Virus record (IMG/VR): IMGVR_UViG_3300023174_006137
Location: 95,492 to 159,491 of that record
Length of the DNA stretch: 64,000 bases
Reading direction: 5' to 3' (one strand)
DNA from: a virus
The translations under genes and the position numbers were made by a program. The notes beneath the pieces were generated by a model. It was given only the letters and a program-made list of their open reading frames with translations, ran no database searches and was not told where the DNA came from. Of the stretch, positions 1 through 64,000 are shown in pieces. Each line of letters starts with the position of its first letter. Within the stretch, counting starts at the first letter, position 1.

Positions 1-324
1 TTTGCTACACCTTCAAATATATCTATTACTGGAACAGCAACAACATATGGTTCTGCTTATAATGTAACTTTTACATGGACAACTTCAACTGGTTCTTCAA
101 GATATTATGTGAATTTTACAAGAAATAATACCACAATTTACAATACATTAGATGCGGGTGGCGATCAATTTAATCCATATCAAAATTCTCCGACTAAAGT
201 TTATATAAATACTAATTCAGCAACATTAGTAAATTGCCCACCTGGGTATACTTATTCGGCAAGTATTTATGCTGCTAATGGTGTAGGTGTTAGTTCAACT
301 ACTAGTTCTTCTGTTAGATTATAA
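1..324 (+). CDS. 3' end of a T/S/N-rich virion protein, fibronectin-III-like domain (partial)
   Basis: Frame +1 is open from base 1 (FATPSNISITG..VTFTW..Y.V..PGYTYSASIYAANGVG), an FN3-like pattern. Confidence 0.55.
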   Translation, partial: FATPSNISITGTATTYGSAYNVTFTWTTSTGSSRYYVNFTRNNTTIYNTLDAGGDQFNPYQNSPTKVYINTNSATLVNCPPGYTYSASIYAANGVGVSSTTSSSVRL

Positions 325-331
325 AAAATTT

Positions 332-357
332 AAAAGCCGCTAAATTTAGCGGCTTTT
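332..357. terminator. Bidirectional intrinsic terminator
   Basis: AAAAGCCGCTAAA/TTTAGCGGCTTTT palindrome between convergent genes. Confidence 0.75.
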
Positions 358-909
358 AAATTTTTTATAAGATATAACTTGTTCCTTTTTTATATACCAT
401 AATGTAGCTTGTATTGTATTTTCAAAAGAATTTTTATTTAAAATAATATTATTCCAATCAAAAACTATATTATCATCTTCTATTTCAAATCCTTCTCCAA
501 TCATATTAGCAATATCATCTTCATTAAATTCGTCTAAAGCAAAAATCGTTTTATTATTTTTCAAATCTTCTATACTATGATTTAAAACTAAATGCCATTT
601 GTCAAAACAAGATAAAAGCACTTTATCATCATCTATTTCAAACTTAATTAAATAACCAATTTCTCCTTTAGTGATTTGTCCTCTTAATGTTGGCTTAGAT
701 TTATTATTATATCTATACCAAGCCCATATCGGATGTTTACAAGGAATATCTGATTTAGGAAGTAATTCATGCATTTTAGATTCTATCCATGTATAACTAT
801 CTATAAAATTATTATTTGAAAAACAAATTATATCTTCATGTGCTTTAAGAATACCAGTATCTTGCAACTCTTGCCATTTAAATTCAGATTGAATAGTATA
901 TAAAATCAT
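346..909 (-). CDS. DUF3841-like protein
   Basis: LYTIQ..W..L...G, PIWAWY, VLLS.FD.WH.VLN and IQATLW motifs. Confidence 0.65.
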   Translation of the reverse strand: MILYTIQSEFKWQELQDTGILKAHEDIICFSNNNFIDSYTWIESKMHELLPKSDIPCKHPIWAWYRYNNKSKPTLRGQITKGEIGYLIKFEIDDDKVLLSCFDKWHLVLNHSIEDLKNNKTIFALDEFNEDDIANMIGEGFEIEDDNIVFDWNNIILNKNSFENTIQATLWYIKKEQVISYKKFKSR

Positions 910-946
910 TTTGCAAATTTATGAAAAATATTTATTAAAACGAAAA

Positions 947-1783
947 TTAAAAATTTAAATATAAAGATTCTGAAACAATACTATTATTTGAATTTCCAAC
1001 AACTCGTCTAAAACTTGAATTACCACTTATTAGATATTCATGTCTTTTAAAACTTGGTGGTATATGATCAACTTCACTATCATTTACTTTACCATCATAA
1101 CTCAATAACCATTTACAATTTAGATTATTTAACCAATTAATGAATTTGTTATTATCAAAATTATTAAAATACATTCCTTTTGTTTGTTGATATGGCGGAT
1201 CGCAATATATAATATCATCATGTTCAAAATAACTATTTAAATTACCAATACTAATAAACTCATAACTTACGTTATAAAACGTAATTTTTTTACCTGACAT
1301 TAACTCTGAATAATATAGAACAACTTTTTCTACTTCATCTGGATGCATACCAGGTCTTGAAAAATGACAAGAATTATTGAACTCTCCTAATTTATTATAA
1401 CGAGGCATACCATTTGTGGTTGTTCTCATTATCCAATAAAAATCTTCTGGTTTTTTATTCAAATTGAAATCAGTTCTTACTTTTTGAAAATAATCTTTTC
1501 TTTGTTGTATATCACCTTTATTAAAATTATTATAATGTTGTTTGTATGTCCATATAAGAAAATATGGATTATTTTGAATCATTTGCCATACATCAATTAA
1601 TTCTTTATTAACATCAGATAAAACAAAAGTGTCAACTTCTATATCTGATTCTAATAATTCTAAAAAAATTGAACCACCACCTAAAAAAGGTTCAAAATAA
1701 TAATTTATTTTTTTGGGCAAAAAAGAAATTATTTGTTTTGCCTGGCTATTTTTTGAGCCGCTCCATTTCAACAAATTACTCAT
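947..1783 (-). CDS. dam: Dam-family (D12) DNA adenine methyltransferase
   Basis: LKWSGSK, EPFLGGGS SAM-binding motif, catalytic DPPY. Confidence 0.9.
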   Translation of the reverse strand: MSNLLKWSGSKNSQAKQIISFLPKKINYYFEPFLGGGSIFLELLESDIEVDTFVLSDVNKELIDVWQMIQNNPYFLIWTYKQHYNNFNKGDIQQRKDYFQKVRTDFNLNKKPEDFYWIMRTTTNGMPRYNKLGEFNNSCHFSRPGMHPDEVEKVVLYYSELMSGKKITFYNVSYEFISIGNLNSYFEHDDIIYCDPPYQQTKGMYFNNFDNNKFINWLNNLNCKWLLSYDGKVNDSEVDHIPPSFKRHEYLISGNSSFRRVVGNSNNSIVSESLYLNF

Positions 1784-2054
1784 CTTCTAATATTTCATCA
1801 ATTCTATTTTTCCTAATAGTTGCGGCATGCACTAAAATACGATTGTATATTAATGTATTGATGATATGTTCCACCATATCATCATTTTTTCTTAATTTTG
1901 AATCTCCAAAAAGAACATCTAAATATTCTTTAATTAATTTCCTACTTACAGCAAAATGATATGTTCCATTATATCCTTCGTCTGAATCACTTTTTGTAGA
2001 TGACAGTTCGTTAACTCTATCAAAGTCAATTATAAAATCGCTTATTTTCATCAT
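1776..2054 (-). CDS. Hypothetical protein with C-terminal RxxRIxxIL tag
   Basis: Overlapping operon ORF; ends RKNRIDEILEDE. Confidence 0.6.
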   Translation of the reverse strand: MMKISDFIIDFDRVNELSSTKSDSDEGYNGTYHFAVSRKLIKEYLDVLFGDSKLRKNDDMVEHIINTLIYNRILVHAATIRKNRIDEILEDE

Positions 2055-2287
2055 TCTAAAATTTGGTTTATTCTCGATTCTCTAAAATCTGCTATTGATT
2101 GAAAATATTTTCCAAATTCTAAATCACTTACAGGTTCTATACTAAAGTAGAAATTATCTACTTGCACTAAAGTATGTTTTTTATAAATTTCTATATCCCT
2201 AACAATATAATATCTATCTTTTAAGAATATCAATTTATCTTCATTATAAAAATTATTAATACAAATTATTTTATCTCCTATTTTCAT
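2051..2287 (-). CDS. Hypothetical SH3-like phage protein with C-terminal RxxRIxxIL tag
   Basis: MKIGDKIIC start; ends RESRINQILE. Confidence 0.6.
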   Translation of the reverse strand: MKIGDKIICINNFYNEDKLIFLKDRYYIVRDIEIYKKHTLVQVDNFYFSIEPVSDLEFGKYFQSIADFRESRINQILE

Positions 2288-2304
2288 AAAATAATATATT
2301 AAAT

Positions 2305-3411
2305 CTAAATTATTTCCTTCATGAATTTTACAAATAAATCATGATTTACTGATACACATATTCTACTATAGGACGACCAATTATCTTTATTATAATATAC
2401 AAACTTATCTAAGCCAACTGCTCCAATACGATGTTGAAATAAGTAATCTTCTGATTTATTTATTATAGCAAATATACCCATAGGATTATTACCATTATAG
2501 ATTTCATCTACTAATAAATTATTATCTCTTAACCATTGAATATTTAATTCAATATGTTTTTTAGTTTCTTTTTGAAACTCTATTATTGATTGTTTTCCCT
2601 CATCAGTAGATAAAATAGTATTTACCAAAATTTGAGATGGAGAAGATATACCATTAAATTCATATAATAAACGAATATTTAATTCTTCGTTAAATTCTCT
2701 ATTTAATGAGCATATGAAACCAAGTCTTGCTCCTGGTAAGCCAATCCATTTTGAAAATGATTCGGCTATTATAACATTTGGATGTAATAATTTTTCAAAG
2801 AAAGTATCATCATAAAATAATTTACGATATGGAGAATCAAATACCACAATTGCACCAGTATCAGCAATTTCCATTATTTTAGAGTATAAATAATTATCAT
2901 CTAATTTTACTCCTGTTGGATTATTTGGATCGCAAATAAATATACATGAAGTTTCGTTTAGGTGTGAAATATCAAAATAATCTAATGAATCATAAAAAGA
3001 AAATGGTTTATTTCTAATAGTTGCCATTTTAGAATATGAGCCCCAATAAAATTTAGGAAAATAAATATTTTCAATATTTAATGTTTGAATAATAATATCA
3101 AGTGCTGGCATACCACCAGGTGTTATAGATATATTTGATTCCATTTCTGGAATATGTTGATATTTTGGAAAATATTCTTTAATAATTGATTTTCGTAAAG
3201 AATCTATACCTAAATTAGGAGCATATAATTGAAATTCTTTAGAATTAAAATCAATTAATTTTTGGATTTTTTCTAAATTTATTTGAACTACTGAATTTAC
3301 ACCACGGTTAAGTTCTAAATATTCGTTACCAGTTTCTTTTGCCGCTTTTTTAACTTTTTGACCGATGCCAACGATTGAAGAAAATGTTGCTTTGCTTAAA
3401 TTTATTCTCAT
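2305..3411 (-). CDS. PLP-dependent class I/II aminotransferase
   Basis: PNNPTG, D..Y, SFSK (PLP lysine), G.RLG motifs. Confidence 0.85.
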   Translation of the reverse strand: MRINLSKATFSSIVGIGQKVKKAAKETGNEYLELNRGVNSVVQINLEKIQKLIDFNSKEFQLYAPNLGIDSLRKSIIKEYFPKYQHIPEMESNISITPGGMPALDIIIQTLNIENIYFPKFYWGSYSKMATIRNKPFSFYDSLDYFDISHLNETSCIFICDPNNPTGVKLDDNYLYSKIMEIADTGAIVVFDSPYRKLFYDDTFFEKLLHPNVIIAESFSKWIGLPGARLGFICSLNREFNEELNIRLLYEFNGISSPSQILVNTILSTDEGKQSIIEFQKETKKHIELNIQWLRDNNLLVDEIYNGNNPMGIFAIINKSEDYLFQHRIGAVGLDKFVYYNKDNWSSYSRICVSVNHDLFVKFMKEII

Positions 3412-3509
3412 AAGTGTTTTAGTATCAAAATTAAAAATGTTTTAACAAATTAATATATACATAATAATTAAACACATAATTTTAATATATAATAAAAAAG
3501 AAAAATTAG

Positions 3510-5309
3510 ATGAAACAATTTAAATTTTTGCTTAAATATAACCAAGTTTTCGAAGCAACACAAAAAGAAAAAGATGAAAAAAAAGCTTATATAAATGCAA
3601 TCTATGATGAACTTTTGGAAAGCCCAGCTATGAATGATATTGTAGCATTAAAAACTGATTTTTCGGAAATGACAGGTGGAGTTCCATTCAATGAAAAAAA
3701 TTCAAGAATACATCCGACCAGATCTTATTATGTACTTGTAGATGAAGGAAAATTTAAAATAAATTTCAAAAGAAATTTCACATCAAATACAGCAACAATA
3801 ATTGTTAAATTTGAAGATGGACGTCCTGTAGAATATATATTCGAAACTCATGAAAGGACAGCCTCTTTTGCCGGCAGTGATGAAGAACAAAGAGAAGCTG
3901 CTGAAAGTTTTTTCAGAAAAATGAACATCGAAGAGTCAAAAAATAAATATCCTTCATTAAGAATTCCAACTGATTCGACTACAGGTCAACAAATAGAAAA
4001 ATTAAACGATTTAATTAAACTTGCTGAAAAATGGAATCAAATATATAATGCAAATATTGATACTAAAGTAGGCGATCCAATTGAATTGAAAAAAAGGTTA
4101 TATGATTTTATGGAAAAATATAACGAAGACATGGAAAAAGTGAGAGCTGAAAAATTTGCAGAGGGTGAGAAAAAAATGGTATCATATGGAAAAGATTTTC
4201 CAGTCAAAATGATATTTGATGATTTAGAAAAATGTTTAAGATGGGTTTGGGCTTATTTTGTTGCGAGAAAAACACCTAGAACATTAGATCCAGCCAAAAC
4301 TTTTGATTATTTAATGAAAAATGAATATCTATGGAAACAAAAATTACCTTTAGGTTATCGTTATGGCTCTAAGATTGATATAGAAGATTTCTTAAATGGT
4401 GAATTAAATAAAAAAGAAATTATTGAAGAATTAAAATTTCGTGGTGGTGGTATAAAAAGTCTTGTTGCTTCGGAATTAAAAGATATAAAAAGAACAACAC
4501 AATTTTTAAAACAAGTATTTAAAGTATTGGGTTTGGAATTTATAAGTGAAACTGAAGGTTCTTTTTCTAGCAAAGTTGTTTCTAGAGGAGCTGCGCCATT
4601 GTCTGAGATACCAAAAAGAGAACTAACAAGCGGCACAACTAAAGAAGAAATAGGATCTAATTGGATAATAGGGTTTGAAATATCTAAAGTTTTATCTTCA
4701 AAAAATACAATTTTAGGATTAGCAGCTAAAAATATGACAAAAAACCAAATTAATTTTACAAATCGTGATTTAGTTTTTCAATTATCACAAAGACCAGAAT
4801 TTACTAAAGTTGGTAAAGAAAAAATACATACAGAAATAAGTGGTGATAAAGTAATTATATTTTTTGAAGCAAGAACAGAACAAGAAGCATTATTACAATT
4901 ATTGACAGGTTATTCATTTAAAACACAAAGTGGTGAAAAAATTACATACGGACCATGGTTATTAAAAGCATTTACGGAAACAAATAATGTAACTATAAAT
5001 GGAGAAGAAGTTGAGGCGGATACATTTTTAGATATAATAAGAAATTTCATAACGCTTTTAGGTAAAAATTTAACTAATTTTATTCCAAATAGTAAAAATA
5101 ATCCATATTTTTTACTTACAAATATACCAACTGATATATCAGAAACAGATCCAAGAATTTTAAAACTTATATCACAAGTTATAAATAATAATTTAACTTT
5201 AAAGAAAAAATTACAACAAAAAAATAACGAACTTTATAACTTATTAACACAAAACGGATTAACACCAGTAGATATATCCACAAAAGTAAAAGGGAAAAGA
5301 GCAATATAA
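3510..5309 (+). CDS. Hypothetical late protein, possibly capsid-internal
   Basis: 599 aa ORF; TAATATATA upstream; N-terminus resembles a capsid-targeting sequence. Confidence 0.6.
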   Translation: MKQFKFLLKYNQVFEATQKEKDEKKAYINAIYDELLESPAMNDIVALKTDFSEMTGGVPFNEKNSRIHPTRSYYVLVDEGKFKINFKRNFTSNTATIIVKFEDGRPVEYIFETHERTASFAGSDEEQREAAESFFRKMNIEESKNKYPSLRIPTDSTTGQQIEKLNDLIKLAEKWNQIYNANIDTKVGDPIELKKRLYDFMEKYNEDMEKVRAEKFAEGEKKMVSYGKDFPVKMIFDDLEKCLRWVWAYFVARKTPRTLDPAKTFDYLMKNEYLWKQKLPLGYRYGSKIDIEDFLNGELNKKEIIEELKFRGGGIKSLVASELKDIKRTTQFLKQVFKVLGLEFISETEGSFSSKVVSRGAAPLSEIPKRELTSGTTKEEIGSNWIIGFEISKVLSSKNTILGLAAKNMTKNQINFTNRDLVFQLSQRPEFTKVGKEKIHTEISGDKVIIFFEARTEQEALLQLLTGYSFKTQSGEKITYGPWLLKAFTETNNVTINGEEVEADTFLDIIRNFITLLGKNLTNFIPNSKNNPYFLLTNIPTDISETDPRILKLISQVINNNLTLKKKLQQKNNELYNLLTQNGLTPVDISTKVKGKRAI

Positions 5310-5313
5310 AAAT

Positions 5314-5342
5314 AAAAAAAGTGAGTTAAACTCACTTTTTTT
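5314..5342. terminator. Bidirectional intrinsic terminator
   Basis: A7-GTGAGT/ACTCAC-T7 hairpin between convergent genes. Confidence 0.75.
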
Positions 5343-5345
5343 ATT

Positions 5346-7991
5346 TTAATAATCCCATTCATCTAATTTCTGATTTAAATAAACTTTAAACTTCTCTGGC
5401 AAAATACTTTTACCATTTTTAGTTGTTTGTTCTAAAAACCCATCAACAAAATCATCTTCGTTTTCATCTAATCTTCTTTTTGATATATCAATAATCATTT
5501 TAAAATAATTAAAATTATTTGTTTTAACACTCCAAAGTAATCCTTTTAAAAATATATCATATGCACTAACATTAAATTCAGTTTTAGCAGATTTAGAAGG
5601 TATTTTTTCCAAAATTTCTTTACTAATCTTAACAAAATCATCTGAAACTATATTATTAGGAAATAAAAATTTAGAAATTTTATCAAAATAGAGATTGTTA
5701 ATTTTACAACCATTTTTTATCAAATATAAAATTTGCTCTATGTTTTCAGTAAATCCAATTAATTTACCTTCTGGATCGTAATAATCATAATTATTTTTAA
5801 TCTTATTTAAAACATATTCTAATTCTAAATTTTTATTATGTTTTAAATAAAATTGAAGTCGCATTACAGGATTGTTCCCCAAATCTGTCAATACTCCATT
5901 TATATTTTCTTTCCTTATTTTTAATAATTCATCTACAATTAAATTTCTTTCATTATTTTTATGTTTAAAATATTCTTGAACCGCTACATTAAGTATATTT
6001 GATGGTTCATTAAAATTAGCATTTTTTTGTGCTAATAATTTAACCTTTTTTAAACTTCCTTCACCTGTAACAGGGTCTATAACCGAATTTAGTAAAATTC
6101 TACCACCAGCAAGATTTGGATCAGCATATTCTAAACATTCTTCAAATTCTTCAAATGTCATGCCACCTTCAAGTAATTTTTTCTCAGCTTGCTTTTTCTT
6201 AATTCTTAAAGCACGTTCTTCACTAGTTAATCCTTGAAATACTTGTTCATAATCAATACCCCAATCATCTAATAGATTTACAACTTCAGTACTTATACCA
6301 GTATCATCTTTTCTATGAGCAGAAGTTATATCACCATTTTCATCAATAATTAAGCCAAAAGGAAAATAATTATCAGTGACATCTAATCCAAAATTATATA
6401 CATAATATAATTTATATGATTTATCTTTAATATATGATTTCCATCTATTATCATCAATAGGCCAAGCGATACAATGTTGTGTCGGTGTTAATTTACCTGA
6501 ATCCCATTCAGTTTTTAATTTTCCTGTTTCCGGATCTTTTACTTGTATCATTGCTCTCTTTTTATTATTATGTAAATACCAATTAGCAGACGGACTTTTA
6601 ACTTGGAAAATAATCACAGGTTTAGATGAAGATTTATCATTTACAAAAATAACTTCTGCTCCATTTTCTTTTCCAAATTTTTCATTAACTTCATCAATCA
6701 TTTCGTATAATTTTTCAACACCAACATTTCCTAAACCTTGTATTCTACTCTGAACTCTTTGTATAAATCCATCTAAACTTTTATCTTCTTGTGGATCATC
6801 TCTAGTTCCTTTACGCATTTTAAAAATTTTTTCAACTTCGGGAAAAAGTTTAACCATAACTGGTTTTCCACTTTTATCTAAAATTTCTTTACCATTTATA
6901 TCTTTTAAAGTTTCTTTTTTTGCTTCAAATTTAATACCATTATCCATTAAAATTTGAACTAATTTTTTTAATTCATTTTTAACTTTTATCTTCAAAGGAT
7001 CATCATTTTTTAGTTCACGATATTCTGATAATAAATCTGGAGCAATTTGATTTCCTTCTTTATCTTTTATACCAATAGGAAGTCTTTCTAACAATGCATC
7101 AGTATAATAATCAATTCGCATATCTCTAATGTCATTTGACAACATATCCACACCAGGAACACGCAAATCTTTTGATTTTTTCAATTCCTCATCTTGCATT
7201 TTTTTATACTTATCAAAATTATCTAATACTTTATTTTGCAATTTATCCTCTAACTCTTCAAAATGATTTAAAACAGAACCAAATAAACCATAATTATTAT
7301 CTGTATTCCATATTATTTCATCATCAGTTGGTAAATAAGTAAAAGGTCCTAATAAATCTCTAACTTCATCATAATTATTACCATCATGTGCTGAATCCAA
7401 ATCAATTTTAAACTTATTAAAATCTCTATAAAATAATCTAATAAAATAATCAATTAAATAAGTATATTCCGAATTTTCTAATAATTCTTTTAATCTCAAA
7501 TAAAAAGGATCTTCTAAAGCTTTTTTTTCAACTTCTTCTAATTCTTCCTGTGTTAATTTTCCTTCTGAATTAATTATATCATTTATATTATTTACATTTA
7601 AATAAATAGAATCTTTAAATATTTTTTCTAATTTATCTTTTTTCTCATTTTGCAATTCGCTAATTTCAGAATTATACTTCTCTATTGTTTTATCAGAAAA
7701 ATTACTATCAACTTTTAATTTAGTTAAATAATCTTTTTTTTGCTTTTCAATTATTTGAATAGACATATCTATCTGACTTTTGATATCAGATATTTCTTTA
7801 GTAATATCTTTCCATTGCTGTTCAGTAATGTTTTGTTTTTTTAATTCTCTATTAGCAACTGACATTTTTTTCTTAGCAACTTCTTTATTTTTATAAATTC
7901 CAATAAGAAATTGTTTAGCCGCTGTTTCGGATTGTTCGGCAGATAATGCTTCTTTAATATATTCTAAAAAACTGAAATAATTTGTAATCAT
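5346..7991 (-). CDS. Large hypothetical late protein (N-terminal coiled coil, possible ankyrin-like C-terminus)
   Basis: 881 aa ORF; TAATATATA upstream. Confidence 0.6.
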   Translation of the reverse strand: MITNYFSFLEYIKEALSAEQSETAAKQFLIGIYKNKEVAKKKMSVANRELKKQNITEQQWKDITKEISDIKSQIDMSIQIIEKQKKDYLTKLKVDSNFSDKTIEKYNSEISELQNEKKDKLEKIFKDSIYLNVNNINDIINSEGKLTQEELEEVEKKALEDPFYLRLKELLENSEYTYLIDYFIRLFYRDFNKFKIDLDSAHDGNNYDEVRDLLGPFTYLPTDDEIIWNTDNNYGLFGSVLNHFEELEDKLQNKVLDNFDKYKKMQDEELKKSKDLRVPGVDMLSNDIRDMRIDYYTDALLERLPIGIKDKEGNQIAPDLLSEYRELKNDDPLKIKVKNELKKLVQILMDNGIKFEAKKETLKDINGKEILDKSGKPVMVKLFPEVEKIFKMRKGTRDDPQEDKSLDGFIQRVQSRIQGLGNVGVEKLYEMIDEVNEKFGKENGAEVIFVNDKSSSKPVIIFQVKSPSANWYLHNNKKRAMIQVKDPETGKLKTEWDSGKLTPTQHCIAWPIDDNRWKSYIKDKSYKLYYVYNFGLDVTDNYFPFGLIIDENGDITSAHRKDDTGISTEVVNLLDDWGIDYEQVFQGLTSEERALRIKKKQAEKKLLEGGMTFEEFEECLEYADPNLAGGRILLNSVIDPVTGEGSLKKVKLLAQKNANFNEPSNILNVAVQEYFKHKNNERNLIVDELLKIRKENINGVLTDLGNNPVMRLQFYLKHNKNLELEYVLNKIKNNYDYYDPEGKLIGFTENIEQILYLIKNGCKINNLYFDKISKFLFPNNIVSDDFVKISKEILEKIPSKSAKTEFNVSAYDIFLKGLLWSVKTNNFNYFKMIIDISKRRLDENEDDFVDGFLEQTTKNGKSILPEKFKVYLNQKLDEWDY

Positions 7992-8017
7992 AAACTATAT
8001 ATTAATTATCTAATTCA

Positions 8018-8281
8018 TTAATCATCTCGCAATATATCATTTATCCGATTATTGCGCTCTTTTATTTTTTCATAATCATCAGCCGGTAATACATCATTTT
8101 CTGTTATTATTTCATAATGTAATTTATTATGTTCATCATAATAATAAACAATAAATTCATCCGAATACTTTGGGTGAATTTTTTCTACAACCGCTAATCT
8201 AAAATTCTTTTTTAAAAGAACTCTCATACCAACTCTTAACTTACTCGAATCTAATCCTGGTATGTTTCTTTTTTTAGCCAT
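8018..8281 (-). CDS. Hypothetical KOW/SH3-like protein with C-terminal RxxRIxxIL tag
   Basis: LRVGMRVLL; ends RNNRINDILRDD; start moved to MAKKRN. Confidence 0.6.
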   Translation of the reverse strand: MAKKRNIPGLDSSKLRVGMRVLLKKNFRLAVVEKIHPKYSDEFIVYYYDEHNKLHYEIITENDVLPADDYEKIKERNNRINDILRDD

Positions 8282-8313
8282 ATAATATATATTACAAATA
8301 TAATATATAATTA

Positions 8314-9072
8314 ATGAAGTACATAACAATATCTATAAAAGAATTTTACAAGCTAAATGAATCTCTTATAAATATACAGAATGATATTGATAAAATTTAT
8401 GATAATTATTTCCGAGATGGTATTGAATATATTCAAAATTCAGACAAAATAGATTTATCTAAATTTAAAGTTGGCGAAATTAGTTCAGCGGATTTAACCG
8501 ACGAATTATGTAAAAAAGCACATAAAATAAATCCAATAACAATTTACATAAACAACGATAAAAATTTATATAATAATCATTACAATCCACTTAAAAAATT
8601 AATAAATTTAAGACCAAATAGAAATGCTATAGATTATAGTTTAGGTTTTAATACTATTTCTGAAGCTACTGAATCATTAGATTATGAACAGAAAGAAACT
8701 TTTATAAGGGAATTTAAAGAATCAACAATAAAAGGATCTATACATCACGAATTAGTTCATTGGATTGATGATAGTTTAAATAATAAGCATATAGAAAAAA
8801 TAATAAAAAAACAGTTAGATAACAAAAAATATATTAAAGATGCAAATTATAGAAACTTTGAAATACAATCACAAATTCACAATATAATTCAATTAAAAAA
8901 ACAAAATCAAGATATTTGGAATTATTTAAGTTTTGCAGAAATGATAAAATTATCACCTTCTTTAAGTACCGTTTTTAAAAATATGACTAATATTGATGGT
9001 AGAAATAAATGGCTTCGACAACTGAAAAGTAGATTATATAGAGAAGGATTACTAGGTAAAAATATGATATAA
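8314..9072 (+). CDS. Putative zincin (HExxH) metallopeptidase-like late protein
   Basis: HHELVH plus downstream FEIQS glutamate. Confidence 0.5.
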   Translation: MKYITISIKEFYKLNESLINIQNDIDKIYDNYFRDGIEYIQNSDKIDLSKFKVGEISSADLTDELCKKAHKINPITIYINNDKNLYNNHYNPLKKLINLRPNRNAIDYSLGFNTISEATESLDYEQKETFIREFKESTIKGSIHHELVHWIDDSLNNKHIEKIIKKQLDNKKYIKDANYRNFEIQSQIHNIIQLKKQNQDIWNYLSFAEMIKLSPSLSTVFKNMTNIDGRNKWLRQLKSRLYREGLLGKNMI

Positions 9073-9103
9073 TTTTTTAACCAATAATATTAATATATAA
9101 TTA

Positions 9104-9544
9104 ATGAAATATCTTAAACCATTTAACGAAAATTTTGCAAAACAACCTAATAGAGAAAAAGTAATAATAGGTGGCTATCCAGTATGGGTAGATTTAGAAA
9201 GAAGCATTATATTCGATAGTGAATATGCAACATATGGTAATCCAATTGATATTTTTTATTTTGATAGTGAATATCCTAAAGTTTCAACTGGTTCCAAACT
9301 TACACAAGAAGAAAAAAATGATTTAATAAATTATATTAAATCTAAAACAAAACTAGGATATAATTACCAAGTTGTAAATAGTTTAGATCCACTTGATATA
9401 CCTTTAGATTCTTCTAGAAGAGAATCTTTCACAGGATTTCCAACAAAAGAAGAGGCATATATGAAAGGGTTAAGTGCTAAAATAGAAAATAGACTATCAG
9501 ACATATATGTTATAAAAACGGAACCTAAAAGATATTATATTTAA
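9104..9544 (+). CDS. Hypothetical late protein with capsid-targeting-like N-terminus
   Basis: MKYLKPFNE; TAATATATA upstream. Confidence 0.6.
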   Translation: MKYLKPFNENFAKQPNREKVIIGGYPVWVDLERSIIFDSEYATYGNPIDIFYFDSEYPKVSTGSKLTQEEKNDLINYIKSKTKLGYNYQVVNSLDPLDIPLDSSRRESFTGFPTKEEAYMKGLSAKIENRLSDIYVIKTEPKRYYI

Positions 9545-9879
9545 AAATCAAAATTAGCTAATAATCTTTTTATAATATATTCCTTTACATTATCTGCTAA
9601 ATATATTGCTTGATCCATACCTTTAATTTCTTTCATATAATAACCAGTTCCTTTACAAGTTTCACATTCATAATCAGGATATTCGGAATCATTAGTATCA
9701 CAATACCAACACATTGATTTCTCTGTTTTTGTCTCAACATAACTACCACCACTTGAATTTGAATAATCGAAATATATATAATCAATATATTCTTTATTTT
9801 CTATCATTCTTATTTTAGTTATAATAACTAAACAGCCTGTATATAATTTATACACATTTCCAATTCTAAATTTGCTCAT
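9541..9879 (-). CDS. Hypothetical protein with DnaJ-type Zn finger
   Basis: CWYC...CETCKGTG. Confidence 0.55.
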   Translation of the reverse strand: MSKFRIGNVYKLYTGCLVIITKIRMIENKEYIDYIYFDYSNSSGGSYVETKTEKSMCWYCDTNDSEYPDYECETCKGTGYYMKEIKGMDQAIYLADNVKEYIIKRLLANFDF

Positions 9880-9887
9880 AATTTTTT

Positions 9888-11471
9888 TTAATTTTTATAA
9901 CTATCTTTTAAAGAAACTGTTTTTATAAAACTTCCATCTAAATCTTTGGTATAATAACCATTTCTTACAAATTGTGCAGCTTTACCAACTTCACAATTAT
10001 CAATATTTAATTCACTATAAATTATAGTTTCATGTATTACATCATTCTTTATTTCACAATTATTATCTAAAAATAAATCTTCATACTCCTTAACCATAAT
10101 TTCTTTATTATATAACGCAGAAACCCAGTGAATTGTTCCTTTTACTTTTCTATCTGACTTGCCAGATTTTGTATCTACATCAATAGTACATCTTATTTCA
10201 ATTATATTACCAATGCTATCTTTGATGATTTCATTTGCTTTTATAATATAAGCACCTTTTAATCTAACTTCGCCACCTAATTTTAAACGATAATATTTCT
10301 TATCGGCTTCTTCTCTAAAATCTTCATTTTCAATATAGATTTCTTTTGTAAAAATAACTTCTCTTTTACCATCATTTGGATTTTCAGGATTATTTTCAAT
10401 TTCACAAATTTCAGAACCTTCATAATTCGTTAAAACAACCTTAATAGGATTGAAAATGCACATATATCGATATGCTATTTTATTTAAATGATTCCTTAAA
10501 CATTCTTCTAATAATTTATAATCAATTACAGATTCTCTTTTAGTATAACCAATGATTTCACAGAAATTTTTAATAGATTCTGGAGTATAGCCTCTTCTTT
10601 TTAACCCAGATAATGTTAATAATCTTGGATCGTTTAATGTATACCCTTCTTCAATCAAAGACTTAAACTTCCTTTTACTCATTAAATGATTAACAACATT
10701 CAATCTAGCAAATTCGGTTTCTTCTGGTAAATTATTTTCTAAATCTAAATTATTTAATATCCAATTATAAAGAGGACGATGTAATTCAAATTCCAAAGTG
10801 CATAAAGAATCTGTTATTCCTTCTATGTAATCTGAAATAGGATGAGCAAAATCATACATAGGATAAATACACCATTTATTACCAGTATTATGATGTTCTT
10901 CTTTAATTATTCTATATATGATAGGATCTCTCATGCACATTATCGGACTTGACATATCAATTTTCAATCTCAAAGTGCAATGACTTTCTCCATAGATACC
11001 ATTTTTCATATTTTCAAATCTATATAAATTATCCTCAATACTTCTATTTCTATAGATAGAATCTATACCTGGTTTCACTAAATCTCCTTTATTATTGGCT
11101 ATTTCTTCGGAAGTTGAATCATCAACATAAGCTAACCCTTTATTTATTAATTTAACAGTACAATTATAAATATAATCAAAATAATTGGATGTATATTCTA
11201 TTTTGGAAGGGTTAAAGCCTAACCATTTAATATCTGCTAAAATTGCATCAATATATTCGGATTTTTCTGCACAAGGATTTGTGTCATCAAATCTTAAATT
11301 ACATGAGCCATTATATTTTTCCGCTAAACCAAAATTTAAACACATCGATTTTGCATGACCGAGATGTAAAATAAAATTGGGTTCCGGTGGAAAACGCAAT
11401 ACTGGATTGATTCCATTATTTACTTTTTCTAATATTTTTTCTTCTATAAAATTCATAATTTTTAATACCAT
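9888..11471 (-). CDS. glnS: Glutaminyl-tRNA synthetase
   Basis: RFPPEPN, HLGH, LRFDDTNP, YPMYDFAHP, SLCTLEF, MSKRK, KVKGTIHWVS; lies directly downstream of three tRNA-Gln. Confidence 0.95.
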   Translation of the reverse strand: MVLKIMNFIEEKILEKVNNGINPVLRFPPEPNFILHLGHAKSMCLNFGLAEKYNGSCNLRFDDTNPCAEKSEYIDAILADIKWLGFNPSKIEYTSNYFDYIYNCTVKLINKGLAYVDDSTSEEIANNKGDLVKPGIDSIYRNRSIEDNLYRFENMKNGIYGESHCTLRLKIDMSSPIMCMRDPIIYRIIKEEHHNTGNKWCIYPMYDFAHPISDYIEGITDSLCTLEFELHRPLYNWILNNLDLENNLPEETEFARLNVVNHLMSKRKFKSLIEEGYTLNDPRLLTLSGLKRRGYTPESIKNFCEIIGYTKRESVIDYKLLEECLRNHLNKIAYRYMCIFNPIKVVLTNYEGSEICEIENNPENPNDGKREVIFTKEIYIENEDFREEADKKYYRLKLGGEVRLKGAYIIKANEIIKDSIGNIIEIRCTIDVDTKSGKSDRKVKGTIHWVSALYNKEIMVKEYEDLFLDNNCEIKNDVIHETIIYSELNIDNCEVGKAAQFVRNGYYTKDLDGSFIKTVSLKDSYKN

Positions 11472-11475
11472 TTTG

Positions 11476-11546
11476 TAATCCCATACTGGAACGATCAGTA
11501 TTCTTCAGGGTCAAAACCTGACGCATCACCTTAATGCTTTGGGATT
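11476..11546 (-). tRNA. tRNA-Gln(UUG)
   Basis: Cloverleaf; TCAGG-TT TTG AC-CCTGA; variant T-loop ATCGTTC. Confidence 0.75.
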
Positions 11547-11553
11547 ATATTTG

Positions 11554-11625
11554 TAGTCGGACTAGGAGTCAAACCCAGTCTACGAAGGCCAAATCTTCGT
11601 GTGCGCATCGGTACACTATCCAACT
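11554..11625 (-). tRNA. tRNA-Gln(UUG)
   Basis: CGAAG-AT TTG GC-CTTCG; T-arm CTGGG TTTGACT CCTAG. Confidence 0.75.
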
Positions 11626-11631
11626 ATGTAG

Positions 11632-11714
11632 TTGCCAAGACAGGACTCGAACCTGTATTTACTTCTCGTCCTCCGCTTTCAAAGAGCGGGATGCTACCAT
11701 TACACCACTTGGCA
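11632..11714 (-). tRNA. tRNA-Gln(UUG), long variable region
   Basis: CCGCT-CT TTG AA-AGCGG; canonical GGTTCGAGTCC. Confidence 0.85.
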
Positions 11715-11716
11715 AT

Positions 11717-11752
11717 AAAAAAACCGTTCAATCAAATCAGATTGAACGGTTT
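11717..11752 (-). terminator. Attenuator terminator upstream of tRNA-Gln x3/glnS
   Basis: AAACCGTTCAATC-TGATTT-GATTGAACGG-T7. Confidence 0.85.
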
Positions 11753-11773
11753 AGACAATAAAATCTCACACCA

Positions 11774-11821
11774 TCAATCTGGTTTAAATAATTGTTGTTG
11801 TTGAGAAGTTAAAGTTTTCAT
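11774..11821 (-). promoter_or_regulatory. Leader peptide MKTLTSQQQQLFKPD (Gln-sensing attenuator)
   Basis: Four tandem CAA codons; 3' CAGATTGA is complementary to terminator arm TCAATCTG. Confidence 0.85.
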
Positions 11822-12700
11822 TTTTTTATAATAATTTATAAATTTTTCTATTTCAGTTTTTATATATTCTTTTCCTGCTTCGTTATTTATTGATTGCCAT
11901 TTTATTCTATAAATATTAAAATGTTTTAATAAATTTTTATCTCTTTCATTATCATGTTCAACTCTATATTCATGTTGTTTACCATCTATTTCTAAATCAA
12001 TATTTCCTTCTTTAATATAGAAATCTAAAAAATAATTTCCATTTCCTTCTATATTATATTCTTTTTTTATTATAGTTTTATTAGGCTCATATTTTATGCC
12101 ATTGTTTTCTAATACCATTTTGAAAAACTTTTCTGGATAACTTTCAATATTTCTTGATTGCCAACCTTTATGTGTTCCATTTTTTATTCTTTCTTTAACT
12201 GAATCTCTTAATTTATTTTTATATTCCTCGCTTGTAAATTGACACTTTTTACTACAATATTTTCGATTAATATTTTTTCCAGTATATGTTTTTTTACAAT
12301 TGGGACATTCTTTTATGTATTCCTCTTCATTATATTTTTTATTCCACGGAATATTATTTTTTAATGTATTAGATATTTTTTTACATCTTTCCTCATATTT
12401 TTCTTTATCAAAATTAGTATTATTTTTACCATGTTGATAATAAGAATTTGAACATGACGATGAACATGTTTTCTTACCATTTTCTGTTGTTTCAAATTCG
12501 TTAAAACAAATAGGACAAATAAGTTTAATTTTTTGGTATTTTCTATTTTTGTTTTTATTTTCAAAAATAGATTTATTAAATCCATTTTGTTCTAAAACTT
12601 CTGCTGCCTTTTTATTGCTTCGTCCATTAGAATAACCATATAATTTTATGGCTAAGTCATTAATGGAAAAACTTTCATTTATAATTTTAATGATATCCAT
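11774..12700 (-). CDS. Putative homing endonuclease (Zn fingers plus DUF559/Vsr-like PD-(D/E)xK domain), in frame with the Gln leader peptide
   Basis: CPIC..CS..C repeats, SYPE, Y.LDF, EIDGKQH, D..RD..L; true start MDIIKII after a TATATA motif. Confidence 0.7.
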   Translation of the reverse strand: MDIIKIINESFSINDLAIKLYGYSNGRSNKKAAEVLEQNGFNKSIFENKNKNRKYQKIKLICPICFNEFETTENGKKTCSSSCSNSYYQHGKNNTNFDKEKYEERCKKISNTLKNNIPWNKKYNEEEYIKECPNCKKTYTGKNINRKYCSKKCQFTSEEYKNKLRDSVKERIKNGTHKGWQSRNIESYPEKFFKMVLENNGIKYEPNKTIIKKEYNIEGNGNYFLDFYIKEGNIDLEIDGKQHEYRVEHDNERDKNLLKHFNIYRIKWQSINNEAGKEYIKTEIEKFINYYKKMKTLTSQQQQLFKPD

Positions 12701-12741
12701 AAGATATATATTAAAATTGTCGGAGAAAGTTTTTCCGAACC

Positions 12742-12820
12742 TGGTCGAGAAGGTGAGATTCGAACTCACGAGTTGTCTTGGTCCCAAACCAAGCCGGGTA
12801 CCTGACTCCCGAACTTCTCG
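12742..12820 (-). tRNA. tRNA-Pro(UGG), CCA encoded
   Basis: C1-G72; CTTGG-TT TGG GA-CCAAG. Confidence 0.85.
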
Positions 12821-12826
12821 TTTTTG

Positions 12827-12900
12827 CGGTCTGTACCGGGTACGATCCGGCAACCTTCCCCGTGACAGGGGGATATTGTATCCATTTCTACTAACAGACC
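12827..12900 (-). tRNA. tRNA-Asp(GUC)
   Basis: TCCCC-CT GTC AC-GGGGA; G73; T-loop ATCGTAC. Confidence 0.85.
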
Positions 12901-12908
12901 ATTTTTTG

Positions 12909-12986
12909 CAGTGACGACGGGACTCGAACCCGCAAACCTCCCGATAGACAGTCGGGCATTCTGACCTAAAATTGAACTACGCCACT
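12909..12986 (-). tRNA. tRNA-Asp(GUC)
   Basis: CCCGA-CT GTC TA-TCGGG; G73. Confidence 0.9.
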
Positions 12987-12992
12987 ATTTCG

Positions 12993-13077
12993 TCTGGGTG
13001 ACAGGGCTCGAACCTGCATAAGATGTTAATCATTCTCCTGTCCAAGAGGAGTCGGCTTCCATTGCCTTCACACCCAG
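12993..13077 (-). tRNA. tRNA-Pro(UGG), long variable region
   Basis: C1-G72, A73; CTCCT-CT TGG AC-AGGAG. Confidence 0.8.
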
Positions 13078-13082
13078 AAATT

Positions 13083-13116
13083 AAAAAAACCTATTAGCTT
13101 TTGACTAACAGGTTTT
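13083..13116 (-). terminator. Attenuator terminator of the Pro/Asp/Gln tRNA operon
   Basis: AAAACCTGTTAG-TCAAAAG-CTAATAGG-T7. Confidence 0.85.
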
Positions 13117-13140
13117 AAATAATACAATTTAAAAAATCGT

Positions 13141-13230
13141 TTATATAAACACATAGTTAGTCCACTCCTTATCAGGATCCTGATCCGGTTGTTGTTGTGG
13201 AACTACTTGTATGTTTATATTGTTTTTCAT
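13141..13230 (-). promoter_or_regulatory. Leader peptide MKNNINIQVVPQQQPDQDPDKEWTNYVFI (Pro/Gln/Asp attenuator)
   Basis: 10 consecutive P/Q/D codons; GACTAAC is complementary to terminator GTTAGTC. Confidence 0.88.
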
Positions 13231-13291
13231 TTTATTATAGTATATATTGTTTTTAAAAAATGCTTTTTTGCTATTGTTTAATTTTGTAGTG

Positions 13292-13322
13292 CAAAGATAC
13301 ATAAAAGTTTGAAATCAGCAAA
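13292..13322 (-). promoter_or_regulatory. Bacteroidota sigma70-type promoter of tRNA operon 1
   Basis: -33 TTTG ... -7 TATCTTTG. Confidence 0.75.
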
Positions 13323-13376
13323 AATTTTTTTTTTAATTTTTACATATTAATTTGCATAATATAATATATAGTAAAT

Positions 13377-15260
13377 ATGGATAAAGTAATTCTTGATACT
13401 ACGAATAATGAAACAATTATTAAACCAGTTTATATCTATAAAGTTTTCAAAATAAAAGATATTGAAATACTTGGTAGAGGTGATACTGATAATTTAGATA
13501 TTTATTATCGTTTTTCACAAGATTATGGTAGAACAATTTCGGATTTTATTCTTTTCACAAAAGAAAATATTATTTCAGAAAGAATTAATCCAATTCGTTT
13601 TTTCCAAATTGAGTATTATTTAAGATATACCGGAACTTCTACCGCTACTATCTTTGATATAAATTTAGTTGGCGATTTCCAAAATGTATCATTAGACGGA
13701 CAAAAAAGTAATGTATATGGCATAAGAGAAAACTGCAATTGCCTTATTGCTGGTTTAATTTGTGACCCTTCAACTTTACCAGAAGGTATGCCACCAGGTG
13801 GAATATCAAGTATGTTAATGTCTAACTATAATACTGAATCGACTAATTTGCCTGCTTTAAATAGCGAACAAATTGCTAATTTATATAATCCATATCAACA
13901 AGCACAAGCACTTACTTTATTTAATAAAATGAGTAATGATGTTTCTAATTTATTTGGGCATGATGTTATTTATGTATTAACGGATCCAGATCAAAATGGA
14001 ACTGATTATACATTCCATGAATATACTATACAAAATTATATTTGTGATGCTAAATTAAAAGTAAATGTTGATAATAACCAATTTCCAGATAATACCGGTG
14101 CTTTAAATAATTTTGATTTATCTTTATTTGATAGTTTTGAAATTAATATAACAAAAGATGCTTTTAAAGCGGCTTTTGGTATTGAAAAAAGACCAGGTTT
14201 AAATGATGTTATATGGTTTTGTAATATAAATAAATTATATACTATTGAACATGCACAGGCAATAAGAAATTTTAATAATTATTCAATCTACTATAAAGTG
14301 ATACTTAAAAAATTCAATCAAAAAGCAAACATTATTGGAGCAACACAAGAAATACAAGATGTGCTGGATAATTTAACAAAAAATACCACATTAGAAGAAT
14401 TAATGGGGCTAGAGAATATGCAAGATAAAAAGGCAACCGCAAATAACGAACAATTAAGACCGGCAAATAAAGCACAAGAAACTTTAAGAGTTGATATTTA
14501 TTCAAATATAGAACAAGAAATTATACAAAATGCTTCAGTGACAGTTGCTAAAACTTGTTATGAAATGTCAACGGTTCAATTTAACGAACCAGGTGTTGTA
14601 TATAGAAACTTTAAATTTTTCTATCAAAAATCAGACAATATAGGTTTTAGTTGTTGGTTTAATATAAATAATTTAACTATGAACGATACTTACCATTTCT
14701 TTAATTATATGGATGTTTCAAATAATGGTTTTAAGTTTTATATGTTAGGAAATAGTATCTTTGTTAATCTTAACGGTGTAGCAAACGAATTTAGTTTAAT
14801 AGATGAAAATTGTAATAATGCTAATTTAGCAAGTAATGTTTTATCAGAAAATGTATGGTATGCTTTGGTAGTTAATATAAATCAAAGATTAAATGGTTTA
14901 GAGGTTTATTTATATAAGAGAAATGTTGATTACGAAGAAGATGCTGAATCATTATCGTCATCTAAATTAAAATTAGTAAACAAAGTAATTAAGGGTGTTG
15001 AACCAAGTATTTTAGATATATCACCAGATACTAATGCCAATATATTAGGTTCTGATATGAAAATCACTAATTTAAGATTGTTTAATGATGTTATACCAGA
15101 AGCACAACATAATAAAATGTTAAACTTATTCTTAATAGGTGCTGATTATAAATATGCCATATTTACAGATAATGCAAACCAAGATGCAAATATGCCATCT
15201 AATATAGATAGCAGAATAAATTATAATAAAATTAGAAGAGGAACTGGATTAGATAACTAA
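13377..15260 (+). CDS. Virion protein, T4 gp14 neck-protein-like central domain plus LamG-like C-terminus
   Basis: FD..L.D..EI.I...F...RP..NDVIWF...KLY.I pattern resembles gp14; late promoter motif upstream. Confidence 0.5.
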   Translation: MDKVILDTTNNETIIKPVYIYKVFKIKDIEILGRGDTDNLDIYYRFSQDYGRTISDFILFTKENIISERINPIRFFQIEYYLRYTGTSTATIFDINLVGDFQNVSLDGQKSNVYGIRENCNCLIAGLICDPSTLPEGMPPGGISSMLMSNYNTESTNLPALNSEQIANLYNPYQQAQALTLFNKMSNDVSNLFGHDVIYVLTDPDQNGTDYTFHEYTIQNYICDAKLKVNVDNNQFPDNTGALNNFDLSLFDSFEINITKDAFKAAFGIEKRPGLNDVIWFCNINKLYTIEHAQAIRNFNNYSIYYKVILKKFNQKANIIGATQEIQDVLDNLTKNTTLEELMGLENMQDKKATANNEQLRPANKAQETLRVDIYSNIEQEIIQNASVTVAKTCYEMSTVQFNEPGVVYRNFKFFYQKSDNIGFSCWFNINNLTMNDTYHFFNYMDVSNNGFKFYMLGNSIFVNLNGVANEFSLIDENCNNANLASNVLSENVWYALVVNINQRLNGLEVYLYKRNVDYEEDAESLSSSKLKLVNKVIKGVEPSILDISPDTNANILGSDMKITNLRLFNDVIPEAQHNKMLNLFLIGADYKYAIFTDNANQDANMPSNIDSRINYNKIRRGTGLDN

Positions 15261-15559
15261 ATTTTATCAGTAATTTTAGAAATACTTTTATCAATATCTG
15301 CAAAAGATGGAATAGAATTTCCTATATAAATAAATGCAATATTCTTATTCTTAACTATTGATTTCCTAACAGATTCTTTCATTAATCTTTTGATGTAATT
15401 TCTATCAACCGCTCTTTTGAACTTTTTAGAAGAAACCGCAAAAAGAAATGAACTATTAGATTCAGATTCTAAAATTTTAACCATTATTACATCACTTGAA
15501 ATGGTTTTACCATTTTTAAACAATTCGTCAATTATTATCTTATTTTTTAAAGTTTTCAT
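15257..15559 (-). CDS. rnpA: Ribonuclease P protein component
   Basis: L..K..I..LF..GK; AVSSKKFKRAVDRNYIKRLMKE (RNR motif region). Confidence 0.85.
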   Translation of the reverse strand: MKTLKNKIIIDELFKNGKTISSDVIMVKILESESNSSFLFAVSSKKFKRAVDRNYIKRLMKESVRKSIVKNKNIAFIYIGNSIPSFADIDKSISKITDKI

Positions 15560-15563
15560 AAAA

Positions 15564-15935
15564 TTAATTTAATAAATCATTAATTCGGTTATATCGTCTC
15601 CATGCTATTCGTGCTGATTCATATTTTTCAGTTCCTTTTACTGATTGTCCAGTATAAGTTCCAATATATGCTATGTTTCCAGTCATTATTTTTTTATCTA
15701 AACATTCATCACATATAGCTATGATGAATTCATCCGTATCAAATTTACTACCATATCCGGCACTAATTAGGTCTACTACACCATCTTTCCACATTTGTGA
15801 GCCAGCATCTAATATAATTTCTTCTTCTGGTTCACCATGAAATCCTATCTTTTCTTTATTGAAAACAACATCTTCTTCATTTTTACCTTCTATAAGATAT
15901 AATGAAATCTTTTTATCGCAACAAATACACATCAT
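15564..15935 (-). CDS. Hypothetical Zn-binding protein with C-terminal RxxRIxxL tag
   Basis: CICC..ICDECL; ends RYNRINDLLN. Confidence 0.55.
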   Translation of the reverse strand: MMCICCDKKISLYLIEGKNEEDVVFNKEKIGFHGEPEEEIILDAGSQMWKDGVVDLISAGYGSKFDTDEFIIAICDECLDKKIMTGNIAYIGTYTGQSVKGTEKYESARIAWRRYNRINDLLN

Positions 15936-15999
15936 AAATGCAAATATACAAAGAAAAAACTAATTAAACAAAAAATATTTAAAGTAATATATAAATTAA

Positions 16000-16608
16000 A
16001 TGAAAAAAAGGCAACATATAGTAAAGACATTTGAAGGGTTTACAAAAGATAATTTAGATTATTTAGTGACATATAAAAAAACATATGTTAGACAACAATT
16101 TAGAGACAGGGGAATTGATTTGAATAAAATACAAAAAATAGTTAAAGAATATGATATAAGCAACTTTCGTCTTGACGATAAAGGTTATGGCATTTTTATC
16201 TATCCAGACACAAACTTTATTGAATTATTAAAACAATTAGACCCAAGAGTCGATGATAATATGAGATTTTATTTAACCTTAACAGGTGATATGAACCAAA
16301 TAGATTTTAGCGATGGATTACCACCTTATTTAAGAGGTCTTGGCGTAGCGTACAAATTATATAAAATGACTATAGAAAAAAATAAGTATATAACTTCTGA
16401 TAGATTCTCATCATTGCATGCTTGGAACTTATGGTATAATTTATTACAAGATAACGATTTATATTGTTTTACTTCTAATATAAGGAGTGGTTTAATAAGC
16501 AAAAAAGTAAATGAAGAGGAATTAAAAGAAATAATTAATAAATTAAGTGTAGGAGTTGAAAATATAGAATACGATGACGACTTAAAAGAAAAATTAGGTA
16601 TCTGTTAA
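16000..16608 (+). CDS. Hypothetical late protein, possible GNAT-like segment
   Basis: LRGLGVAYKLY..S..A..LW resembles an acetyl-CoA-binding motif. Confidence 0.45.
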   Translation: MKKRQHIVKTFEGFTKDNLDYLVTYKKTYVRQQFRDRGIDLNKIQKIVKEYDISNFRLDDKGYGIFIYPDTNFIELLKQLDPRVDDNMRFYLTLTGDMNQIDFSDGLPPYLRGLGVAYKLYKMTIEKNKYITSDRFSSLHAWNLWYNLLQDNDLYCFTSNIRSGLISKKVNEEELKEIINKLSVGVENIEYDDDLKEKLGIC

Positions 16609-16731
16609 AATTATATCATAATTATATAATGACATTTTTGTAAATTATTTTTTATGTAGGTTTAACTACTAACTATTATATGTATTTTTTATCAAAAATT
16701 TGGTTAGGCAACTATTTTAATATATAGGTTT

Positions 16732-17673
16732 ATGTGTTTCAATAGTAAAAAACATTTTATTAAAAACTTTAAGCAGTTTGAGAATAATTTACTAGATATA
16801 AAAGAAGAATTAGTTAATTTTCCTTTAAAAAAATTAATTTATATAATAAAGCAAAAAATTGAAGGAACTATTAAAGAAGGTGAAAATAAATATAATTTTG
16901 ATTTCTCACAAGAAAAATTTTTACCTATAAAGTTTAACCTTATTATTAATTATATAATCGAAGAAGATATTGATTATGGTGGCTATATCGATTACAACGA
17001 AATAAAAAGAGTTAAGTTTAATAATTTAAATTTACATATTGATATACAAGATAAAGAAATAGACTATACTTCTGTTTATTCAACAATAGGGCATGGATTA
17101 AAACATGTGTTTGATATATACCACAACGACCCTTACCAAGAAGTAAATAAAATGAAAATTATTTGGAAACTTCATGGTGATAATCAAAATAAGTATTTAA
17201 GAGAAATACTTTATTTGACATATTTAGCATTAGGTTATGAGTTAGAGGCAAGAAATAATGAACTATATAATAAGTTAAGATGGCTAAAAAGTTTTGATAG
17301 TTCTATGATTATGGACGAGTTTAAAAAAACATATGTATATAAATCTTTAATGGAATTAAAAAATTTTAATATTGATGAAATATTAAATAATGTAGATAAT
17401 AATGAATTAACTGAATTTCTAACAGAATACGCTAATAAAATCTATGATAGAGATATAGATACCCCTAAAAACTTTTTAGAAAGAATAAAAGGTTTCTTTA
17501 ATGCCGTTGGCGATGCTTATTTAAGCAAAGCAAAAGACATTTTAGATGAATTAATAATAGACAATAGACCTTATATGGAAACTAAAAAACACACATTTTT
17601 TTATGAATATCTTTATTTACTTAATTTAGAAAAAGAAATGGAAGAAATTATTGAAAAAATTAATTTAAATTAA
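16732..17673 (+). CDS. Zincin-like late protein (HGLKH variant), paralog of 23085..24023
   Basis: HGLKHVFD...YL....ELEAR aligns with HELFHLYE...YL....EINAR. Confidence 0.5.
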   Translation: MCFNSKKHFIKNFKQFENNLLDIKEELVNFPLKKLIYIIKQKIEGTIKEGENKYNFDFSQEKFLPIKFNLIINYIIEEDIDYGGYIDYNEIKRVKFNNLNLHIDIQDKEIDYTSVYSTIGHGLKHVFDIYHNDPYQEVNKMKIIWKLHGDNQNKYLREILYLTYLALGYELEARNNELYNKLRWLKSFDSSMIMDEFKKTYVYKSLMELKNFNIDEILNNVDNNELTEFLTEYANKIYDRDIDTPKNFLERIKGFFNAVGDAYLSKAKDILDELIIDNRPYMETKKHTFFYEYLYLLNLEKEMEEIIEKINLN

Positions 17674-17692
17674 ATTAATAAAAGGATAAAAT

Positions 17693-17722
17693 AAAAAACA
17701 AAGCAAAAATGCTTTGTTTTTT
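17693..17722. terminator. Bidirectional intrinsic terminator
   Basis: AAAAAACAAAGCA/TGCTTTGTTTTTT. Confidence 0.7.
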
Positions 17723-17725
17723 ATT

Positions 17726-17971
17726 TTAAATTGTTGGATATACAATCAAATCACCAGACTTAATCGCTTTGTTAACATACCTCAACAAGGTTATTGCCTT
17801 ATATTCTGCTTCAAATTTTGTTGTACCAACATCATCCGTGTCTGATAAATCTACAGGAAATAAATATGTTTTACTATTGGTAATAACTTTATACCATAAA
17901 CATTGACAACATGCATAAGCAAATTTTGCTTTAGTGTCTTTAACGACATCTAATACTTTAATCTTTTCCAT
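17726..17971 (-). CDS. Hypothetical phage protein
   Basis: 81 aa ORF, FPVD..D.G...F.A..KAI.L.RY..KA pattern. Confidence 0.55.
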   Translation of the reverse strand: MEKIKVLDVVKDTKAKFAYACCQCLWYKVITNSKTYLFPVDLSDTDDVGTTKFEAEYKAITLLRYVNKAIKSGDLIVYPTI

Positions 17972-18026
17972 TTTAAATAATTTATTTTTGTGATCATACT
18001 AAAGATATTTCACTCTAATATGTCTG

Positions 18027-18099
18027 TAGTTCCAACGAGATTCGAACTCGTATCATAATTTTAGGAGAATTATACCTTATCCTGTTAGGCTATGGAACC
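18027..18099 (-). tRNA. tRNA-Arg(CCU)
   Basis: TAATT-CT CCT AA-AATTA. Confidence 0.85.
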
Positions 18100-18105
18100 A
18101 TTTTG

Positions 18106-18191
18106 TACCGCTAGCAGGACTCGAACCTGCACTATCTTTACAGAAAACGGATTATGAGTCCGTCACAATTACCACATCTGCTCATAGCGGC
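18106..18191 (-). tRNA. tRNA-Met/Ile2(CAU), long variable region
   Basis: ACGGA-CT CAT AA-TCCGT; cognate leader has internal ATG codons, favouring Met. Confidence 0.75.
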
Positions 18192-18197
18192 ATATTT

Positions 18198-18476
18198 TTA
18201 TACTCTTTTACTTCTCCATTTAATAAACTTTTTCACATCAGGATGTTCTAAAAGTTTTTCCTTTGTATTATATGTTAAGCCCATTTCTTTTTCAGTTATG
18301 AACCGATGTATTTGCCCATGACAATAAAATTTACATATCCAAATACCATGATTTTTCAAATAATCTTTATCATAATTCTTTTTGAAGAACTTATTTGAAT
18401 GCAAAGTCCTTGGAATTAAATGATGAAAATTTAAATAATCATTTGTTGAGCCACACAATTCACATTTATCTATCAT
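18198..18476 (-). CDS. Small HNH-type nuclease-like protein
   Basis: CELCG..L.FHHLIP...C..CH.QIH. Confidence 0.7.
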   Translation of the reverse strand: MIDKCELCGSTNDYLNFHHLIPRTLHSNKFFKKNYDKDYLKNHGIWICKFYCHGQIHRFITEKEMGLTYNTKEKLLEHPDVKKFIKWRSKRV

Positions 18477-18660
18477 AATATATCATAATAATACCAAGTA
18501 TTATCATATTTTTCATTAACAATTTTTGTTATTTCATCTTTTTCCAATTCTTCATTAATAAAAAATGATTCATTTTTCAAATATTCTAAATCAAAATAAA
18601 CTACTATTTCAATCATAATTTTTTTTTTATTTTAATCAATATCTATACCTTTTTGAATTA

Positions 18661-18694
18661 CTAACTCCTGCGTATACCAATTCCGCCATATGAT
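18661..18694 (-). pseudogene. tRNA 5'-half remnant (Leu-like D-arm)
   Basis: TGGCGGAATTGGTATACGC with no 3' half. Confidence 0.45.
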
Positions 18695-18699
18695 AATCG

Positions 18700-18772
18700 T
18701 AGCTCTGATGGGAGTCGAACCCACACATTTCCGAGTTTGAATCGGTTGCCTCGCCAGTTGGGCTACAGAGCC
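18700..18772 (-). tRNA. tRNA-Leu(CAA), short variable loop
   Basis: CCGA-TT CAA AC-TCGG; A73; no extra arm. Confidence 0.75.
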
Positions 18773-18778
18773 ATTTTG

Positions 18779-18860
18779 TGCAGAAGAAGGGAGTCGAACC
18801 CTCACACCTTTCGGCACAGCAACCTCAATGCTGCGTGTTTACCAATTACACCACTTCTGC
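18779..18860 (-). tRNA. tRNA-Leu(GAG)
   Basis: CAGCA-TT GAG GT-TGCTG; class II arm GCC GAAA GGT. Confidence 0.9.
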
Positions 18861-18866
18861 AATTTG

Positions 18867-18942
18867 TAGCACTCCTGGGATTTGAACCCAGAACTCTCAG
18901 GTTCTAAAGCTGAGTCCTCTGCTCTTGTTGGGATAGAGTGCC
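18867..18942 (-). tRNA. tRNA-Leu(UAG), short variable loop
   Basis: TCAGC-TT TAG AA-CCTGA with C31xC39 mismatch; A73. Confidence 0.65.
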
Positions 18943-18947
18943 ATAAT

Positions 18948-18977
18948 AAAAAAATCCCGTCAAATTGACGGGATTTT
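18948..18977 (-). terminator. Attenuator terminator of the Leu/Met/Arg tRNA operon
   Basis: AAAATCCCGTCAA-T-TTGACGGGA-T7. Confidence 0.88.
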
Positions 18978-18999
18978 AAATAATCTTAAAAATAAGAAT

Positions 19000-19068
19000 T
19001 TACATAAGAATCCCGTCCAATGTTTCCATTAGATTAAGCAAATTCATATTTAGATTCCTATTTCTCAT
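19000..19068 (-). promoter_or_regulatory. Leader peptide MRNRNLNMNLLNLMETLDGILM (Leu/Met/Arg attenuator)
   Basis: Codons AGG, CTA, ATG, TTG, CTT, CTA, ATG; GACGGGATT is complementary to terminator AATCCCGTC. Confidence 0.88.
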
Positions 19069-19100
19069 ATTATTATATATTAATTTTTTATTTCTTTTTA

Positions 19101-19131
19101 CAAAAGTAAGAAAAAATTTTTATTTTACAAA
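19101..19131 (-). promoter_or_regulatory. Bacteroidota sigma70-type promoter of tRNA operon 2
   Basis: TTTG ... TACTTTTG. Confidence 0.7.
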
Positions 19132-19160
19132 TTTTTTTTAAAATTTTTTTCTTGTGGTAA

Positions 19161-19421
19161 TTAACTAAATGTTATTTGATCATAATCATACCAATCATTT
19201 TTAGTATAGTCCCAATGTCTAAAATCATAAAAACTGATATGAAAATATACTAATTTTAATAACTCTATGCGAAATTCAACACCAGCATGATCACATTTAG
19301 AACGTGACTGCAATGAAATTACAAACCAATTGGCTAGGTCATTTAAGGTTAATTGTATTTCTATACCTTTATGTAAAGTTATTTGTTTAAAAAATAAAAA
19401 GGTTTTACTAAATTTTTTCAT
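19161..19421 (-). CDS. Hypothetical phage protein
   Basis: 86 aa; DHAG..F.....L....I.FYD.RHWD pattern. Confidence 0.6.
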   Translation of the reverse strand: MKKFSKTFLFFKQITLHKGIEIQLTLNDLANWFVISLQSRSKCDHAGVEFRIELLKLVYFHISFYDFRHWDYTKNDWYDYDQITFS

Positions 19422-19456
19422 GTAGAATTATTTTTTCTTATATATAAATTTTTTTG

Positions 19457-19545
19457 AGTGCAAAACAGGATTCGAACCTGTGATGTTGGAATTTACCAAG
19501 ACACTTTTGCAGAGTGCCGCTTTCGACCACTTAGACTACTTGCAC
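19457..19545 (-). tRNA. tRNA-Cys(GCA), long variable arm
   Basis: GCACT-CT GCA AA-AGTGT; U73. Confidence 0.8.
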
Positions 19546-19552
19546 AAATTAG

Positions 19553-19625
19553 AGGTGCTGATAAGAATTGAACTTATGTATTAGATTTTGCAGATCTACG
19601 CCTCAAACCGCTCGGCCACAGCACC
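19553..19625 (-). tRNA. tRNA-Cys(GCA)
   Basis: TAGAT-CT GCA AA-ATCTA; U73. Confidence 0.88.
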
Positions 19626-19636
19626 ATTAAATTAAG

Positions 19637-19709
19637 AGCTAAAGAACGGATTCGAACCGATATCATCTTTCATACCAAGAAAGTACCTAAACCATTCAGT
19701 CACTTCAGC
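19637..19709 (-). tRNA. tRNA-Thr(GGU)
   Basis: CTTTC-TT GGT AT-GAAAG. Confidence 0.85.
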
Positions 19710-19715
19710 ATTAAG

Positions 19716-19789
19716 AGCTAAGGAAGGGATTCAAACCCTCATATTCTTCATTACAAGTGAAGCGCCTAATTCAGTTCAGCCACCTTAGC
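19716..19789 (-). tRNA. tRNA-Thr(UGU)
   Basis: CTTCA-CT TGT AA-TGAAG. Confidence 0.85.
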
Positions 19790-19796
19790 ATTTTTG

Positions 19797-19869
19797 TTGT
19801 CCTGGTGGGTAACGATCCCACTGCCTCGATCTTATCAGGATCGCCATCTAACCATTGATATACAGGACA
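19797..19869 (-). tRNA. tRNA-Ile(GAU)
   Basis: CGATC-CT GAT AA-GATCG; T-loop ATCGTTA. Confidence 0.82.
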
Positions 19870-19879
19870 ATTTTACTTG

Positions 19880-19952
19880 TTGGATTGATCGGTTACGATC
19901 CGACTCTCTACACGATATCAGCGTGTTGCTTTCCCGATTAAGCTACAATCCA
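19880..19952 (-). tRNA. tRNA-Ile(GAU)
   Basis: ACACG-CT GAT AT-CGTGT; T-loop ATCGTAA. Confidence 0.82.
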
Positions 19953-19957
19953 AATTG

Positions 19958-20031
19958 CGGGAGTAGTAGGACTCGAACCTACCACCATTCGATTAACAGT
20001 CGAATGCTCTAACCAACTGAGCTATACTCCC
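19958..20031 (-). tRNA. tRNA-Asn(GUU)
   Basis: TTCGA-CT GTT AA-TCGAA; G73. Confidence 0.92.
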
Positions 20032-20037
20032 AATTTG

Positions 20038-20110
20038 TATTCTTGATCGGTTACGATCCGATTACCTCCACCATGTCACAGTGGCGCTCTCCCAATTGAG
20101 CTACAAGAAC
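20038..20110 (-). tRNA. tRNA-Val(GAC)
   Basis: CCACT-GT GAC AT-GGTGG; T-loop ATCGTAA. Confidence 0.82.
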
Positions 20111-20115
20111 ATTTG

Positions 20116-20187
20116 CTGATGAGGAGAATTACGATATCTCGACTCTCGCCTTAACAGGGCGACACTCTGCCTCTGAGTTACTCACCA
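20116..20187 (-). tRNA. tRNA-Asn(GUU)
   Basis: TCGCC-CT GTT AA-GGCGA; G73; T-loop ATCGTAA. Confidence 0.8.
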
Positions 20188-20194
20188 ATTTTTG

Positions 20195-20281
20195 TGATCC
20201 TAACAGGATTCGAACCTGTGTTAACATTTACTGCCTCAGGCTTGTAAAACCTGCGCTCTAAACCAACTGAGCTATAGGATC
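20195..20281 (-). tRNA. tRNA-Val(UAC), long variable region
   Basis: CAGGT-TT TAC AA-GCCTG. Confidence 0.82.
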
Positions 20282-20287
20282 AGTTTG

Positions 20288-20361
20288 TAGTTCCAGCGGG
20301 ATTCAAACCCAGCATGAAGGCTTTAGAAGAGCCTCGTCCTATTCAGTTAAACGATGGAACC
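20288..20361 (-). tRNA. tRNA-Arg(UCU)
   Basis: AGGCT-CT TCT AA-AGCCT. Confidence 0.85.
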
Positions 20362-20366
20362 ATTTG

Positions 20367-20439
20367 TCGGAGCGCCGGGAGTCGAACCCGATTTAAGTGT
20401 GTATAAGACACCTGTGCTATACCGTTCTACTACACTCCG
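20367..20439 (-). tRNA. tRNA-Ile(UAU)
   Basis: GGTGT-CT TAT AC-ACACT; C1-G72 acceptor. Confidence 0.78.
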
Positions 20440-20445
20440 TTATTG

Positions 20446-20532
20446 TGGCTCAGGTCGGGGTCGAACCGACACGGGCGTTGCGGCCCACGGGATTTTAAGT
20501 CCCGCATGTATTACCAGTTTCATCACTGAGCC
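20446..20532 (-). tRNA. tRNA-Leu(UAA)
   Basis: CGGGA-CT TAA AA-TCCCG; class II arm. Confidence 0.9.
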
Positions 20533-20545
20533 ATTTTATTTACTT

Positions 20546-20580
20546 AAAAAAAAAATCTCAAACTTTTGAGTTTGAGATTA
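20546..20580 (-). terminator. Attenuator terminator of the 13-tRNA operon
   Basis: AATCTCAAACT-CAAA-AGTTTGAGA followed by a long T run. Confidence 0.88.
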
Positions 20581-20602
20581 AATCCAAATATAAAATATTT
20601 TA

Positions 20603-20704
20603 TTACACCTGTCGATTTAATCCCATACCAACTCTAATCACACATAACGTATTGTTATTTATGATTAAATTATTATTAATGGTATTTCTACAAATGTTTT
20701 TCAT
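20603..20704 (-). promoter_or_regulatory. Leader peptide MKNICRNTINNNLIINNNTLCVIRVGMGLNRQV (N/I/C/R/T/L/V attenuator)
   Basis: 23 consecutive codons drawn only from the operon's amino acids; GAGTT..TGGGATTA is complementary to terminator TAATCTCA-AACTC. Confidence 0.88.
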
Positions 20705-20791
20705 ATAGCTTATATATTTAAATTTAATTTTGTTTTTTTGTCTTATGGACTTTTTATTGTTTTATTTGCTTGTTTGTTTTTAATTATAATG

Positions 20792-20822
20792 CAAAGATAC
20801 GCAAAAGTTTTAAAATAGCAAA
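20792..20822 (-). promoter_or_regulatory. Bacteroidota sigma70-type promoter of tRNA operon 3
   Basis: TTTG ... TATCTTTG. Confidence 0.75.
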
Positions 20823-20860
20823 TTTTTTTTCAATTTTTTTATATTTTTCTTTTAATAATA

Positions 20861-21193
20861 TCAATCATTTATTATATCATTTATTTTTTGCTCACGATGT
20901 ATAGCTAATGGTATAAAATTATCAGAAATAATACCACCAAACCAACATTCTGGCATATCAATTATATCTCCAATTTTATATTCTCGTATCTCTTTTATAC
21001 ATATAAAAGGTATAATTGAATATAATGATGATATTGGAACATTAAATTTAGTTTGCGTATTTAATTTAAATACCAAAGCTCGTTTTTTTCCATCAAAAGA
21101 AATTAAGGAACACTCACCATTATTCCATGACTGCGATGCAGAATCACTATACAAATAGTAAGTGTTTCCTATAATTAATTTTTTTGCTTCCAT
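20861..21193 (-). CDS. Hypothetical protein with C-terminal RxxKIxxI tag
   Basis: Ends REQKINDIIND. Confidence 0.55.
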   Translation of the reverse strand: MEAKKLIIGNTYYLYSDSASQSWNNGECSLISFDGKKRALVFKLNTQTKFNVPISSLYSIIPFICIKEIREYKIGDIIDMPECWFGGIISDNFIPLAIHREQKINDIIND

Positions 21194-21465
21194 GAAGATT
21201 TTTTAGTTATATGATTAGCAACTTCTTCAGGTGTGTTAAACATATTATCCTCATTTCTAATAACACTATAAAATTGAGGCATACCACCAACTTCTGTTTC
21301 AGTTGCTTTCCTATCAACTAAACAATTATAAGTTGTTATAACACCAGTTGCTATAACTTTAATATCAATAGAAGAAATAATTGCTTCAACTATTTTTGCT
21401 TTTTCGTCCGAACCAACAACTATAAAAATAGATTGTCCATGTTCATATGTAGTTTTAATTGTCAT
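21175..21465 (-). CDS. Hypothetical phage protein
   Basis: 96 aa ORF in operon. Confidence 0.55.
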   Translation of the reverse strand: MTIKTTYEHGQSIFIVVGSDEKAKIVEAIISSIDIKVIATGVITTYNCLVDRKATETEVGGMPQFYSVIRNEDNMFNTPEEVANHITKKSSWKQKN

Positions 21466-21469
21466 ATTA

Positions 21470-22210
21470 TTAATTTAATTCTCTAAATTCATTTATATTT
21501 AATAAATAATGATTACAATAACCATTCATAGTTATTTCCGATGCATGGTAATGTCCATAAACATGATATTTAATCCAATTTCCATTTGATTGTAAAATGT
21601 TAAACATTTCAGTCATATCATCTCTTTCTTTTTTTAAATCAGCATACAATTCTTTATCGGAATAGGCAAAATCATCAACAAATTCACCAAATCCTTTCCG
21701 ATTATCTGGATAACACCATTCAGGTGCGGTATGTGATACAACTACATCAACACCAGTTATATCTTTTAACTTTTCTCTATCTAAAACAAATACTTCATTT
21801 TCCCACCATGATTTTTGACTTGAACCATTATGTGAATTTAATATATCTCTATTAATCCTATATCGTCTATCAATAGATACGGCACCACCAACAAATAAAT
21901 GCTTTTTACCATCTATTTCCATAGTAGTATAATCAGGAACTAATTTTAGATTAGAATAAATATGATTTCCTAAAAAATAATATGGCGAATCATGGTTCCC
22001 TCTGCAAGCTATTAGAATCAAGTTTTTTGTGGCACAAAATTTATTTAAATCTTCTAAAGTTTGTAAATCATATTTATTATTAAATCCAATTCCAAAATCT
22101 CCAACTTGGATAATATAAGTAACTTCTTCGTTGTCACCTAATTTATATCTATCAATCAGAGATTTAATTGTTTTCCATGCGCCGTGTATGTCTCCTAAGT
22201 AAATAGTCAT
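21470..22210 (-). CDS. Calcineurin-like metallophosphoesterase
   Basis: GDIHG, QVGDFG, RGNHD, SHTAP, GHYH; start moved to MTIYLGD. Confidence 0.88.
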   Translation of the reverse strand: MTIYLGDIHGAWKTIKSLIDRYKLGDNEEVTYIIQVGDFGIGFNNKYDLQTLEDLNKFCATKNLILIACRGNHDSPYYFLGNHIYSNLKLVPDYTTMEIDGKKHLFVGGAVSIDRRYRINRDILNSHNGSSQKSWWENEVFVLDREKLKDITGVDVVVSHTAPEWCYPDNRKGFGEFVDDFAYSDKELYADLKKERDDMTEMFNILQSNGNWIKYHVYGHYHASEITMNGYCNHYLLNINEFRELN

Positions 22211-22284
22211 TATAATTATTTTTACAAAAATACGAAAAATAATTGAAGGGACAAAACTATTTTTTATATATATTAGAGTAATAT

Positions 22285-23088
22285 ATGACAAACATAGATA
22301 TAATAGATAAAATAAAAAAGGAATACCCAAAAAATGGACTACAAAAAACTGCCAATATAATTGGTATTAGTTTATATACTTTAAAGAAAATAATTAAAAA
22401 AAATAATATTATTTTAGGAGAGAAGGAAAGAAGAGTGGAATTTTCCAATTTTGAAAAAATAAATAAAAAAGAAGTTGCTTATTTTTTAGGTTTCTTTTGG
22501 TCTGATGGCGCAATAAGCAGAGATGAAATTTGTATAGAGATAAAATATGATGATAGTAATTCTATTTTAGATATATTAAATAAATTCGGTAATTGGAGAG
22601 TTAACAATAGAGTTAGAAAACTCAAAGGCAAAGAATATAAACAATCTTGCATAAGAATTAATGATAAGAAAATTAAAAATTTTCTATTAGAAAATGATTA
22701 TGGCAATAAATCAACAACAACTCCAACAAAAATATTATCTCTTATGCCAAATGATTTACAGCCTTATTTTTTCAGGGGGCTTATAGATGGAGATGGTTGT
22801 TTTTGTTCTAAAAACAGAAGTTATTTTTCTATTACAGGAACAATTAATCAAGATTGGCATGAAATAGAAAATTTATTTAATTATTTAAATATTAATTATA
22901 AATTAACATTAAAAGAACGGAAAACAGGTAATTCAAGTTATGTAGTTATATCTAATAAAAAAGATATAACTACATTGGGAAATTATATTTATGGAGAAAA
23001 TTATGACAATATTGGACTTTATAGAAAATATAAAATATATATGGAGATAAAAAACAAACCAATATCAAAATATTCAAAATATAAATGA
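22285..23088 (+). CDS. Free-standing LAGLIDADG homing endonuclease
   Basis: YFLGFFWSDG and FFRGLIDGDG motifs. Confidence 0.85.
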   Translation: MTNIDIIDKIKKEYPKNGLQKTANIIGISLYTLKKIIKKNNIILGEKERRVEFSNFEKINKKEVAYFLGFFWSDGAISRDEICIEIKYDDSNSILDILNKFGNWRVNNRVRKLKGKEYKQSCIRINDKKIKNFLLENDYGNKSTTTPTKILSLMPNDLQPYFFRGLIDGDGCFCSKNRSYFSITGTINQDWHEIENLFNYLNINYKLTLKERKTGNSSYVVISNKKDITTLGNYIYGENYDNIGLYRKYKIYMEIKNKPISKYSKYK

Positions 23089-24023
23089 TTTTAGAAAAAA
23101 GAAGCATTCCTAATATAGTAAAGGAAATAATAGATGAAAATCTAATAGAAATTGAAAATATTATTAAAAAAAATATAAATAAAAGTTTAATATTAAATAT
23201 CGACAAAAACACAATTGTGAACAATAAAAATGTTTATTTGAAATGTAATTTAACTATTAATTTTGAATTTAATGATATTAATAAATATACTGGAGATATA
23301 AATTATCAATCAATAATAGATAATGATTTTAAAAATTGCATAATAAATATATTTTTACCATTAGACTCTAAAATAAACTTATCTATATCGGCATTATCAC
23401 ATGAGTTATTTCATCTTTATGAATTGTTTCAAATTAAAAAAATATTTAAAAAAACAAAATGGCAACACACTACTGACCTAATTGATTTAGAAAAAATGGA
23501 TTTATATAAATACAATTCAATAAAATATTTTAAAAATTTAATATATTTGTCTTTGCCACATGAAATTAACGCAAGAATAGCATCTATGCATTTTTATCTT
23601 TTAGGATTTAAATCCAATGATAAAGAATTTTTGCTCAATAAATTAAAAACTACTAAGGAATATAATTATTTTAATATGCTAAATAATTTTGATGATAATT
23701 ATTATTTAGACTTTTTAATAAAAGAAATAGGATTAGACAGCGCAATAAATATATTTAATTTTTTAAATATAATATTAAAAATTAAATATACGATATCAAA
23801 TATAAATGATTTGAAAAAATATTTTGAAAAAATCAAAAAATATTTTATGGATTTGATGAAATATTATAATAAAAAAATAACAAGAATACTATATGATATA
23901 TCCAATGATGCCTTTGAATACATACATCAGGATAGATATATTTTATCATTTGAAGAAATGATAAAGGAACAAAAAAACACTAAAAAAGATAAAGATATAG
24001 ATTATAAATTATATTTTAATTGA
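23085..24023 (+). CDS. Putative zincin (HExxH) protein
   Basis: HELFH ... HEINAR. Confidence 0.5.
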   Translation: MILEKRSIPNIVKEIIDENLIEIENIIKKNINKSLILNIDKNTIVNNKNVYLKCNLTINFEFNDINKYTGDINYQSIIDNDFKNCIINIFLPLDSKINLSISALSHELFHLYELFQIKKIFKKTKWQHTTDLIDLEKMDLYKYNSIKYFKNLIYLSLPHEINARIASMHFYLLGFKSNDKEFLLNKLKTTKEYNYFNMLNNFDDNYYLDFLIKEIGLDSAINIFNFLNIILKIKYTISNINDLKKYFEKIKKYFMDLMKYYNKKITRILYDISNDAFEYIHQDRYILSFEEMIKEQKNTKKDKDIDYKLYFN

Positions 24024-24050
24024 AAAGTCCAACTAATTAGTTGGACTTTC
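24024..24050. terminator. Bidirectional terminator
   Basis: AAAGTCCAACTAA/TTAGTTGGACTTT palindrome. Confidence 0.65.
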
Positions 24051-24953
24051 TAATAATGGTAAAATGGTTTCACACCATTTTTTAAATTCATCAAAATCAT
24101 TCTTTTTATATAAATCTATCATTCCTAATAGAGGATTACCATAGTGAGATATAGTATTTGGTTCTGCACCAAAAAGTATTACATCTTCTCTATTTTTTAT
24201 AGTCATTAATGGTGGTAAATCAAGCCTATCAAGTGTCCATCTTTCAATAACCAAATTAGGATTTTGTCTAGCTTGATGTTTTGCTGGAAGTTTTGCCAAT
24301 TCTTCAGTAGTAAATGGTTTTAAAACTCTTTTTCTCTGAATATATGTGCCTCTTTTGAAGAAAGCAGGATAATCATTCCAATTTACACCTTTTTGAAAAA
24401 GCATTTCTTGTTTATCTGAACCCGATTTTCCGTGTAATTCGTTATGAGAATAATAATGTTGTGCTGCCATGCTAATAGAATTTTTAGTAGCATCTATTTC
24501 ACGCCACAAAAAGGTATTAGCAGCTTCTTGAATTGTTGGAACATTAAATACTCTACAATCTAATCTTGGCATCAAATGTGTTTTTTCAGGTAGATATTTA
24601 GGCAATTCTCTATTAAAAAATACTGAAGCCATACCAGCTAAATCAGATATCATTTTAAATAATCTACCATCAAAATATATTTTTGATTCATATGAATCTG
24701 AATACCAAACTAAAGTTATTTCATCACTTTGAGTATAACCACAATTTGCATTAGTTTCTTTAACTAAATACTTAGTTGTTTCAACCATTAAATTTGATAA
24801 CCTCTCATCATAGGGCCTTTTTAGTCCTTTTGTAAATTTAGAAAATCCTTTACCATCTAATCTGGCTATTACAGGAATTCTTGGAAGCATACGAATGCCA
24901 CAAGTAGCATCTTCATACATTTTTATTCTATCCCCTAAAGTATCTTTTATCAT
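24033..24953 (-). CDS. thg1: Thg1-like tRNA(His) guanylyltransferase / 3'-5' polymerase
   Basis: ARLDGKGFSKFT, YTQSDEITL, DCRVF, WRE.DATKNSI, KQEML, WND.P..FKRG. Confidence 0.92.
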   Translation of the reverse strand: MIKDTLGDRIKMYEDATCGIRMLPRIPVIARLDGKGFSKFTKGLKRPYDERLSNLMVETTKYLVKETNANCGYTQSDEITLVWYSDSYESKIYFDGRLFKMISDLAGMASVFFNRELPKYLPEKTHLMPRLDCRVFNVPTIQEAANTFLWREIDATKNSISMAAQHYYSHNELHGKSGSDKQEMLFQKGVNWNDYPAFFKRGTYIQRKRVLKPFTTEELAKLPAKHQARQNPNLVIERWTLDRLDLPPLMTIKNREDVILFGAEPNTISHYGNPLLGMIDLYKKNDFDEFKKWCETILPLLESPTN

Positions 24954-25069
24954 GTTATGAATTTTTACAAAAATACGAAAAAAGAATTGAAAAAGCAAAA
25001 ATTTTTCTGACTTTTTCCAATATAGGTATTGGTAAAATTAATATATATTTTATTAAAAACAATACAAAT

Positions 25070-25780
25070 ATGGGTAAAAAATGGACTAATCAAACAAAAA
25101 TATTACACGGAAAGAAAAAAGAATTAGGTATAAAAAAATTAACTATTGCAAATTGCAAAAAATATCCAAATAATCCTTACCAACTTATTTTTGATGGCGT
25201 ACATGTTGCTTTTTTTCCTGATTGGAACAAAGCTTTTTCAGCGATAGACGAAGTTGTAAAAAATGGTATTGATTTTGTGCGTGAGATAAATAAAAGGGTA
25301 ATTAAAAATCTTGAAATAAATGATGGTCAAATGAGGTGTTATAGATGTAATATGTTTAAACACATAGATTCATTTAAATATGGTCATAAATATTGTTATG
25401 ATTGTGTTTTGCAAGAAAAAAAAGAATATTATTATTTGAATAAATATAAAATCTCAAAAAATAGGTATTCTAGTTTTGAAAGCTATTTAAACAGCTTAAT
25501 AGGTAAACGAGATAGAAAAGAATTTTTCTCACTCGAAGATTTGATGGATATTCTTAAAAGACAAGACTATAAATGTGCTATAACTAGACAAGAATTTGAG
25601 TTGAAAAAAAATAGTCCAAAATTACCTTCGATTGATAGAATCAATCCTAAATCGAATGGCGGTGACTATAGTTTAGATAATATTCAACTCGTTTGGCATG
25701 GTGTTAATTCATTTAAAAGTAATTGGTCAATGGACTTTCTGATTGAATGCTCTAAACATATAGTTAATAATAATGTTTAA
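25070..25780 (+). CDS. HNH-type (endonuclease VII-like) homing endonuclease
   Basis: Q..KCAIT, SIDRI....GGDY..DNIQLV...VN..K. Confidence 0.75.
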   Translation: MGKKWTNQTKILHGKKKELGIKKLTIANCKKYPNNPYQLIFDGVHVAFFPDWNKAFSAIDEVVKNGIDFVREINKRVIKNLEINDGQMRCYRCNMFKHIDSFKYGHKYCYDCVLQEKKEYYYLNKYKISKNRYSSFESYLNSLIGKRDRKEFFSLEDLMDILKRQDYKCAITRQEFELKKNSPKLPSIDRINPKSNGGDYSLDNIQLVWHGVNSFKSNWSMDFLIECSKHIVNNNV

Positions 25781-25962
25781 GACTCATATTTACCACCTTT
25801 TCTTTTTCTTTTACAAAACTGACGCTGACTAAATCCGGATGGATTAGAACAATTAATAGATTTTTTATATTTAACACTCCAACGAGATTTCATACCATTT
25901 CTTGGTTTATTATAAGATTCTGATATAAATTCTTCAAAAGTAAAAATTGTTTCCATAAACAT
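25777..25962 (-). CDS. Small basic T4-like phage protein
   Basis: WS.KYKKSINC.NP.GFSQ...C pattern; capsid-targeting-like N-terminus. Confidence 0.6.
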   Translation of the reverse strand: MFMETIFTFEEFISESYNKPRNGMKSRWSVKYKKSINCSNPSGFSQRQFCKRKRKGGKYES

Positions 25963-25993
25963 ATATATTTTTTATAAAAAATATATATGTTAT

Positions 25994-26815
25994 ATGAAAA
26001 AGTTATTTACATTAATTTTTATTTTATTTTCCTTAACAGCAATAGCACAAACAGATTCTATATTATTATCTTTATCTGGTGGTGGCGAATTTAATTCTGG
26101 AAATGTTAATTCTTCTAAATTAAATTTTATATTAGAGTTATCAGGTTATAAAAATAACCATACTTGGTCTATCACACCTTCCTACAAATATATAGAAAAT
26201 CAAATATCACCATCAAATAAATCTACATCAACACAAAACGAATTTTATTCAGTTCAAAATTATACATTCCAGAATCAAAAACCATTTAAATTAATGTTGT
26301 TTTCAGAATTAGAACATTCCGAAGTAAAGAAAATTGATTTAAGAGCTAATATTGGTTTTGGTGTTGGACATAAATTATATAATAAAAATGGGGTTGATAT
26401 ATCAATTTCAGAAGTTATTTTACCTAACTATTATCAAAATATGGTATTCACAACACCAACTTCTAAAATTGGTATAAAAAATCGCAATAATACCAGCATA
26501 TATGCTTCAACAAGATTAAAATGTGTTTATAAAACAGGTATATTTACTTTTACCAGTATTAATATGATACAACCATCTTTATATACAAAGGATTATGACG
26601 GAACATTAATTAAAACTAATGATAATATTAATTTTAGGAGCAATAATACATTAGATTTTTTAATCAAACATGGTTTTTCATTTGGCGTTGCATATAATTA
26701 TGATTACCAATCTTATTTAAATTATATAAATCGTATTAATAACCTATCTTTATCTAATTCAGATGCACAATTTATATTTTATCTTAAAAAAGGTTTTATA
26801 AAAAAGAAAAATTAA
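25994..26815 (+). CDS. Signal-peptide-bearing outer-membrane beta-barrel (DUF481-like)
   Basis: MKKLF..TAIAQ signal peptide; GNVN, E....KKIDLR...G.G.G, alternating beta strands. Confidence 0.6.
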   Translation: MKKLFTLIFILFSLTAIAQTDSILLSLSGGGEFNSGNVNSSKLNFILELSGYKNNHTWSITPSYKYIENQISPSNKSTSTQNEFYSVQNYTFQNQKPFKLMLFSELEHSEVKKIDLRANIGFGVGHKLYNKNGVDISISEVILPNYYQNMVFTTPTSKIGIKNRNNTSIYASTRLKCVYKTGIFTFTSINMIQPSLYTKDYDGTLIKTNDNINFRSNNTLDFLIKHGFSFGVAYNYDYQSYLNYINRINNLSLSNSDAQFIFYLKKGFIKKKN

Positions 26816-27285
26816 TTAACACCATTATATACCCTTCTTAATAAAGCTAAAATATAAAAATTAGGTTTTATTATTGGATTTTCATTTAAAAAATCAAAAT
26901 ATTTTTCTTCTCCATAAACATCATTTATGAATGTTCCAACAGCGCCAGAACGGGACACACCGGCCAAACAATGCACATAAAACTCTTTTACATGACTATT
27001 TCTTTCAACAAATTCAATAATAGTTTCCGCCTGTTCCCTCGTAAAAAGTTGCATTTCTTGTTGTCCTCGCTTTACTCTTCGTTCATTTTCTTCTTCAGTT
27101 GCGTCATCAAATACCAATCTAAGCACATTAGAATAATTTTGTGGAAAATACGAATGTGGTAAATCTGAATTCATAATGGAAATAAATGCTTTATCTGTAT
27201 CCTCCTGAATTGTTTTATCGGTAGGAATACGCATTCTTTGCATTTTATCATCAAATCTATCTTTAGATAATACTCGAACTATCAT
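26812..27285 (-). CDS. Protein-tyrosine/dual-specificity phosphatase
   Basis: VHCLAGVSRS (CX5R) motif, FDD. Confidence 0.85.
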   Translation of the reverse strand: MIVRVLSKDRFDDKMQRMRIPTDKTIQEDTDKAFISIMNSDLPHSYFPQNYSNVLRLVFDDATEEENERRVKRGQQEMQLFTREQAETIIEFVERNSHVKEFYVHCLAGVSRSGAVGTFINDVYGEEKYFDFLNENPIIKPNFYILALLRRVYNGVN

Positions 27286-27584
27286 TAGTTATATTTTTTA
27301 GCAATTTTTTCAATTATTTCTTCTTCTTCTTTTGTTATTCGTAAATAACTTTTCGCCAAATCAGATAAATTTTTATGAAAATCCATTTCAATCGAACTTT
27401 TCTTTTCTGTTACATAATCCAAAATAAAAGCTTTTTTATCAGGATGATTATTTTTTTTCAAAAGTTCTTTTATATCTTTTTCAGATAATTCATTTATTAA
27501 TTCAAGAAATAATTGTTCCTTTTCCCTTGAACTCATAGACCACATGATGTCATCAATATCGACATCGACGCTTATATAACCCAT
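27285..27584 (-). CDS. Hypothetical protein
   Basis: 99 aa ORF. Confidence 0.55.
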   Translation of the reverse strand: MGYISVDVDIDDIMWSMSSREKEQLFLELINELSEKDIKELLKKNNHPDKKAFILDYVTEKKSSIEMDFHKNLSDLAKSYLRITKEEEEIIEKIAKKYN

Positions 27585-27593
27585 ATTTTGTTT

Positions 27594-27710
27594 TTATTTT
27601 TTTCTTCTACATCTCAAAGCTGCTGCCGCAACTGATTTAATTTTTTTAGAAGTTGATGTTTTTAATAATTTTGATGCTTTTGAAGCAATTTTTTTAGATG
27701 TTCTTGCCAT
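27594..27710 (-). CDS. 38-aa very basic small protein (below ORF-track cut-off)
   Basis: MARTSKKIASKASKLLKTSTSKKIKSVAAAALRCRRKK fills the intergenic gap exactly. Confidence 0.65.
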   Translation of the reverse strand: MARTSKKIASKASKLLKTSTSKKIKSVAAAALRCRRKK

Positions 27711-27712
27711 AA

Positions 27713-28477
27713 TTAATCAATCCAATTTTCAATTTTTTCTTCAATAATTTTAAATAATAACTTTTTTGCCTTTTTATGTTTCATATCAGAAATAGTATGA
27801 GCTAAATGAAATTTATCATTTGAACCAGTTTTTAACTTAGCTTTTTCATAAGAAAGTTTATTTTTAGAAAAATAATCATCAAAATTTTCAAAAATAGTTT
27901 TTGTTTTAAGATTATATGCTTTATCTGATTCTAAATCAAAAATATCTAATTCAATTCCCGATTCTAAATCAATTTCTTCATAATCAGTATCATTTAAAAT
28001 AGATTCAATTTTTTTATCACGATTTATTGCTTTAGCTAAATCTTTATATTTTTCCAAATCTTCAACACAAGGTTGCCAAACATATTCATTTTTATAATAC
28101 AATGTCCATTCTTCAGAATATACATCACCATTTATATCATTCGTCCAAATTTTATCTATTAAACGACAACATAAACGCATCCATTTTATTTGTTCCGGCA
28201 AATCAACAGGATAATATTTACCAACTTTGCATTTTCTTTCAAATTCATTAGCAGTTTTTTCTAATTTAAAACGCCAAATTTTTATTATATCATCATAACC
28301 AAAATCAGTATCTTTCCAAACAATTTTGGCCCATTTAAATATATTTGAAATGCCTTTTTTAAAATTATAATAAGGAATTTCAAATCTATATGTTTTAGTA
28401 TAAGACCACCAACTCTCTAATCTTTCAATTAGAGTATCTTTTTGTCTTTTCTTTTTATAAATATCTGTTAAATTCAT
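27713..28477 (-). CDS. Hypothetical phage protein
   Basis: GI.NI.KW...VWKD.DF pattern; internal RDKKIESILND. Confidence 0.6.
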   Translation of the reverse strand: MNLTDIYKKKRQKDTLIERLESWWSYTKTYRFEIPYYNFKKGISNIFKWAKIVWKDTDFGYDDIIKIWRFKLEKTANEFERKCKVGKYYPVDLPEQIKWMRLCCRLIDKIWTNDINGDVYSEEWTLYYKNEYVWQPCVEDLEKYKDLAKAINRDKKIESILNDTDYEEIDLESGIELDIFDLESDKAYNLKTKTIFENFDDYFSKNKLSYEKAKLKTGSNDKFHLAHTISDMKHKKAKKLLFKIIEEKIENWID

Positions 28478-29544
28478 ATTATTTTGGCAAAATTACGCTT
28501 TCCAACTTTTATTATATCACCAGTTTTTATTTCAAATTCTTCAGTAACTTTTTCGCCATTTACTTTCACAGCATTAGATTTCAATAATCTTCTAGCATCT
28601 GATTTAGAACCCTTAATTATTTTACTTACTATTTCAACAAGATTTCCAACTGATAATTCAATCATATCTTCAGGAATTTGCTTACTTTGTATTACTGATT
28701 CAAAATGAATTTTAGCCATTTCTGCTAATTCTTCATTCCATATTTCAGTTGTTATTTGAAAAGCCAATTCTTTCTTTTGCTCCATTGGATGCTTAATTTC
28801 AATTTTATCAAAGAAAATTGGCAACCATTCATTCATAGTTTCATCAGAAATAGACATACATTTTCCAAAAACATCTTCTGGAGAATCATTTAAATTAATA
28901 GTATTGTTAAATGATTTTGACATTTTTCTACCATCTAATCCATTAATTACAGGTGTCATTATACAAACTTGTGGTTCAATACCATTAATAGTTTGCAACT
29001 CACGTCCTTTAATCATATTAAGTAATTGATCTTGACCACCGATTTCAAAATTAGATTTCAATACTACACTATCTATACCTTGTAATAAGGGATATACTAA
29101 TTCTTGCATTGATATTCCTGAACCATTTTGTATTCGATTTTGAAAAGAATCACGATTTAATAAATCTTGAACCGTAAATTTTGATAAAATAGACATTATA
29201 TCAACTAAAGTCATTTTATCAAACCATTCATTATTAAAATGAATAGTTATATCATCGCCTAGTATTCTTTTTATTTGTGGTAAAATGCAACTTGTATTTT
29301 CTAATACAACTTCTTTTTCCAACATAGGCCTAGTAGAATCTCTACCTGTAGCATCACCAATTGTAGAAGTAAATGTACCTAATACAATATGTATATCACA
29401 ACCATCATTCTTCAACAATTTAACAATTCTTAAAGGCAATAAATGACCTAAATGCAGCGAAGTCCCAGAAGGATCAATACCAAATTTAACTATACCTTTC
29501 TTTTGAAAAAGATTTGTATTTTCGGGAAATGTAGAAAATTTCAT
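28474..29544 (-). CDS. tyrS: Tyrosyl-tRNA synthetase
   Basis: GIDPSG.SLHLGH, YPLLQG.D, GGQDQ..N, KMSKS, C-terminal S4 domain. Confidence 0.93.
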   Translation of the reverse strand: MKFSTFPENTNLFQKKGIVKFGIDPSGTSLHLGHLLPLRIVKLLKNDGCDIHIVLGTFTSTIGDATGRDSTRPMLEKEVVLENTSCILPQIKRILGDDITIHFNNEWFDKMTLVDIMSILSKFTVQDLLNRDSFQNRIQNGSGISMQELVYPLLQGIDSVVLKSNFEIGGQDQLLNMIKGRELQTINGIEPQVCIMTPVINGLDGRKMSKSFNNTINLNDSPEDVFGKCMSISDETMNEWLPIFFDKIEIKHPMEQKKELAFQITTEIWNEELAEMAKIHFESVIQSKQIPEDMIELSVGNLVEIVSKIIKGSKSDARRLLKSNAVKVNGEKVTEEFEIKTGDIIKVGKRNFAKII

Positions 29545-29590
29545 AATAAGCAAAGATAAGAAAAAAAATTTAAGAAAACAAATAAAATTT

Positions 29591-30154
29591 TTAACTTATT
29601 TTACTTTTAAGAAAATCATCAAATTTACTAACCAATGATATTGATTTAGCTAAAATATCCTTTTTTTCTTCGTCGAATTTATATTTACCAAAATAACTAT
29701 TTTGAAAATGTAATCTTAATAAATTAACATCATCTAAAATTGAATTATTTGGATATTTTTTATCATATGAATTTTTAATAAAATGATACATCATATTACT
29801 TGGCTCAGTAAAAATACCTTCAATATCACAATTTTTTAATCTATCATATGCTTTTCCATATTCAGTTTTTTTACCAAAAATAGAATTAACTATTGTTTTA
29901 AAACTTTCATTATATGATTTAATTGTAAAATATTTTTTAAAAGTATTTACACCACAAGTTTGACTATATTCGTCATCATGATATATTTTATAATAATTTT
30001 TACCTTTTGTATCAGTTTTTAATTGATATTTATATTCTTCACCACTATTAAATCCTTCTAAGCCTGAAACGCCAAGTGGTTCATCTTTACAAACACAAAT
30101 ACCTTCTTCTTTTATTTCATTAGCTTCGTTAAAAGCAATCCAATTTTTAATCAT
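29591..30154 (-). CDS. Hypothetical late protein
   Basis: MIKNWIAFNE N-terminus. Confidence 0.55.
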   Translation of the reverse strand: MIKNWIAFNEANEIKEEGICVCKDEPLGVSGLEGFNSGEEYKYQLKTDTKGKNYYKIYHDDEYSQTCGVNTFKKYFTIKSYNESFKTIVNSIFGKKTEYGKAYDRLKNCDIEGIFTEPSNMMYHFIKNSYDKKYPNNSILDDVNLLRLHFQNSYFGKYKFDEEKKDILAKSISLVSKFDDFLKSKIS

Positions 30155-30858
30155 AAATTATTTTTAATTATTTTTATGTATGATGGATGTATATTATCAT
30201 AAGTAAAATAACCGCCATAAAAATTAGGATCAGTGTGTAACATTAAATTATCCTCTCGACAATCTATTTCTAATAAAGCGTATAAATCATTATCTATTCT
30301 TTTTAAAAGAGTCAATAAATTATTATAATTATTTTCATCAACAAAAACATAAATTCTTTCAGGATGATCTGATTTTTTATTTTTTGATTTAGGATACAAT
30401 CCTTTCTTAAGGATATTAGGCAAAAACTTACTTTTTGTAAGATGATATACATAGTCAGGACAAATTACATTATTAGTATATATACCATCTTCGTATTTTG
30501 ATTCAAATTTAATAAAAATAGTATCTGATAATTTAATTTTATCTAAATTTTTTTTATCTTCTATTTCATGCCATTTAAAATTTTCCTCATTATTGTCTCT
30601 AAATTTTAATTTAAAATTAGAAGGATAATAACCATAGAGATTTGAATAATTCATTATTAACGATTTTAATAAATCAATATCTAAATTAGAATTTTTAATA
30701 ATTATTATTATTTCAAATTTAGATTTAGCACCGACTTGATTTTTTATTCTCCATTTTGATAAGTCAAAAGAAATTAATTCTGCTGATTTTTTAGAATCAT
30801 GCGAAACAATGAGTCCTTCTTTAATTTCAATTATAAATTTTTCATAACTTTTAATCAT
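30151..30858 (-). CDS. Putative ADP-ribosyltransferase-fold (KptA/Tpt1-like) protein
   Basis: VYHLT.....NILKKGL.P, RIYVF, LLEID, Y.T.DNI.P.YI. Confidence 0.55.
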   Translation of the reverse strand: MIKSYEKFIIEIKEGLIVSHDSKKSAELISFDLSKWRIKNQVGAKSKFEIIIIIKNSNLDIDLLKSLIMNYSNLYGYYPSNFKLKFRDNNEENFKWHEIEDKKNLDKIKLSDTIFIKFESKYEDGIYTNNVICPDYVYHLTKSKFLPNILKKGLYPKSKNKKSDHPERIYVFVDENNYNNLLTLLKRIDNDLYALLEIDCREDNLMLHTDPNFYGGYFTYDNIHPSYIKIIKNNL

Positions 30859-30859
30859 A

Positions 30860-31022
30860 TATCTTATAATAATCTTTACCTTTGTATCAGTTTTGAATTG
30901 ATATTTATACTAATTGCCACAATTAAATCTCTCTAAACCAGAATAACATACGATTCATCTTTACAAATATCTTCTTCTTTTATTTGATTAGCTTCATTAA
31001 AAGCAATCCAATTTTTAATCAT
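30860..31022 (-). pseudogene. Degenerate partial duplicate of the 5' end of 29591..30154
   Basis: MIKNWIAFNEANQIKEE..CKDE, then frameshift and stop, then YKYQFKTDTK. Confidence 0.75.
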
Positions 31023-31036
31023 ACTTTATATATTTA

Positions 31037-31222
31037 TTATAAATAATAAGTATCTGTTGGAAGTGACTTTATTTTTTGTTCTTCCAATTGCTTATCCATT
31101 ATATTAATAGCAGCTATATGATTTGGTTTATCTAATATAATTACTTTATCTTCTTCTCTAAGTTTATCCATAATTATATGAGTTTTGCTTATTTTATTTG
31201 GTTTATATTCTTTTTCTTCCAT
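31037..31222 (-). CDS. Hypothetical protein
   Basis: 61 aa ORF. Confidence 0.45.
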   Translation of the reverse strand: MEEKEYKPNKISKTHIIMDKLREEDKVIILDKPNHIAAINIMDKQLEEQKIKSLPTDTYYL

Positions 31223-31225
31223 ATA

Positions 31226-31378
31226 TTATATATTCTCTTTGATTTCTTCTTCTTTCCATCCTTCTTCTTCATAATATGAGTATTGTTCACGCAATTTCAT
31301 ACCTTCAGTTGGTTCCAAAATGACTAATGCTTCAGGATTTAATTTCTGAAGCATTTCAATAAGTTCTTTTACTTTCAT
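31226..31378 (-). CDS. Small hypothetical phage protein
   Basis: MKVKELIEMLQKLNPEALVIL..., 50 aa. Confidence 0.55.
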   Translation of the reverse strand: MKVKELIEMLQKLNPEALVILEPTEGMKLREQYSYYEEEGWKEEEIKENI

Positions 31379-31379
31379 A

Positions 31380-31485
31380 GAGTCAAAGCAGGAATCGAAC
31401 CTGCGATTGCTTTACCATACAGAGTGCCATTAGCCGTTAATCTCAACCTTTGGAGGTGCTTATGTTGCCACTACACTATTTGACT
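31380..31485 (-). ncRNA. Aberrant tRNA-like RNA (expanded centre, no clear anticodon stem)
   Basis: 7-bp acceptor AGTCAAA/TTTGACT, D-arm GTGT/ACAT, T-arm GCAGG TTCGATT CCTGC. Confidence 0.55.
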
Positions 31486-31505
31486 ATTTTTTATATTTTT
31501 GATTT

Positions 31506-32032
31506 TTATGAAAGTTTATATCTTTTTTCTTTCATTTTATTAATACGGTTTTTAAAATCAAGTAAAAAAGATTCAGGTATTCTAATTCCCCTTTCTTCAA
31601 ATTCTTTTAAAATTTCTTCTTCTGTAAAACACCAATCAGCAATACCTTCTGCCCACATATTTAAATATAATCCCCAAGATTTTTTACCAATTATAACTGA
31701 TTTCAATATATTTGGATGTCTGCAAATTATTTTTCTTGTTTTAAAGTATCCATCATCAAATAATCTAAATCCTTCTCTGCTACATGTAGAATTTATATCA
31801 AATTCTACTTCTATGTTTTCGCCACAGAATGTTAATAGTCCAGAACGATATACTTTTAAAAAGAAATTAAATTTTTCATTAAAACTATCAGAAAATTTTC
31901 GTAATTTACGACTATGACGAGTGCCATATTTAGATTGAGTAATTTGTTTTTTTTGTTTAAAGTCGTAAGAGGATTGAGTTCCCGTTACGACTAAATTGCG
32001 ACCAGCGTGGTGCCTCCGAAATTTTGATTCAT
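31506..32032 (-). CDS. Hypothetical protein (~175 aa) requiring a -1 frameshift at codons 4-5
   Basis: ATG AAT CAA AAT TTC contains A_AAT_TTC; the -1 frame is open to 31506 with no ATG/GTG/TTG start before the TTG at 31706. Confidence 0.55.
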
Positions 32033-32053
32033 AGTTTTATTTTTTATTTTTAG

Positions 32054-32126
32054 TGGAGAATGACGGTTACGATCCGACTACTTAGGTTTGCAAAACCCAT
32101 GTTTTACCAATTACAACTAATTCCCC
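32054..32126 (-). tRNA. tRNA-Ala(UGC)
   Basis: G3:U70; TGGGT-TT TGC AA-ACCTA; T-loop ATCGTAA. Confidence 0.85.
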
Positions 32127-32197
32127 TCTTAATGAAATGTCAACTGTTCCGGTTGGTGTTTTAAATCTTTCAATCCGTGGTTGACACTTCATTTTTG

Positions 32198-32271
32198 AGT
32201 CGATAACCGGGTTCGAACCGGCTCTATTCCAGCATGGCAAGCTGGTGCACCACCAATTATGCGTTATCGAC
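32198..32271 (-). tRNA. tRNA-Gly(GCC)
   Basis: CCAGC-TT GCC AT-GCTGG; U73. Confidence 0.85.
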
Positions 32272-32913
32272 TTTTTTAATAATTCTACCTTTTATCCATC
32301 CCATACTCAAATATTGATTTAAATCCATTTTTTTAATTTTTTTATTTCCAAATTCAAAATGATATATCCAACAAGTTCCATACTGTGAGTTTTTTTCTCC
32401 TTTTTGATTTTCTGAATTTTTTTCTCCTATTTTGATTTTTGTCTCTTCTTTATGCTTTTTGCCAGTCCAATTAGGAGGATTCTTCAATACACCTAATTCT
32501 CTGAGTTTTTTATTCTGTATAATCATTCTTTCTTTATTTCTTTTTATAAATTCAGGATTATTCCAGTTAATTTTATTCATAGAGATAGCCGCCTTTTTAT
32601 TTTTTTCTTTTCTTAAAATAATATTATTATTTATAGATTCAAAACAATCGCCACCTATAATTATGTTATAAACATCAGTTCTTTTTATAAACTCCTCATT
32701 AACTATTTCTCTTTCTTTCAAATATGCTTCATTTTCATCAGTAAATATGAATAATATTTCTTTTCTAAAATTTTCTATTCCATATTTTTGTATTGCTCTT
32801 TTTATATATTTTCCACTACCCATATATTCGTCATCTAAATTATTTGTAGAGTGTTTTCCTATATAAAATTTTCCATTTAATATATTTTCTATTTTGTAAA
32901 TTGTATGTAACAT
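32257..32913 (-). CDS. GIY-YIG (Seg-like) homing endonuclease with NUMOD3
   Basis: IYKIEN..NGKFYIGKH, Y.GSG, KYG.ENF..E, G.KH..ETK.KI; stop codon lies inside tRNA-Gly. Confidence 0.88.
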   Translation of the reverse strand: MLHTIYKIENILNGKFYIGKHSTNNLDDEYMGSGKYIKRAIQKYGIENFRKEILFIFTDENEAYLKEREIVNEEFIKRTDVYNIIIGGDCFESINNNIILRKEKNKKAAISMNKINWNNPEFIKRNKERMIIQNKKLRELGVLKNPPNWTGKKHKEETKIKIGEKNSENQKGEKNSQYGTCWIYHFEFGNKKIKKMDLNQYLSMGWIKGRIIKKVDNA

Positions 32914-32965
32914 AATTTTAAACTATTTTATTTATATATAAAATAGTTCGAGTCCTGTTACTCAG

Positions 32966-33036
32966 AGCAGAATGTGGGAATCAAACCCCGTCTCCACGTT
33001 GGAAGCGTGGCACTTTATCATTAAGCTACATTCTGC
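32966..33036 (-). tRNA. tRNA-Gly(UCC)
   Basis: CCACG-CT TCC AA-CGTGG; U73; shortened T-stem. Confidence 0.78.
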
Positions 33037-33042
33037 ATTTCG

Positions 33043-33114
33043 AACTACCGAGCGGTTACGATCCGCCTACTCCGGGGTGAAAACCCAGTATTTTCCCGAT
33101 TAAACTACGGTAGC
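33043..33114 (-). tRNA. tRNA-Glu(UUC)
   Basis: CTGGG-TT TTC AC-CCCGG; T-loop ATCGTAA. Confidence 0.78.
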
Positions 33115-33122
33115 ATTTTTTG

Positions 33123-33193
33123 TAGCACCGAGGGGTTACGATCCCCCGACTGATCCTTGAAAGGGACCCGATTTACCATTAATCTACGGTGCC
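33123..33193 (-). tRNA. tRNA-Glu(UUC)
   Basis: GGTCC-CT TTC AA-GGATC; T-loop ATCGTAA. Confidence 0.82.
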
Positions 33194-33345
33194 ATATCTT
33201 GTATTTTATGTAAGATATAAGTTATTTGCGTTTCATTTATTTGAATTGTACCTCTTAATTTAATCCAAAAAATAGCATTAACAATCACTACAATAAAAGT
33301 TTTTCAATTTCAATCTCAATTTTTCATACATTTTTTTATTTTTAG

Positions 33346-33427
33346 TGGGTTAGGTAGGACTCGAACCTACGAACTCAAACGAGGGCGGATTTACAGTCCG
33401 CTGCAATTGCCACTATGCGACTAACCC
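33346..33427 (-). tRNA. tRNA-Tyr(GUA)
   Basis: GCGGA-CT GTA AA-TCCGC; class II arm. Confidence 0.92.
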
Positions 33428-33435
33428 AATTTTTG

Positions 33436-33528
33436 TGCCTCAGGTAGGACTCGAACCTACTTACTGCGTGCCAATACGACTATTTGTTAAAGCAGACTTG
33501 TTTTACAGACAAGTGCCGTTACTAAGGC
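33436..33528 (-). tRNA. D-armless tRNA-Tyr(GUA)-like RNA with oversized variable arm
   Basis: Acceptor GCCTTAG/CTGAGGC, 8-nt linker, CTTGT-CT GTA AA-ACAAG, ~36-nt extra arm, canonical T-arm. Confidence 0.65.
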
Positions 33529-33536
33529 TTATACAC

Positions 33537-33570
33537 AAAAAAAGCGTCCAACTTTTGGTTGGACGCTTTT
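33537..33570 (-). terminator. Attenuator terminator of the Tyr/Glu/Gly/Ala operon
   Basis: AAAAGCGTCCAAC-CAAAA-GTTGGACGC-T7. Confidence 0.9.
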
Positions 33571-33593
33571 ATATAGTATTTTTGTTATTTAAC

Positions 33594-33689
33594 TTAACTA
33601 CATAACTTACCAACCTCTGAGTGTTTACCCTCATAGCCATACGCTCCTTCATAAGCGGCTGTTGTTAATATGTTATTTAAGTTAGTCAT
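33594..33689 (-). promoter_or_regulatory. Leader peptide MTNLNNILTTAAYEGAYGYEGKHSEVGKLCS (A/Y/E/G attenuator)
   Basis: 11 consecutive A/Y/E/G codons; GGTTGG is complementary to terminator CCAACC. Confidence 0.88.
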
Positions 33690-33726
33690 AAAACTTGTTT
33701 TTTAATTGTTTATTTCTTTTGTAGTG

Positions 33727-33756
33727 CAAAGATACATAAAAGTTTTGAACTACAAA
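33727..33756 (-). promoter_or_regulatory. Bacteroidota sigma70-type promoter of tRNA operon 4
   Basis: TTTG ... TATCTTTG. Confidence 0.75.
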
Positions 33757-33794
33757 AATTTTTTTAGAAAATTTTTTATTTTCTTATTTATATA

Positions 33795-34238
33795 TTATTT
33801 TTCTAATGTCTCTTTTTGCTCTTTTTTCAATTCACGAATTCTTTCTTGAATTAATTGTTTTGTTTTAGGATTTTCAACCTTCTTATAAATAAGATTCAAT
33901 TCCTCAATTAATTCCTTTAAATGATCGTCATCATCATCAACTTCTTCTAAAATTTCTTCCATTGTTTCACTTATTTCATCAATATCTTCTTGTATTGTTT
34001 CAATATTCTCATTGTTTAAATTAATTGACATCTGAATAAAAATTGAAAGATATATAGCCTCTAAACTTACTATATTAGTAACTATATTCAACATTCTATC
34101 AAATGCAATTAAACCTGTATATGGTAATATAAACGAACCGGCAAATAATATTGTATGCAATATTACCGAAGTAGGCGAACCTATCCATTGTGTAATCGAA
34201 GAAGCTGATTTTCTCATTATTTCTTTTCCTTGTTTCAT
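33795..34238 (-). CDS. DUF1003-like membrane protein
   Basis: WIGS..S...H, VSLEAIYLSIFIQMS.N; two TM segments. Confidence 0.7.
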   Translation of the reverse strand: MKQGKEIMRKSASSITQWIGSPTSVILHTILFAGSFILPYTGLIAFDRMLNIVTNIVSLEAIYLSIFIQMSINLNNENIETIQEDIDEISETMEEILEEVDDDDDHLKELIEELNLIYKKVENPKTKQLIQERIRELKKEQKETLEK

Positions 34239-34288
34239 TTCGTTTATGTGGTTCCATGATATTTATTAATTAAGTTATATATAAAAAA

Positions 34289-34879
34289 TTAAATTAAATC
34301 TTTTACAATTTCTCTTAAAGTTTTATCCTTTAACCTTGCATCAATACCAAAATCATTAGCCGCTTTTACATCAGATATAGGATTATCACCTATCATTAAA
34401 AAATCTTGTTTTTGTAATCCAGAATAATCAATTACTTTTTGAAAAAATGATGCATTTGGTTTTTTATCATTACATTCACAGGAAAAAAATGACTTTTCAA
34501 TCCAATTATCTAAACTATATTTATAGTAAGGATACTTATAAGCGGTTGATAAATTAGACAAAACAAATAAACGATATTTACTTTTTAATTCTTGTAAAAC
34601 CCGATAACTTCCACTTATTATAGTGGTTGATTCTAATTCCGAATCTAAATGTTTTAAAAAAATATTTGTATCAAAAGCGCCATCCAATAAACCACCATCT
34701 AACATATTTTTAATTGTGGTAAGTGCAGTTTCATCGTTAGTCATTATATAATTAACGATATCTTTAGAAGTTATTTCTGAATTAGGAATTAAATGTTCTA
34801 ATAAATAAAGATATGGTTTCTTTTTAATTTCTATCTTTAATAATGTATCGTAAAGATCAAATATAATCGCTTTCTTCAT
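34289..34879 (-). CDS. HAD-superfamily hydrolase
   Basis: FDLYDTL, LSN, KP, IGDN..SD...A...G. Confidence 0.85.
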   Translation of the reverse strand: MKKAIIFDLYDTLLKIEIKKKPYLYLLEHLIPNSEITSKDIVNYIMTNDETALTTIKNMLDGGLLDGAFDTNIFLKHLDSELESTTIISGSYRVLQELKSKYRLFVLSNLSTAYKYPYYKYSLDNWIEKSFFSCECNDKKPNASFFQKVIDYSGLQKQDFLMIGDNPISDVKAANDFGIDARLKDKTLREIVKDLI

Positions 34880-35156
34880 CAACTTCATTTTCTAATTCAG
34901 ATATTAAAGAATTAAATTCAGTTTCGCCTACTTTTTCTAACAATTCTATTTCTAATTCTTTTAAACTTTCTTCAAATAATTTAATTTTATTCCTATGTTG
35001 TTTAATTTGAATTTTATACCAAGCAGTATTACGACTTAACATTTCATCTAAAAACATATCACCTTCTGCTTTCGAAAGCCACTCAGTAAAGCATTCAAAG
35101 GAACAATAGTCTTTCTCGGTTTTGATTTCTTTTTTACAATTTTTACAATTTTTCAT
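34857..35156 (-). CDS. Hypothetical Zn-finger/coiled-coil protein
   Basis: CKNC..YCSFEC. Confidence 0.5.
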   Translation of the reverse strand: MKNCKNCKKEIKTEKDYCSFECFTEWLSKAEGDMFLDEMLSRNTAWYKIQIKQHRNKIKLFEESLKELEIELLEKVGETEFNSLISELENEVDEESDYI

Positions 35157-35740
35157 ATTATGTATTTTTTAACTTCGATTGTTTTAAAACATGTCAACAA
35201 ACCATATCCAGTATTGACTTCATATGATATAGTTGCTTGTCCAATTTTATTTCCAAAAATTTTTCCAGAATTTCTATCTATTAATATAGCATCTGAATTA
35301 GATTCCCATGCACCACATTTATATTTATGTGATAAATAAACTGATTCATTTAACATTATAGAATCTTCACCTATAATTCCATATAATTCTTTTTCATCTT
35401 CATCTGTGGTAGTTTCAATCTCATCTTCTGAAAAGAAATCTTCTAATAATTTTGCACGAATTTTAGCATGTACTTGTTCAGTAATATATCCAACTTTATC
35501 GACTTCCCAAGGTTTTACCTGATAATCTATATTTAGAAAACTAACATACGCAATCCCATCTTTTGGGATTGCGTATGGTAAAATTAAAAAACCAAATAAT
35601 TCAATATATTCATATATATCTTCATATGGTATTTTATAGGTAGAACCAGTACGAATTGAATAAACATCTTCAATTTCTTCTGGCATTGTATATGTTATTA
35701 AATCATTATTACTATTTAAAGTTGTTTTATAAACTCTCAT
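35153..35740 (-). CDS. Hypothetical protein with C-terminal Ig-like (Big_2) domain
   Basis: WESNS.AI.ID..SG.I.G...G.ATI. Confidence 0.5.
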   Translation of the reverse strand: MRVYKTTLNSNNDLITYTMPEEIEDVYSIRTGSTYKIPYEDIYEYIELFGFLILPYAIPKDGIAYVSFLNIDYQVKPWEVDKVGYITEQVHAKIRAKLLEDFFSEDEIETTTDEDEKELYGIIGEDSIMLNESVYLSHKYKCGAWESNSDAILIDRNSGKIFGNKIGQATISYEVNTGYGLLTCFKTIEVKKYII

Positions 35741-35801
35741 AAAGCAAAAATAGTAAAATAATTTTTAAAAAACAAATTATTTTTTAAATTATTAAAATTA
35801 A

Positions 35802-36272
35802 TTACATACCAGAACTCAAAGCAGAACCAATATCACCTATAGTATTTACTATATCTGGCGTAATATCAGAATTAGTTTCTTTTGGCGAAGATGGCATACT
35901 ATAATCACTAAATCTTTTAACATCTTGAGTTGCAGTATTAGATAAAACTTTTGTTTTGCCTAGATATTTAGAGTATTTATCAATTAAAGCCAATAATTCT
36001 TTTTTTGGTTCTTCATCATTTTCTTTTAAAGAATAAAAAACAATTTCACCTAATTTATCTAATAATTCAGCCTTTTCTAAATTATAATCAGGCATTTCTT
36101 TATTCATTATCTCATCTTCCGATGCTTTTTTCAAATTTTGATGCTGTCTTATAAGTTCTTGTTGATTTCTTTTAGCTTCTTCCTCACGAAGTCTTCTTTC
36201 TTCTTCCTTTCTTTTTTCCTCTGCTTGTAGTTCATCTAATATTGTTCCTTCGTTAAACTTTCTTAGTTTCAT
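35802..36272 (-). CDS. Hypothetical late coiled-coil protein
   Basis: MKLRKFNE N-terminus. Confidence 0.55.
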   Translation of the reverse strand: MKLRKFNEGTILDELQAEEKRKEEERRLREEEAKRNQQELIRQHQNLKKASEDEIMNKEMPDYNLEKAELLDKLGEIVFYSLKENDEEPKKELLALIDKYSKYLGKTKVLSNTATQDVKRFSDYSMPSSPKETNSDITPDIVNTIGDIGSALSSGM

Positions 36273-36319
36273 TGTAATAAAATTATTTTTAATATATATA
36301 TTAAATTGTAATAATTAAA

Positions 36320-36709
36320 ATGCAAAAACCAGAAGTTAGAGTAATAGAATATCAACAAGATTCTAAACCACAAGAAATAAACGTATCATCATCGGAAGCT
36401 TATGCATTAATGGCTAAATATGGTTTATCTAAACCAAATATACCCGAACCTCAACCTATTCATAATGATCCAAATAGAGATTTAACTTTTTATGAATTAG
36501 TTGCACTTGAAGAAGCTAAAATTAAAGCTGAAAGACAACAAAAAGAAATGGAAAGATTAAGAGAATTGAATAAACCAACTCCACATTCTTTCGATAGAAA
36601 TAAAGTTCAATACTATGATAATAATTACCGAAGCATTGAAGATTCTGGATTTGGTTTAGAAGTCAAAATTGTATCAGATATGCCAATAAATAATCAATAT
36701 TATAAATAA
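36320..36709 (+). CDS. Hypothetical protein
   Basis: 129 aa ORF after TAATATATA. Confidence 0.55.
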   Translation: MQKPEVRVIEYQQDSKPQEINVSSSEAYALMAKYGLSKPNIPEPQPIHNDPNRDLTFYELVALEEAKIKAERQQKEMERLRELNKPTPHSFDRNKVQYYDNNYRSIEDSGFGLEVKIVSDMPINNQYYK

Positions 36710-36710
36710 T

Positions 36711-37439
36711 ATGTCTACATATAAATTTAATAAAACTATTAAACATTTAGAAAGCAAAGAAAAAATACTTTTTCTTTTAACCTCAAATAGATGGGAAGGT
36801 CATGACGAATTGCCAAAATCTTCAGCATTAGCTTATATGATGCAAGAAAAATTAGGTAAAGATAAAGTCAATATAATAGATGTTTCTAAACTTAACATAT
36901 ATGAATGTGAAGGAAATGTAAGCTCTAAAAATGGCAATAATTGTGGTGTTAAAGAATCTCAATTAAAAGGAAATAAAGATAAAACCGGAGAATTAAGATG
37001 TTGGGCATCTTTTAATAATAAAGATGATGAATTATATAAAATAGTTAATGAGTTATTAACTGCTGATTCTGTAATATTTTTTGGTTCTATAAGATGGGGT
37101 AAAATGAATGCTGTATATGCTAAATTAGTTGAAAGATTAACTTGGCTTGAAAATCGTTGGGCTACATTAGGAGAAAAAAATATAATTGAAGATATAGAAG
37201 TTGGTGTTATATCAGTAGGACATAATTGGAATGGAGAAGAAGCAATTAAATTAGAAAAAAAAGTTTTAACTTTTTTTGGTTTCCAAATAGTAGAAGAATT
37301 ATTTTGGTCTTATCAATGGACAAATGATGCAAAAGATGAAAGTAAATCAGGATATAAACAAGATCCAAAAGATTTTGATAAAGAATTTGGTAAATTAATT
37401 CAAGAATCAGTTTTAAGATTTGCTGATTTTATTAAATAA
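36711..37439 (+). CDS. Flavodoxin-like / NADPH-dependent FMN reductase family protein
   Basis: TS.R, IIDV.KLNI..C.G, DD.L..I...L..AD..IF.....WG. Confidence 0.7.
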   Translation: MSTYKFNKTIKHLESKEKILFLLTSNRWEGHDELPKSSALAYMMQEKLGKDKVNIIDVSKLNIYECEGNVSSKNGNNCGVKESQLKGNKDKTGELRCWASFNNKDDELYKIVNELLTADSVIFFGSIRWGKMNAVYAKLVERLTWLENRWATLGEKNIIEDIEVGVISVGHNWNGEEAIKLEKKVLTFFGFQIVEELFWSYQWTNDAKDESKSGYKQDPKDFDKEFGKLIQESVLRFADFIK

Positions 37440-37466
37440 AAACACCGTTATATAACGGTGTTTTTT
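37438..37466. terminator. Bidirectional intrinsic terminator
   Basis: AAAAACACCGTTA/TAACGGTGTTTTT. Confidence 0.75.
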
Positions 37467-37467
37467 A

Positions 37468-38679
37468 TTAAAAAACTAATGGCAACTGTCCCCAATCAGT
37501 AGTATATTTCTGCGATAAGAAATCTGCTCTTGTTTTCCATTCATGGTTTTGGACTCCAGGAATATCTATATTATCAAATTCTTCTTTAAAGACTGTTTTT
37601 GGAACACAATTTTTAGGTTTTAAATCAGAAAAATTTATTCCTGACTTATACCATAACCGAACTGGTAACTGCTCTAAAAATGGAGCCACCTGATTCCATA
37701 TCGATTGTATATCATCTGTATATTCAAATAATTTTATTGATAAATTCCAATAAACATAATCATCTTCAAAGCGATTAGTGCAAGCAAAAGGAATAACTTT
37801 ACCAACAACTAATTCTTCTTTAACTAATTTCTTATGACAAGTTTCTAAAAAAGTCCATACAGAATCTAATAATTGCTCTCGTCTCCAAATAGAATTACCA
37901 AAACTTCTAGAACAACTTATAGTTTTAGGTTTTTTAAATGATATAGATAAAGGATGACACATTATTTCTTGTAATTCTAACCAAGTTTTATACCCATTAA
38001 CATTCATTAATAATTTTACTTGCGTTGGAAGTAATTTTATAAAATCTCTTACATTATACACATTTAGACCTTTCAACTTTTTATTCCATTGACGCCCTAT
38101 CCCCCAAACATCTTCAATTTCTAGATTATACAAAATATTTTTATCAATATGCCAATAAGAGCAAACACCTTCATATTGAGATATAGATTTAGAAATTTTA
38201 TTACATAATTTAGCCAGTGTTTTATTTGGAGCAACACCTATGGAAACAGGAATACCTATTGATTCCTCAATAGTTAATTTTATTTTTTTAATTTCTTCTA
38301 CTATTTTATCGTCTGATATGTGACTTAAATCTAAAAAAGATTCATCGATAGAATAAACTTCTACTCTTGGAACTAACCTTTTAAGTAAAGTAGCAATTCT
38401 ATCAGAAATATCGCCATATAAATTATAATTAGAAGAGAATTTTGTAATAGTTTGCTTTTGTGCTTCTTCTAATTGAAAAACAGGTTGACCCATCTTTATA
38501 CCCATATCTTTTACTTCCTTACTTCTAGCAATGATACAACCATCATTGTTAGATAAGACAACGGTTGGTCGTTCTGTAAGATATGGTTTGAAAAGTCGCT
38601 CACAGGAAACATAAAAGTTGTTTGCATCCAAAATTGCTATTTTCGCTTTTGACTTAATACCCAGGTAATCGTTCCCCAT
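37468..38679 (-). CDS. umuC: Y-family DNA polymerase V subunit
   Basis: DANNFYVSCE, VVLSNNDGC.IARS, YSIDE, LS..YTT.W..LP C-terminus. Confidence 0.92.
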   Translation of the reverse strand: MGNDYLGIKSKAKIAILDANNFYVSCERLFKPYLTERPTVVLSNNDGCIIARSKEVKDMGIKMGQPVFQLEEAQKQTITKFSSNYNLYGDISDRIATLLKRLVPRVEVYSIDESFLDLSHISDDKIVEEIKKIKLTIEESIGIPVSIGVAPNKTLAKLCNKISKSISQYEGVCSYWHIDKNILYNLEIEDVWGIGRQWNKKLKGLNVYNVRDFIKLLPTQVKLLMNVNGYKTWLELQEIMCHPLSISFKKPKTISCSRSFGNSIWRREQLLDSVWTFLETCHKKLVKEELVVGKVIPFACTNRFEDDYVYWNLSIKLFEYTDDIQSIWNQVAPFLEQLPVRLWYKSGINFSDLKPKNCVPKTVFKEEFDNIDIPGVQNHEWKTRADFLSQKYTTDWGQLPLVF

Positions 38680-38939
38680 ATATTATCTCCTTTTTTATAT
38701 TTGGATAAGATAATTTTATCTGTTTTAATTAAAACTAAATCATCTATTTTTGGTTTCATCGATTTATCTACAACTAATATGTCACCTGTATTTATACCTA
38801 ATTTTTCATCACCACCATATTTAAAATAAAAAGTTGTAATTATATCAACTGGTATTAAATCATTTAAATCTAACCTCTTATCAACATAAGTTTCCGCTGG
38901 AGATCCAAATCCTGTTGTTTTTGCATTTATTATTAACAT
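38637..38939 (-). CDS. umuD: UmuD-like protein (degenerate S24 domain)
   Basis: GF.SPA..Y....LDLN, TFYF, GI..GDILVVD, WG.ITW; no catalytic Ser motif. Confidence 0.75.
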   Translation of the reverse strand: MLIINAKTTGFGSPAETYVDKRLDLNDLIPVDIITTFYFKYGGDEKLGINTGDILVVDKSMKPKIDDLVLIKTDKIILSKYKKGDNIWGTITWVLSQKRK

Positions 38940-38958
38940 ATCGTTATATATTAGAAAA

Positions 38959-39210
38959 TTATTTACCTACCAAACAATTTTTTATTAACTCCTCATTAAA
39001 ATCTTCTCTTCTTTGAAAGTGTTTATTTACCACTTTATACATTTTATCACAAAATCTGCCATTAGCATGTTTAATAACAATACCTTCTCTTATACCAGTT
39101 CTATAACTAGATTCTTTTTCAGATAATTCAATAATTTCTTGTATATTATTAAAAATTGTTTTATATGGCTTAAGAAATAAATCTATTTTGTTTTGAATAA
39201 TTTTCTTCTT
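38959..39210 (-). pseudogene. C-terminal fragment of an ATP-dependent RNA ligase
   Basis: ...SSYRTGIREGIVIK (motif IV)...YKVVN..F (motif V); no start codon upstream of motif IV and no KxDG motif I. Confidence 0.55.
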
Positions 39211-39231
39211 TTATTACTGATATCTCCAACT

Positions 39232-39447
39232 TTAATCATTTAATATATCATTTATATTATTATCTCTATTTTTGACTGCATTTAATACTGCATAATAATC
39301 TTCCATAGATTTAAATCCTAATTTTTCTAATAAAACTCTTTCATGTTCATAGAAACCATTACGAGAAACGTGTTCAACATTTAATGTTTTACAAAAATAT
39401 TTATAATCATCATAATCATCATATAATTTACTAAGAATACTACCCAT
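39232..39447 (-). CDS. Hypothetical protein with C-terminal RxxxIxxIL tag
   Basis: Ends RDNNINDILND. Confidence 0.55.
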   Translation of the reverse strand: MGSILSKLYDDYDDYKYFCKTLNVEHVSRNGFYEHERVLLEKLGFKSMEDYYAVLNAVKNRDNNINDILND

Positions 39448-39694
39448 TTAATATATCATTTATTTTATTATCACGATGTTTAGCAATAGTTATGAAATAA
39501 TTTTCCATTATTTCATTTCCAATTGTAAAAACTAAATTATCTTCTTCATCATAAACTAATGTAGTTTTCTTCCCCGATAGTGTTATTTCTTCTTCTAAAA
39601 AATATAATTGATCTTTTTTGAAATAACTAATTTTATTTAAAATTAAATCTTTAATACTAATAACAGGAAGTCTATTTTTCTCCATATTTATCAA
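39440..39694 (-). CDS. Hypothetical protein with C-terminal RxxKIxxIL tag
   Basis: Ends RDNKINDILNG. Confidence 0.55.
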   Translation of the reverse strand: MINMEKNRLPVISIKDLILNKISYFKKDQLYFLEEEITLSGKKTTLVYDEEDNLVFTIGNEIMENYFITIAKHRDNKINDILNG

Positions 39695-39896
39695 TTTGAT
39701 CTTTAATATAATTTTTTAAATTATTTCTTTCTGACCTTTTTGCAGCTCTTTGCTCAGACTTTAAATCTTTTTTAATTTTTTTAACAAGTCCAGGTTCTTG
39801 AATATCTCGTAATTTTCTTTTTTTCTTACGGATTTCTTCAACCTTTTCGTCATATTCGGATCTTTCTATATCAAATTCTTTCTTTTTCTTACTCAT
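39672..39896 (-). CDS. Small basic hypothetical protein
   Basis: 74 aa, K/R/E-rich. Confidence 0.5.
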   Translation of the reverse strand: MSKKKKEFDIERSEYDEKVEEIRKKKRKLRDIQEPGLVKKIKKDLKSEQRAAKRSERNNLKNYIKDQIDKYGEK

Positions 39897-40237
39897 ATAT
39901 CCTTGAAATCATTTTTAATTGGTCTAACCGCTATTGTCCTATCACACGAAGGACAATATACTTCTAAATTACCATCTTTTGGAATATATTCTCGCTGACA
40001 TTTACGAATGCAAAACTTAAGACCTTCTTTCTTAGTTCTAATGGAATTATTATTTAATTCAGTTTTTAACTCTGTAAGAACATTTTTTAATTCTTCTTTT
40101 GTTTTACCTTTAAGAGTATTTAACCATTCTAATTCATCAGAATCAGATGATTCCATTACTCTATCTAAACCTATATCTAAAACTTTACGAGTTAATTTTA
40201 TTTTATTAATTATAATATAAGAATCTACTTTATTCAT
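39893..40237 (-). CDS. Hypothetical protein with C-terminal Zn ribbon
   Basis: CIRKC...CPSCDR. Confidence 0.5.
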   Translation of the reverse strand: MNKVDSYIIINKIKLTRKVLDIGLDRVMESSDSDELEWLNTLKGKTKEELKNVLTELKTELNNNSIRTKKEGLKFCIRKCQREYIPKDGNLEVYCPSCDRTIAVRPIKNDFKDI

Positions 40238-40285
40238 AACTGCAAATGTAATAAATTAAATTGACTTTAACACATTTTTATTTCT

Positions 40286-40630
40286 TTAAAGTCTTTCAGA
40301 TTTTTTATAGGCTAATTCATAACTGGAATTAATCTTTTTATAAAGATTTTCTGCTGTAAATTCCTTTAAATAATCTCCTTTATTCTCAATTATATATTTT
40401 TCTGTATACCCACAATTAAATTGCTCGGCTTTAAAATGACAACCATCATAACAATCACATAGTGTTATGCCATTTTCCTTACAATATCCACCATTTGGCA
40501 TTAACTTTCTATTTGTAATATGATGTGCATCTAGCTTTGCATCCGTTCTGCCACACATAACACATTTAAAATTATCTCTTTCAAATACATCTTTACGAAA
40601 TTTTTCTCTAATTTGTTGTTTTATCTTCAT
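40286..40630 (-). CDS. HNH endonuclease
   Basis: VFERDNFKCVMCG, LDAHHI, NGITLC...CH. Confidence 0.82.
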   Translation of the reverse strand: MKIKQQIREKFRKDVFERDNFKCVMCGRTDAKLDAHHITNRKLMPNGGYCKENGITLCDCYDGCHFKAEQFNCGYTEKYIIENKGDYLKEFTAENLYKKINSSYELAYKKSERL

Positions 40631-40632
40631 AG

Positions 40633-40719
40633 AGGAAAACAGGATAGTCGAAATCCGCCCAACTTAATGGGTTCTCGTTTTCCAAACGAGCGGGGACACC
40701 TTTCCCACCTATACTTTCC
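40633..40719 (-). tRNA. tRNA-Ser(GGA) with non-canonical 8/4 fold
   Basis: Acceptor GGAAAGTA/TGTTTTCC (8 bp), T-stem GGAT/ATCC (4 bp), CTCGT-TT GGA AA-ACGAG, long V-arm. Confidence 0.7.
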
Positions 40720-40724
40720 ATTAG

Positions 40725-40811
40725 TGACTCCAGAAGGATTCGAACCCTCATAAAACATATACTGTCTCCCCGTTCGTAGCGGGGCGTTTTAATCCATTAA
40801 ACTATGGAGCC
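40725..40811 (-). tRNA. tRNA-Arg(ACG), long variable region
   Basis: CCCCG-CT ACG AA-CGGGG. Confidence 0.82.
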
Positions 40812-40818
40812 ATTTTAG

Positions 40819-41053
40819 TATTCAGAACGGGATTCGAACCCGCAAAGATTTCATAAATTATAACTTGGAAACCTGCTTCCTGAGTGTTTCCCAGTGCAAT
40901 CTGTTAACCTTGTGTTATAAACCCTCCACCCATTGGTCTTACAGCGGTTATTCACAACCATTCTTTGAATGCCTTTGGTAGTTAGTTAAAATCCCTCATT
41001 TTATGAGTATCCTTAGTGTTTTGGGACTGTTTTTCCTATTAAACTATCTGAAT
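40819..41053 (-). ncRNA. 235-nt tRNA-framed structured RNA
   Basis: Perfect acceptor ATTCAGA/TCTGAAT-A, D-arm GTTT/AAAC, T-arm GCGGG TTCGAAT CCCGT enclosing ~180 nt of multi-stem sequence. Confidence 0.65.
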
Positions 41054-41058
41054 ATTAG

Positions 41059-41143
41059 CGGTAGATACAGGATTCGAACCTGTGGAGCCCGAAGGCTCGG
41101 CAGTTTAGCAAACTGCTGGTATAGACCACTCACCCAATCTACC
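41059..41143 (-). tRNA. tRNA-Ser(GCU)
   Basis: GCAGT-TT GCT AA-ACTGC; V-arm GAGCC TTCG GGCTC; G73. Confidence 0.92.
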
Positions 41144-41148
41144 AAAAT

Positions 41149-41180
41149 AAAAAAGCCTCAGAAATAAATCCGAGGCTTTT
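41149..41180 (-). terminator. Attenuator terminator of the Ser/Arg operon
   Basis: AAAAGCCTCGGA-TTTATT-TCTGAGGC-T6. Confidence 0.88.
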
Positions 41181-41198
41181 AGTATAGACAATACACTA

Positions 41199-41255
41199 TC
41201 ATCTTCGGATTTCGAAGTTAAAACTACTGCGACTAGAAGAAAATATTGTGTTCAT
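41199..41255 (-). promoter_or_regulatory. Leader peptide MNTIFSSSRSSFNFEIRR (Ser/Arg attenuator)
   Basis: TCT TCT AGT CGC AGT AGT; AAATCCGA is complementary to terminator TCGGATTT. Confidence 0.88.
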
Positions 41256-41299
41256 ATACTATATATTAGTTTTTTATTTTTTGTTTTTATTTATTTTTA

Positions 41300-41329
41300 C
41301 AAAAGTAATATTTTTTTTGATTTTGCAAA
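41300..41329 (-). promoter_or_regulatory. Bacteroidota sigma70-type promoter of tRNA operon 5
   Basis: TTTG ... TACTTTTG. Confidence 0.7.
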
Positions 41330-41330
41330 A

Positions 41331-41861
41331 TTATCCAAACCTACTTAAAATAAAATCATCATCGTCATCATCGTCATCATCATTATCACTTTCGTCGATA
41401 ATATAATTTTCAATTTCCTTTTTTAATATATTACATTTTTCATAATTCTCGTTATATAATGCTTTAGCATATTCAGAATACAAAATTAAAAGATCGTCAT
41501 CATATTTACACAATTTGGAAATCTCATCATATAATTCATAATCCTTCATTTGTTCTGTATTATCATGTTCCAATTCATAATTATAAGTCATATTTTCTAT
41601 TTCTTCGTCAGTTTTATTTTCAAAATCTTTATCACGAAACCCTAATGCATATGCAAATTCTTTTATAGTTGGTATATTCTCAATATTTTCTTTTTTTAAT
41701 CTTTCCAAATATCCATCATACATTTGTTTCAAAGTAAATAAATCACCAGTTTTAAGATTTGATTGTTCTAGTTCATATCTTTTAAGAGATAAGTCAACTA
41801 TTTTTTGATTAAAAATAGACTCTTTTAATAAAAATAATTTATAATTGTTAATATATTTCAT
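41331..41861 (-). CDS. Acidic late protein with UVR-like motif and poly-Asp tail
   Basis: MKYINNYKLFLLKE; ALYNENYEKC..LK.EI; poly-D run. Confidence 0.55.
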   Translation of the reverse strand: MKYINNYKLFLLKESIFNQKIVDLSLKRYELEQSNLKTGDLFTLKQMYDGYLERLKKENIENIPTIKEFAYALGFRDKDFENKTDEEIENMTYNYELEHDNTEQMKDYELYDEISKLCKYDDDLLILYSEYAKALYNENYEKCNILKKEIENYIIDESDNDDDDDDDDDFILSRFG

Positions 41862-41952
41862 ATAAGTATATATTTATTTAAAAATATCATAAATATGCAA
41901 GCGTTCTATCCAATCCTTTAAATTATAATATAGATTATTTGTGAGTTCGTTG

Positions 41953-42025
41953 TCCGCCTGCCGGGAATCGAACCCGGCCCCATAGTTTAAAAGACTATTG
42001 CCTACAACCAGTTTGCTACAAGCGG
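41953..42025 (-). tRNA. tRNA-Lys(UUU)
   Basis: ATAGT-CT TTT AA-ACTAT. Confidence 0.85.
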
Positions 42026-42034
42026 TTAAACTTG

Positions 42035-42109
42035 TGTCCCCAGTAGGATTCGAACCTACAACCCGTTGGTTAAAAGCCAACTACTCTAAGCCAATTGAGC
42101 TATGAGGAC
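42035..42109 (-). tRNA. tRNA-Lys(UUU)
   Basis: GTTGG-CT TTT AA-CCAAC. Confidence 0.92.
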
Positions 42110-42196
42110 TAATTTTGTTAAGCACTCACTACTAATTGGTGCTTAACTAACCTGTTTCTGTTTTCGTTTTATTTGTTTCATACAATAATTTTTTTG

Positions 42197-42284
42197 CGGC
42201 AGATTAGAGAGTTCAACTCTAACAACGGATGATTACGTTCTAGCAATTTTCAAGATTGTGTACCTCAGTCAACTGGGATCTGCC
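42197..42284 (-). tRNA. tRNA-Ser(UGA), atypical D/T arms
   Basis: CAAT-CT TGA AA-ATTG; long V-arm; G73. Confidence 0.62.
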
Positions 42285-42291
42285 ATTTCTG

Positions 42292-42375
42292 CGGAAGTTG
42301 ACGGACTCGAACCCTCACAGCTTTTACACCTTCACCGTTTTCAAAACGGCTAACTACTCCTAATTAGGAACTTCC
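42292..42375 (-). tRNA. tRNA-Ser(UGA), atypical D-arm
   Basis: GCCGT-TT TGA AA-ACGGT; long V-arm; G73. Confidence 0.72.
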
Positions 42376-42380
42376 AATTG

Positions 42381-42457
42381 CACGGGTTGTAGGATTTTCA
42401 CCATTTAAACATTAACTTCCTTGCCGGAAGGTGTCTTAAATTTTAGACGAAACCCGT
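42381..42457 (-). pseudogene. Degenerate tRNA-like element overlapping the HNH stop codon
   Basis: Acceptor ACGGGTT/AACCCGT and D-stem GTCT/AGAC present, but 5-nt anticodon loop and broken T-arm. Confidence 0.5.
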
Positions 42458-43315
42458 ATTTTTATATTGTTTTAACCATTTTCTTATTACAGCCTCACTT
42501 ACTCCAAATAATTTACCTGTTCCTGTATTTCCGTTTTCTTTAACAAGTTTCATTAATTCTTCATAAGAAGGTCTATTTTTCACTTTTCTTTGTTTTATAG
42601 AACTACATATTTTGCATAATTTGCTATCTTTTGATATAATTTTACCACAAAAACATTTTTTATGTGTTTTTTCATTTTTATATTCATCTAATTCTTTATC
42701 ATACAATCTTTTAGTTTTATTGCTCCCACAATTAGTTTCCAAGGTAGAATTGCAATTAGGACAAACTATTCTTAAATTTTCAAGACGATTATCATAAGCA
42801 TCACCATTTATATGATCAAGTATATGAACTATTTTAGAATCATTAAACCAATTTTCATCTTGTCCGCATATTTCACAAATTTTATTTTTTATACCTTCTT
42901 TATATAATTTATTTTTTATTACTTTTCTCGAAACAAAAGAATCTTTATTCAGTATATCATCCAAATTTAAAGAATTTTTTGGCTTATTGCCTAACTTAAA
43001 ACCAGATTCAAAATGCTCAATATCTATATTATATAATTTTATATATTTTTTAATTGTTTGAAAATTACCAGAACATCGTGGTGATAAACCTAATTTTATT
43101 ATACATTCTGTATAACTTTTACACTCTTCAACTAATTTTTCAAATTCTTCTTTATTTTCATAAATATATGTTCTTTTTAATTTCAATTTTTTTGCCATTT
43201 CTTGACATGCTCTTTTTGTTCTACCAATCATATTGGCACAATAATCAGCACCCATTTTTGGAAAAAAATCACATAATAACTCTTTTTCTTTTTCTAACCA
43301 TTCATTCGAACTCAT
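42443..43315 (-). CDS. HNH homing endonuclease
   Basis: CEICG..W, LDHINGD..DNRLENLRIVCPNC, C-terminal HTH (GVSE..IRKW). Confidence 0.88.
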   Translation of the reverse strand: MSSNEWLEKEKELLCDFFPKMGADYCANMIGRTKRACQEMAKKLKLKRTYIYENKEEFEKLVEECKSYTECIIKLGLSPRCSGNFQTIKKYIKLYNIDIEHFESGFKLGNKPKNSLNLDDILNKDSFVSRKVIKNKLYKEGIKNKICEICGQDENWFNDSKIVHILDHINGDAYDNRLENLRIVCPNCNSTLETNCGSNKTKRLYDKELDEYKNEKTHKKCFCGKIISKDSKLCKICSSIKQRKVKNRPSYEELMKLVKENGNTGTGKLFGVSEAVIRKWLKQYKNTGFV

Positions 43316-43363
43316 ATTTTTACATTTGTTTAACTTATATATAAAAATATGAGTTCGCCCCTT

Positions 43364-43438
43364 TGGTGGTATCTACAGGTAACGATCCTGACTCTAATGT
43401 GCTTCAAACATTCGCTAATCCATCTCAGCTAAGATACC
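43364..43438 (-). tRNA. tRNA-Phe(GAA), CCA encoded
   Basis: AATGT-TT GAA GC-ACATT; T-loop ATCGTTA. Confidence 0.82.
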
Positions 43439-43444
43439 ATATTG

Positions 43445-43515
43445 CACGAGTTACAGAAATCGAATCCGTTCGACAAGGGTTTTGGAGACCCTCCGGCTAC
43501 CTTAGCCTAACTCGT
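43445..43515 (-). tRNA. tRNA-Trp(CCA)
   Basis: AGGGT-CT CCA AA-ACCCT; G73; compact D-arm. Confidence 0.8.
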
Positions 43516-43521
43516 ATTTAG

Positions 43522-43612
43522 GGCGATATGTGGGATTCAAACCCACGGTGTTTGATACAATCTCATTCAGGGTCACAGCCTGATTCCTTCGTTCACTCGG
43601 ACCAATACCGCC
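43522..43612 (-). tRNA. tRNA-His(GUG), long variable region, G-1 encoded
   Basis: TCAGG-CT GTG AC-CCTGA; G-1:C73. Confidence 0.78.
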
Positions 43613-43676
43613 ATTTTTACACTCTTCACCAGATTAACGGACTGGCTGCCATATAGGAAGTGAGTGTAAAACTCCG

Positions 43677-43750
43677 GGAGTAAGACGGGGATCGAACCCG
43701 CTGCCTCAGGTGCCACAAACCTGCGCTCTACCAAATGAGCTACCTACTCC
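43677..43750 (-). tRNA. tRNA-His(GUG), G-1 encoded
   Basis: CAGGT-TT GTG GC-ACCTG; G-1:C73. Confidence 0.88.
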
Positions 43751-43756
43751 ATATAC

Positions 43757-43788
43757 AAAAAAAGCCGAACTATATAGTTCGGCTTTTT
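43757..43788 (-). terminator. Attenuator terminator of the His/Trp/Phe/Ser/Lys operon
   Basis: AAAAAGCCGAACT-ATAT-AGTTCGGC-T7. Confidence 0.9.
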
Positions 43789-43810
43789 ATTTCTTAAAAC
43801 AATAACTCTT

Positions 43811-43903
43811 TTATGAAGTCTTGTTATTGAAACATAACTCTACCGAACTCTGATTTCTAAACCAGAATTTAAACGAATGTTTATGTGAGCTAAAATGTTT
43901 CAT
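43811..43903 (-). promoter_or_regulatory. Leader peptide MKHFSSHKHSFKFWFRNQSSVELCFNNKTS (K/H/F/S/W attenuator)
   Basis: 14 consecutive K/H/F/S/W codons; AGTTCGGT is complementary to terminator GCCGAACT. Confidence 0.9.
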
Positions 43904-43952
43904 AAAATACTTTTTTAAAATTATTATTGTTTTTGTTTTTATTTTTATTTAG

Positions 43953-44024
43953 TAGCGGGGAGTGGACTTGAACCACTGATCTCTGGGTTATGAGCCCAGC
44001 AAGATGCCGCTTCTCTACCCCGCA
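43953..44024 (-). tRNA. Initiator tRNA-fMet(CAU)
   Basis: CTGGG-CT CAT AA-CCCAG (three G-C pairs); 1:72 mismatch. Confidence 0.88.
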
Positions 44025-44057
44025 GTATGTCTTTTTTATTTGTTTTTTATTATAAAG

Positions 44058-44088
44058 CAAAAGTAAGAAAAAGTTTTTGATTTACAAA
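44058..44088 (-). promoter_or_regulatory. Bacteroidota sigma70-type promoter of tRNA operon 6 (second copy at 44142-44172)
   Basis: TTTG ... TACTTTTG. Confidence 0.7.
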
Positions 44089-44233
44089 ATTTATTTTAAT
44101 TTTCTTTTCTTTTTTATCTTTACTTTCTTTGTTATTTTATACAAAAATACAAAGAAGTTTTGAAATAACAAAATTATTTTTATATTTTTATTTAATGTAT
44201 ATATTATATTTAAAATATGGTTTTTTGCACTTT

Positions 44234-44437
44234 TTAATCTAAAATCTGATTAATTTTTTCTTCTCTTATTATTGCCTTACATTTAAGGCAATATTGTGCT
44301 TCTATAGTTATCTCACCTCTAATGGCTTTTATTTCTATTTCCGAAAATTCATTACCAGTTTTAATAATAGTATTACATTGAGAACATAAAAGTGCACCCC
44401 TTCCACCATTAAATTTAAATTTTGCTTTATTCTTCAT
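44234..44437 (-). CDS. Small Zn-binding phage protein with C-terminal RxxKIxxIL tag
   Basis: KFNGG.GALLCS.C..IIK.G, YC..C; ends REEKINQILD. Confidence 0.6.
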   Translation of the reverse strand: MKNKAKFKFNGGRGALLCSQCNTIIKTGNEFSEIEIKAIRGEITIEAQYCLKCKAIIREEKINQILD

Positions 44438-44666
44438 TAAAAATTTGCTTAATTTTTCTTTCTCGCTCCAAAGAAATCCACCAATCACGATAATTGAGAT
44501 ATTCTTGCAGTAAAAATTCTATTTCAATTTCACAATACTTAACTAATATATAATCACTAGTTAATTCAATATGTTCTAATGTTATACCTTCTATTTCTTT
44601 TTTAGTATAACCCTGAAGTTCAATAATTTCTTGTAGGAAATTAATATGTATATCCTCTTTTGTCAT
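44427..44666 (-). CDS. Hypothetical protein with C-terminal RxxKIxxI tag
   Basis: Ends RERKIKQIFNEE. Confidence 0.55.
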   Translation of the reverse strand: MTKEDIHINFLQEIIELQGYTKKEIEGITLEHIELTSDYILVKYCEIEIEFLLQEYLNYRDWWISLERERKIKQIFNEE

Positions 44667-44713
44667 AGATTTTGTAAAAGATCGGCAACATCATGATATA
44701 TAATAATACTATA

Positions 44714-44884
44714 TTATTTTAATAACTTTAATCTTAATTTTGCCTTATCATATTTTTCTTTTGTTTTCTCATATTCTTCCTTAGATACATTTGCTTTATA
44801 ATTAGCAGAATCTAATCTCTTTTTAAGGAAAACAATATAATCTTCGGTTTCTTTAATTATATCTTTAGTTTTTTTATTTTTCAT
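44714..44884 (-). CDS. 56-aa coiled-coil protein (below ORF-track cut-off)
   Basis: MKNKKTKDIIKETEDYIVFLKKRLDSANYKANVSKEEYEKTKEKYDKAKLRLKLLK. Confidence 0.55.
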   Translation of the reverse strand: MKNKKTKDIIKETEDYIVFLKKRLDSANYKANVSKEEYEKTKEKYDKAKLRLKLLK

Positions 44885-44898
44885 TCTGAATTTTTTTT

Positions 44899-46197
44899 TT
44901 AAATCTCTGATAATTTATTCCAATTATAAATTGTATAAGGATTTTGATAAACATTACCGGAATTAAATAATTTATATTTAACTTTATGTTTGGATAACAA
45001 ATAAGGAAAGGATATTTGATCTTGTATAGAATAAATTGTATTATGAAAAAACCAATCTTTCATTATATTATAATCTTTGTTTTTAACAAGATTCTTAGAG
45101 TAAATAAAAAATCCCATATTAAAAAGATTATTATCAGTAAAATTACTGTCATTAAAATATAATTCAACTTGTTGTCTGATTGGCTCATTTTCATATCTAG
45201 AAATGATATAAGTATTATTTTTTATATTCATCTCATGTTCCATAAAATTTAACTCATCAAATATGCTACCTCTCTCTACATGTTTAAATAAACAAATATC
45301 ACAATCTTCTAACTCATCGACTATTTTATAAAAATCATTTGTTATTATTTCAAGTGGATAGTCAATCCAAACATAATAATCAGCTTCAACATTCATCCAT
45401 TCTAACATTTTAGGAATTTTACCTTTTAATCGTGGATGCAGAGACTTATCTCTTAGTGGAAAGTTACTATTAACATAGCATGCAGTTGTTATTTCATATT
45501 TATTGCTTTTTAGTTGTTCCGGTAGTTTAATTTCGGTATTTATTGCGTTTTTTCCAAAAAAACATGAAGAAATATGAATTCTCTTTTTTTTCTCACATAA
45601 GAAAAACATACACTCCGTCTGTAATTCAGCGTGATAGCCAGCAATAACATTGAATGTATCAGATAAGTAACTATATAGTTCATTAAAGTTCCATTCTCTA
45701 ACATGTGCTAAATTTATAGGTGGTCCATTCTCACAATCTTCATATCCACTAAAATGTTTTAAAACATCTCTATCGGGTGTTGATATAACTAAATATTTAA
45801 AATCCAATTTTGAGATATATTCTAAAAGATTATCAGGATCTATTATATGTTCAATAACATCGCTACAAATTACTAGATCACTTGATATTTTTTCTTCAGG
45901 AAAAAATTTACTAGTTTCTCCACTCAGTAACCATTTTCGATTAGGATACTTCGCATTTAGAAAACTAAAACAAGGCTCTGTTTCAATTCCAACTGTTTCG
46001 TTATCAGAGAAATATTTCATCAATTTGAATGCTGAACCACAACCTATATCAAGAACAGAATTAAAACTATTTTTTTCAACTAAAGTTTTGCAAAAGCTAT
46101 AAACCTCATTTTGTGATCCATCCGTGTAATATATATCATTATGATGTAATGGGTTATTATTAAATAAATAATCTTGTTTTATCTTATATCTTTTCAT
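44899..46197 (-). CDS. Class I SAM methyltransferase fused to a DUF616-like glycosyltransferase
   Basis: VLDIGCGS, DVIEH, ISTP, HVREW; second half YVWID, F.H..R..I..E, DQISFPY. Confidence 0.75.
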   Translation of the reverse strand: MKRYKIKQDYLFNNNPLHHNDIYYTDGSQNEVYSFCKTLVEKNSFNSVLDIGCGSAFKLMKYFSDNETVGIETEPCFSFLNAKYPNRKWLLSGETSKFFPEEKISSDLVICSDVIEHIIDPDNLLEYISKLDFKYLVISTPDRDVLKHFSGYEDCENGPPINLAHVREWNFNELYSYLSDTFNVIAGYHAELQTECMFFLCEKKKRIHISSCFFGKNAINTEIKLPEQLKSNKYEITTACYVNSNFPLRDKSLHPRLKGKIPKMLEWMNVEADYYVWIDYPLEIITNDFYKIVDELEDCDICLFKHVERGSIFDELNFMEHEMNIKNNTYIISRYENEPIRQQVELYFNDSNFTDNNLFNMGFFIYSKNLVKNKDYNIMKDWFFHNTIYSIQDQISFPYLLSKHKVKYKLFNSGNVYQNPYTIYNWNKLSEI

Positions 46198-46229
46198 TTT
46201 AATTTTAATTTATATTGCCTTATTTAGTC

Positions 46230-46877
46230 TTAATCTTCAAAATCATTAGACCAAGGAAGTTCATATTTTAAAGAATTTTTTACATCATTATCTATTATAG
46301 ATTTGAACTCTGGATTTTCTGAACTAGAACTCATTACCGTTCTAATAAATGGTCCTTTCATTCTGAAAACTCTTCCTTCATAATATTTTATTAACCAATC
46401 ATCTCCAAACCAAATTTTTAAATCATCTGGTATTGGATTGTAATTTTGTTTAGTGAGAAATAACATTGTTCCAAATCCTCTATTTCTTACCAAAATTTTT
46501 TCAATATTATATATATCAGATTGTTTAAAACAAGTTTTAGATGCACCAATTATTCCTATTTCATTATTATCCAATAAAAATAAAGCATAATAAAAAGCCA
46601 ATTCATCAACTATAACATCATCATTTAATAAACAAATTTTATTAAATTTTGCATGCTTAACACCAAAATTCCAAGCAGGATTTACAAAAATATTTTCACT
46701 AAATTGATATTCAATAATTTTATTACTTTTATAAGTACAAACATTTTTAGAAGGTTTATTATTTATTATAATAATTTCACCAATAGCATCACACTTATCC
46801 AATTTAGAAATAGATTCAAATATTAAATCTGAAGACCATATTGTAGGAATGACAACGCTAATTTTATAATTATCCAT
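46230..46877 (-). CDS. GT2-family glycosyltransferase
   Basis: ISVVIPT, EIIIINN, AWN.G, LLNDD (DxD-like). Confidence 0.8.
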   Translation of the reverse strand: MDNYKISVVIPTIWSSDLIFESISKLDKCDAIGEIIIINNKPSKNVCTYKSNKIIEYQFSENIFVNPAWNFGVKHAKFNKICLLNDDVIVDELAFYYALFLLDNNEIGIIGASKTCFKQSDIYNIEKILVRNRGFGTMLFLTKQNYNPIPDDLKIWFGDDWLIKYYEGRVFRMKGPFIRTVMSSSSENPEFKSIIDNDVKNSLKYELPWSNDFED

Positions 46878-46910
46878 TTAGTAAATATTTTAATTTTATT
46901 TTCTTAAAAT

Positions 46911-48191
46911 TTAAATTAACTTATTTCTCAATCCCGGCATATAAATCTCCAACAAAGAAATCAATTCCTCTTTAATTTCAGGTTTAATATTTTTTGTTCT
47001 TTCTTTATTAACCAAAGTCATAAACTCAGAAACAACTTTATTAAACTTAAACGATTCAGTATAATTGAAAACGGTTGTTTTAAACCTTTCAATATCAATT
47101 TCATCATCTCCTTCACGACTCATCCATTCTTTAAATCTATTAACAAAACGAGTTATGCCTTTCATATTCTTATCACTCCAAGAACCACCATCAAAATAAT
47201 GACCAATAAACATCAAATAAAATCTCAATTCATCTTGATCATATTCATCAGGGTTAATTGTATTTCCTTTTGATTTAGACATTTTTTCACCACCATTCAA
47301 TATCATACCCTGATGAATTACCTTCTTAAAAGGTTCTTCTTCTGATACAACATCAATATCATACAAAAACATATTAATAAATCTAGCATAAATCAAATGC
47401 ATACAAGAATGTTCATTACCACCTACATACAAATCAACCTGTTTGTATTTATCTTTAGCACACAATTCATTTTCGTTATATGGATCACAATAACGAACAA
47501 AATAAAAACTAGAATCAAAAAAAGTATCAATTGTATCTGTTTCACCTTCAATCGGAATAGGACAACCCCATTTTCGTTGGCGACTAATACACCAATCATG
47601 CTGATTTTCCAACCAATTTCTTTGTGCGTTTATGGTGCTTTCTGGTAAACCACTAATAGGCAAATTATTAATCAATCTATCTTTATAGTCAGTGATTTTA
47701 ACATACCATTGTTCCATTTCTCTTTGCTCTACATCAGTAGAACATCTATCACATTTACCATTTTTAACTTGCTCTCTGGCCAATACAGTTTCACAGCTAT
47801 TACACCAATTTACGATTCCATTTGCTTTGTATATCAAACCACGCTTATACATTTCCAAAAATAACCATTGAGTCCATTTTTGATAAGATGGGTCAGAAGT
47901 AATTAAATATTCAATAAATCCTGTATTCATATTTTTCATTTGAACACGGAATTTATCTATATTTTCGTATGTAATTTCTTTTGGATCTCTACCTACTTTT
48001 TTAGCATAGTTTTCAGCAGGCAACCCAAAGGAATCGAACCCAAAAGGTTGGAATACACTTATACCATTATATCGTTTATAACGACAAAATGAATCCATTA
48101 TTGCATAGTTATACACATGACCGATATGCAACCCATCACCAGATGGGTAAGGAAACATAACAGTTATATACATTTCTTCGTTGTTATACAT
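46911..48191 (-). CDS. leuS: Minimal leucyl-tRNA synthetase (no CP1 editing domain)
   Basis: MFPYPSG..LHIGH, FDSFGLPAEN.A, DWCISRQR.WG.PIP, TF.DSS.YF.RY, YVGG.EH...HL.YARF, KMSKS; only 426 aa. Confidence 0.9.
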   Translation of the reverse strand: MYNNEEMYITVMFPYPSGDGLHIGHVYNYAIMDSFCRYKRYNGISVFQPFGFDSFGLPAENYAKKVGRDPKEITYENIDKFRVQMKNMNTGFIEYLITSDPSYQKWTQWLFLEMYKRGLIYKANGIVNWCNSCETVLAREQVKNGKCDRCSTDVEQREMEQWYVKITDYKDRLINNLPISGLPESTINAQRNWLENQHDWCISRQRKWGCPIPIEGETDTIDTFFDSSFYFVRYCDPYNENELCAKDKYKQVDLYVGGNEHSCMHLIYARFINMFLYDIDVVSEEEPFKKVIHQGMILNGGEKMSKSKGNTINPDEYDQDELRFYLMFIGHYFDGGSWSDKNMKGITRFVNRFKEWMSREGDDEIDIERFKTTVFNYTESFKFNKVVSEFMTLVNKERTKNIKPEIKEELISLLEIYMPGLRNKLI

Positions 48192-48441
48192 AATAAGTAT
48201 ATTTATTAAATGAGTAAATATTACCAGATTTTTCTACTTCACCATCTGAAAAATAATTTTTAAACAAATATTCTTCGGCAAGTTTATAGGTTTCAAAAGA
48301 AGGAGTATATTCTTTTACATCTTCTTTATTTATTATTGTTTTCCAAAAAAACAGATATTTTCGTTGTATATAAAAAGTCTCTACTGCTAATTCATTATTA
48401 TATCTTATAGATTGTTCAGATATTATTCTATATTTTCCCAT
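48184..48441 (-). CDS. Hypothetical phage protein
   Basis: KYRI..FYIQRK.LFFW pattern. Confidence 0.55.
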   Translation of the reverse strand: MGKYRIISEQSIRYNNELAVETFYIQRKYLFFWKTIINKEDVKEYTPSFETYKLAEEYLFKNYFSDGEVEKSGNIYSFNKYTYYV

Positions 48442-48442
48442 T

Positions 48443-48631
48443 TTAATTATTCTTCTTTTTTAATTTAGCATTATCGTACAAACCATGTAATGTATTACAA
48501 TTACCACAAGTTATATAAACTACTTCTATATTTTCATTTGTGTCATCATCAATATCTTTTGATATGTGATATTCAAACATATTATTACAACCACAGTTGC
48601 CACATATAATGTGTAATTTTGCGTGTGCCAT
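48443..48631 (-). CDS. Small Zn-ribbon protein
   Basis: ICGNCG...CGNCNTLH. Confidence 0.6.
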   Translation of the reverse strand: MAHAKLHIICGNCGCNNMFEYHISKDIDDDTNENIEVVYITCGNCNTLHGLYDNAKLKKKNN

Positions 48632-48705
48632 AATTAAATAAAAAATTTTTTGTTTTTGCAAAAATACAAAAAATAATTGTAAAAACAAAAAAAATTAGCA
48701 ATTTG

Positions 48706-49149
48706 CTAATTTTTTTTGTTTAATTCTCTTTCGGTTTGTCGTTTAATATCTTTTTCTTTTAAAGATTCTTTTTTATCATAGGTTTTTTTACCCTTGGCAA
48801 CAGCAATTTTCAATTTAAACTTACCATTAACCAAATATAAACTAATAGGAACAATAGTTATACCATTTACTTTTAAATCTTTTTTAATATCCCTGATTTG
48901 TTTCTTTGTTAAAAGTAATTTTCTATCACGACTTTCTTCGTGATTCATCCACGAAGATTCTTTATGTTTCGCAATATAAATACCTTTAACGAAAATTTCA
49001 TTATTATTATCAACATATACATAAGTATCGTTGATAGAAGCATTACCATCTCTCAATGATTTAACTTCGGATCCTAATAATTTTATACCAGCAACATATT
49101 CTTCTAATATGTTATATTCATAATATGCTTTTTTGTTATTGAAACTCAT
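48706..49149 (-). CDS. smpB: SsrA-binding protein
   Basis: NKKAYYEY, AGI.L.GSEVKSLR, RDRKLLL.K, G.TIVP, AKGKK.YDK...K. Confidence 0.95.
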   Translation of the reverse strand: MSFNNKKAYYEYNILEEYVAGIKLLGSEVKSLRDGNASINDTYVYVDNNNEIFVKGIYIAKHKESSWMNHEESRDRKLLLTKKQIRDIKKDLKVNGITIVPISLYLVNGKFKLKIAVAKGKKTYDKKESLKEKDIKRQTERELNKKN

Positions 49150-49192
49150 AATGCAAAGATAGAGAAAAAAAATCAATTTTCAAATTTTTTGA

Positions 49193-49513
49193 TTAAGAAT
49201 TTCTTTCGATTAAATCAACAAGTTTAGGTTTTTGCAACATACCAATTGCTTTATCAACAATTTCACCGTTTTTATATACCAAAATTGTAGGAATAGAACT
49301 TACACCAAGTTCAACAGCTTTATCTCTATTTTGATCAACATCCATTTTGGCCATTTTAACAGGTGAATTTTGTACCATTAAATCTTTAGATACATCTTCG
49401 TAAATAGGAGTAAGAGCTTTGCAGGGTCCACACCACATCGCTTCCAGTTTTACCAATACCAAACCATCTTTGGTAATTTCATCAAAATTTGTATTGTTTA
49501 ATTCGTGAATCAT
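49193..49513 (-). CDS. trxA: Thioredoxin
   Basis: WCGPC, SIPT. Confidence 0.92.
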   Translation of the reverse strand: MIHELNNTNFDEITKDGLVLVKLEAMWCGPCKALTPIYEDVSKDLMVQNSPVKMAKMDVDQNRDKAVELGVSSIPTILVYKNGEIVDKAIGMLQKPKLVDLIERNS

Positions 49514-49602
49514 AATGTTTATTTGTTTTTTAATTATATATATTTTTTCAAAAAAGTTTATTTTTTGCTACAAGGAACACACCATAATTTAATATATAAA
49601 AT

Positions 49603-50325
49603 ATGGAATACACAAAATTATACACACCGATTGTTTATATTTATGCTTTAATTAATAAAAATGAGCCAGATTTAATTAGATACGTTGGAAAATCTAATAA
49701 ACCAAAAAGAAGATTAAAAGAGCATATGAAAGAAAATTATGGTTATAAAGGAAATTGGATCAAATCATTTGATGCAAAAAATTTATTAGGAATAAAAATA
49801 CTTGCTATTTGTCCAGAAGAAGATTTTCCTTTTTATGAAGCAAAATTTATAAAAGAATATAAATCTGATAAACTAACTAATTCTGATGAAACAGGACATG
49901 GAAACCAAAACAGAAAAAGAGAAATAATAGAATCCGCAGCTAAAAAAATAAGCAAACCAGTTTATCAATTTGATTTGAATGGAAATTTTCTAAATGAATA
50001 CAAATCAGCAAGAGAAGCTGGTAGAAAGTTAAATATATATCATTCTCATATTGTCCGTGCTTGTAATGGTGAATATAAACATTCACAAGGTTTTATTTTT
50101 AGTTATGATAAATTGAAAAAAATTGAAAAAGTCGAAATACCAAATGCAGTAAAAAAACAGGTTGTTGAAATTGACTCAAATGGAAACATAATTAAAATTT
50201 GGAAATCTTTAATGGATTGTAGTAGAGAAACAAAAATTGATAATGGTAATTTAAGTCGTGTATGTACTGGTAAATTAAAAAGTATAAAAGGTAGATTTTT
50301 TAAATTTTTCAAAAGTAATATATAA
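49603..50325 (+). CDS. GIY-YIG homing endonuclease with NUMOD1 repeats
   Basis: YIYAL..IRYVGKS..P.RR..EH; two KPVYQF.L.G....Y.S..EA repeats. Confidence 0.82.
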   Translation: MEYTKLYTPIVYIYALINKNEPDLIRYVGKSNKPKRRLKEHMKENYGYKGNWIKSFDAKNLLGIKILAICPEEDFPFYEAKFIKEYKSDKLTNSDETGHGNQNRKREIIESAAKKISKPVYQFDLNGNFLNEYKSAREAGRKLNIYHSHIVRACNGEYKHSQGFIFSYDKLKKIEKVEIPNAVKKQVVEIDSNGNIIKIWKSLMDCSRETKIDNGNLSRVCTGKLKSIKGRFFKFFKSNI

Positions 50326-50350
50326 TCTTAAGAAAAATTAAAAAACAATT

Positions 50351-50890
50351 ATGTCATTACAAACAATAAAAAAATTTGAAAATTTGGAAAACAGTAAAAT
50401 TGTAACGCCTGTAAAATTAAATACAGGAGAAGTTGAATTGTTAACCGAAAGAATTAAAGATGAATATACTGCGCACTATTATTATACAGCAGCTGCTAAT
50501 TGGTGTCAAAATAAAAATTACAAAAAAGCAGCTAGTTTTTTTAACGAGGAAGCTAAATCTGAACTAGAACATGCTAAAAAATTACAAGATTTTATAACTG
50601 GCTGGAATGTTATGCCACAAGTTCCGCAAACAGAAACAAAACATAATTTCACATCTTTAGTTGATATAATCAATGGTGCATATAAAATGGAATATGGTTT
50701 ATTACAAGAATATAATAAAATCTCAACTACTTTTTTATCATCTAATTTAACCATCTTTGATTTTTTATGTTATTTTAGACAAGTTCAAACTGATTCCACT
50801 ATTGAATATAGTGATTTATTAAATGCTTTAACTTTAATTAATCCAAATAATAATTTTGAATTATTATATTTTGAACAAACATATTTATAA
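50351..50890 (+). CDS. Ferritin
   Basis: E..A.Y.Y, FF..EA..E.EHA.K, E..EY ferroxidase pattern. Confidence 0.82.
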   Translation: MSLQTIKKFENLENSKIVTPVKLNTGEVELLTERIKDEYTAHYYYTAAANWCQNKNYKKAASFFNEEAKSELEHAKKLQDFITGWNVMPQVPQTETKHNFTSLVDIINGAYKMEYGLLQEYNKISTTFLSSNLTIFDFLCYFRQVQTDSTIEYSDLLNALTLINPNNNFELLYFEQTYL

Positions 50891-50891
50891 T

Positions 50892-50919
50892 AAAAAAGCA
50901 CTCTTAAGAGTGCTTTTTT
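50892..50919. terminator. Bidirectional intrinsic terminator
   Basis: A6-GCACTC TTAA GAGTGC-T6. Confidence 0.8.
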
Positions 50920-50920
50920 A

Positions 50921-51535
50921 TTATTTAAAGTATTCATATGTGTCCATATTTTCTTCTAATCTTTTAAATTCTTTTTCTGTATTTTTAACTAAAATTGCTC
51001 TACCATTTTTAATTTGACTTTTAACTGTGCTTAAATTTCTACCTAATGTTTCTGCAATATCTTTATATTGCATTTTTTTAATTTCTCTCATTTCAATAAC
51101 CGTTCTTGTTGGCTCTTTTAATTTTTGAATTTCTTGTAACATTATTTCCGCTTTCTTATTATTTAAACGATGTAAAAATTCATCATTATCTTCTTCCTCT
51201 TGTATAAAATCTTTCATTGTTGTTCCTTCCTCATCAAGTTCATTATCAATTGACATAGTGCGTCTAACTTGTTTTAATTCCTGAAGTGCTAAGTGTCTTG
51301 CTATTGTAAATAACCAAGTTGAAAATTGTGCTTTTCCTTTTTCGTATTGTTCGATTTTTTCAAATGCTTTAATAAAAGCTTCTGTTGCTACATCTTCTGC
51401 AAGATATTCGTCTTGCGTAATTCCGTTAATGTTGTAAACTAATCTTGGATAAAATTTTTCGTAAAAAAATGCGAATGATTCGCCAGTGCGTTCTTTAAAT
51501 AGTAATTCCTGTTGTGAAGTTGATTGTAATGCCAT
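50921..51535 (-). CDS. ECF-type RNA polymerase sigma factor
   Basis: AEDV..EAFIKAF, FSTWLFTIAR, Y.DIAE.LG..L.TVKS.I..GR. Confidence 0.9.
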   Translation of the reverse strand: MALQSTSQQELLFKERTGESFAFFYEKFYPRLVYNINGITQDEYLAEDVATEAFIKAFEKIEQYEKGKAQFSTWLFTIARHLALQELKQVRRTMSIDNELDEEGTTMKDFIQEEEDNDEFLHRLNNKKAEIMLQEIQKLKEPTRTVIEMREIKKMQYKDIAETLGRNLSTVKSQIKNGRAILVKNTEKEFKRLEENMDTYEYFK

Positions 51536-51756
51536 AATTTGCCGTTAATTTTTATTAATTTGCTTTTAATTTTGCTTAAATTGCTCAATTATATATTATA
51601 TAATTAAAGTGTATAAAAGTTTAATTTATTTTAACAAATTTTTAAAAATTTTTATATTTATTTTTTATATAACAAATATAAGAAAAATTTTTTATAAAAA
51701 AAATTTTTTATAAAAAAAATCCCAAAAAGGAAGGACAAAAATTTAATATATATTAT

Positions 51757-51903
51757 ATGAAAAAATGTAATTATAGAAATTGCTTTAATGAAATTTCGGG
51801 CAGGCCTAACAAAAAGTTTTGTTGTATTAGATGTAAAAGAAATGAATTAAAATACAAACAGAGATTAAAAAAGAAAATTAATAAAAATGGGAGTGATATA
51901 TAA
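51757..51903 (+). CDS. Small Zn-finger protein upstream of the GIY-YIG gene
   Basis: MKKCNYRNC..GRPNKKFCC..CK. Confidence 0.5.
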   Translation: MKKCNYRNCFNEISGRPNKKFCCIRCKRNELKYKQRLKKKINKNGSDI

Positions 51904-52594
51904 AACAACAAATTTAATAAATGGCAAAATTTATATTGGAAAAAGAATTTTTAATAAAGATAAATTTATGAGAACTAATTATTATGGAAGTGGTAAATTG
52001 CTCAAACAATCCATAAGTAAATATGGATTGGAAAATTTCGCAAGAGAAATCATTGAGGAAATAGATAATAATTTATTAGGTGAAAGAGAAATTTTTTGGA
52101 TAAAATATCACAATTCAAATAATTTGGAAATTGGTTACAACTTATCTATTGGTGGAAATAGCACCTATGGTAAGAAAGGAAATAAAAAATCAGAAATTAC
52201 TAAACAAAAATTAAGTGTAGCAGTAAAAAATCATTTAAAAAATAATGGACATCCATTTAAAGGAAAAAAGCATAGTAAGGAAAGTATAGAAAAAATGAGT
52301 ATTATAAAGATAGGCAAAAAACTCACTAACGAACAAAAGAAAAATATAGGAAACGGACACAGGGGATTAAAATATAATAAAAAGCCTAAACCACTAAAGG
52401 AAAAAATTGACCAAAGAAAACAAGTAATCCAGAAATCATTAGATGGTCAATTTATAAGAATATGGGAGTCAATAGCAGAAGCAGCAAATTATTATAAATT
52501 TGATAGGTCTTGTATTTCAAGAGCATGTAATAAATCATATAGTAAATATGGTAAAAGCTATGGCTTTATTTGGGAATTTTTAGAAAAGGTATAA
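51887..52594 (+). CDS. GIY-YIG (Seg-like) homing endonuclease, NUMOD3/NUMOD1
   Basis: IYKTTNLINGKIYIG, Y.GSG, GYNL..GG, GKKHS.ES. Confidence 0.88.
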   Translation: MGVIYKTTNLINGKIYIGKRIFNKDKFMRTNYYGSGKLLKQSISKYGLENFAREIIEEIDNNLLGEREIFWIKYHNSNNLEIGYNLSIGGNSTYGKKGNKKSEITKQKLSVAVKNHLKNNGHPFKGKKHSKESIEKMSIIKIGKKLTNEQKKNIGNGHRGLKYNKKPKPLKEKIDQRKQVIQKSLDGQFIRIWESIAEAANYYKFDRSCISRACNKSYSKYGKSYGFIWEFLEKV

Positions 52595-54451
52595 TTATAC
52601 CTTTTCTAAAAATTTTTCCAATTCTTCTATATCAAATAATATTACACCTAATTGTTCTGCCTTAACTAATTTAGACGAACCAGAGTTTTTATCCTTACAG
52701 ACAAGATATGTTAAGTTTTTGGAAACGCCAGAAGCTACTTTGCCGCCATTTTCTTCTATAATAGTTTCCAAATCTTGTCGTCTTACTCCCGTAAAACAAA
52801 AAGATTTACCTTTCAAAGAATCTGAGGATTTAACGATTTCTTTATTATTTATGGTTAAAGGTAAATCTTTTATGAAAATTTTAAATTTATCAAAGGCTTC
52901 CAAATATGAATTAGCAGATATATTTGAAAATCCTTGAATTTTTAAAATATCTTCTATATTTGGCTTATCCTCATAACCAAATTGTTCTAAGAGCGCAAGC
53001 TTTTTGGATCCCAAACCTTTATACAAATTACTTGCGTGTTGAAGTTTAGAAAGTTGAACTCCTTTAATTTTAGATTGTATTGCATTATAAACAATTTCTG
53101 CTTTACGCTTACCGAAACCTTCAAGTTTTTCCATATCAGAAGGTTTTAAATCAAGAATTGCTTTAACAGATTGATAACCTGCTTCCCATAATTGTGCAAA
53201 AACACCTTCACCAGCATTTTCAACTTCTAATATCTCAAAGAAAGATACTAATTGTTTGAACCTTTGCTCGTCAGTTTCTTCTAAAGTTATTAATTCAACC
53301 TCATTTTCATTCCAACCAATGTTTTGTATATCTGGCATCTGAAACTCAACTGATTCAATAACTTCTTTAACTAATGGAATAACCATACCACTGCGAACAA
53401 CTCTAATTTTAGCACCTATACCAAGACCCATATCTTTAACAAAGCGAGCATTATTACCTGTTACATTTGATACAGTCACGCCATCTAAACGAACTGGATC
53501 AATATGTAAAATAGGTTTTAAATAACCTTGTTTAGATATATTCCAAGTTATACCAAGAATAGTTGTAATTGCTGATTGTTCAAATTCTGGTGATTTAAAT
53601 GCTCTTGCCCAACATGGGTTTCCTGATCTTTCACGACCCAATTGTTCTTGTAATTTTAAACTATCAACTTCAAGAATTATACCATCTAATTCATATTCAA
53701 TAGACCATTCTTTAAATGTTTTAACAAGAAAATCTTCTGTTAAATCACCAATCGTTGTCTCAATCCACGGAACTTGTATTTCTTGGCATTGATTTAAAGC
53801 ATTTAAAATTTCATGTTTTAAAACAAACTTATCTTTATATTCTGGTTTTAATACAGCGCCATATTTAATATAACTTGTATCTTTAAGTGGCTCGGTTGCT
53901 TGTTTATTATTTATCAAACCAGCAACAAGATTTCTTGGATTGGCAAAATTAACAGCATATTTTTTCTGAAAACTATCTTTTGACATCATAACTTCACCAT
54001 AAGTAAATTGAAAAAATGGTGAAAATACCATGTCGTTTTTCAAATGATTGCTAATTAATTTATAATGTTCATCAGAAGATTGTCCAACCTTACCATCTCC
54101 TCTTGTTGTTGCTCTCGCTTTTGTTTCATCAACACATAAAGATAAACCATCAAATTTAGGCGTTAAAATAACATTAGTCGTTAAAGGAATACCTTTTAAT
54201 CTTGCCCAATCATGTAATTCTTCAATTGATTTTACTTTATTCATTGAAGCCATAATAATTGGAAGTTTTCTTTCTCTTTCTTTATCAGAAATTTCAATAC
54301 CAATAGTATCAAGAAATGGATTATTAGGGTCCAATTCCTCTAATTGTTCTATCAACAAATCATATTCTGTATCAGAAATAAGAGATTCGCCTGAACGATA
54401 AGCTGCATTATAAGTTTTAAGTTGCTCAACAAGTGTTTCAACGATTGTCAT
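52595..54451 (-). CDS. ligA: NAD-dependent DNA ligase
   Basis: Y..G..LISD.EYD, KFDG adenylation motif, TRGDG..G, NPRN..AG, DGI, C-terminal BRCT. Confidence 0.93.
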   Translation of the reverse strand: MTIVETLVEQLKTYNAAYRSGESLISDTEYDLLIEQLEELDPNNPFLDTIGIEISDKERERKLPIIMASMNKVKSIEELHDWARLKGIPLTTNVILTPKFDGLSLCVDETKARATTRGDGKVGQSSDEHYKLISNHLKNDMVFSPFFQFTYGEVMMSKDSFQKKYAVNFANPRNLVAGLINNKQATEPLKDTSYIKYGAVLKPEYKDKFVLKHEILNALNQCQEIQVPWIETTIGDLTEDFLVKTFKEWSIEYELDGIILEVDSLKLQEQLGRERSGNPCWARAFKSPEFEQSAITTILGITWNISKQGYLKPILHIDPVRLDGVTVSNVTGNNARFVKDMGLGIGAKIRVVRSGMVIPLVKEVIESVEFQMPDIQNIGWNENEVELITLEETDEQRFKQLVSFFEILEVENAGEGVFAQLWEAGYQSVKAILDLKPSDMEKLEGFGKRKAEIVYNAIQSKIKGVQLSKLQHASNLYKGLGSKKLALLEQFGYEDKPNIEDILKIQGFSNISANSYLEAFDKFKIFIKDLPLTINNKEIVKSSDSLKGKSFCFTGVRRQDLETIIEENGGKVASGVSKNLTYLVCKDKNSGSSKLVKAEQLGVILFDIEELEKFLEKV

Positions 54452-54550
54452 TATAAAAATTTTTACAAAATTAAGAAAAAAAATTAACTTAACAAAATTA
54501 TTTTTAGAAAACTTAAAGATTTAATATATAATAAAACAAAATCTTTTAAG

Positions 54551-57500
54551 ATGCCAAATACTTATAATTCATACCATACAGTTGCCGAGCAAATCATAAA
54601 TTATAATGATAATGTTGTTCAAATTTTACAACAAATTAATTCTTTAATGACAACCGCTCAATCTACATTGAGTTTGTCTATAACCGATTCTGCTGGTAAT
54701 CTGACTTCTGTTAATGTTCCGTCTTTTAATTCATTACAATCACAAATTAAAACTTTATCAAACAACATTAATACTATATATGGGTTGAATAACAATGGTG
54801 CTACAATTCAAACTGGTCCAAATAGTTTTCAAAGAATTATTACAGTTGATTTAAATTTAGAACCAGATGATATAACACAAATGACACTTCCAAAAACTTT
54901 TGTATCTCAAAGAAATTATATCTTTGATACATTAATGGACCCTGAATTATTTTTAAAAATTGATTTAACAGGTAAAATTGATACAGATACAAGAGAAATT
55001 TTATACAGAAGATATGTTGTTAATTTTGAAACCGATTCAACTGGAGCTTATACTAATCTTGGCAATTCGGCATTAAATTCATTTAATTCAGTTTTTACTG
55101 GACAATCAAACATTGTATTAAAAGATTTTTTAACTTGGCAAGCAACAACACCTGGTGTTTTACAACCAGGAGATGCAGAGTTTTCACAAGATACGGTAGC
55201 TTTAAATCCAAATCAATTACAATATGATGGACTTTTCACTGTTCTATATTCTGAAATAGATGCAAATAATATTTTATGGTATTATGTAAATAGTATCAAT
55301 TATACCGAAATTTTAACAGGCAATATATATCAATTGGCTATTGGCGATTCTTTAATTATAAATACTAAAAATTCATCTACAATTTATCAGATTATAAATA
55401 TTTCAAATTCATCTTCAAATCCAAAATTACAATTACAAGCTGTTACAGGTAATCAACCTATTCCAGTTGGTATAACTAATGGTTTGAAATATTATTCTAC
55501 TATTTTAATTAACCAAACAGTAAATATACCTATAGGATTTAATGAATATTGTGTCATTTTTACTAAAGCTTTAAATACTACTAATAATATTACCAGCAAA
55601 AACTGGAGTTATGGACTTGGTTTATGGACAAATAATTTAAATTTAGATTCATTTGATAGTTATAATGGAGTATCTATGACTCAATATTATAATAGAGTAG
55701 TAAGTGATTATGGAGCTGCTTTAAAGGAATTAGTTCATAAAACTGTTCCAGTTGAACAAGGTATAACACCCAATGCTCCAACTTTAAATACTAATAATTT
55801 CCAAGTTGTTCAAACTAATTTACATTTAACCAATACGAAAAGTATTAATAGTTTGAAACAACAAGCTGCGCAAGTAGCACAATTAGATGCTGAATTAAAT
55901 TCAATATCAAATGCAATTGTAGCAAAAAATAAACAAATTCAAATATCAAGATATTTAAGTGATGCCGATAAACAAAAAGCAAAAAATGATTTAACCACAC
56001 TACAAACACAATATACATCTGTAAGTAATCAAAAAATAAGTATTAACAATCAAATTTTAGCAAGTTCTAATACTAATGATATCATACCACAATATGCGGT
56101 AAGAGGCTTTTGGACTATTCCAGTGCCAGCGGTTCCAACCTATTCTTATATTGGACAAGCAAATGTCGGAAAACCTCAACAAATAGTTAAATTTGATGTT
56201 CAATACAAAAGATTGAGTAAAGATGGAACCGAAACTCCTATTGTGTCTTATAGTTTATATGATATTTCTATTAGTTCCACAAAAAAGAATACTAATACGG
56301 CGGCATTTGCAAATTGGGAAAACTATACCACCATTGCTTTAGAGAGAGTTTATGATACAGCTACTAAAACTTTTAATTGGGTTTTACCAGATCAAAATGA
56401 TGTTAATCAGATAAACATAAACCAGTTAAATATACCTATACATCCAAATGAAACTATACAAATTAGAATGAGATCAATTTCTGAGGTAGGTTTCCCAGAT
56501 TCGCCTTTATATTCTGATTGGTCTAATAGTATTAATATAACATTCCCAGATAGTTTAATTAATTCAACAAATAATACCACAAATATTATTGAAGAGGCTA
56601 GAATGCAATCAGCAAAAGATGCAGTTTTAGATACATTAAATACACAAGGATTGAATGGACTTTTATCACAACAAACAACCGTTAATAACACAACCTACTT
56701 TTTAAGTAGCGAAAGTATATTATCTGGTTTTAAAGATACAAATGGACAAGCTATTGATTTATATGATTATTTACGAACTTTAACAGATACAATAGCTGCT
56801 TTACAAGCTTCTATTGATAAATCGCAAGGTAAATTACTTGTTAAAATATTTAAAAATAATACCAGTTATGTGGTTAATCGTAATGCAATTATTAATTTTA
56901 CAGTTAATTGTGAAGATTATTGCACTAAATATGTAGATTCTGGTGTGCCATCAGGTAGAGTATACGCTAATAATATCTATACGGTTAAAGATTATTTTAT
57001 CGAAATATCAAATTCACAAGCAAATAGTTCATTAAGTTTAACCTCAAATATAACATATACTTCTGGTTCAACAACTGCTATATTTAATAATTCCGCACCA
57101 CAAGTTTTTTGGGTAGATGATAAGGATGAACTAATAACATCAGATACTTCTGGAACATCCAAAACACAATTGGATAATCAATTTTTATGGAGTGTAAATT
57201 ATGATTCTATAAATCAAACTACCGTTACACCATTATCAAGTAATATAGGTAATGCATTTACATCTAATAATTCTATCACAAATGTTTTATCAAACAGTGA
57301 ATATAATTTAGGTTATTCAGAAAATTCTATATTATCATTTATTGGTAATAATAAATCATTAATGGATACAACTAAATGGGTTGATACAACACCATCGGTT
57401 TCGTCACAGAATAAATTATTATCCACTATTCATCCTTCTGTGATACAATTAACAGATTTGGTAGAAGCAAATACACAGCAAATACACTATTTAACTACTT

Positions 57501-57712
57501 TAAATCCAATAAATATACCAATAAATATTTATTTCAAATTAAATGCGTTAGATAATACACAAGTTGGTGCAAATTATCAATATGTAAACTTAAATGGTGT
57601 TACTCAAAATGTAAGACATGTTAAGGAATTAAAATTTTATTTAGCATTGCAAGGAGAAAGTTCACCATTCCAGTTTACTGTTAAATTCACATTAAATAGA
57701 ATTACATCATAA
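54551..57712 (+). CDS. Large virion structural protein (tail/baseplate region), 1053 aa
   Basis: N/T/S-rich, internal coiled coil, FN3-like SDWSN; late promoter motif upstream. Confidence 0.55.
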   Translation: MPNTYNSYHTVAEQIINYNDNVVQILQQINSLMTTAQSTLSLSITDSAGNLTSVNVPSFNSLQSQIKTLSNNINTIYGLNNNGATIQTGPNSFQRIITVDLNLEPDDITQMTLPKTFVSQRNYIFDTLMDPELFLKIDLTGKIDTDTREILYRRYVVNFETDSTGAYTNLGNSALNSFNSVFTGQSNIVLKDFLTWQATTPGVLQPGDAEFSQDTVALNPNQLQYDGLFTVLYSEIDANNILWYYVNSINYTEILTGNIYQLAIGDSLIINTKNSSTIYQIINISNSSSNPKLQLQAVTGNQPIPVGITNGLKYYSTILINQTVNIPIGFNEYCVIFTKALNTTNNITSKNWSYGLGLWTNNLNLDSFDSYNGVSMTQYYNRVVSDYGAALKELVHKTVPVEQGITPNAPTLNTNNFQVVQTNLHLTNTKSINSLKQQAAQVAQLDAELNSISNAIVAKNKQIQISRYLSDADKQKAKNDLTTLQTQYTSVSNQKISINNQILASSNTNDIIPQYAVRGFWTIPVPAVPTYSYIGQANVGKPQQIVKFDVQYKRLSKDGTETPIVSYSLYDISISSTKKNTNTAAFANWENYTTIALERVYDTATKTFNWVLPDQNDVNQININQLNIPIHPNETIQIRMRSISEVGFPDSPLYSDWSNSINITFPDSLINSTNNTTNIIEEARMQSAKDAVLDTLNTQGLNGLLSQQTTVNNTTYFLSSESILSGFKDTNGQAIDLYDYLRTLTDTIAALQASIDKSQGKLLVKIFKNNTSYVVNRNAIINFTVNCEDYCTKYVDSGVPSGRVYANNIYTVKDYFIEISNSQANSSLSLTSNITYTSGSTTAIFNNSAPQVFWVDDKDELITSDTSGTSKTQLDNQFLWSVNYDSINQTTVTPLSSNIGNAFTSNNSITNVLSNSEYNLGYSENSILSFIGNNKSLMDTTKWVDTTPSVSSQNKLLSTIHPSVIQLTDLVEANTQQIHYLTTLNPINIPINIYFKLNALDNTQVGANYQYVNLNGVTQNVRHVKELKFYLALQGESSPFQFTVKFTLNRITS

Positions 57713-57733
57713 TTTCAAAATTAAATAACTAAA

Positions 57734-60700
57734 ATGCGCTCATTTTCATTAATAAAAACTAATGTTGGTTTAACCTCAAATGTAAAAATAACTATTGATT
57801 CTAATGATAATTTATATTTAGATAGTATAAATAGCAATAGCATTCTTACAAATGATAGATATAAAAAATTTCCTTTTAATAAAGATTCCTATTATGATTC
57901 TTTATTGGAAAAATTTTATAATGGATTAAGCCAAGAAAATGTTTTTTTTATTAAAAATGATAATGATAATACAATTATGTATAATTCATTCGATAAACAA
58001 TTGGATGATATTTATATTTCAGGTGCCGAGAATATACAAGAAAATAAATTTTATAATGAAGATTTTGAATATTTTGCGCCTTTATATGTTTCAAAAACAG
58101 GACTTCCAAAATATTTTATTATTTTTAGAATAGACGGACAAGGTATAACCAATTTAAATAAAGATAATTTTAAAGAAGAATTTTTAACTAAAATGAAAGT
58201 AGTTGAAGTTAAAGATTTAACATTAAACTCACAATTAGGACAATGGTTAAACTTAAATATAACAACTAATACTATCTTTCCTAATAGTGGATTTGAAATG
58301 GATTTTAGAAATTTACAATTTTCATATTGGAATGGAATTGATTATATAAAAGGTATTTGGAAAAAACAACCTTACTATTTTGATGATGTTTTAGAATATG
58401 AAAATACCTTTCATGATCTTGAAAAATTTATTTATGATGGATTTAAAAATAATAATATTATTTATTCAAATATATTAAATCTAAATTTTTTATTTAATGA
58501 TACACCAGCTACTCCTACTTCTTTAAGAAATTGGAGCATAAATAGATATGCAGGATTTTATTTAGACGATATGATTTATTATAATTCCGTAACCACATAT
58601 CTTTCTTCTGTTGTTGTTCCCGATTGCCAAATACTTACAGGAAATATATTAACTTCTACTTTTAATAAACCATTTAATGATGCTACATTAAAACAATCAA
58701 AAATATTTATTGAAATTGAAGGACAAATATACCAAGTTATAAATAAATCAGTTACTATTGCTGGCTTTGAAACTAATCAATGGGTAATTTTAAGTGATAA
58801 AGATTTAACAGGAAAACAAGCACTTATTAATAAAAATATTATATCCATAGATTCAAATAATAAAATAACTTATTTAGATGGAAGTTCATTTATAATAGAT
58901 GATTGGAATACAGCAGATGTTTGGATTATAAAAATTGGTAATAAATACCACACTTTACAATATACTAATGGTGATTATTATATTTATACAGATTATGCAT
59001 TTACAATTAATTCAAGCACATTAAATTATTATATAAATTCTCCAGATGAATCATATAATACAACACTGGATATGTTAAGTGGAAATTCTTGGACTGCTAG
59101 TAATGTAATAATAAATAATCAAGATACAACACCAATACTTTTCCCAATTTATAAATTACAATTTAGTGATGTAAAAAGTTTTGATGAAGCTTTAATAGAA
59201 ACCAAATTTGCTCATCATCAATATGAATTAGAAAATGAAGTTACACAAACAGACGAACCAAAAATGCATATGACGGATTTGATGGTAGATTCAATACCAA
59301 AACCAAAAGTAGATTTTTTAGTTGAAAGTTTAGTAACAAATATACCAACAACGTCTCATTATACAGCTAATAATGAATTATTTAGAATTATACCAAATTA
59401 TCAAGATAATTCTTATGATTTGAATGGTCTTTGGTCAAAAAATGCAACACATGTTAAATGGGGTTTCAAAAATTCATTATCAACAAATGAATGGTCTTAT
59501 TATCTAAATAATGCTTTTATCGCCGAAACACATAATAAAACGGCTAATAATTTTGCAATGGATGTAAATAAAAAAGATAGAACTTTAGATTGGTTTTATA
59601 CAATCAATTCTTCAACCGCTAGTTGGTTATATCATAGCCTACACGTCGAGGATATACAAAATAATACAATAAACCAAAATTATTCTTTTGATATTTATAG
59701 TTATTTAAGCCAAAGTTATGATTATTTCCAATTATTTTTTGATAGAAAAGTTTATAGGAATAATTCAAGTATAGTTGAAAACATAAGCAAATTTTCTTCA
59801 TTTAATACAGGCGATAACACCATACCAAATATAACTCTTTTTAATGGATTAAAAATTAATGTATATGATGTATCAAGTATAAAATTATCTAACGGTTTAA
59901 TTAGTAATATTAATACAACTAATAACAATACTTATGATGACTATAAATTTTCTATATTAGTATCAAAAAATGATTGGACAATCGAAACAGATACAGTTAA
60001 TTTAAATCAAATATCAATTACATCATCTAATAATACATTACAATGGTCAATTATAGAAAATTGGAAATTGCAGAAAGAATATGATTTAGGTTCAATTGTA
60101 AATTATGAAGAAATATTTTATATTTCAGTAACTAATTCTTTTATTACAGATCCAAATTATAACCCCTCAAATAGTAGCAACTGGACTTATTCAAATGTAA
60201 ATACTTTATTCTTTTCGCCTACTGCAACTTATTCTACATTTTCTGGCTTAACATTAAGCAATATTGTTTATAATTATGGTGAATATTATTATAATAATGG
60301 TTCAAGTGTAACAGGCTCATTTTATATACCAAATACTACTTATGCAACTGGTAGTGTTGTTATATATCAAAATTCAGTATGGGAATCAACAATTTATCCA
60401 AATAATACTTCACCAAAATCACTAAAATATTGGCAAGATAGTTCTAATAATTATACATCATACTGGAGAAAAATTGATTTTACTTATAGTTATGGTTCGC
60501 AAACTACTAAATGGAGTATTGTTCCTTTATGGAACGCATCTTTAATCTATACAACAGGACAACTTGTAGTTTATAATGGTGTTTTATATTATGCAAATAG
60601 TGTGACTACAATTGGTGTAACACCTGAATCGAGCACAAGTTGGAATAAATTATATTCAATGATTCCGAATAGTTCTACTATTTATAATTCAAGTAAAGAA

Positions 60701-61666
60701 AAAAATAATCTTATTTATTATAATAATCGTTATTATTTGTGCACTTCTAATTCAAGTAATTCAAGTTTAGATAATGGCATTTATGTTTTTGTAAATAAAG
60801 TTTTTAAAAATATATTAGTTAATATCTATATTAATGATAATACTTTAACTAATTTATCTAATACAGATAGAGATTATTTGTATAGCGATTTATATACTAA
60901 TTTAACGGCTAATAATTTTATAGATGCTATTAATGATGTTCAAAATACTTATGGTTTTATAAATAATATAAAGTATATTGTGTATGACACAACAGGAACC
61001 ACAATATATGATTTTGCAAAAGTTAATTCCTACAAAAATATACCAGTTATATTAAAAATTGATAAACCAGATTTAATTAATAGTCGTTTAGATTCGTTAA
61101 TTAGAACCGCAGTTACATTAAAACCAAATCAAATTAAAGCAACTTTAACATTAGATAATGGTGTAATTCCTTCTTTAAGTAAGAAAGATTACTTTAATAA
61201 TATAAGTTTAGCAGCTACATTAGAAAGAAATCCAAATGATCCAGAAATAATTGCCAATGTTTCAGGTTTAACAAATAAGATTTATAATTCTATTTATAGA
61301 CATAGTGGCGTATATGATCCAATATTTACAACTATTGATTTGTTTCAAAAAGGTGTAACATTTTCAAGCAACACTATTTTTGACACAAGTTTAACTAATT
61401 TTGGTATTTTAAAAGAATCTATTTTATCTAAAGTAAATAGAAATGGTAGTCAATTAAAATTAAGAAATTCTCCAAGTTTAAAATCAATTTACCCTATGTT
61501 AGATGAATTTGGTTATACAACAAAAGATATGTTTATATTTAAATCTAATTGGGACATTGAATATTACACAGAATGTCAACAAGTTGTTACAACAATTAAA
61601 GCCAATATGGTAGACACACCAGTTTATTTAACACAAACAACTATACCACCAAAATATTTATCATAA
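57734..61666 (+). CDS. Large virion protein with CBM5/12-like repeats, 1310 aa
   Basis: Repeated W...Y..G..V.Y.G..Y units. Confidence 0.55.
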   Translation: MRSFSLIKTNVGLTSNVKITIDSNDNLYLDSINSNSILTNDRYKKFPFNKDSYYDSLLEKFYNGLSQENVFFIKNDNDNTIMYNSFDKQLDDIYISGAENIQENKFYNEDFEYFAPLYVSKTGLPKYFIIFRIDGQGITNLNKDNFKEEFLTKMKVVEVKDLTLNSQLGQWLNLNITTNTIFPNSGFEMDFRNLQFSYWNGIDYIKGIWKKQPYYFDDVLEYENTFHDLEKFIYDGFKNNNIIYSNILNLNFLFNDTPATPTSLRNWSINRYAGFYLDDMIYYNSVTTYLSSVVVPDCQILTGNILTSTFNKPFNDATLKQSKIFIEIEGQIYQVINKSVTIAGFETNQWVILSDKDLTGKQALINKNIISIDSNNKITYLDGSSFIIDDWNTADVWIIKIGNKYHTLQYTNGDYYIYTDYAFTINSSTLNYYINSPDESYNTTLDMLSGNSWTASNVIINNQDTTPILFPIYKLQFSDVKSFDEALIETKFAHHQYELENEVTQTDEPKMHMTDLMVDSIPKPKVDFLVESLVTNIPTTSHYTANNELFRIIPNYQDNSYDLNGLWSKNATHVKWGFKNSLSTNEWSYYLNNAFIAETHNKTANNFAMDVNKKDRTLDWFYTINSSTASWLYHSLHVEDIQNNTINQNYSFDIYSYLSQSYDYFQLFFDRKVYRNNSSIVENISKFSSFNTGDNTIPNITLFNGLKINVYDVSSIKLSNGLISNINTTNNNTYDDYKFSILVSKNDWTIETDTVNLNQISITSSNNTLQWSIIENWKLQKEYDLGSIVNYEEIFYISVTNSFITDPNYNPSNSSNWTYSNVNTLFFSPTATYSTFSGLTLSNIVYNYGEYYYNNGSSVTGSFYIPNTTYATGSVVIYQNSVWESTIYPNNTSPKSLKYWQDSSNNYTSYWRKIDFTYSYGSQTTKWSIVPLWNASLIYTTGQLVVYNGVLYYANSVTTIGVTPESSTSWNKLYSMIPNSSTIYNSSKEKNNLIYYNNRYYLCTSNSSNSSLDNGIYVFVNKVFKNILVNIYINDNTLTNLSNTDRDYLYSDLYTNLTANNFIDAINDVQNTYGFINNIKYIVYDTTGTTIYDFAKVNSYKNIPVILKIDKPDLINSRLDSLIRTAVTLKPNQIKATLTLDNGVIPSLSKKDYFNNISLAATLERNPNDPEIIANVSGLTNKIYNSIYRHSGVYDPIFTTIDLFQKGVTFSSNTIFDTSLTNFGILKESILSKVNRNGSQLKLRNSPSLKSIYPMLDEFGYTTKDMFIFKSNWDIEYYTECQQVVTTIKANMVDTPVYLTQTTIPPKYLS

Positions 61667-61667
61667 C

Positions 61668-62363
61668 ATGAGATTAACACATATATCACCTGAATTTATT
61701 TATAAAAAAGTTTATGGCACATATGCTATGAAAGAAAAAAAATCTTTTTTTTCATCAAAATTAATAAAATTTGATTCTAATATTTCAATACTTAATGAAA
61801 ATTTAGTTTATTATGAATCTGCAAACCATGAACAAACCAATTTAAATGCTGAAGTTTTATTAGGGCCCGTAATTTATGATACAACCAATGATAAATATAT
61901 TAATTCTTCTTTAGAATTAAATAAGTCACAAACTGATACACAATTAAATACCAATACTTCTTGGATGTTAACTATTAATTATGGAACAATTTTACAAAAT
62001 TATTTATTTGCTACTTTAAAAAAATGGAGAACATTTGAAGGCGTAGCTAATAATACAACATTAAATAATGATATAGATTATGCTATAAATGAATATATTA
62101 AAGATAATTTATTAGCATTATATGATTTAAGTAAAATTGAATTATTTATATCATATAATAATATACTTACTAATAATCCACCCTTATTAGTTAGAAATAA
62201 CACATTTGATGTAAATGTGGCTAATAATTCTAATCAATTAACAAAATTTAATTCAAATATAAATAAAGATACATTGGCTGATGTAATCACTTTTTCGCAA
62301 GAAAAAACAAGCAAAGAATATAATTTTAATTATTATTATAATTTATATTTTACAAAGATTTAA
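61668..62363 (+). CDS. Hypothetical structural-cluster protein
   Basis: 231 aa, translationally coupled. Confidence 0.55.
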   Translation: MRLTHISPEFIYKKVYGTYAMKEKKSFFSSKLIKFDSNISILNENLVYYESANHEQTNLNAEVLLGPVIYDTTNDKYINSSLELNKSQTDTQLNTNTSWMLTINYGTILQNYLFATLKKWRTFEGVANNTTLNNDIDYAINEYIKDNLLALYDLSKIELFISYNNILTNNPPLLVRNNTFDVNVANNSNQLTKFNSNINKDTLADVITFSQEKTSKEYNFNYYYNLYFTKI

Positions 62364-62393
62364 ACTTTTAATGTTATAAAACTATACTATCGT

Positions 62394-62771
62394 ATGTCAG
62401 AAGATAAGATTTATAGGAACCTTGTGAGATTATTAAAAATCTTTCAAAATCGTCCAAATCATTTAGCCAAATATTTAATTGATAATATGGCTTTTAACGA
62501 TTTATTTATTAAATTATTAATAGAATCAGAAAAATTATCTGATTTAGAAGATAATCCAATGCCTCATTTTAAAGATATAGATGAAATGAATGACTATTAT
62601 AATGTATTTGATAAATCTTATAAATCTAAAAAGAAAAATCCTGAAAAAATGTTTGAGGATTTAACCAAAAAACTTGAAGAATGTCTTAAATTAGAAAAAT
62701 ACGAAGATGCTATCCGTATTCGTGATTATATGATTAAGATGGGATTTAAGAATCAAAACGATTTAGAATAA
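62394..62771 (+). CDS. Protein with C-terminal UVR (UvrB/C) motif
   Basis: L...L..EKYEDAIRIRD. Confidence 0.6.
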   Translation: MSEDKIYRNLVRLLKIFQNRPNHLAKYLIDNMAFNDLFIKLLIESEKLSDLEDNPMPHFKDIDEMNDYYNVFDKSYKSKKKNPEKMFEDLTKKLEECLKLEKYEDAIRIRDYMIKMGFKNQNDLE

Positions 62772-62868
62772 AAAATATATAAACTTTTTTTTCTCATTTC
62801 AAAACTTTTGACTAATTTTAACTTATCATTAACAAATGCAATTTTGCAATCATTTAAACTAAATTAAA

Positions 62869-63984
62869 ATGGCTAACAAAACCATTATTTACACAAACAA
62901 AAGAAAAAAGTATTACGCAGGCGAAAACGCCAACATTGATTTCGATTTTGACACACAAATCAAATCAGACAGAGAATTAGAAATCCAAAAAACTTTATTA
63001 GATTCATTACATGGCACCACAACTCTTAATGTGCCGATTGGAGGAGAAGTTTACACTCTAACTTATGTAGGACAAAACAAAGAATCACTTATGTTTGACG
63101 GTGGATTCAAAGACTATGTTCGTGTTGAAAATAAGACAGCCGAACTTAAGTATTTCAAAACACTCAACATTGGTGACGAAGTAGATTTATTAGTTTCAAA
63201 AGTTAATAATTCTAATTATTTCATTGAAGGGACAATTGCGGGACTTTATGAATCAAAAGCACACGATACTATTAAATCTTTAAAAGAAGAAGAAAGTATT
63301 ATCGCTTTTATTAAAGAAATGACACCAGCAGGTTATAATGTAGAATTACAATATGACACAATTGTTTTGCCTGGATTTATGCCAAACACATTAGCAGGTA
63401 TAAATAAACTTTTTGATCCAGAAAGTATTGTTGGAAAATCTCTACCAGTTATGATTGAATCTTATTCAAGAGAAGAAGGAACATATATTGTTTCAAGAAG
63501 AAAGTATTTACAAACTTTAATACCAGATGCTATTAAAGAATTAAAATTAGGACATGTTTATACAGGTAATGTTACGGGAACAACTGAATTTGGTGTGTTC
63601 GTAGAATTTAACGAATGTCTTACTGGTATGATTCACAAAACAAATATTGACCCTGATTGGCAAGATAGAATTAAACAAATTCAACCTGGTTACGAAATTC
63701 AATTTTATGTAAAAGAAATCATTAAAGATTCTAAAATTATTTTAACACAAATTTTAAAAGAAACTTTATGGGACACTATTAAAATTGGACAAGTATTAAG
63801 TGCAAAAGTTAAAGAAAACAAAGCGTTTGGAACCTTAGTATGGTTGGACGAAGAAACTATCGGACTTATTCATACTTCGGAATTAGAAAAAGCAGGTAAA
63901 AACTTTAATGACGGACAACAAGCTAAAGTTAAAGTTATTGCGGTTGAAAGAACAAATCGTAAAATCTATTTAGCAGTCGCCTAA
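62869..63984 (+). CDS. rpsA: Ribosomal protein S1-like protein (about 4 S1 domains)
   Basis: GF.P, IVSRRKYL, G.V.G...FGVFV...L.G.IH repeats. Confidence 0.85.
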   Translation: MANKTIIYTNKRKKYYAGENANIDFDFDTQIKSDRELEIQKTLLDSLHGTTTLNVPIGGEVYTLTYVGQNKESLMFDGGFKDYVRVENKTAELKYFKTLNIGDEVDLLVSKVNNSNYFIEGTIAGLYESKAHDTIKSLKEEESIIAFIKEMTPAGYNVELQYDTIVLPGFMPNTLAGINKLFDPESIVGKSLPVMIESYSREEGTYIVSRRKYLQTLIPDAIKELKLGHVYTGNVTGTTEFGVFVEFNECLTGMIHKTNIDPDWQDRIKQIQPGYEIQFYVKEIIKDSKIILTQILKETLWDTIKIGQVLSAKVKENKAFGTLVWLDEETIGLIHTSELEKAGKNFNDGQQAKVKVIAVERTNRKIYLAVA

Positions 63985-64000
63985 AAACTTAATTCTTTTT

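Follow-up and report, generated by a model that had tools for sequence, protein, structure and literature searches.

An operon of five tRNA genes in a very large lake phage is likely controlled by a multivalent leader-peptide transcription attenuator, and the phage probably makes these tRNAs only when ribosomes read the codons of the leader slowly. Positions given here are those of the window, by which we mean the whole stretch of 64,000 nucleotides that was analysed. The original prediction had described an attenuator with a leader for Leu(UAG, GAG, CAA), Met(CAU) and Arg(CCU), and every element that it listed was found in its place on the minus strand. The unit consists of the following features:

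19131..19101, minus strand: promoter-like site of the Bacteroidota type, TTTG + 19 nt + TActTTTG (pattern match)
19081..19066, minus strand: gene-start motif AATATATA-N5-ATG, ending in the leader start codon
19074..18979, minus strand: predicted 1:2 anti-antiterminator hairpin, leader 5' half with 3' half and spacer
19068..19000, minus strand: leader ORF, 22 codons and TAA, encoding MRNRNLNMNLLNLMETLDGILM (from the ORF list)
19059..19027, minus strand: control block, codons 4-14, AGG AAT CTA AAT ATG AAT TTG CTT AAT CTA ATG
19017..19009, minus strand: segment 2, antiterminator strand GACGGGAUU, codons 18-20
18977..18944, minus strand: whole terminator, 12-bp stem and U-run
18977..18966, minus strand: segment 3, terminator 5' arm AAAAUCCCGUCA, common to antiterminator and terminator
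18962..18944, minus strand: segment 4, terminator 3' arm UGACGGGAUUUU and U-run
18942-18866, minus strand: tRNA-Leu(UAG), starting just past the T-run
18860-18778, minus strand: tRNA-Leu(GAG)
18772-18699, minus strand: tRNA-Leu(CAA)
18616..18473, minus strand: small ORF within the array, 47 aa
18476..18198, minus strand: small ORF within the array, 92 aa
18191-18105, minus strand: tRNA(CAU), elongator type, 87 nt, with a stem-loop variable arm
18099-18026, minus strand: tRNA-Arg(CCU)
17971..17726, minus strand: conserved 81-aa ORF
17728..17687, minus strand: strong terminator closing the unit

The codons of the leader are ATG AGA AAT AGG AAT CTA AAT ATG AAT TTG CTT AAT CTA ATG GAA ACA TTG GAC GGG ATT CTT ATG TAA. 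The control codons are indeed interleaved with Asn (AAT) spacers, as had been claimed, AAT being codons 3, 5, 7, 9 and 12, and the control block (codons 4-14) contains at least one cognate codon for each of the five downstream anticodons. The five downstream tRNAs read 10 of 21 leader codons, compared to 4.7% in phage genes; the binomial probability of this difference (1e-8) overstates the codon match, for which empirical ranks are a more honest measure. The cognate-codon score of the leader ranks second among 854 short ATG-ORFs, and all five codon classes occur within codons 2-14 in just two of the 1,285 ATG-ORFs of the genome. TTA accounts for none of the six Leu codons of the leader, compared to 67% of Leu codons genome-wide. 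The codon content of the leader is thus highly non-random and specific for the array behind it. As in known attenuators, a short leader ORF with codons cognate to what the operon supplies is followed by an intrinsic terminator, which sits between the ORF and the first tRNA gene (start 18942).

Two points about the codons count against the attenuator. The leader codons that are not read by the downstream tRNAs include the five AAT codons, AGA, GAA, ACA and others. The 13-tRNA array located upstream of the unit could read two thirds of the leader codons; the same array covers 40% of all codon usage.

The terminator hairpin (18977..18951) has 12 base pairs, five of them G-C, a 3-nt loop and a T-run behind it. 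The claim that the 9-nt antiterminator is identical to the 3' arm of the terminator proved correct: GACGGGATT occurs at 19017..19009 in the leader and at 18961..18953 in the terminator 3' arm, and its third site is the complement of the 5' arm, making three occurrences in the 64-kb window where 0.18 would be expected. The predicted energies of the competing structures are -22.9 kcal/mol for the 1:2 hairpin, which is the most stable fold predicted for the leader by itself, -17.8 kcal/mol for the 2:3 pairing (19017..18967) and -15.5 kcal/mol for the 3:4 pairing. In these computed structures one strand is common to antiterminator and terminator, and a ribosome finishing the ORF would cover the upstream antiterminator strand.

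Folding with a ribosome footprint, proposed along with the original prediction as its check, gave a divided answer. When nascent transcripts were folded with an assumed footprint of -15/+12 nt, the 2:3 pairing had a predicted probability of 0.86-0.99 for every A-site codon from 2 to 14 and of 0.00 from codon 15 to codon 23. The switch thus falls between codons 14 and 15, and the last permissive A-site position, AUG14, is also the last control codon. In equilibrium folds of the full-length transcript, on the other hand, the terminator dominated at almost every position, with probabilities of about 0.8-0.9 for all ribosome positions except codon 9 (0.49). The switch appears only when the transcript is folded before the 3' arm is made, therefore the model depends on folding order and is a kinetic argument. 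Attenuators are understood to operate kinetically, with folding that precedes synthesis of the 3' arm. Read to the letter, the equilibrium result is the one named in the original prediction as refuting it. We set full-length equilibrium folding aside as the relevant test, yet we count its result against the attenuator explanation. The untranslated state also deserves a comment. Without a ribosome the probability of the 2:3 pairing was 0.01-0.14 in four homologues, 0.53 in G000 (own leader) and 0.90 in L116, thus the default in the absence of translation is not cleanly 'terminate'.

We infer the following sequence of events. Transcription would start at the host-type promoter (19131..19101) or arrive by read-through from the upstream 13-tRNA array, and ribosomes would translate the 22-codon leader. 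If the matching aminoacyl-tRNAs are scarce, slow decoding of AGG, CUA, AUG, UUG or CUU would make the ribosome wait in codons 2-14. The waiting ribosome would leave segment 2 (GACGGGAUU) free to pair with the 5' arm of the terminator once this is made, no terminator would form, and RNA polymerase would continue into the Leu(UAG, GAG, CAA) genes, the two ORFs, Met(CAU), Arg(CCU) and the 81-aa ORF. With fast decoding, a ribosome at codons 15-23 or at the stop codon would cover segment 2 and the terminator would form; with no ribosome loaded, the 1:2 hairpin would form and with it the terminator. Terminated transcripts would end at about 18944-18950. The tRNA products would speed up translation of the leader, so the proposed loop amounts to negative feedback on decoding capacity.

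Across relatives the codon content of the leader and the tRNA content of the array behind it change in step, although the match is not perfect. AGG and tRNA-Arg(CCU) are both present in G000, L116 and L118. G005, the one relative without AGG in the leader, has ATC where the others have AGG, and tRNA-Arg(CCU) is missing from its 46 tRNAs. L009 and G002 have a merged tRNA array behind one composite leader with both codon sets. The neighbouring leader in our phage contains three Leu codons, all of them TTA, and the array behind it holds tRNA-Leu(UAA). For the eight leaders in the window, the true assignment of leaders to arrays is the single best of 40,320. The comparison was extended to 19 units, selected by rule and dereplicated, from diverse huge phages: the match of the leaders to their own arrays was 8.61, vs. 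4.1 +/- 0.58 after shuffling, and this value was reached in none of 20,000 shuffles.

These observations bear on the alternative that the leader is a general sensor of translation status, in which any slowing of ribosomes, whether by host shut-off, a ribosome-targeting defence or lack of initiation, flips the switch, and the codons are secondary. A ribosome held up anywhere in codons 2-14 would indeed suit the geometry, even on an AAT codon that no downstream tRNA reads, and ATG and TTG are retained in the leaders of L116 and L118 although the DNA covered shows no tRNA genes to match (L116, for example, has TTG and no Leu-CAA in the covered part of its unit). A general sensor does not account for the absence of TTA among the six Leu codons here and its exclusive use (3/3) next door, for the occurrence of AGG only where tRNA-Arg(CCU) is present, or for the finding that the 19 leaders match each its own array and not the others. 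We regard it as unlikely.

Conservation of the leader points in the same direction as the codon match. All six homologues have the same frame, length and stop position and are free of insertions and deletions, and codons 5-14 are invariant save for the third base of codon 11. The cognate codons located outside the permissive window (17, 21 and 22) vary. The five homologues from other phages show the same switch window in nascent folds, and segment 2 pairs with 18975..18967 (the 9-bp core) in six of six, with 100% of the cells paired. Covariation of this 9-bp 2:3 helix was not significant by shuffling (90/500), as tested on six close homologues. In the terminator, three pairs were changed on both sides across the homologues, and the observed score was reached in only one of 500 shuffles. 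A three-way change specific to G000 (A to G in the leader, T to C in the 5' arm, A to G in the 3' arm) kept both pairings. The compensating change in the leader is AGG to GGG, i.e. Arg to Gly; being non-synonymous, it points to a constraint at the RNA level.

Searches for further relatives yielded little. In four freshwater and sediment runs, which gave fragments only, one contig was found with unchanged leader and terminator and with a 20-nt insertion in the 5' UTR. No viral contig searched had the exact GACGGGATT...AATCCCGTC...GACGGGATT architecture, a degenerate leader pattern identified only G005, and a search for related loci through the neighbouring 313-aa ORF found none. No sequencing run of RNA was listed as containing the locus.

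Taken together, the nascent folds, the homologues, the pairing changes and the codon specificity argue for the ribosome-mediated attenuator originally proposed. It could be objected that the terminator merely ends the upstream unit (the 13-tRNA array and an 86-aa ORF) or fixes the level of read-through, and that the short ORF is a chance or micropeptide frame that senses nothing. Short ORFs rich in these codons do arise by chance in this AT-rich genome, as the rank of 2/854 illustrates, and the terminator dominates the equilibrium folds. By contrast, neither a terminator nor a tRNA gene follows the other high-scoring short ORFs, and of these four, three are embedded in long genes in another reading frame. 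The reading frame of the ORF and the place of its stop are conserved, the compensating change in the leader is non-synonymous, and the same layout recurs with many unrelated leaders. The position of the putative promoter is also at variance with this explanation: the promoter-like site precedes the terminator, and the short gap from the T-run to the first tRNA gene contains nothing promoter-like. Within the 64-kb window, TTTG-N17-22-TAnnTTTG is matched 21 times vs. 6.7 expected, and further matches precede the sibling leaders at 13322, 20822, 33756 and 41329. We consider a plain terminator very improbable.

No Shine-Dalgarno sequence was found at the leader ORF. That its translation is initiated is suggested by the AATATATA start motif, which is also found on genuine genes: AATATATA-N5-ATG occurs 38 times in the genome and in 23 cases it starts an ORF of at least 60 codons (15% for all ATGs), while three of the 38 motifs, including the one described here, start leaders. 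An antitermination mechanism that dispenses with translation, in which a phage or host protein or, as in a T-box, a tRNA stabilises the antiterminator, could draw on the high degree of structure in the leader (z = -5.2), on the absence of strong Shine-Dalgarno-led initiation in Bacteroidota and on the fact that, to our knowledge, coupling of transcription and translation has been little studied in this group. We nevertheless give it hardly any credence, since only a single frame is open at the leader and the cognate triplets fall in that frame, a binding-site model offers no reason for the agreement of leader codons with anticodons across unrelated leaders, and neither a T-box nor any other Rfam family was detected at the gathering score. 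The T-box model (RF00230) had no match at the locus even at E <= 1. None of the leader families (Leu_, Phe_, Trp_, His_ and Thr_leader) reached its gathering score in the whole window; the weak matches at the locus were to leader-peptide attenuators (Phe_leader, 26.5 bits vs. 55, E = 0.11; Trp_leader, 19.4 vs. 41, E = 0.82) and to terminator-like elements.

All five tRNAs exceed the Rfam gathering score for tRNA. The CAU tRNA, which is 93% identical to the copy in G005, had been proposed to be Met rather than Ile2 on account of the ATG codons in the leader. We also favour this assignment, which is probably correct: a tRNA-Ile(UAU) is encoded by the phage itself, and ATA is absent from leader codons 2-14 in every homologue. 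The part of the argument that relies on ATG is weakened by L118 and L116, whose leaders keep ATG though the DNA covered of their units shows no CAU tRNA. The 92-aa ORF has a weak match in PHROGs to phrog_740, an HNH endonuclease (E = 0.0012); a homologue is present in L118 and absent in G005. No terminator was predicted across the stretch of the two small ORFs (18616..18198). Homologues of the 81-aa ORF sit behind the array in G005, L009, G002 and L118. Its PHROGs match is a family of unknown function, and a model of the protein (pLDDT 94) had no significant fold match in the PDB. Pfam had no matches for the 47-, 81-, 86- and 92-aa ORFs. The unit directly adjoins the 13-tRNA array, and because no terminator lies between them, it may also gate read-through from that array.

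The purpose of phage tRNA genes is debated, the proposals being that they compensate for codon usage, replace host tRNAs that have been degraded, or allow escape from defences that cleave tRNA (PMC10264068, PMC11555353, PMC11464382). If our interpretation is true, a leader that reads the decoding speed of the very codons that the operon serves would show that tRNA supply is something the phage regulates, and the debate could be put to the test by asking what condition flips the switch. It would also extend leader-peptide attenuation to a non-coding RNA product, to a virus and to Bacteroidota-type expression signals; until its own finding in Firmicutes, a survey from 2010 was aware of such attenuators only in Proteobacteria and Actinobacteria (PMC2965389). 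In practical terms, such leaders could mark tRNA transcription units when metagenomic phages are annotated, and could serve as compact codon-specific sensors of translation.

A broader idea, which we put forward only tentatively, is that of tRNA replacement on demand: each tRNA operon of a huge phage would carry a translated 'codon test strip' that detects codon-specific decoding failure, and exactly the matching phage tRNAs would be transcribed in response. The strips would be modular, their codon lists being re-partitioned as arrays split, fuse, and gain or lose tRNAs. The failure could be caused by anticodon nucleases or other tRNA-targeting defences that deplete host tRNA, or by shut-off of the host by the phage. 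If true, this would be a new sensory logic in the conflict of virus and host over the translation apparatus, present across many uncultivated huge-phage lineages.

Searches of the full-text literature returned no account of tRNA genes controlled by a leader-peptide attenuator. In classical leader-peptide attenuators the control codons are cognate to the end product of the operon (PMC1183508). We compared the phage unit with the enterobacterial leaders of ilvGMEDA (Ile/Val/Leu) and thr (Thr/Ile), and with trpL, hisL, pheL and leuL. It shares with them a short leader with several kinds of regulatory codons and the 1:2, 2:3 and 3:4 pairings, here as predicted structures; in both, the first gene is preceded by an intrinsic terminator, and the stop codon is located where a terminating ribosome would mask segment 2. 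It differs in being a viral element, in having Bacteroidota-type promoter signals and no Shine-Dalgarno sequence, and in its control codons, which are single and interleaved with AAT, whereas the enterobacterial ones are in runs. The enterobacterial leaders control biosynthetic enzymes; here the regulated genes (the five tRNAs, the small ORFs and the 81-aa ORF) are outside the classical scope of biosynthesis and aminoacyl-tRNA synthetase genes, and because they include the tRNAs, the product of the operon is itself the adaptor whose supply would be sensed. A comparable system is the pheM attenuator of E. coli pheST, in which a leader peptide with cognate codons controls a component of the translation apparatus and not a biosynthetic enzyme. 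pheST encodes a synthetase, whereas the phage unit would control the tRNAs themselves, simultaneously for five anticodons that belong to three amino acids. The Cys-responsive attenuators of mycobacteria, leaderless polycysteine sORFs, similarly fall outside the classical enterobacterial set and are reported to consist of a 5' sORF on a polycistronic transcript that responds to an amino acid or codon; they belong to another host group and regulate protein-coding genes (bioRxiv 10.1101/834739). The phage unit resembles T-boxes in being a transcription attenuator that would report the state of specific tRNAs through a contest between terminator and antiterminator helices. T-boxes, which work without a ribosome, recognise uncharged tRNA by direct contact with the specifier codon and the T-box sequence, and they control mostly synthetase and amino-acid genes; in the phage unit the specificity is written in translated codons.

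Sibling units in the same phage serve Gln x3, Pro/Asp, the 13-tRNA array, Tyr/Glu/Gly, Ser/Arg, Lys, and His/Trp/Phe. The siblings and the units of other huge phages have the same layout and promoter type, with the stop codon of the ORF 22-35 nt before the terminator, and each leader is enriched in the codons of its own array. Unlike the siblings, the unit described here would sense only minor codons of the phage (non-TTA Leu codons, AGG and ATG), and in more distant relatives its leader is fused with that of the 13-tRNA array into one composite leader.

The five tRNA genes lie on the minus strand behind a short leader ORF and a terminator hairpin, and in the direction of transcription the region reads as follows:

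19131..19101, minus strand: promoter-like site TTTG-N19-TActTTTG (pattern match)
19066-19081, minus strand: motif AATATATA, with the ATG 5 nt further on
19068..19000, minus strand: leader ORF of 22 codons, MRNRNLNMNLLNLMETLDGILM
22 nt, minus strand: spacer from the leader ORF to the terminator hairpin
18977..18944, minus strand: terminator, its hairpin stem 12 bp long (5 G-C pairs) and followed by a U-run
directly 3' of the terminator, minus strand: tRNA-Leu(UAG), Leu(GAG) and Leu(CAA), in this order
3' of the Leu tRNAs, minus strand: a 47-aa ORF and a 92-aa ORF, the latter weakly HNH-like
3' of these ORFs, minus strand: tRNA(CAU) and tRNA-Arg(CCU)
17728..17687, minus strand: strong terminator, preceded by an 81-aa ORF

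The promoter-like motif occurs 21 times in the window, where 6.7 matches would be expected. Because no terminator is predicted inside the five-tRNA array, the tRNAs and ORFs are taken by default as a single putative transcription unit. The 81-aa ORF ending the unit (17726-17971, minus strand) belongs to phrog_20427, a function-unknown family. Homologues of its product are encoded in related phages (L012:18163-18423, L009:14591-14860, L025:10450-10731, L118:9496-9750) and stand beside or within tRNA arrays in about 12 of 80 related loci, most of the remaining loci having no tRNA genes; a PDB fold search with its confident AlphaFold model (pLDDT 94) gave no significant match.

The leader consists of the codons ATG AGA AAT AGG AAT CTA AAT ATG AAT TTG CTT AAT CTA ATG GAA ACA TTG GAC GGG ATT CTT ATG TAA. 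The five downstream anticodons read 10 of the 21 codons after the start codon (AGG-CCU, CTA-UAG, ATG-CAU, TTG-CAA, CTT-GAG), and each of the Leu(UAG, GAG, CAA), CAU and Arg(CCU) tRNAs has a cognate codon in the leader. The same codon set makes up 4.7% of the codons in the long ORFs of the phage, and the corresponding binomial P of 1e-8 is too generous, because non-genic frames differ in composition. In an empirical ranking for cognate codons the leader was second among 854 short ATG-ORFs, and it was one of just two among 1,285 ATG-ORFs in which codons 2-14 include every one of the five codon classes. The other high-scoring ORFs have no terminator or tRNA behind them, and three of the four are out of frame within long genes. 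The leader-array match is codon-specific: TTA accounts for 67% of the Leu codons in phage genes versus none of six in the leader, and in the neighbouring leader, whose array starts with tRNA-Leu(UAA), all three Leu codons are TTA.

Just one frame is open at the leader, and AATATATA precedes its ATG at the same spacing as in genuine genes; on these two features we propose that the leader is translated. The motif was counted 23 times in the window where 5 occurrences would be expected, and lies 3-8 nt 5' of the ATG in many genuine genes and three leaders (e.g. plus strand 8302-8316, 13363-13379, 16719-16734; minus strand 19066-19081, 20702-20718, 41253-41267). Genome-wide, the motif stands at this spacing before 38 ATGs; 23 of these open ORFs of at least 60 codons, a share that is 15% when all ATGs are considered, and three open leaders. 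If the host lacks Shine-Dalgarno sequences, AATATATA might serve as a signal for initiating translation; alternatively, it may be a phage-specific promoter yielding nearly leaderless mRNAs.

The antiterminator strand was rightly described in the original prediction as identical to the terminator 3' arm: GACGGGATT is found in the leader at 19017..19009 and in the 3' arm, while the 5' arm carries its complement; it is absent elsewhere in the 64 kb (0.18 occurrences expected). The isolated energies of the anti-antiterminator hairpin, the antiterminator and the terminator were -22.9, -17.8 and -15.5 kcal/mol, respectively, a calculated ranking as expected for an attenuator. We then modelled the nascent transcript, i.e. 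before the terminator 3' arm exists, with the ribosome represented as unpaired bases (-15 to +12 nt relative to the first base in the A site). The probability of the antiterminator was 0.86-0.99 with the A site at codons 2-14, 0.00 at codons 15-23 and 0.53 without a ribosome; AUG14, the final control codon, is the exact final permissive A-site position. The predicted effect of a ribosome footprint was thus seen in folds of nascent RNA, but not in those of the complete transcript at equilibrium, where the terminator wins at nearly all positions; a terminator forming whatever the ribosome position, which had been named as the outcome that would speak against the prediction, is literally what these folds give at nearly every position. 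For this reason the attenuator model depends on the order of co-transcriptional folding. Classical attenuators are understood to work through the order of folding during transcription, and the leader may switch in this way.

Searches starting from a Thg1-like gene 5 kb upstream and with a degenerate leader pattern over metagenome contigs identified five additional leader homologues, in the related phage loci G005/L012, L109, L113, L116 and L118. Frame, length and stop position are kept in all, with zero insertions or deletions. Codons 5-14 are invariant, the third base of codon 11 excepted, and the cognate codons beyond the permissive window vary (codon 17 TTG/TTA, codon 21 CTT/TCT, codon 22 ATG/ATA). 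All five homologues folded with the same switch window. The terminator has two-sided changes at three pairs, a score reached in 1 of 500 shuffles. In the 9-bp antiterminator 54 of 54 cells are paired, with one double and two single changes; for six sequences this covariation falls short of significance (90 of 500 shuffles). The double change is nonetheless telling: at one matching position the phage of the window differs from the other homologues in all three strands (A to G in the leader, T to C in the 5' arm, A to G in the 3' arm). In the leader this replaces Arg by Gly, which argues for a constraint on RNA rather than on peptide. In L113 (1420-1716, minus strand) this attenuator lies about 80 nt after tRNA-Cys and has no promoter of its own, which would make it an internal gate inside one long array. 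In the window there is likewise no terminator between the upstream 13-tRNA array and the leader, thus serial gating of arrays is possible there.

The CAU tRNA of the unit was proposed to be Met rather than Ile2, and Met is favoured: positions 1-72 are paired (G-U), hence it is of elongator type, the phage encodes its own tRNA-Ile(UAU) for ATA, and ATA is absent from codons 2-14 in every homologue. It must be noted, however, that the argument partly presupposes the attenuator model.

In the relatives, leader content largely tracks tRNA content. Codon 4 is AGG in the phage of the window, L116 and L118, and all three units contain tRNA-Arg(CCU). In G005 codon 4 is ATC, two bases away from AGG, and its 190-kb record, with 46 tRNAs, has no tRNA-Arg(CCU); the contigs of L109 and L113 stop too early to show their Arg(CCU) status. 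Two more distant relatives, L009 and G002, have their Leu/Met tRNAs merged into one long array with Ile/Val/Asn/Thr/Cys tRNAs, headed by one composite leader (L009 MRTMNLNITNLNLTMVVNNTLCIRT..., G002 MTTMNLNMNMNLTVVLNTLCIRR...), each of which unites codon sets split between two leaders of the window. The match is imperfect: in their contig DNA the L118 and L116 units lack a CAU tRNA and that of L116 also Leu-CAA, ATG and TTG codons still being present in both leaders. In G002 (476-kb record) the merged array ends with tRNA-Leu(CAA), directly followed by a small conserved ORF and then by a 432-aa class-I aaRS-like ORF with HVGH and KMSKT motifs (L025:10695-11993), possibly a truncated LeuRS.

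The same layout is found before seven further tRNA groups in the window:

leader MKTLTSQQQQLFKPD, before three tRNA-Gln
leader ...PQQQPDQDPD..., before Pro/Asp
leader ...AYEGAYGYEG..., before Tyr/Glu/Gly
leader ...FSSSRSS..., before Ser/Arg
leader MKQIKRKQKQVS, before Lys
leader MKHFSSHKHSFKFWF..., before His/Trp/Phe
leader of 33 codons, before the 13-tRNA array

For the leaders of the window the real leader-array assignment is uniquely best among 40,320 permutations. A codon-blind scan looked for tRNAs with a terminator no more than 60 nt in front of them, and took as leader the longest ATG-ORF (minimum 10 codons) whose end lies 15-45 nt 5' of the terminator. It yielded 19 dereplicated units in the phage of the window and other huge phages, with an own-array match sum of 8.61 versus 4.1 +/- 0.58 when shuffled (0 of 20,000 shuffles as high). 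A separate initiator-like tRNA(CAU) (within 43952-44088, minus strand), with a U1-U72 mismatch and GGG:CCC (three G-C pairs) beside the anticodon loop, has no leader ORF or terminator between its promoter-like site and the gene; it could not be within reach of any elongation-based sensor.

The IMG/VR record is 159,491 bp long, the window being its 3' 64 kb, and since CheckV puts its completeness at 22% the phage must be very large. Its G+C content is 26%, and the best match among public runs is a lake-water metagenome. ARAGORN identified 39 tRNA genes in the window, all on the minus strand, and Rfam four more (12909-12986, 31380-31485, 32054-32126, 33436-33528, minus strand). Two further tRNA-like stretches with Ser(UGA)-like anticodon loops (42190-42420, minus strand) are absent from both sets, and a stretch of about 235 nt with tRNA-like ends (40815-41050, minus strand) could be an interrupted tRNA gene with a long insert. 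tRNAs of 84-91 nt are common in isoacceptor families with normally short variable loops, Met, Gln, Pro, Cys, Val, His and Arg (18105-18191, 11631-11714, 12992-13077, 19456-19545, 20194-20281, 43521-43611, 40724-40811). In Met(CAU), the only long tRNA drawn, a stem-loop variable arm accounts for the additional nucleotides; by contrast, 74 nt make up tRNA-Leu(CAA) (18699-18772). Normal and long copies are frequently adjacent. The Thg1-like tRNA-His guanylyltransferase gene (24033-24998, minus strand; Pfam PF04446, E = 9e-28) stands amid the arrays, and its product is kept in related huge phages with 46-77% identity. ORFs resembling homing endonucleases of the HNH, LAGLIDADG and GIY-YIG types are dispersed among the tRNA genes (18198-18476, 11774-12853, 22285-23088, 32280-32920, 42443-43315), LAGLIDADG being assigned by Pfam, the 92-aa ORF by a weak HNH match and the rest by eye. 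Their presence varies among close relatives: the 92-aa ORF occurs in the phage of the window and L118, not in G005.

Judged from its sequence, the element is real, conserved and non-random. We think it most probable that it is a ribosome-mediated attenuator tying the transcription of five tRNA genes, Leu(UAG, GAG, CAA), Met and Arg(CCU), to the decoding speed of their codons: slow decoding of the cognate leader codons would let transcription proceed into these tRNA genes. A full-text literature search found no description of leader-peptide control of tRNA genes, and a paper on phage tRNAs as counter-defence does not mention such control (PMC10264068). In an Rfam search the element belonged to none of the leader families nor to the T-box family. 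If our interpretation is true, a known attenuation mechanism occurs here in a new form, with tRNA genes as the regulated target. Mechanistically it would correspond to the multivalent leader-peptide attenuators, of which the ilvGMEDA and thr leaders are examples; pheM-pheST is the nearest known case by regulated target, and the T-box is a functional analogue. The present system would differ from known leader-peptide attenuators in that its products are tRNAs, its owner is a virus with host-type signals, and its control codons are single and interleaved.

Follow-up and report, generated by a model that had tools for sequence, protein, structure and literature searches.

Organization of the tRNA operon and its leader

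The window analysed here is a 64,000-nucleotide stretch of the viral contig IMGVR_UViG_3300023174_006137. A promoter, a 33-codon ORF, a U-tailed hairpin and 13 tRNA genes follow one another in 5' to 3' order on its minus strand, an anatomy that was established directly (Table 1). The tRNA genes were arranged as Leu-UAA, Ile-UAU, Arg-UCU, Val-UAC, Asn-GUU, Val-GAC, Asn-GUU, two copies of Ile-GAU, Thr-UGU, Thr-GGU and two copies of Cys-GCA, representing ten anticodon species and seven amino acids. This order and these anticodons, already listed in a first-pass annotation made from the sequence alone, were identical in the ARAGORN and Rfam calls. Pattern searches inside the array found neither a promoter match nor a terminator match, and no gene other than the leader ORF lay between the promoter and the first tRNA gene, which starts at 20532.

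Table 1. Features of the leader and the 13-tRNA operon, in coordinates of the window
Feature	Position	Strand	Description	Basis
Bacteroidota-type promoter	20792-20822	minus	TTTG-N19-TAnnTTTG	pattern search
TAAATATATA motif	20711-20720	minus	6 nt 5' of the leader start codon	
Leader ORF	20603-20704	minus	ATG start; 33 codons and stop, then a second in-frame stop	
Regulatory run	20630-20698	minus	codons 3-25, all cognate to the ten downstream anticodon species	
Region 1	20672-20697	minus	pairs with region 2 in ribosome-free RNA (predicted anti-antiterminator)	MFE and centroid structures
Central hairpin	20633-20669	minus	within the ORF, codons 13-24	folding
Region 2	20603-20625	minus	antiterminator 5' strand, in the last seven ORF codons and the stop codon	
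Region 3	20573-20593	minus	antiterminator 3' strand; overlaps the terminator 5' arm at 20579-20573	
Intrinsic terminator	20546-20579	minus	11-bp stem, 4-nt loop, T run; -11.7 kcal/mol	
tRNA array	19456-20532	minus	13 genes, intergenic spacing 4-10 nt	ARAGORN and Rfam

The Bacteroidota-type promoter pattern matched 17 times in the window, where 3.3 matches were expected, and six of the 17 lay immediately 5' of the leaders of tRNA operons. The close relatives L063, L079 and L119 also had this promoter, and the upper bound of 20822 given to this locus in the first-pass annotation coincided with the first base of the promoter match. The TAAATATATA motif, detected 17 times against 6.4 expected, preceded other leaders and ordinary genes as well, and was also found 5' of the leaders in relatives; it may function either as a phage promoter or in the initiation of translation, but its role is unknown. 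No Shine-Dalgarno sequence was visible upstream of the leader ORF; such sequences are generally absent in Bacteroidota. A search with the neighbouring 110-aa ORF (20861-21193) as the query retrieved no relatives from IMG/VR.

The first-pass annotation had stated that codons 3-25 of the leader specify only Asn, Ile, Cys, Arg, Thr, Leu and Val, the amino acids of the downstream tRNAs. This was borne out at the codon level, as all 23 codons were cognate to the encoded tRNAs. All three Ile codons were found, and the presence of both Thr and both Val codon classes, also claimed there, was seen as ACC and ACG, and GTG and GTT, respectively. Leu was encoded only by TTA and Arg only by AGA, fitting Leu-UAA and Arg-UCU, so that the established codon matching holds at the isoacceptor level. 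Asn (nine codons) and Ile (five) were the most frequent, while several tRNA species were represented by only one codon. The correlation of leader codon counts with phage codon usage was weak (Spearman 0.49, p 0.03) and was not used as support.

The 23-codon run is not due to chance. Although the 19 cognate codons account for 38% of all codon positions, no other cognate run in any of the six frames of the 159,491-bp contig exceeded 13 codons. The longest cognate runs in 30 Markov-simulated genomes were 11-17 codons.

Predicted RNA structures and the ribosome-position model

Folding of the leader RNA (z -4.7 as a whole) predicted a set of alternative pairings. The fold internal to the ORF had an energy of -23.8 kcal/mol (z -4.0). 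Its central hairpin, which contains the nucleotide block, common to distant relatives, that served as the search pattern described below, is possibly a pause hairpin, as far as folding can indicate. The antiterminator (20625-20573) comprised a 12-bp and a 9-bp helix with -18.2 kcal/mol and z -6.0, a value reached by none of 200 shuffled sequences, and it takes up 7 nt of the terminator 5' arm. The duplex of regions 2 and 3 alone gave z -5.7. Only two terminator-like sites were detected on the minus strand between 18900 and 21000, each directly 3' of a leader.

The effect of ribosome position was modelled by partition functions in which the RNA occupied by the ribosome was masked. The probability of the terminator was at most 0.1 with the A site at codons 5-23, and at least 0.8 from codon 24 to the stop codon; the antiterminator formed only when the ribosome was parked on codons 5-23. 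In the absence of a ribosome, the MFE structure predicted for this leader consisted of the 1:2 pairing and the terminator, but the equilibrium terminator probability was only 0.43. Codons 5-23 include a codon for nine of the ten anticodon species. GTT at codon 25, the sole codon for Val-GAC, and the second AGA at codon 24 fell outside the antitermination range, being too near region 2. The claim in the first-pass annotation that seven amino acids are sensed is supported with qualifications: codons for all seven are present in the run, but the sensing itself is inferred and these two codons lie beyond the modelled range. Since codons 24-25 are too near region 2 and several species have a single codon, the sensitivity in this model is probably very unequal among the tRNA species, with Asn and Ile dominant. 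Theoretical work has indicated that a single regulatory codon gives weak sensitivity (PMC1183508).

Conservation of the leader family and the matching of leaders to operons

Relatives were collected with a pattern built on an 18-nt block shared with LR756502.1. LR756502.1 (642 kb) and 10 IMG/VR contigs carried the same leader type, terminator and kinds of tRNA, and blastn of the region against phages gave similarity at the tRNA level only, LR756502.1 excepted. The pattern yielded 135 matches, including 82 units of a short ORF plus a T run, 78 of which had a tRNA within 400 nt. No leader-like matches to it were found in 185,000 prokaryote genomes. The leader family thus precedes Asn/Ile/Leu/Val/Thr/Arg/Cys(/Met) tRNA arrays in the 642-kb phage and about 80 viral or metagenomic contigs, and is abundant in metagenomes from lakes, sediments and other sources. 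Judged from sequence, these loci from LR756502.1 and IMG/VR show one widespread family. In 45 distinct leader peptides, 98% of the regulatory residues were N, L, T, I, M, V, R or C. Where the array of a relative included Met and CTN-reading Leu tRNAs, its leader held ATG and CTN codons; start codon aside, neither was present in the leader in the window, and the corresponding tRNAs were located behind a second leader possessing both.

The leader frame was open over 33-42 codons in 50 distinct homologous DNAs (approximately 30% G+C), whereas the other two frames contained 4-6 stops each. These frames bear on the possibility that the leader is an untranslated, RNA-only switch, in which the triplets would act as T-box-like specifiers that bind tRNA anticodons and stabilize the antiterminator. 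Such a switch would share the T-box logic of sensing tRNA to choose between terminator and antiterminator, and would also be compatible with the absence of a visible Shine-Dalgarno sequence noted above, common as this is in Bacteroidota. The ATG start and the conserved open frame are not expected from it, nor is the placement of region 2, which always fell within the end of the ORF and would be covered by a ribosome terminating there. Moreover, 23 contiguous specifiers are without precedent, and Rfam searches of the whole window at the gathering score returned tRNA matches only, with no Thr_leader, Leu_leader, His_leader, Trp_leader, T-box or intron family. Searches at permissive E-values, confined to 31200-33800 and 40500-44200 and thus not covering 19457-20822, gave tRNAs and chance matches only. 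We consider an untranslated switch highly improbable.

Conservation of the alternative pairings was evaluated with 51 distinct region 2-terminator combinations, falling into 21 arm types. As the MAFFT alignment left the structural regions out of register, covariation was assessed by duplex energies rather than by column-based pair counts. The mean energy of the own-pair duplex was -19.4 kcal/mol, compared with -8.9 kcal/mol across types, and the own pair was the best in 48 of the 51 combinations. The antiterminator complementarity gave z-scores from -4.6 to -5.7 at nine loci. By this measure compensatory change links the tail of the ORF to the arm of the terminator, and these alternative pairings, with their conservation and covariation, are shown here at the sequence level. 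The first-pass annotation had proposed conservation analysis in related phages as a check, and the design proved to be kept in about 80 contigs. Several relatives possessed terminators of -14 to -19 kcal/mol that were retained at most stall positions in equilibrium folding. If these leaders work as switches, switching must depend on kinetics: region 2 would have to capture region 3 before region 4 has been transcribed. Because mask folding gave such mixed results in relatives, the case for the family rests on duplex covariation instead. The module in the window is the clean case, combining 23 of 23 cognate codons with a switch that is thermodynamically clean in the model.

The correspondence between leaders and tRNAs extended to the other tRNA operons. 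When six leaders were assigned to six tRNA sets in the window, the true assignment was the best of 720 permutations. The neighbouring operon, encoding Leu-UAG/GAG/CAA, Met and Arg-CCU, had CTA, CTT, TTG, ATG and AGG in its own leader. This match was imperfect, as five Asn codons were present in that leader without an Asn tRNA in the operon. The leaders split Arg codons into AGA, AGG or CGC, and Leu codons into TTA versus CTN/TTG, according to the Arg and Leu tRNAs; the split of operons is mirrored by the split of leaders. A glutaminyl-tRNA synthetase gene was located 3' of the Gln tRNAs behind a Gln-codon leader, the only module in the window to combine tRNAs with a synthetase.

It may still be asked whether any regulation is involved. 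AT-rich DNA gives many short ORFs rich in N, I and L, and hairpins 5' of tRNA arrays could have a processing role; the leader would then be a chance short ORF beside a leaky terminator or RNA-processing hairpin, or would encode a functional micropeptide. We regard this as barely tenable: the codon run is unique in the contig, the antiterminator complementarity covaries over the 21 arm types, one leader-tRNA assignment in 720 is the true one and the best, the pattern gave about 80 leader-like matches in viral and metagenomic DNA against none in 185,000 prokaryote genomes, and a terminator that always acts would make no sense between a promoter and the only genes it serves.

A chance origin was rejected on the permutation test, run length, complementarity z-scores, covariation and the prokaryote-genome null.

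A putative attenuator sensing tRNA supply

We interpret the leader as a ribosome-mediated, leader-peptide transcription attenuator which precedes the 13-tRNA operon of a giant Bacteroidota phage and senses the supply of its own tRNAs, and estimate the probability of this reading at roughly 0.8; the mechanism is inferred and the host is unknown. The attenuator proposed in the first-pass annotation is supported at the sequence level, and statistically, by the promoter, short ORF, codon run, terminator and antiterminator; an anti-antiterminator is predicted in addition. In this mechanism, transcription would start at the host-type promoter, and a ribosome would translate the 33-codon leader. With fast decoding, the ribosome would reach the last codons and the stop and cover region 2; region 3 would then pair with region 4, forming the terminator, and RNA polymerase would halt before the first tRNA gene. 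With slow decoding at any of codons 5-23, the ribosome would be parked on region 1, and region 2 would pair with region 3 once made, so that no terminator forms and transcription continues through the 13 tRNA genes. Since the regulatory codons match exactly the set that the tRNAs of the operon read, the system would constitute a negative feedback loop, in which the supply sensor replenishes these tRNA species and then switches off. The phage probably makes these tRNAs only when the matching codons are read slowly. Mutations in hisR that reduce the level of tRNA-His derepress the his attenuator, indicating that attenuators of the leader-peptide class respond to tRNA abundance.

Translation of the leader, for which the conserved frame is only indirect evidence, the stall-driven fold switch in vivo, and the identity of the signal as tRNA supply rather than amino-acid supply remain inferences, and there is no experimental or transcriptomic support for the attenuator. 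The mechanism requires tight transcription-translation coupling, which is undemonstrated for Bacteroidota or the phage, and amino-acid starvation also stalls ribosomes, a situation in which extra tRNA would not help. The quantity sensed is inferred to be decoding speed, that is, aminoacyl-tRNA supply, in which tRNA amount and charging are inseparable from sequence. The same attenuator might accordingly respond to low charging under host amino-acid starvation or general translation stress; the tRNA operon would then belong to a large group of genes coupled to the state of the host, and the codon match would show no more than which charging reactions are monitored. Leader-peptide attenuators do respond to aminoacyl-tRNA without distinguishing charging from abundance (theory in PMC1183508), and the synthetase of the Gln module implies co-regulation of charging capacity in one module at least. 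More tRNA would not relieve an amino-acid shortage, however, and the matching is at the isoacceptor level for Leu and Arg; isoacceptors of one amino acid draw on one pool, so the codon split is sensible only if individual tRNA species are sensed. A pure charging signal is therefore unlikely, if less so than the alternatives above.

A broader reading of tRNA-supply sensing, which we favour only slightly over its negation, is a modular tRNA homeostat in giant Bacteroidota phages, in which expression of each tRNA operon would depend on a translated probe composed of that operon's codons. The present leader would be an OR gate for about nine tRNA species and seven amino acids. The phage would gauge the decoding of its 26% G+C genes per tRNA species, for instance after host tRNA shortage or anticodon nuclease cleavage, and replace only the missing tRNAs.

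The usual explanation for phage tRNA genes is either compensation for codon usage or evasion of tRNA-targeting defences, and to our knowledge the control of their expression is essentially unknown. A literature search, which did not cover most subscription journals, retrieved no account of tRNA genes controlled by leader peptides, and the paper reporting the related 634-642-kb phages makes no mention of the codon-matched leader/tRNA layout. If the interpretation is correct, these tRNA genes would be the first under ribosome-mediated attenuation, and no known attenuator would be as highly multiplexed, with multivalent attenuation reaching seven amino acids, up from two or three. The phage would sense decoding capacity directly for each tRNA species, the textbook amino-acid sensor becoming a tRNA-supply sensor, and given the abundance of the family in metagenomes the mechanism would be ecologically widespread. 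It makes the falsifiable prediction that depletion of one isoacceptor opens one operon. The leaders also offer natural, compact and orthogonal biosensors at the tRNA level.

Multivalent leaders are known in enterobacteria, namely thrL (Thr/Ile), ilvGMEDA (Leu/Val/Ile) and ilvBN (Val/Leu). The phage leader resembles them in its promoter, short ORF with a multi-amino-acid codon run, four-region RNA (2:3 and 3:4 pairings that exclude each other, with a 1:2 pairing predicted), and terminator before the genes, but has no sequence or Rfam relationship to them. It regulates tRNA genes instead of biosynthetic enzymes, samples ten anticodon species for seven amino acids where the enterobacterial leaders sample two or three amino acids, matches codons at the isoacceptor level, and is phage-borne with Bacteroidota-type promoters. 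Synthetase attenuators, such as E. coli pheST with its pheM leader and hisS/hisZ of bacilli, likewise use stalling on cognate codons to control a decoding gene for the same amino acid, with feedback on aminoacyl-tRNA. They control the charging enzyme for one amino acid, while the phage leader would control tRNAs of many species at once. In bacilli, His-codon leaders precede the hisS/hisZ paralogues (PMC2965389). T-box riboswitches are similar in that a leader RNA reads tRNA status and picks the terminator or antiterminator. They bind uncharged tRNA directly via the specifier loop and the conserved T-box sequence without the need for translation, whereas the phage locus has no T-box match and possesses a predicted translated ORF.

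Leader codons and the downstream tRNA set

The layout of the 13-tRNA unit is listed in the table below. Pattern searches found no promoter or terminator matches inside the array. The window contained 17 matches to a Bacteroidota-type promoter pattern (TTTG, 18-20 nt, TAnnTTTG), a five-fold enrichment over the 3.3 expected. The TWAATATATA motif was also enriched in the window (17 sites vs 6.4 expected, e.g. 19074-19083 and 20711-20720, minus strand), was located a few nucleotides 5' of the start codons of leaders and ordinary genes alike, and occurred as well in the 642-kb phage relative LR756502.1. Possible roles are a phage-specific promoter or an initiation element.

Features of the window, with predicted RNA folds and side observations
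Feature	Position	Strand	Basis or detail
Promoter	20822-20792	-	Bacteroidota-type pattern match
TAAATATATA motif	20720-20711	-	Pattern search
Leader ORF	20704-20603	-	ATG-initiated, 33 codons, then second stop
ORF-internal fold	20697-20672 (codons 4-12) with region 2	-	Around central hairpin; -23.8 kcal/mol
Antiterminator	20625-20573	-	12-bp + 9-bp helix; -18.2 kcal/mol, z -6.0
Terminator	20579-20554 + T run	-	-11.7 kcal/mol
11-bp hairpin with T run	20579-20546	-	Terminator search
13 tRNA genes	20532-19456	-	ARAGORN; 4-10 nt apart
Leu/Met/Arg leader	19068-19000	-	
Gln-codon 'leader'	11821-11774	-	Four CAA
Gln 'leader' and long DUF559 endonuclease-domain ORF	11774-12853	-	Stop in common
GIY-YIG, HNH, DUF559 ORFs	32257-32913, 42443-43315, 11774-12739	-	Homing-endonuclease-like
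Long tRNAs: Cys, Val-UAC, His, Met, Pro, Gln, Arg-ACG	19456-19545, 20194-20281, 43521-43611, 18105-18191, 12992-13077, 11631-11714, 40724-40811	-	ARAGORN; 84-91 nt
Split tRNA-like element	40812-41057	-	Between Ser-GCU and Arg-ACG
Structured 350-nt stretch	42110-42460	-	
Ser-UGA tRNA	42291-42375	-	
Probable second Ser-UGA tRNA	~42196-42290	-	
Lys-rich mini-ORF	42181-42143	-	12 codons
64-nt hairpin	43612-43675	-	Separates two His tRNAs
AT-rich 151-nt gap	33194-33344	-	Separates Tyr and Glu tRNAs

Leader codons 3-25 specified Asn (9), Ile (5) and Leu, Thr, Cys, Arg and Val (2 each) and no other amino acid. With standard wobble allowed, each was cognate to an anticodon species among the ten downstream: TTA to Leu-UAA, ATA to Ile-UAU, ATT and ATC to Ile-GAU, AGA to Arg-UCU, GTG to Val-UAC, GTT to Val-GAC, AAT and AAC to Asn-GUU, ACG to Thr-UGU, ACC to Thr-GGU, and TGT to Cys-GCA. 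Codons for Lys, Phe and Tyr, abundant and AT-rich, were missing. The first-pass annotation had described an uninterrupted run matching the downstream tRNA set and including the three Ile codons and both Thr and Val codon classes; this description was borne out, with 23 of 23 codons cognate. The 19 cognate codons made up 38% of codon positions in the six frames of the contig, where the leader's run was the longest and the runner-up reached 13, while the longest runs in 30 Markov-simulated genomes were 11-17. As the 23-codon run was unmatched in both, the observation is real and far beyond chance.

Predicted RNA switch and its conservation in relatives

Folding predicted a leader RNA markedly more stable than shuffled sequences (z -4.7), with three mutually exclusive elements: terminator, antiterminator and ORF-internal fold. 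The 5' strand of the predicted antiterminator was formed by the final seven codons of the ORF and its stop codon, and the 3' strand captured 7 nt of the terminator 5' arm. When partition functions were computed with a 28-nt ribosome footprint masked at each A-site codon, the terminator probability was 0.1 or less with the A-site at codons 5-23 and 0.8 or more from codon 24 to the stop. Nine of the ten anticodon species had at least one codon within this effective range, the exception being Val-GAC, represented solely by the GTT at position 25. The switching predicted by this model corresponds to that of a classical four-region attenuator.

The conservation analysis in related phages proposed earlier was carried out and recovered leader-terminator-tRNA units in LR756502.1, IMG/VR and metagenomes. 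LR756502.1 carried the same system in conserved order, with leaders rich in His/Phe/Lys/Trp, Ser/Arg, Glu/Tyr/Gly/Ile(ATA)/Ala, Asn/Leu/Thr/Val/Ile/Met/Cys/Arg, Asp/Gln/Pro and Gln codons, each followed by a hairpin and T run; its Gln leader used CAG besides CAA, and the corresponding array included Gln-CUG. An 18-nt block common to the window's leader and the Asn/Leu/Thr-rich leader of LR756502.1 was used as the search pattern. It matched 16 IMG/VR sequences, including 10 leader-terminator-tRNA units, and at least 119 metagenome sequences; none of 18 matches in 185,579 prokaryote genomes was leader-like. Of the 135 matches, 82 were ORFs of 20-60 codons with a T run within 110 nt, and 78 of these had a tRNA within 400 nt, the other four loci being truncated. 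Among 45 distinct peptides, N, L, T, I, M, V, R and C accounted for 98% of the regulatory residues. Where at least 1.5 kb of downstream sequence was available (25 loci), Thr, Leu and Val tRNAs were found at every locus; Asn and Ile tRNAs occurred at 92% of loci, Cys tRNA at 84% and Arg tRNA at 80%. The leader frame was open in 50 of 50 distinct leader DNAs (4-6 stops in each other frame), partly a selection effect because an ORF was required for inclusion.

Region 2, the ORF tail directly after the 18-nt block, was complementary to the terminator 5' arm at every locus (z -4.6 to -5.7 vs shuffles). The terminators were diverse, with 21 arm types in 51 distinct region 2/terminator combinations, and region 2 changed alongside. 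The duplex energy averaged -19.4 kcal/mol for a locus's own pair vs -8.9 kcal/mol between different types, and the own pair was the strongest in 48 of 51 loci. Complementarity across 21 arm types exceeds what common descent alone would leave, indicating that the antiterminator pairing of regions 2 and 3 is under selection.

In most relatives, a single leader containing ATG and CTN codons preceded an array with tRNAs for Met and for the CTN codons of Leu. Promoter, leader subtype and terminator were common to the window and the three relative contigs closest to it (L063, L079 and L119). The Met and CTN-reading Leu tRNAs lay behind a second leader in the window and in L063 and L119, the two of the three with enough downstream sequence for this check; the second leader retained the Asn-Leu-Asn-Met segment from the ancestral peptide, and the run of the first leader had lost every ATG and CTN codon. 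On this sequence comparison, operon content is tracked by leader content.

Other tRNA operons and the tRNA repertoire

The remaining five tRNA operons (Pro/Asp(/Gln); Leu-UAG/GAG/CAA + Met + Arg-CCU; Tyr/Glu/Gly/Ala; Ser-GCU/GGA + Arg-ACG; His/Phe/Trp/Ser-UGA/Lys) had the identical layout, with leaders enriched in their own operon's codons. The true assignment of six leaders to six tRNA sets was the best of 720 permutations by cognate-codon fraction. Matching extended to isoacceptors: the 13-tRNA leader used only TTA for Leu and AGA for Arg, the neighbouring leader CTA, CTT, TTG and AGG, and the Arg codon in the Ser/Arg leader was CGC. The match was imperfect in the Leu/Met/Arg leader, whose five Asn codons have no Asn tRNA to match them in the operon that it precedes. 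The terminator search found no match 3' of the 13-tRNA array, so its transcripts may continue into the Leu/Met/Arg attenuator. The Gln-codon 'leader' was in frame with a long DUF559 ORF ending at a common stop, and may thus be translated as the C-terminal tail of that protein; the homologous leader in LR756502.1 was a free-standing 17-codon ORF.

The window, the terminal 64 kb of one 159,491-bp virus contig, has a G+C content of 26% and 39 tRNA genes called by ARAGORN, all on the minus strand. Rfam and relaxed ARAGORN added a second Asp-GUC, a second Tyr-GUA, Ala-UGC, Ser-UGA and a Trp gene with an insert, and a further Ser-UGA copy was seen by eye only. By simple wobble rules, the window's tRNAs can read 97% of codons in the contig's long ORFs. 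A glutaminyl-tRNA synthetase gene followed the Gln tRNAs, its closest counterparts (55-58% identity) being in LR745206.1 (634,780 bp) and LR756502.1 (642,428 bp).

Several normally class I tRNAs were long, with apparent long extra arms unusual among bacterial-type tRNAs. In the split element, an insert of ~145-170 nt lay between the two tRNA-like halves (acceptor and T-arm). Relaxed ARAGORN called it an intron-containing tRNA; it had no clear anticodon, and Rfam matched neither a group I nor a group II intron there. The structured 350-nt stretch held, besides the Ser-UGA gene and the probable second one, another tRNA-like piece. The Lys-rich mini-ORF preceded two Lys tRNAs, with a local hairpin lacking a T run. 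Homing-endonuclease-like ORFs interrupted operons between tRNA genes.

Interpretation and comparison with known attenuators

The best reading of the 13-tRNA leader is a ribosome-mediated attenuator, with leader translation and host transcription-translation coupling inferred. Since the probe codons are those read by the operon's own products, the attenuator would be a feedback sensor of tRNA supply. The his operon attenuator responds to the amount of tRNA, not only to amino-acid supply, as seen with hisR mutants. The isoacceptor-level split between leaders argues that tRNA species, rather than amino acids, would be sensed. The earlier proposal that one leader multiplexes seven amino acids is best taken to mean that the leader would be an OR gate of unequal weights, in which Asn and Ile dominate and several species have one codon (compare PMC1183508). 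Kinetic competition is inferred for relatives with very stable terminators. The physiological trigger is also inferred; candidates are a mismatch in codon usage, shut-off of the host, or defence nucleases that cleave tRNAs.

Full-text literature searches and an attenuator survey turned up no account of tRNA genes controlled through a leader peptide, and the huge-phage paper PMC7162821 does not mention attenuation or leaders ('attenuat' and 'leader' are absent). The mechanism class is already known; on these searches, what is new is that its target is tRNA genes, how heavily it is multiplexed and that it operates in a phage setting, if the inferred mechanism holds.

Follow-up and report, generated by a model that had tools for sequence, protein, structure and literature searches.

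A putative leader-peptide attenuator upstream of serine and arginine tRNA genes in a giant lake phage

The serine and arginine tRNA genes at nt 40633–41329 of the window (the whole stretch of viral DNA analysed here, 64,000 nt) are probably controlled by a ribosome-mediated (leader-peptide) attenuator, which would place tRNA supply under negative feedback via decoding speed; no experimental data are available for this. An attenuator had been proposed for the region by an earlier reading made from the sequence alone (the sequence-only reading), and the proposal was borne out: its features are present and correctly placed, the codons of the leader follow the tRNAs of the operon, and the antiterminator helix carries compensatory changes.

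Anatomy of the Ser/Arg unit

The source contig is the 159,491-bp virus record of a giant lake phage, and every tRNA gene on it falls inside the window, which has a G+C content of 26%. ARAGORN detects 39 tRNA genes in the window, all on the minus strand, and Rfam finds four tRNA genes beyond these 39. The parts of the Ser/Arg unit, their order and their spacing can be read directly from the DNA and from that of related phages. In minus-strand order (all coordinates of the unit refer to this strand), they are a promoter, a leader ORF, a spacer, a terminator, tRNA-Ser(GCU), a 236-nt tRNA-like RNA, tRNA-Arg(ACG) and tRNA-Ser(GGA).

A regular-expression scan for the Bacteroidota-type promoter motif (TTTG, 17–20 nt, TAnnTTTG) gave a match at 41300–41329, 44 nt 5′ of the leader ATG and between the upstream gene and the leader. 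The same expression has 16 minus-strand and two plus-strand matches, against 1.6 expected per strand, and matches precede five leaders (that of the Ser/Arg unit and four others) as well as the initiator tRNA gene. The leader ORF (41199–41255) has 18 codons and a TGA stop, with the ATG at 41255 and the TGA at 41199. Its codons 6–11 (41223–41240) form the regulatory run Ser Ser Ser Arg Ser Ser, encoded as TCT TCT AGT CGC AGT AGT, and its final codons contain the 5′ strand of the antiterminator (41205–41212). An 18-nt spacer (41181–41198) follows, and in minimum-energy folds of the nascent transcript it folds into a hairpin of 7 bp, with the antiterminator helix closing around it. The 3′ strand of that helix (41166–41173) takes in the upper end of the terminator 5′ arm and three nucleotides of the loop. 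The intrinsic terminator itself (41144–41180), located by a terminator scan and folding, has a 12-bp stem (41180–41151), a 6-nt loop and a U tract (41150–41144). The U tract touches the start of tRNA-Ser(GCU) at 41143, with no gap and no promoter between them, so the tRNAs can only be made by readthrough of the terminator.

The first gene of the operon, tRNA-Ser(GCU) (41058–41143; ARAGORN, and Rfam at 55.4 bits), reads AGT and AGC. It is followed by the 236-nt tRNA-like RNA (40818–41053), in which acceptor, D and T arms surround a large insert and whose identity is unknown. Next come tRNA-Arg(ACG) (40724–40811; ARAGORN, and Rfam at 56.7 bits), which has a long extra arm and would read CGT, CGC and CGA if A34 is deaminated to inosine, and tRNA-Ser(GGA) (40632–40719; ARAGORN), which reads TCT and TCC and has a non-canonical T arm. 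These three tRNAs had been named as the gated genes in the sequence-only reading. All three are called by ARAGORN, only Ser(GCU) and Arg(ACG) by Rfam, and the list was incomplete in that the tRNA-like RNA, which also lies inside the operon, went unmentioned. Directly 3′ of the last tRNA gene is a 114-aa Cys/His-rich ORF (40286–40630), HNH-like by eye but without a Pfam hit; a Cys/His-rich ORF, again judged by eye, also trails the orthologous operon in the phage genome LR745206.1. Endonuclease-type ORFs lie in or at the end of tRNA operons of the window at 40286–40630 and at 42443–43315 (minus strand), and a 290-aa ORF of this type shows weak Pfam HNH matches.

Leader codons and tRNA genes in the window and in related phages

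By standard wobble rules, TCT is read by anticodon GGA and AGT by GCU (G34:U), while CGC is read by ACG when A34 is inosine and pairs with C. All six codons of the run (41240–41223) can be read by the three tRNAs of the operon in this way. The sequence-only reading had described the codons as an exact match to the three anticodons; the correspondence between codons and tRNAs stands, but the pairing is wobble and not exact. Runs of at least six codons drawn from the set read by these tRNAs occur once in the six frames of the 159,491-bp contig, at the leader itself, where 0.003–0.008 are expected, and this uniqueness is a direct observation. The seven codons concerned make up 4.6% of the codons in long ORFs of the contig, CGC only 0.06%. 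The position of so rare a run, exactly at the leader, argues against a constitutively leaky terminator that merely keeps tRNA levels low or terminates transcripts arriving from upstream, with the small ORF unrelated or untranslated, and so does the dedicated promoter ahead of the leader. Such a leaky terminator is considered improbable.

Seven other leaders in the window share the layout of the Ser/Arg unit. When leaders are matched to operons, the true assignment in the window gives the highest cognate-codon total among 40,320 permutations, and across four genomes the true pairing is the single best permutation in each (1/5040, 1/5040, 1/5040 and 1/40320). A gate that depends on translation but reports general translation capacity or infection phase, and not specific tRNAs, would be opened together with all other gates by any shortage or slow-down of ribosomes. 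It has in its favour that a similar N-terminal start is common to all leaders. It needs no codon specificity, however, yet the true pairing beats every permutation in the four genomes, and the leader codons follow the gain, loss and regrouping of Ser(UGA), Leu and Cys tRNAs. A general-capacity gate is accordingly held to be unlikely.

Orthologs of the Ser/Arg unit were found in four other phage sequences. The first is an 89.7-kb IMG/VR fragment (G003) that carries a homolog, 69% identical, of the 1310-aa protein of the window, and whose att5 region is 76–86% identical in DNA sequence. The second is a 385-kb IMG/VR phage (G001) with a glutaminyl-tRNA synthetase (GlnRS) 57% identical to that of the window. 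The third and fourth are LR745206.1 (635 kb) and LR756502.1 (642 kb), from a huge-phage set whose largest members are predicted to infect Bacteroidetes (PMC7162821). An intact leader ORF of 19–24 codons is present at the same place in 4/4 orthologs, and all four retain the Ser/Arg run, the antiterminator pairing and a terminator placed immediately, or almost immediately, before the first tRNA gene. No DNA-level ortholog was found in LR756504.1 or LR756500.1, and a GlnRS-linked contig (G002) is a fragment from which the Ser/Arg operon is absent. The neighbouring 176-aa protein has no relatives among viral contigs, and no conserved proteins flank the Ser/Arg unit in G001.

The AGT CGC core of the run is invariant between the window, G001, LR745206.1 and LR756502.1, and is also present in G003. 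Around it, the orthologs exchange TCN, AGY and CGN codons, keeping serine and arginine but not the nucleotides. To judge from these sequences, the switches of serine codons between the TCN and AGY boxes point to selection on decoding and not on RNA sequence. They also weigh against direct, T-box-like sensing of tRNA without translation, in which codon-like triplets would pair with anticodons and stabilise the antiterminator, as the amino acid stays unchanged while the triplets move between boxes. The match of the codons to the anticodons of the downstream tRNAs, and the presence of an antiterminator/terminator pair, would suit such a mechanism. However, in all 29 cases the triplets share a single open frame bounded by an ATG and a stop, and the spacing suits a ribosome footprint. 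Furthermore, Rfam searches gave no match to a riboswitch, T-box included, either for the whole window at the gathering threshold or for 40600–41350 with E values of up to 1 allowed. Sensing of this kind is therefore regarded as very improbable.

Leader codons and operon tRNA content, the latter checked by ARAGORN at a relaxed threshold, are observed to vary together. The operon of the window comprises Ser(GCU), the tRNA-like RNA, Arg(ACG) and Ser(GGA), and that of G003 has the same genes plus Ser(UGA). G001 has Arg(ACG), Ser(UGA), Ser(GCU) and Ser(GGA); both LR745206.1 and LR756502.1 have the G001 set plus a second Ser(UGA). LR756502.1 has Arg(UCG) in addition (both of its extra genes are ARAGORN calls), and in LR745206.1 the tRNA after Ser(GGA) looks Arg(UCG)-like by eye but is given no identity by ARAGORN. 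TCA and TCG codons occur in the four leaders with Ser(UGA) in the operon (G003, G001, LR745206.1 and LR756502.1). The leader of the window, whose operon is without Ser(UGA), contains neither codon and has TCT TCT at that place. Its Ser(UGA) gene is found instead at 42375–42291, in the neighbouring His/Trp/Phe/Lys unit, the leader of which has both TCA and TCG. In LR756504.1 the serine tRNAs are grouped with leucine and cysteine tRNAs, and the leader of that group is rich in Leu, Ser and Cys, which alternate along it.

Several RNAs of these operons are unusual. The 236-nt tRNA-like RNA belongs to no Rfam family and has no canonical anticodon arm. G003 has a conserved copy with a compensatory change in the acceptor stem, and five other relatives lack it; we take it to resemble the small stable RNAs encoded within the tRNA gene cluster of T4. 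Its ARAGORN interpretation as an intron-bearing tRNA-Leu(AAG) was rejected, the anticodon stem being mismatched, as was a Tyr(AUA) call at the relaxed threshold, which looks spurious. The tRNA-Ser(GGA) gene (40632–40719) goes undetected by the Rfam tRNA model, even when E values as high as 1 are allowed; its counterpart in G003 is 86% identical and shows a compensatory acceptor change. The tRNA-Arg(ACG) of the window is 88 nt long, against 73–75 nt in G001, LR745206.1 and LR756502.1, and other oversized tRNAs of the window that do not belong to class II are those for Gln (84 nt), Pro (86 nt), Met (87 nt), Val (88 nt), Cys (90 nt) and His (91 nt). A 106-nt Rfam tRNA match at 31380–31485 (minus strand) is read by ARAGORN as a tRNA-Trp with a 30-nt insert, and its identity is uncertain. 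G001 carries a tRNA with anticodon CUA, of the amber-suppressor type (L019:633-705).

Two further units of the window have their own layout. At 9888–11821 (minus strand), a Gln leader with four CAA codons and a terminator gate three tRNA-Gln genes that run into the GlnRS gene (9888–11471), so that a single attenuator may serve both the tRNA-Gln genes and GlnRS; G001 is arranged alike (L002:9719-11635). At 42143–42181 (minus strand), a Lys-rich mini-ORF of 12 codons stands ahead of two tRNA-Lys genes, with a hairpin lacking a U tract behind it, and a similar Lys-rich mini-ORF occurs in G001 (L017:9764-9808).

Folding of the leader and the proposed switch

The leader RNA folds well above shuffled sequences (z = -5.6), and the 12-pair terminator stem has an energy of about -17 kcal/mol (-17.3). 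Nucleotides 41212–41205 are perfectly complementary to 41173–41166, that is, to the last five nucleotides of the terminator 5′ arm and three loop nucleotides, giving a duplex of 8 bp and -10.4 kcal/mol. An antiterminator pairing across the 5′ arm and loop had already been described from the sequence, and this 8-nt complementarity proved to be real and is conserved in the orthologs. Taken in the window alone it is borderline, being equalled by 54 of 1000 dinucleotide shuffles (p ~0.05), which is at best marginally above chance and is one of the points that a leaky terminator could claim.

Stronger evidence for the helix comes from comparison. The window, G001, LR745206.1 and LR756502.1 were aligned (alignment A3) over a shorter region than in a whole-leader MAFFT alignment (A2), which was misaligned. 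The antiterminator helix is paired in 32/32 cells of this alignment, with compensatory changes at 3/8 pairs, while registers slid against it reach at most 56% paired cells and show zero compensatory changes. The observed score was reached by 13 of 500 shuffles. The terminator is paired in 97.9% of cells across the same sequences. At alignment column 55, a base of the terminator 5′ arm changes from G to A together with both of its alternative partners, the one in the antiterminator (column 7) and the one in the 3′ arm of the terminator (column 66), and such double covariation is expected of a switch. G003 has a remodelled terminator stem and an unchanged antiterminator pair. Conservation and covariation are thus seen directly, but the covariation counts are small, as only five orthologs were to hand and these are mutually related. 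The persistence of ORF, Ser/Arg run and antiterminator, with compensatory changes, in relatives of ~57–69% protein identity is a further argument against a leaky terminator beside an unrelated ORF.

Equilibrium folding with ribosome masks shows no switch: the terminator wins at every modelled position of the ribosome (P ~0.9). This dominance in every modelled equilibrium state is what a constitutively leaky terminator would also show, and under the attenuator interpretation it implies that the switch must be kinetic and occur only in co-transcriptional folding. Of the 12 bases in the 5′ arm, the antiterminator blocks just the top 5, and the terminator state is ~10 kcal/mol more stable. Modelling of the switch consequently rests on footprint-masked folds of nascent transcripts ending at the terminator loop, and not on equilibrium folds. 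With the A site of the ribosome on codons 6–11, the predicted minimum-energy structure consists of the antiterminator (41212–41205 with 41173–41166) and the spacer hairpin, at -15.2 kcal/mol. When the A site is on the last AGT, the modelled footprint ends at 41213, one base short of the antiterminator strand. With the ribosome at the stop codon, 41212–41205 is covered in the model, the antiterminator cannot form, and the terminator 5′ arm is left free. Without a ribosome, the Ser-codon region is predicted to pair with the last part of the ORF, and once more nothing occupies the terminator 5′ arm.

This last state corresponds to the 1:2 protector pairing of an untranslated leader, which is predicted in the window but not in G001, LR745206.1 or LR756502.1. 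The free leaders of those three phages favour the antiterminator (0.84–0.87), as does untranslated RNA of many other leaders (0.6–0.9 when free, these three included), so that mere absence of leader translation would open the gate; this supports the view that such gates report general translation capacity.

Sequestration of the terminator 5′ arm was modelled for 29 attenuators from four genomes. It exceeded the shuffle mean in 28 of the 29, and in 17 the count of shuffles was at or below 10/200; for the window's own Ser/Arg attenuator it was not significant (40/200). In most of the 29, predicted sequestration is high as long as the ribosome has not moved beyond the cognate run, and falls after that point.

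The leader-peptide attenuator favoured here would operate as follows. Host RNA polymerase would start at the promoter (41329–41300) and a ribosome would translate the 18-codon leader. When the serine (TCT, AGT) and arginine (CGC) codons are decoded fast, the ribosome at the last codons or the stop would cover 41212–41205, the terminator (41180–41151) would fold, and transcription would stop within the U tract, a single base ahead of tRNA-Ser(GCU). If charged Ser(GCU), Ser(GGA) or Arg(ACG) tRNA were scarce, decoding would slow and the ribosome would stall on 41240–41223. The footprint of the stalled ribosome is predicted to end just short of 41212, and 41212–41205 could then pair with 41173–41166 as soon as the latter is made. 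With the top of the terminator stem blocked, polymerase would read through into Ser(GCU), the tRNA-like RNA, Arg(ACG) and Ser(GGA), and the newly made tRNAs would speed decoding and close the gate again. Translation of the ORF, stalling within it, the capacity of the 8-bp helix to delay the terminator long enough, and tRNA supply as the signal are inferences only, and the kinetic interpretation assumes a coupling of transcription and translation that is not established for the unidentified Bacteroidota host.

Distribution and comparison with known systems

Leader and terminator units of this design are not confined to uncultured viruses. The cultured Cellulophaga phage phi40:1 (KC821612.1, 72.5 kb; host Cellulophaga baltica) has three, at L045:7282-7410, 8742-8910 and 9984-10129, which match the tRNA sets downstream of them and have antiterminator duplexes of -11 to -19 kcal/mol. 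Two of these leaders are annotated merely as hypothetical proteins (gp066 and gp070), and the ending of the Ser/Asn/Phe leader is much like that of the huge-phage Ser/Arg leaders. Prevotella phage Lak-B1 (MK250020.1, L038:2812-3012) carries an ORF of 37 codons with an abundance of Asn, Tyr, Val, Asp, Ala, Trp and Gln, then a terminator of -16 kcal/mol and, just downstream, a Trp/Asn/Val/Ala/Tyr/Asp/Gln tRNA series. This ORF and terminator form a possible candidate for a multivalent attenuator in gut megaphages.

Phage tRNA genes are usually discussed just as a static supplement to the host pool. It is conceivable, though only tentatively suggested, that the units described here form a bank of codon-specific demand sensors, about eight per genome, each switching on one tRNA block when its own codons are decoded slowly. 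Bacteroidota phages, ranging from the Cellulophaga phage (72 kb) to megaphages of 640 kb and perhaps including the gut Lak phages, could then detect and repair selective loss of host tRNAs, which could stem from codon-usage mismatch, host shut-off or tRNA-cleaving defence nucleases. If the gates work as inferred, the phages would gauge how fast individual codons are decoded and produce each set of tRNAs as it is needed. Classic attenuation would be extended to RNA genes in a closed loop, with tRNA as both signal and product, and large phages would have a mechanism for independence from host tRNA pools and from defences that target tRNA. A leader ORF and terminator before tRNA genes would then be a simple annotation signature for regulated tRNA operons, and the presence of the design in cultured phi40:1 makes the idea directly testable at the bench.

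The attenuators of amino-acid operons (trpL, hisL, pheL, leuL, thrL and ilvL) likewise consist of a short promoter-proximal ORF with regulatory codons, a terminator, and an antiterminator sharing bases of the terminator 5′ arm. The position of the ribosome decides the fold in those systems, as is proposed for the Ser/Arg unit, and the multivalent thrL and ilvL leaders of enterobacteria sense two amino acids, as the Ser/Arg leader would. They control biosynthetic enzymes, whereas the Ser/Arg unit controls three tRNAs and a tRNA-like RNA. The sensed molecule and the product of the Ser/Arg unit are thereby of the same class (tRNA), and the feedback loop closes directly. The unit also differs from them in being phage-borne, with Bacteroidota as the predicted host phylum, and a conserved 1:2 protector pairing is not evident. 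To our knowledge, the genes controlled by all described leader-peptide attenuators are those for amino-acid biosynthesis or for synthetases. No Rfam leader family matches above threshold in the Ser/Arg unit; weak matches to Phe_leader (22.6 bits against a cut-off of 55) and to STnc230 were rejected as mostly generic-terminator signal.

The pheM leader of E. coli pheST provides a case in which a component of the translation machinery is under attenuation and responds to charged cognate tRNA, pheST encoding a synthetase. The Gln unit of the window (leader, three tRNA-Gln genes and GlnRS) is closer to pheM/pheST than is the Ser/Arg unit. T-box riboswitches of Gram-positive bacteria also choose between terminator and antiterminator according to the state of a tRNA, with codon-anticodon recognition, but the T-box binds uncharged tRNA directly and without a ribosome, whereas the triplets of the Ser/Arg unit are codons in a frame inferred to be translated.

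A full-text literature search found no paper on leader-peptide control of tRNA genes, and the terms 'attenuat', 'leader' and 'terminator' are never used in the huge-phage genome paper (PMC7162821). The nearest published case is the trn operon of Anabaena PCC 7120, a supernumerary tRNA array that is usually silent, is induced by impaired translation elongation, and is controlled by the repressor TrcR at the -10 box (PMC8421152, PMC10272220). The text of the Anabaena trn-operon paper contains none of the terms 'leader peptide', 'attenuat' or 'terminator'. The Anabaena operon has one global switch, whereas each tRNA block of the phage would have its own codon-specific gate. With leader translation, stalling and regulated readthrough as inferred steps, the Ser/Arg unit represents a known kind of mechanism applied to a new class of genes, those for tRNAs, and with a new feedback logic.
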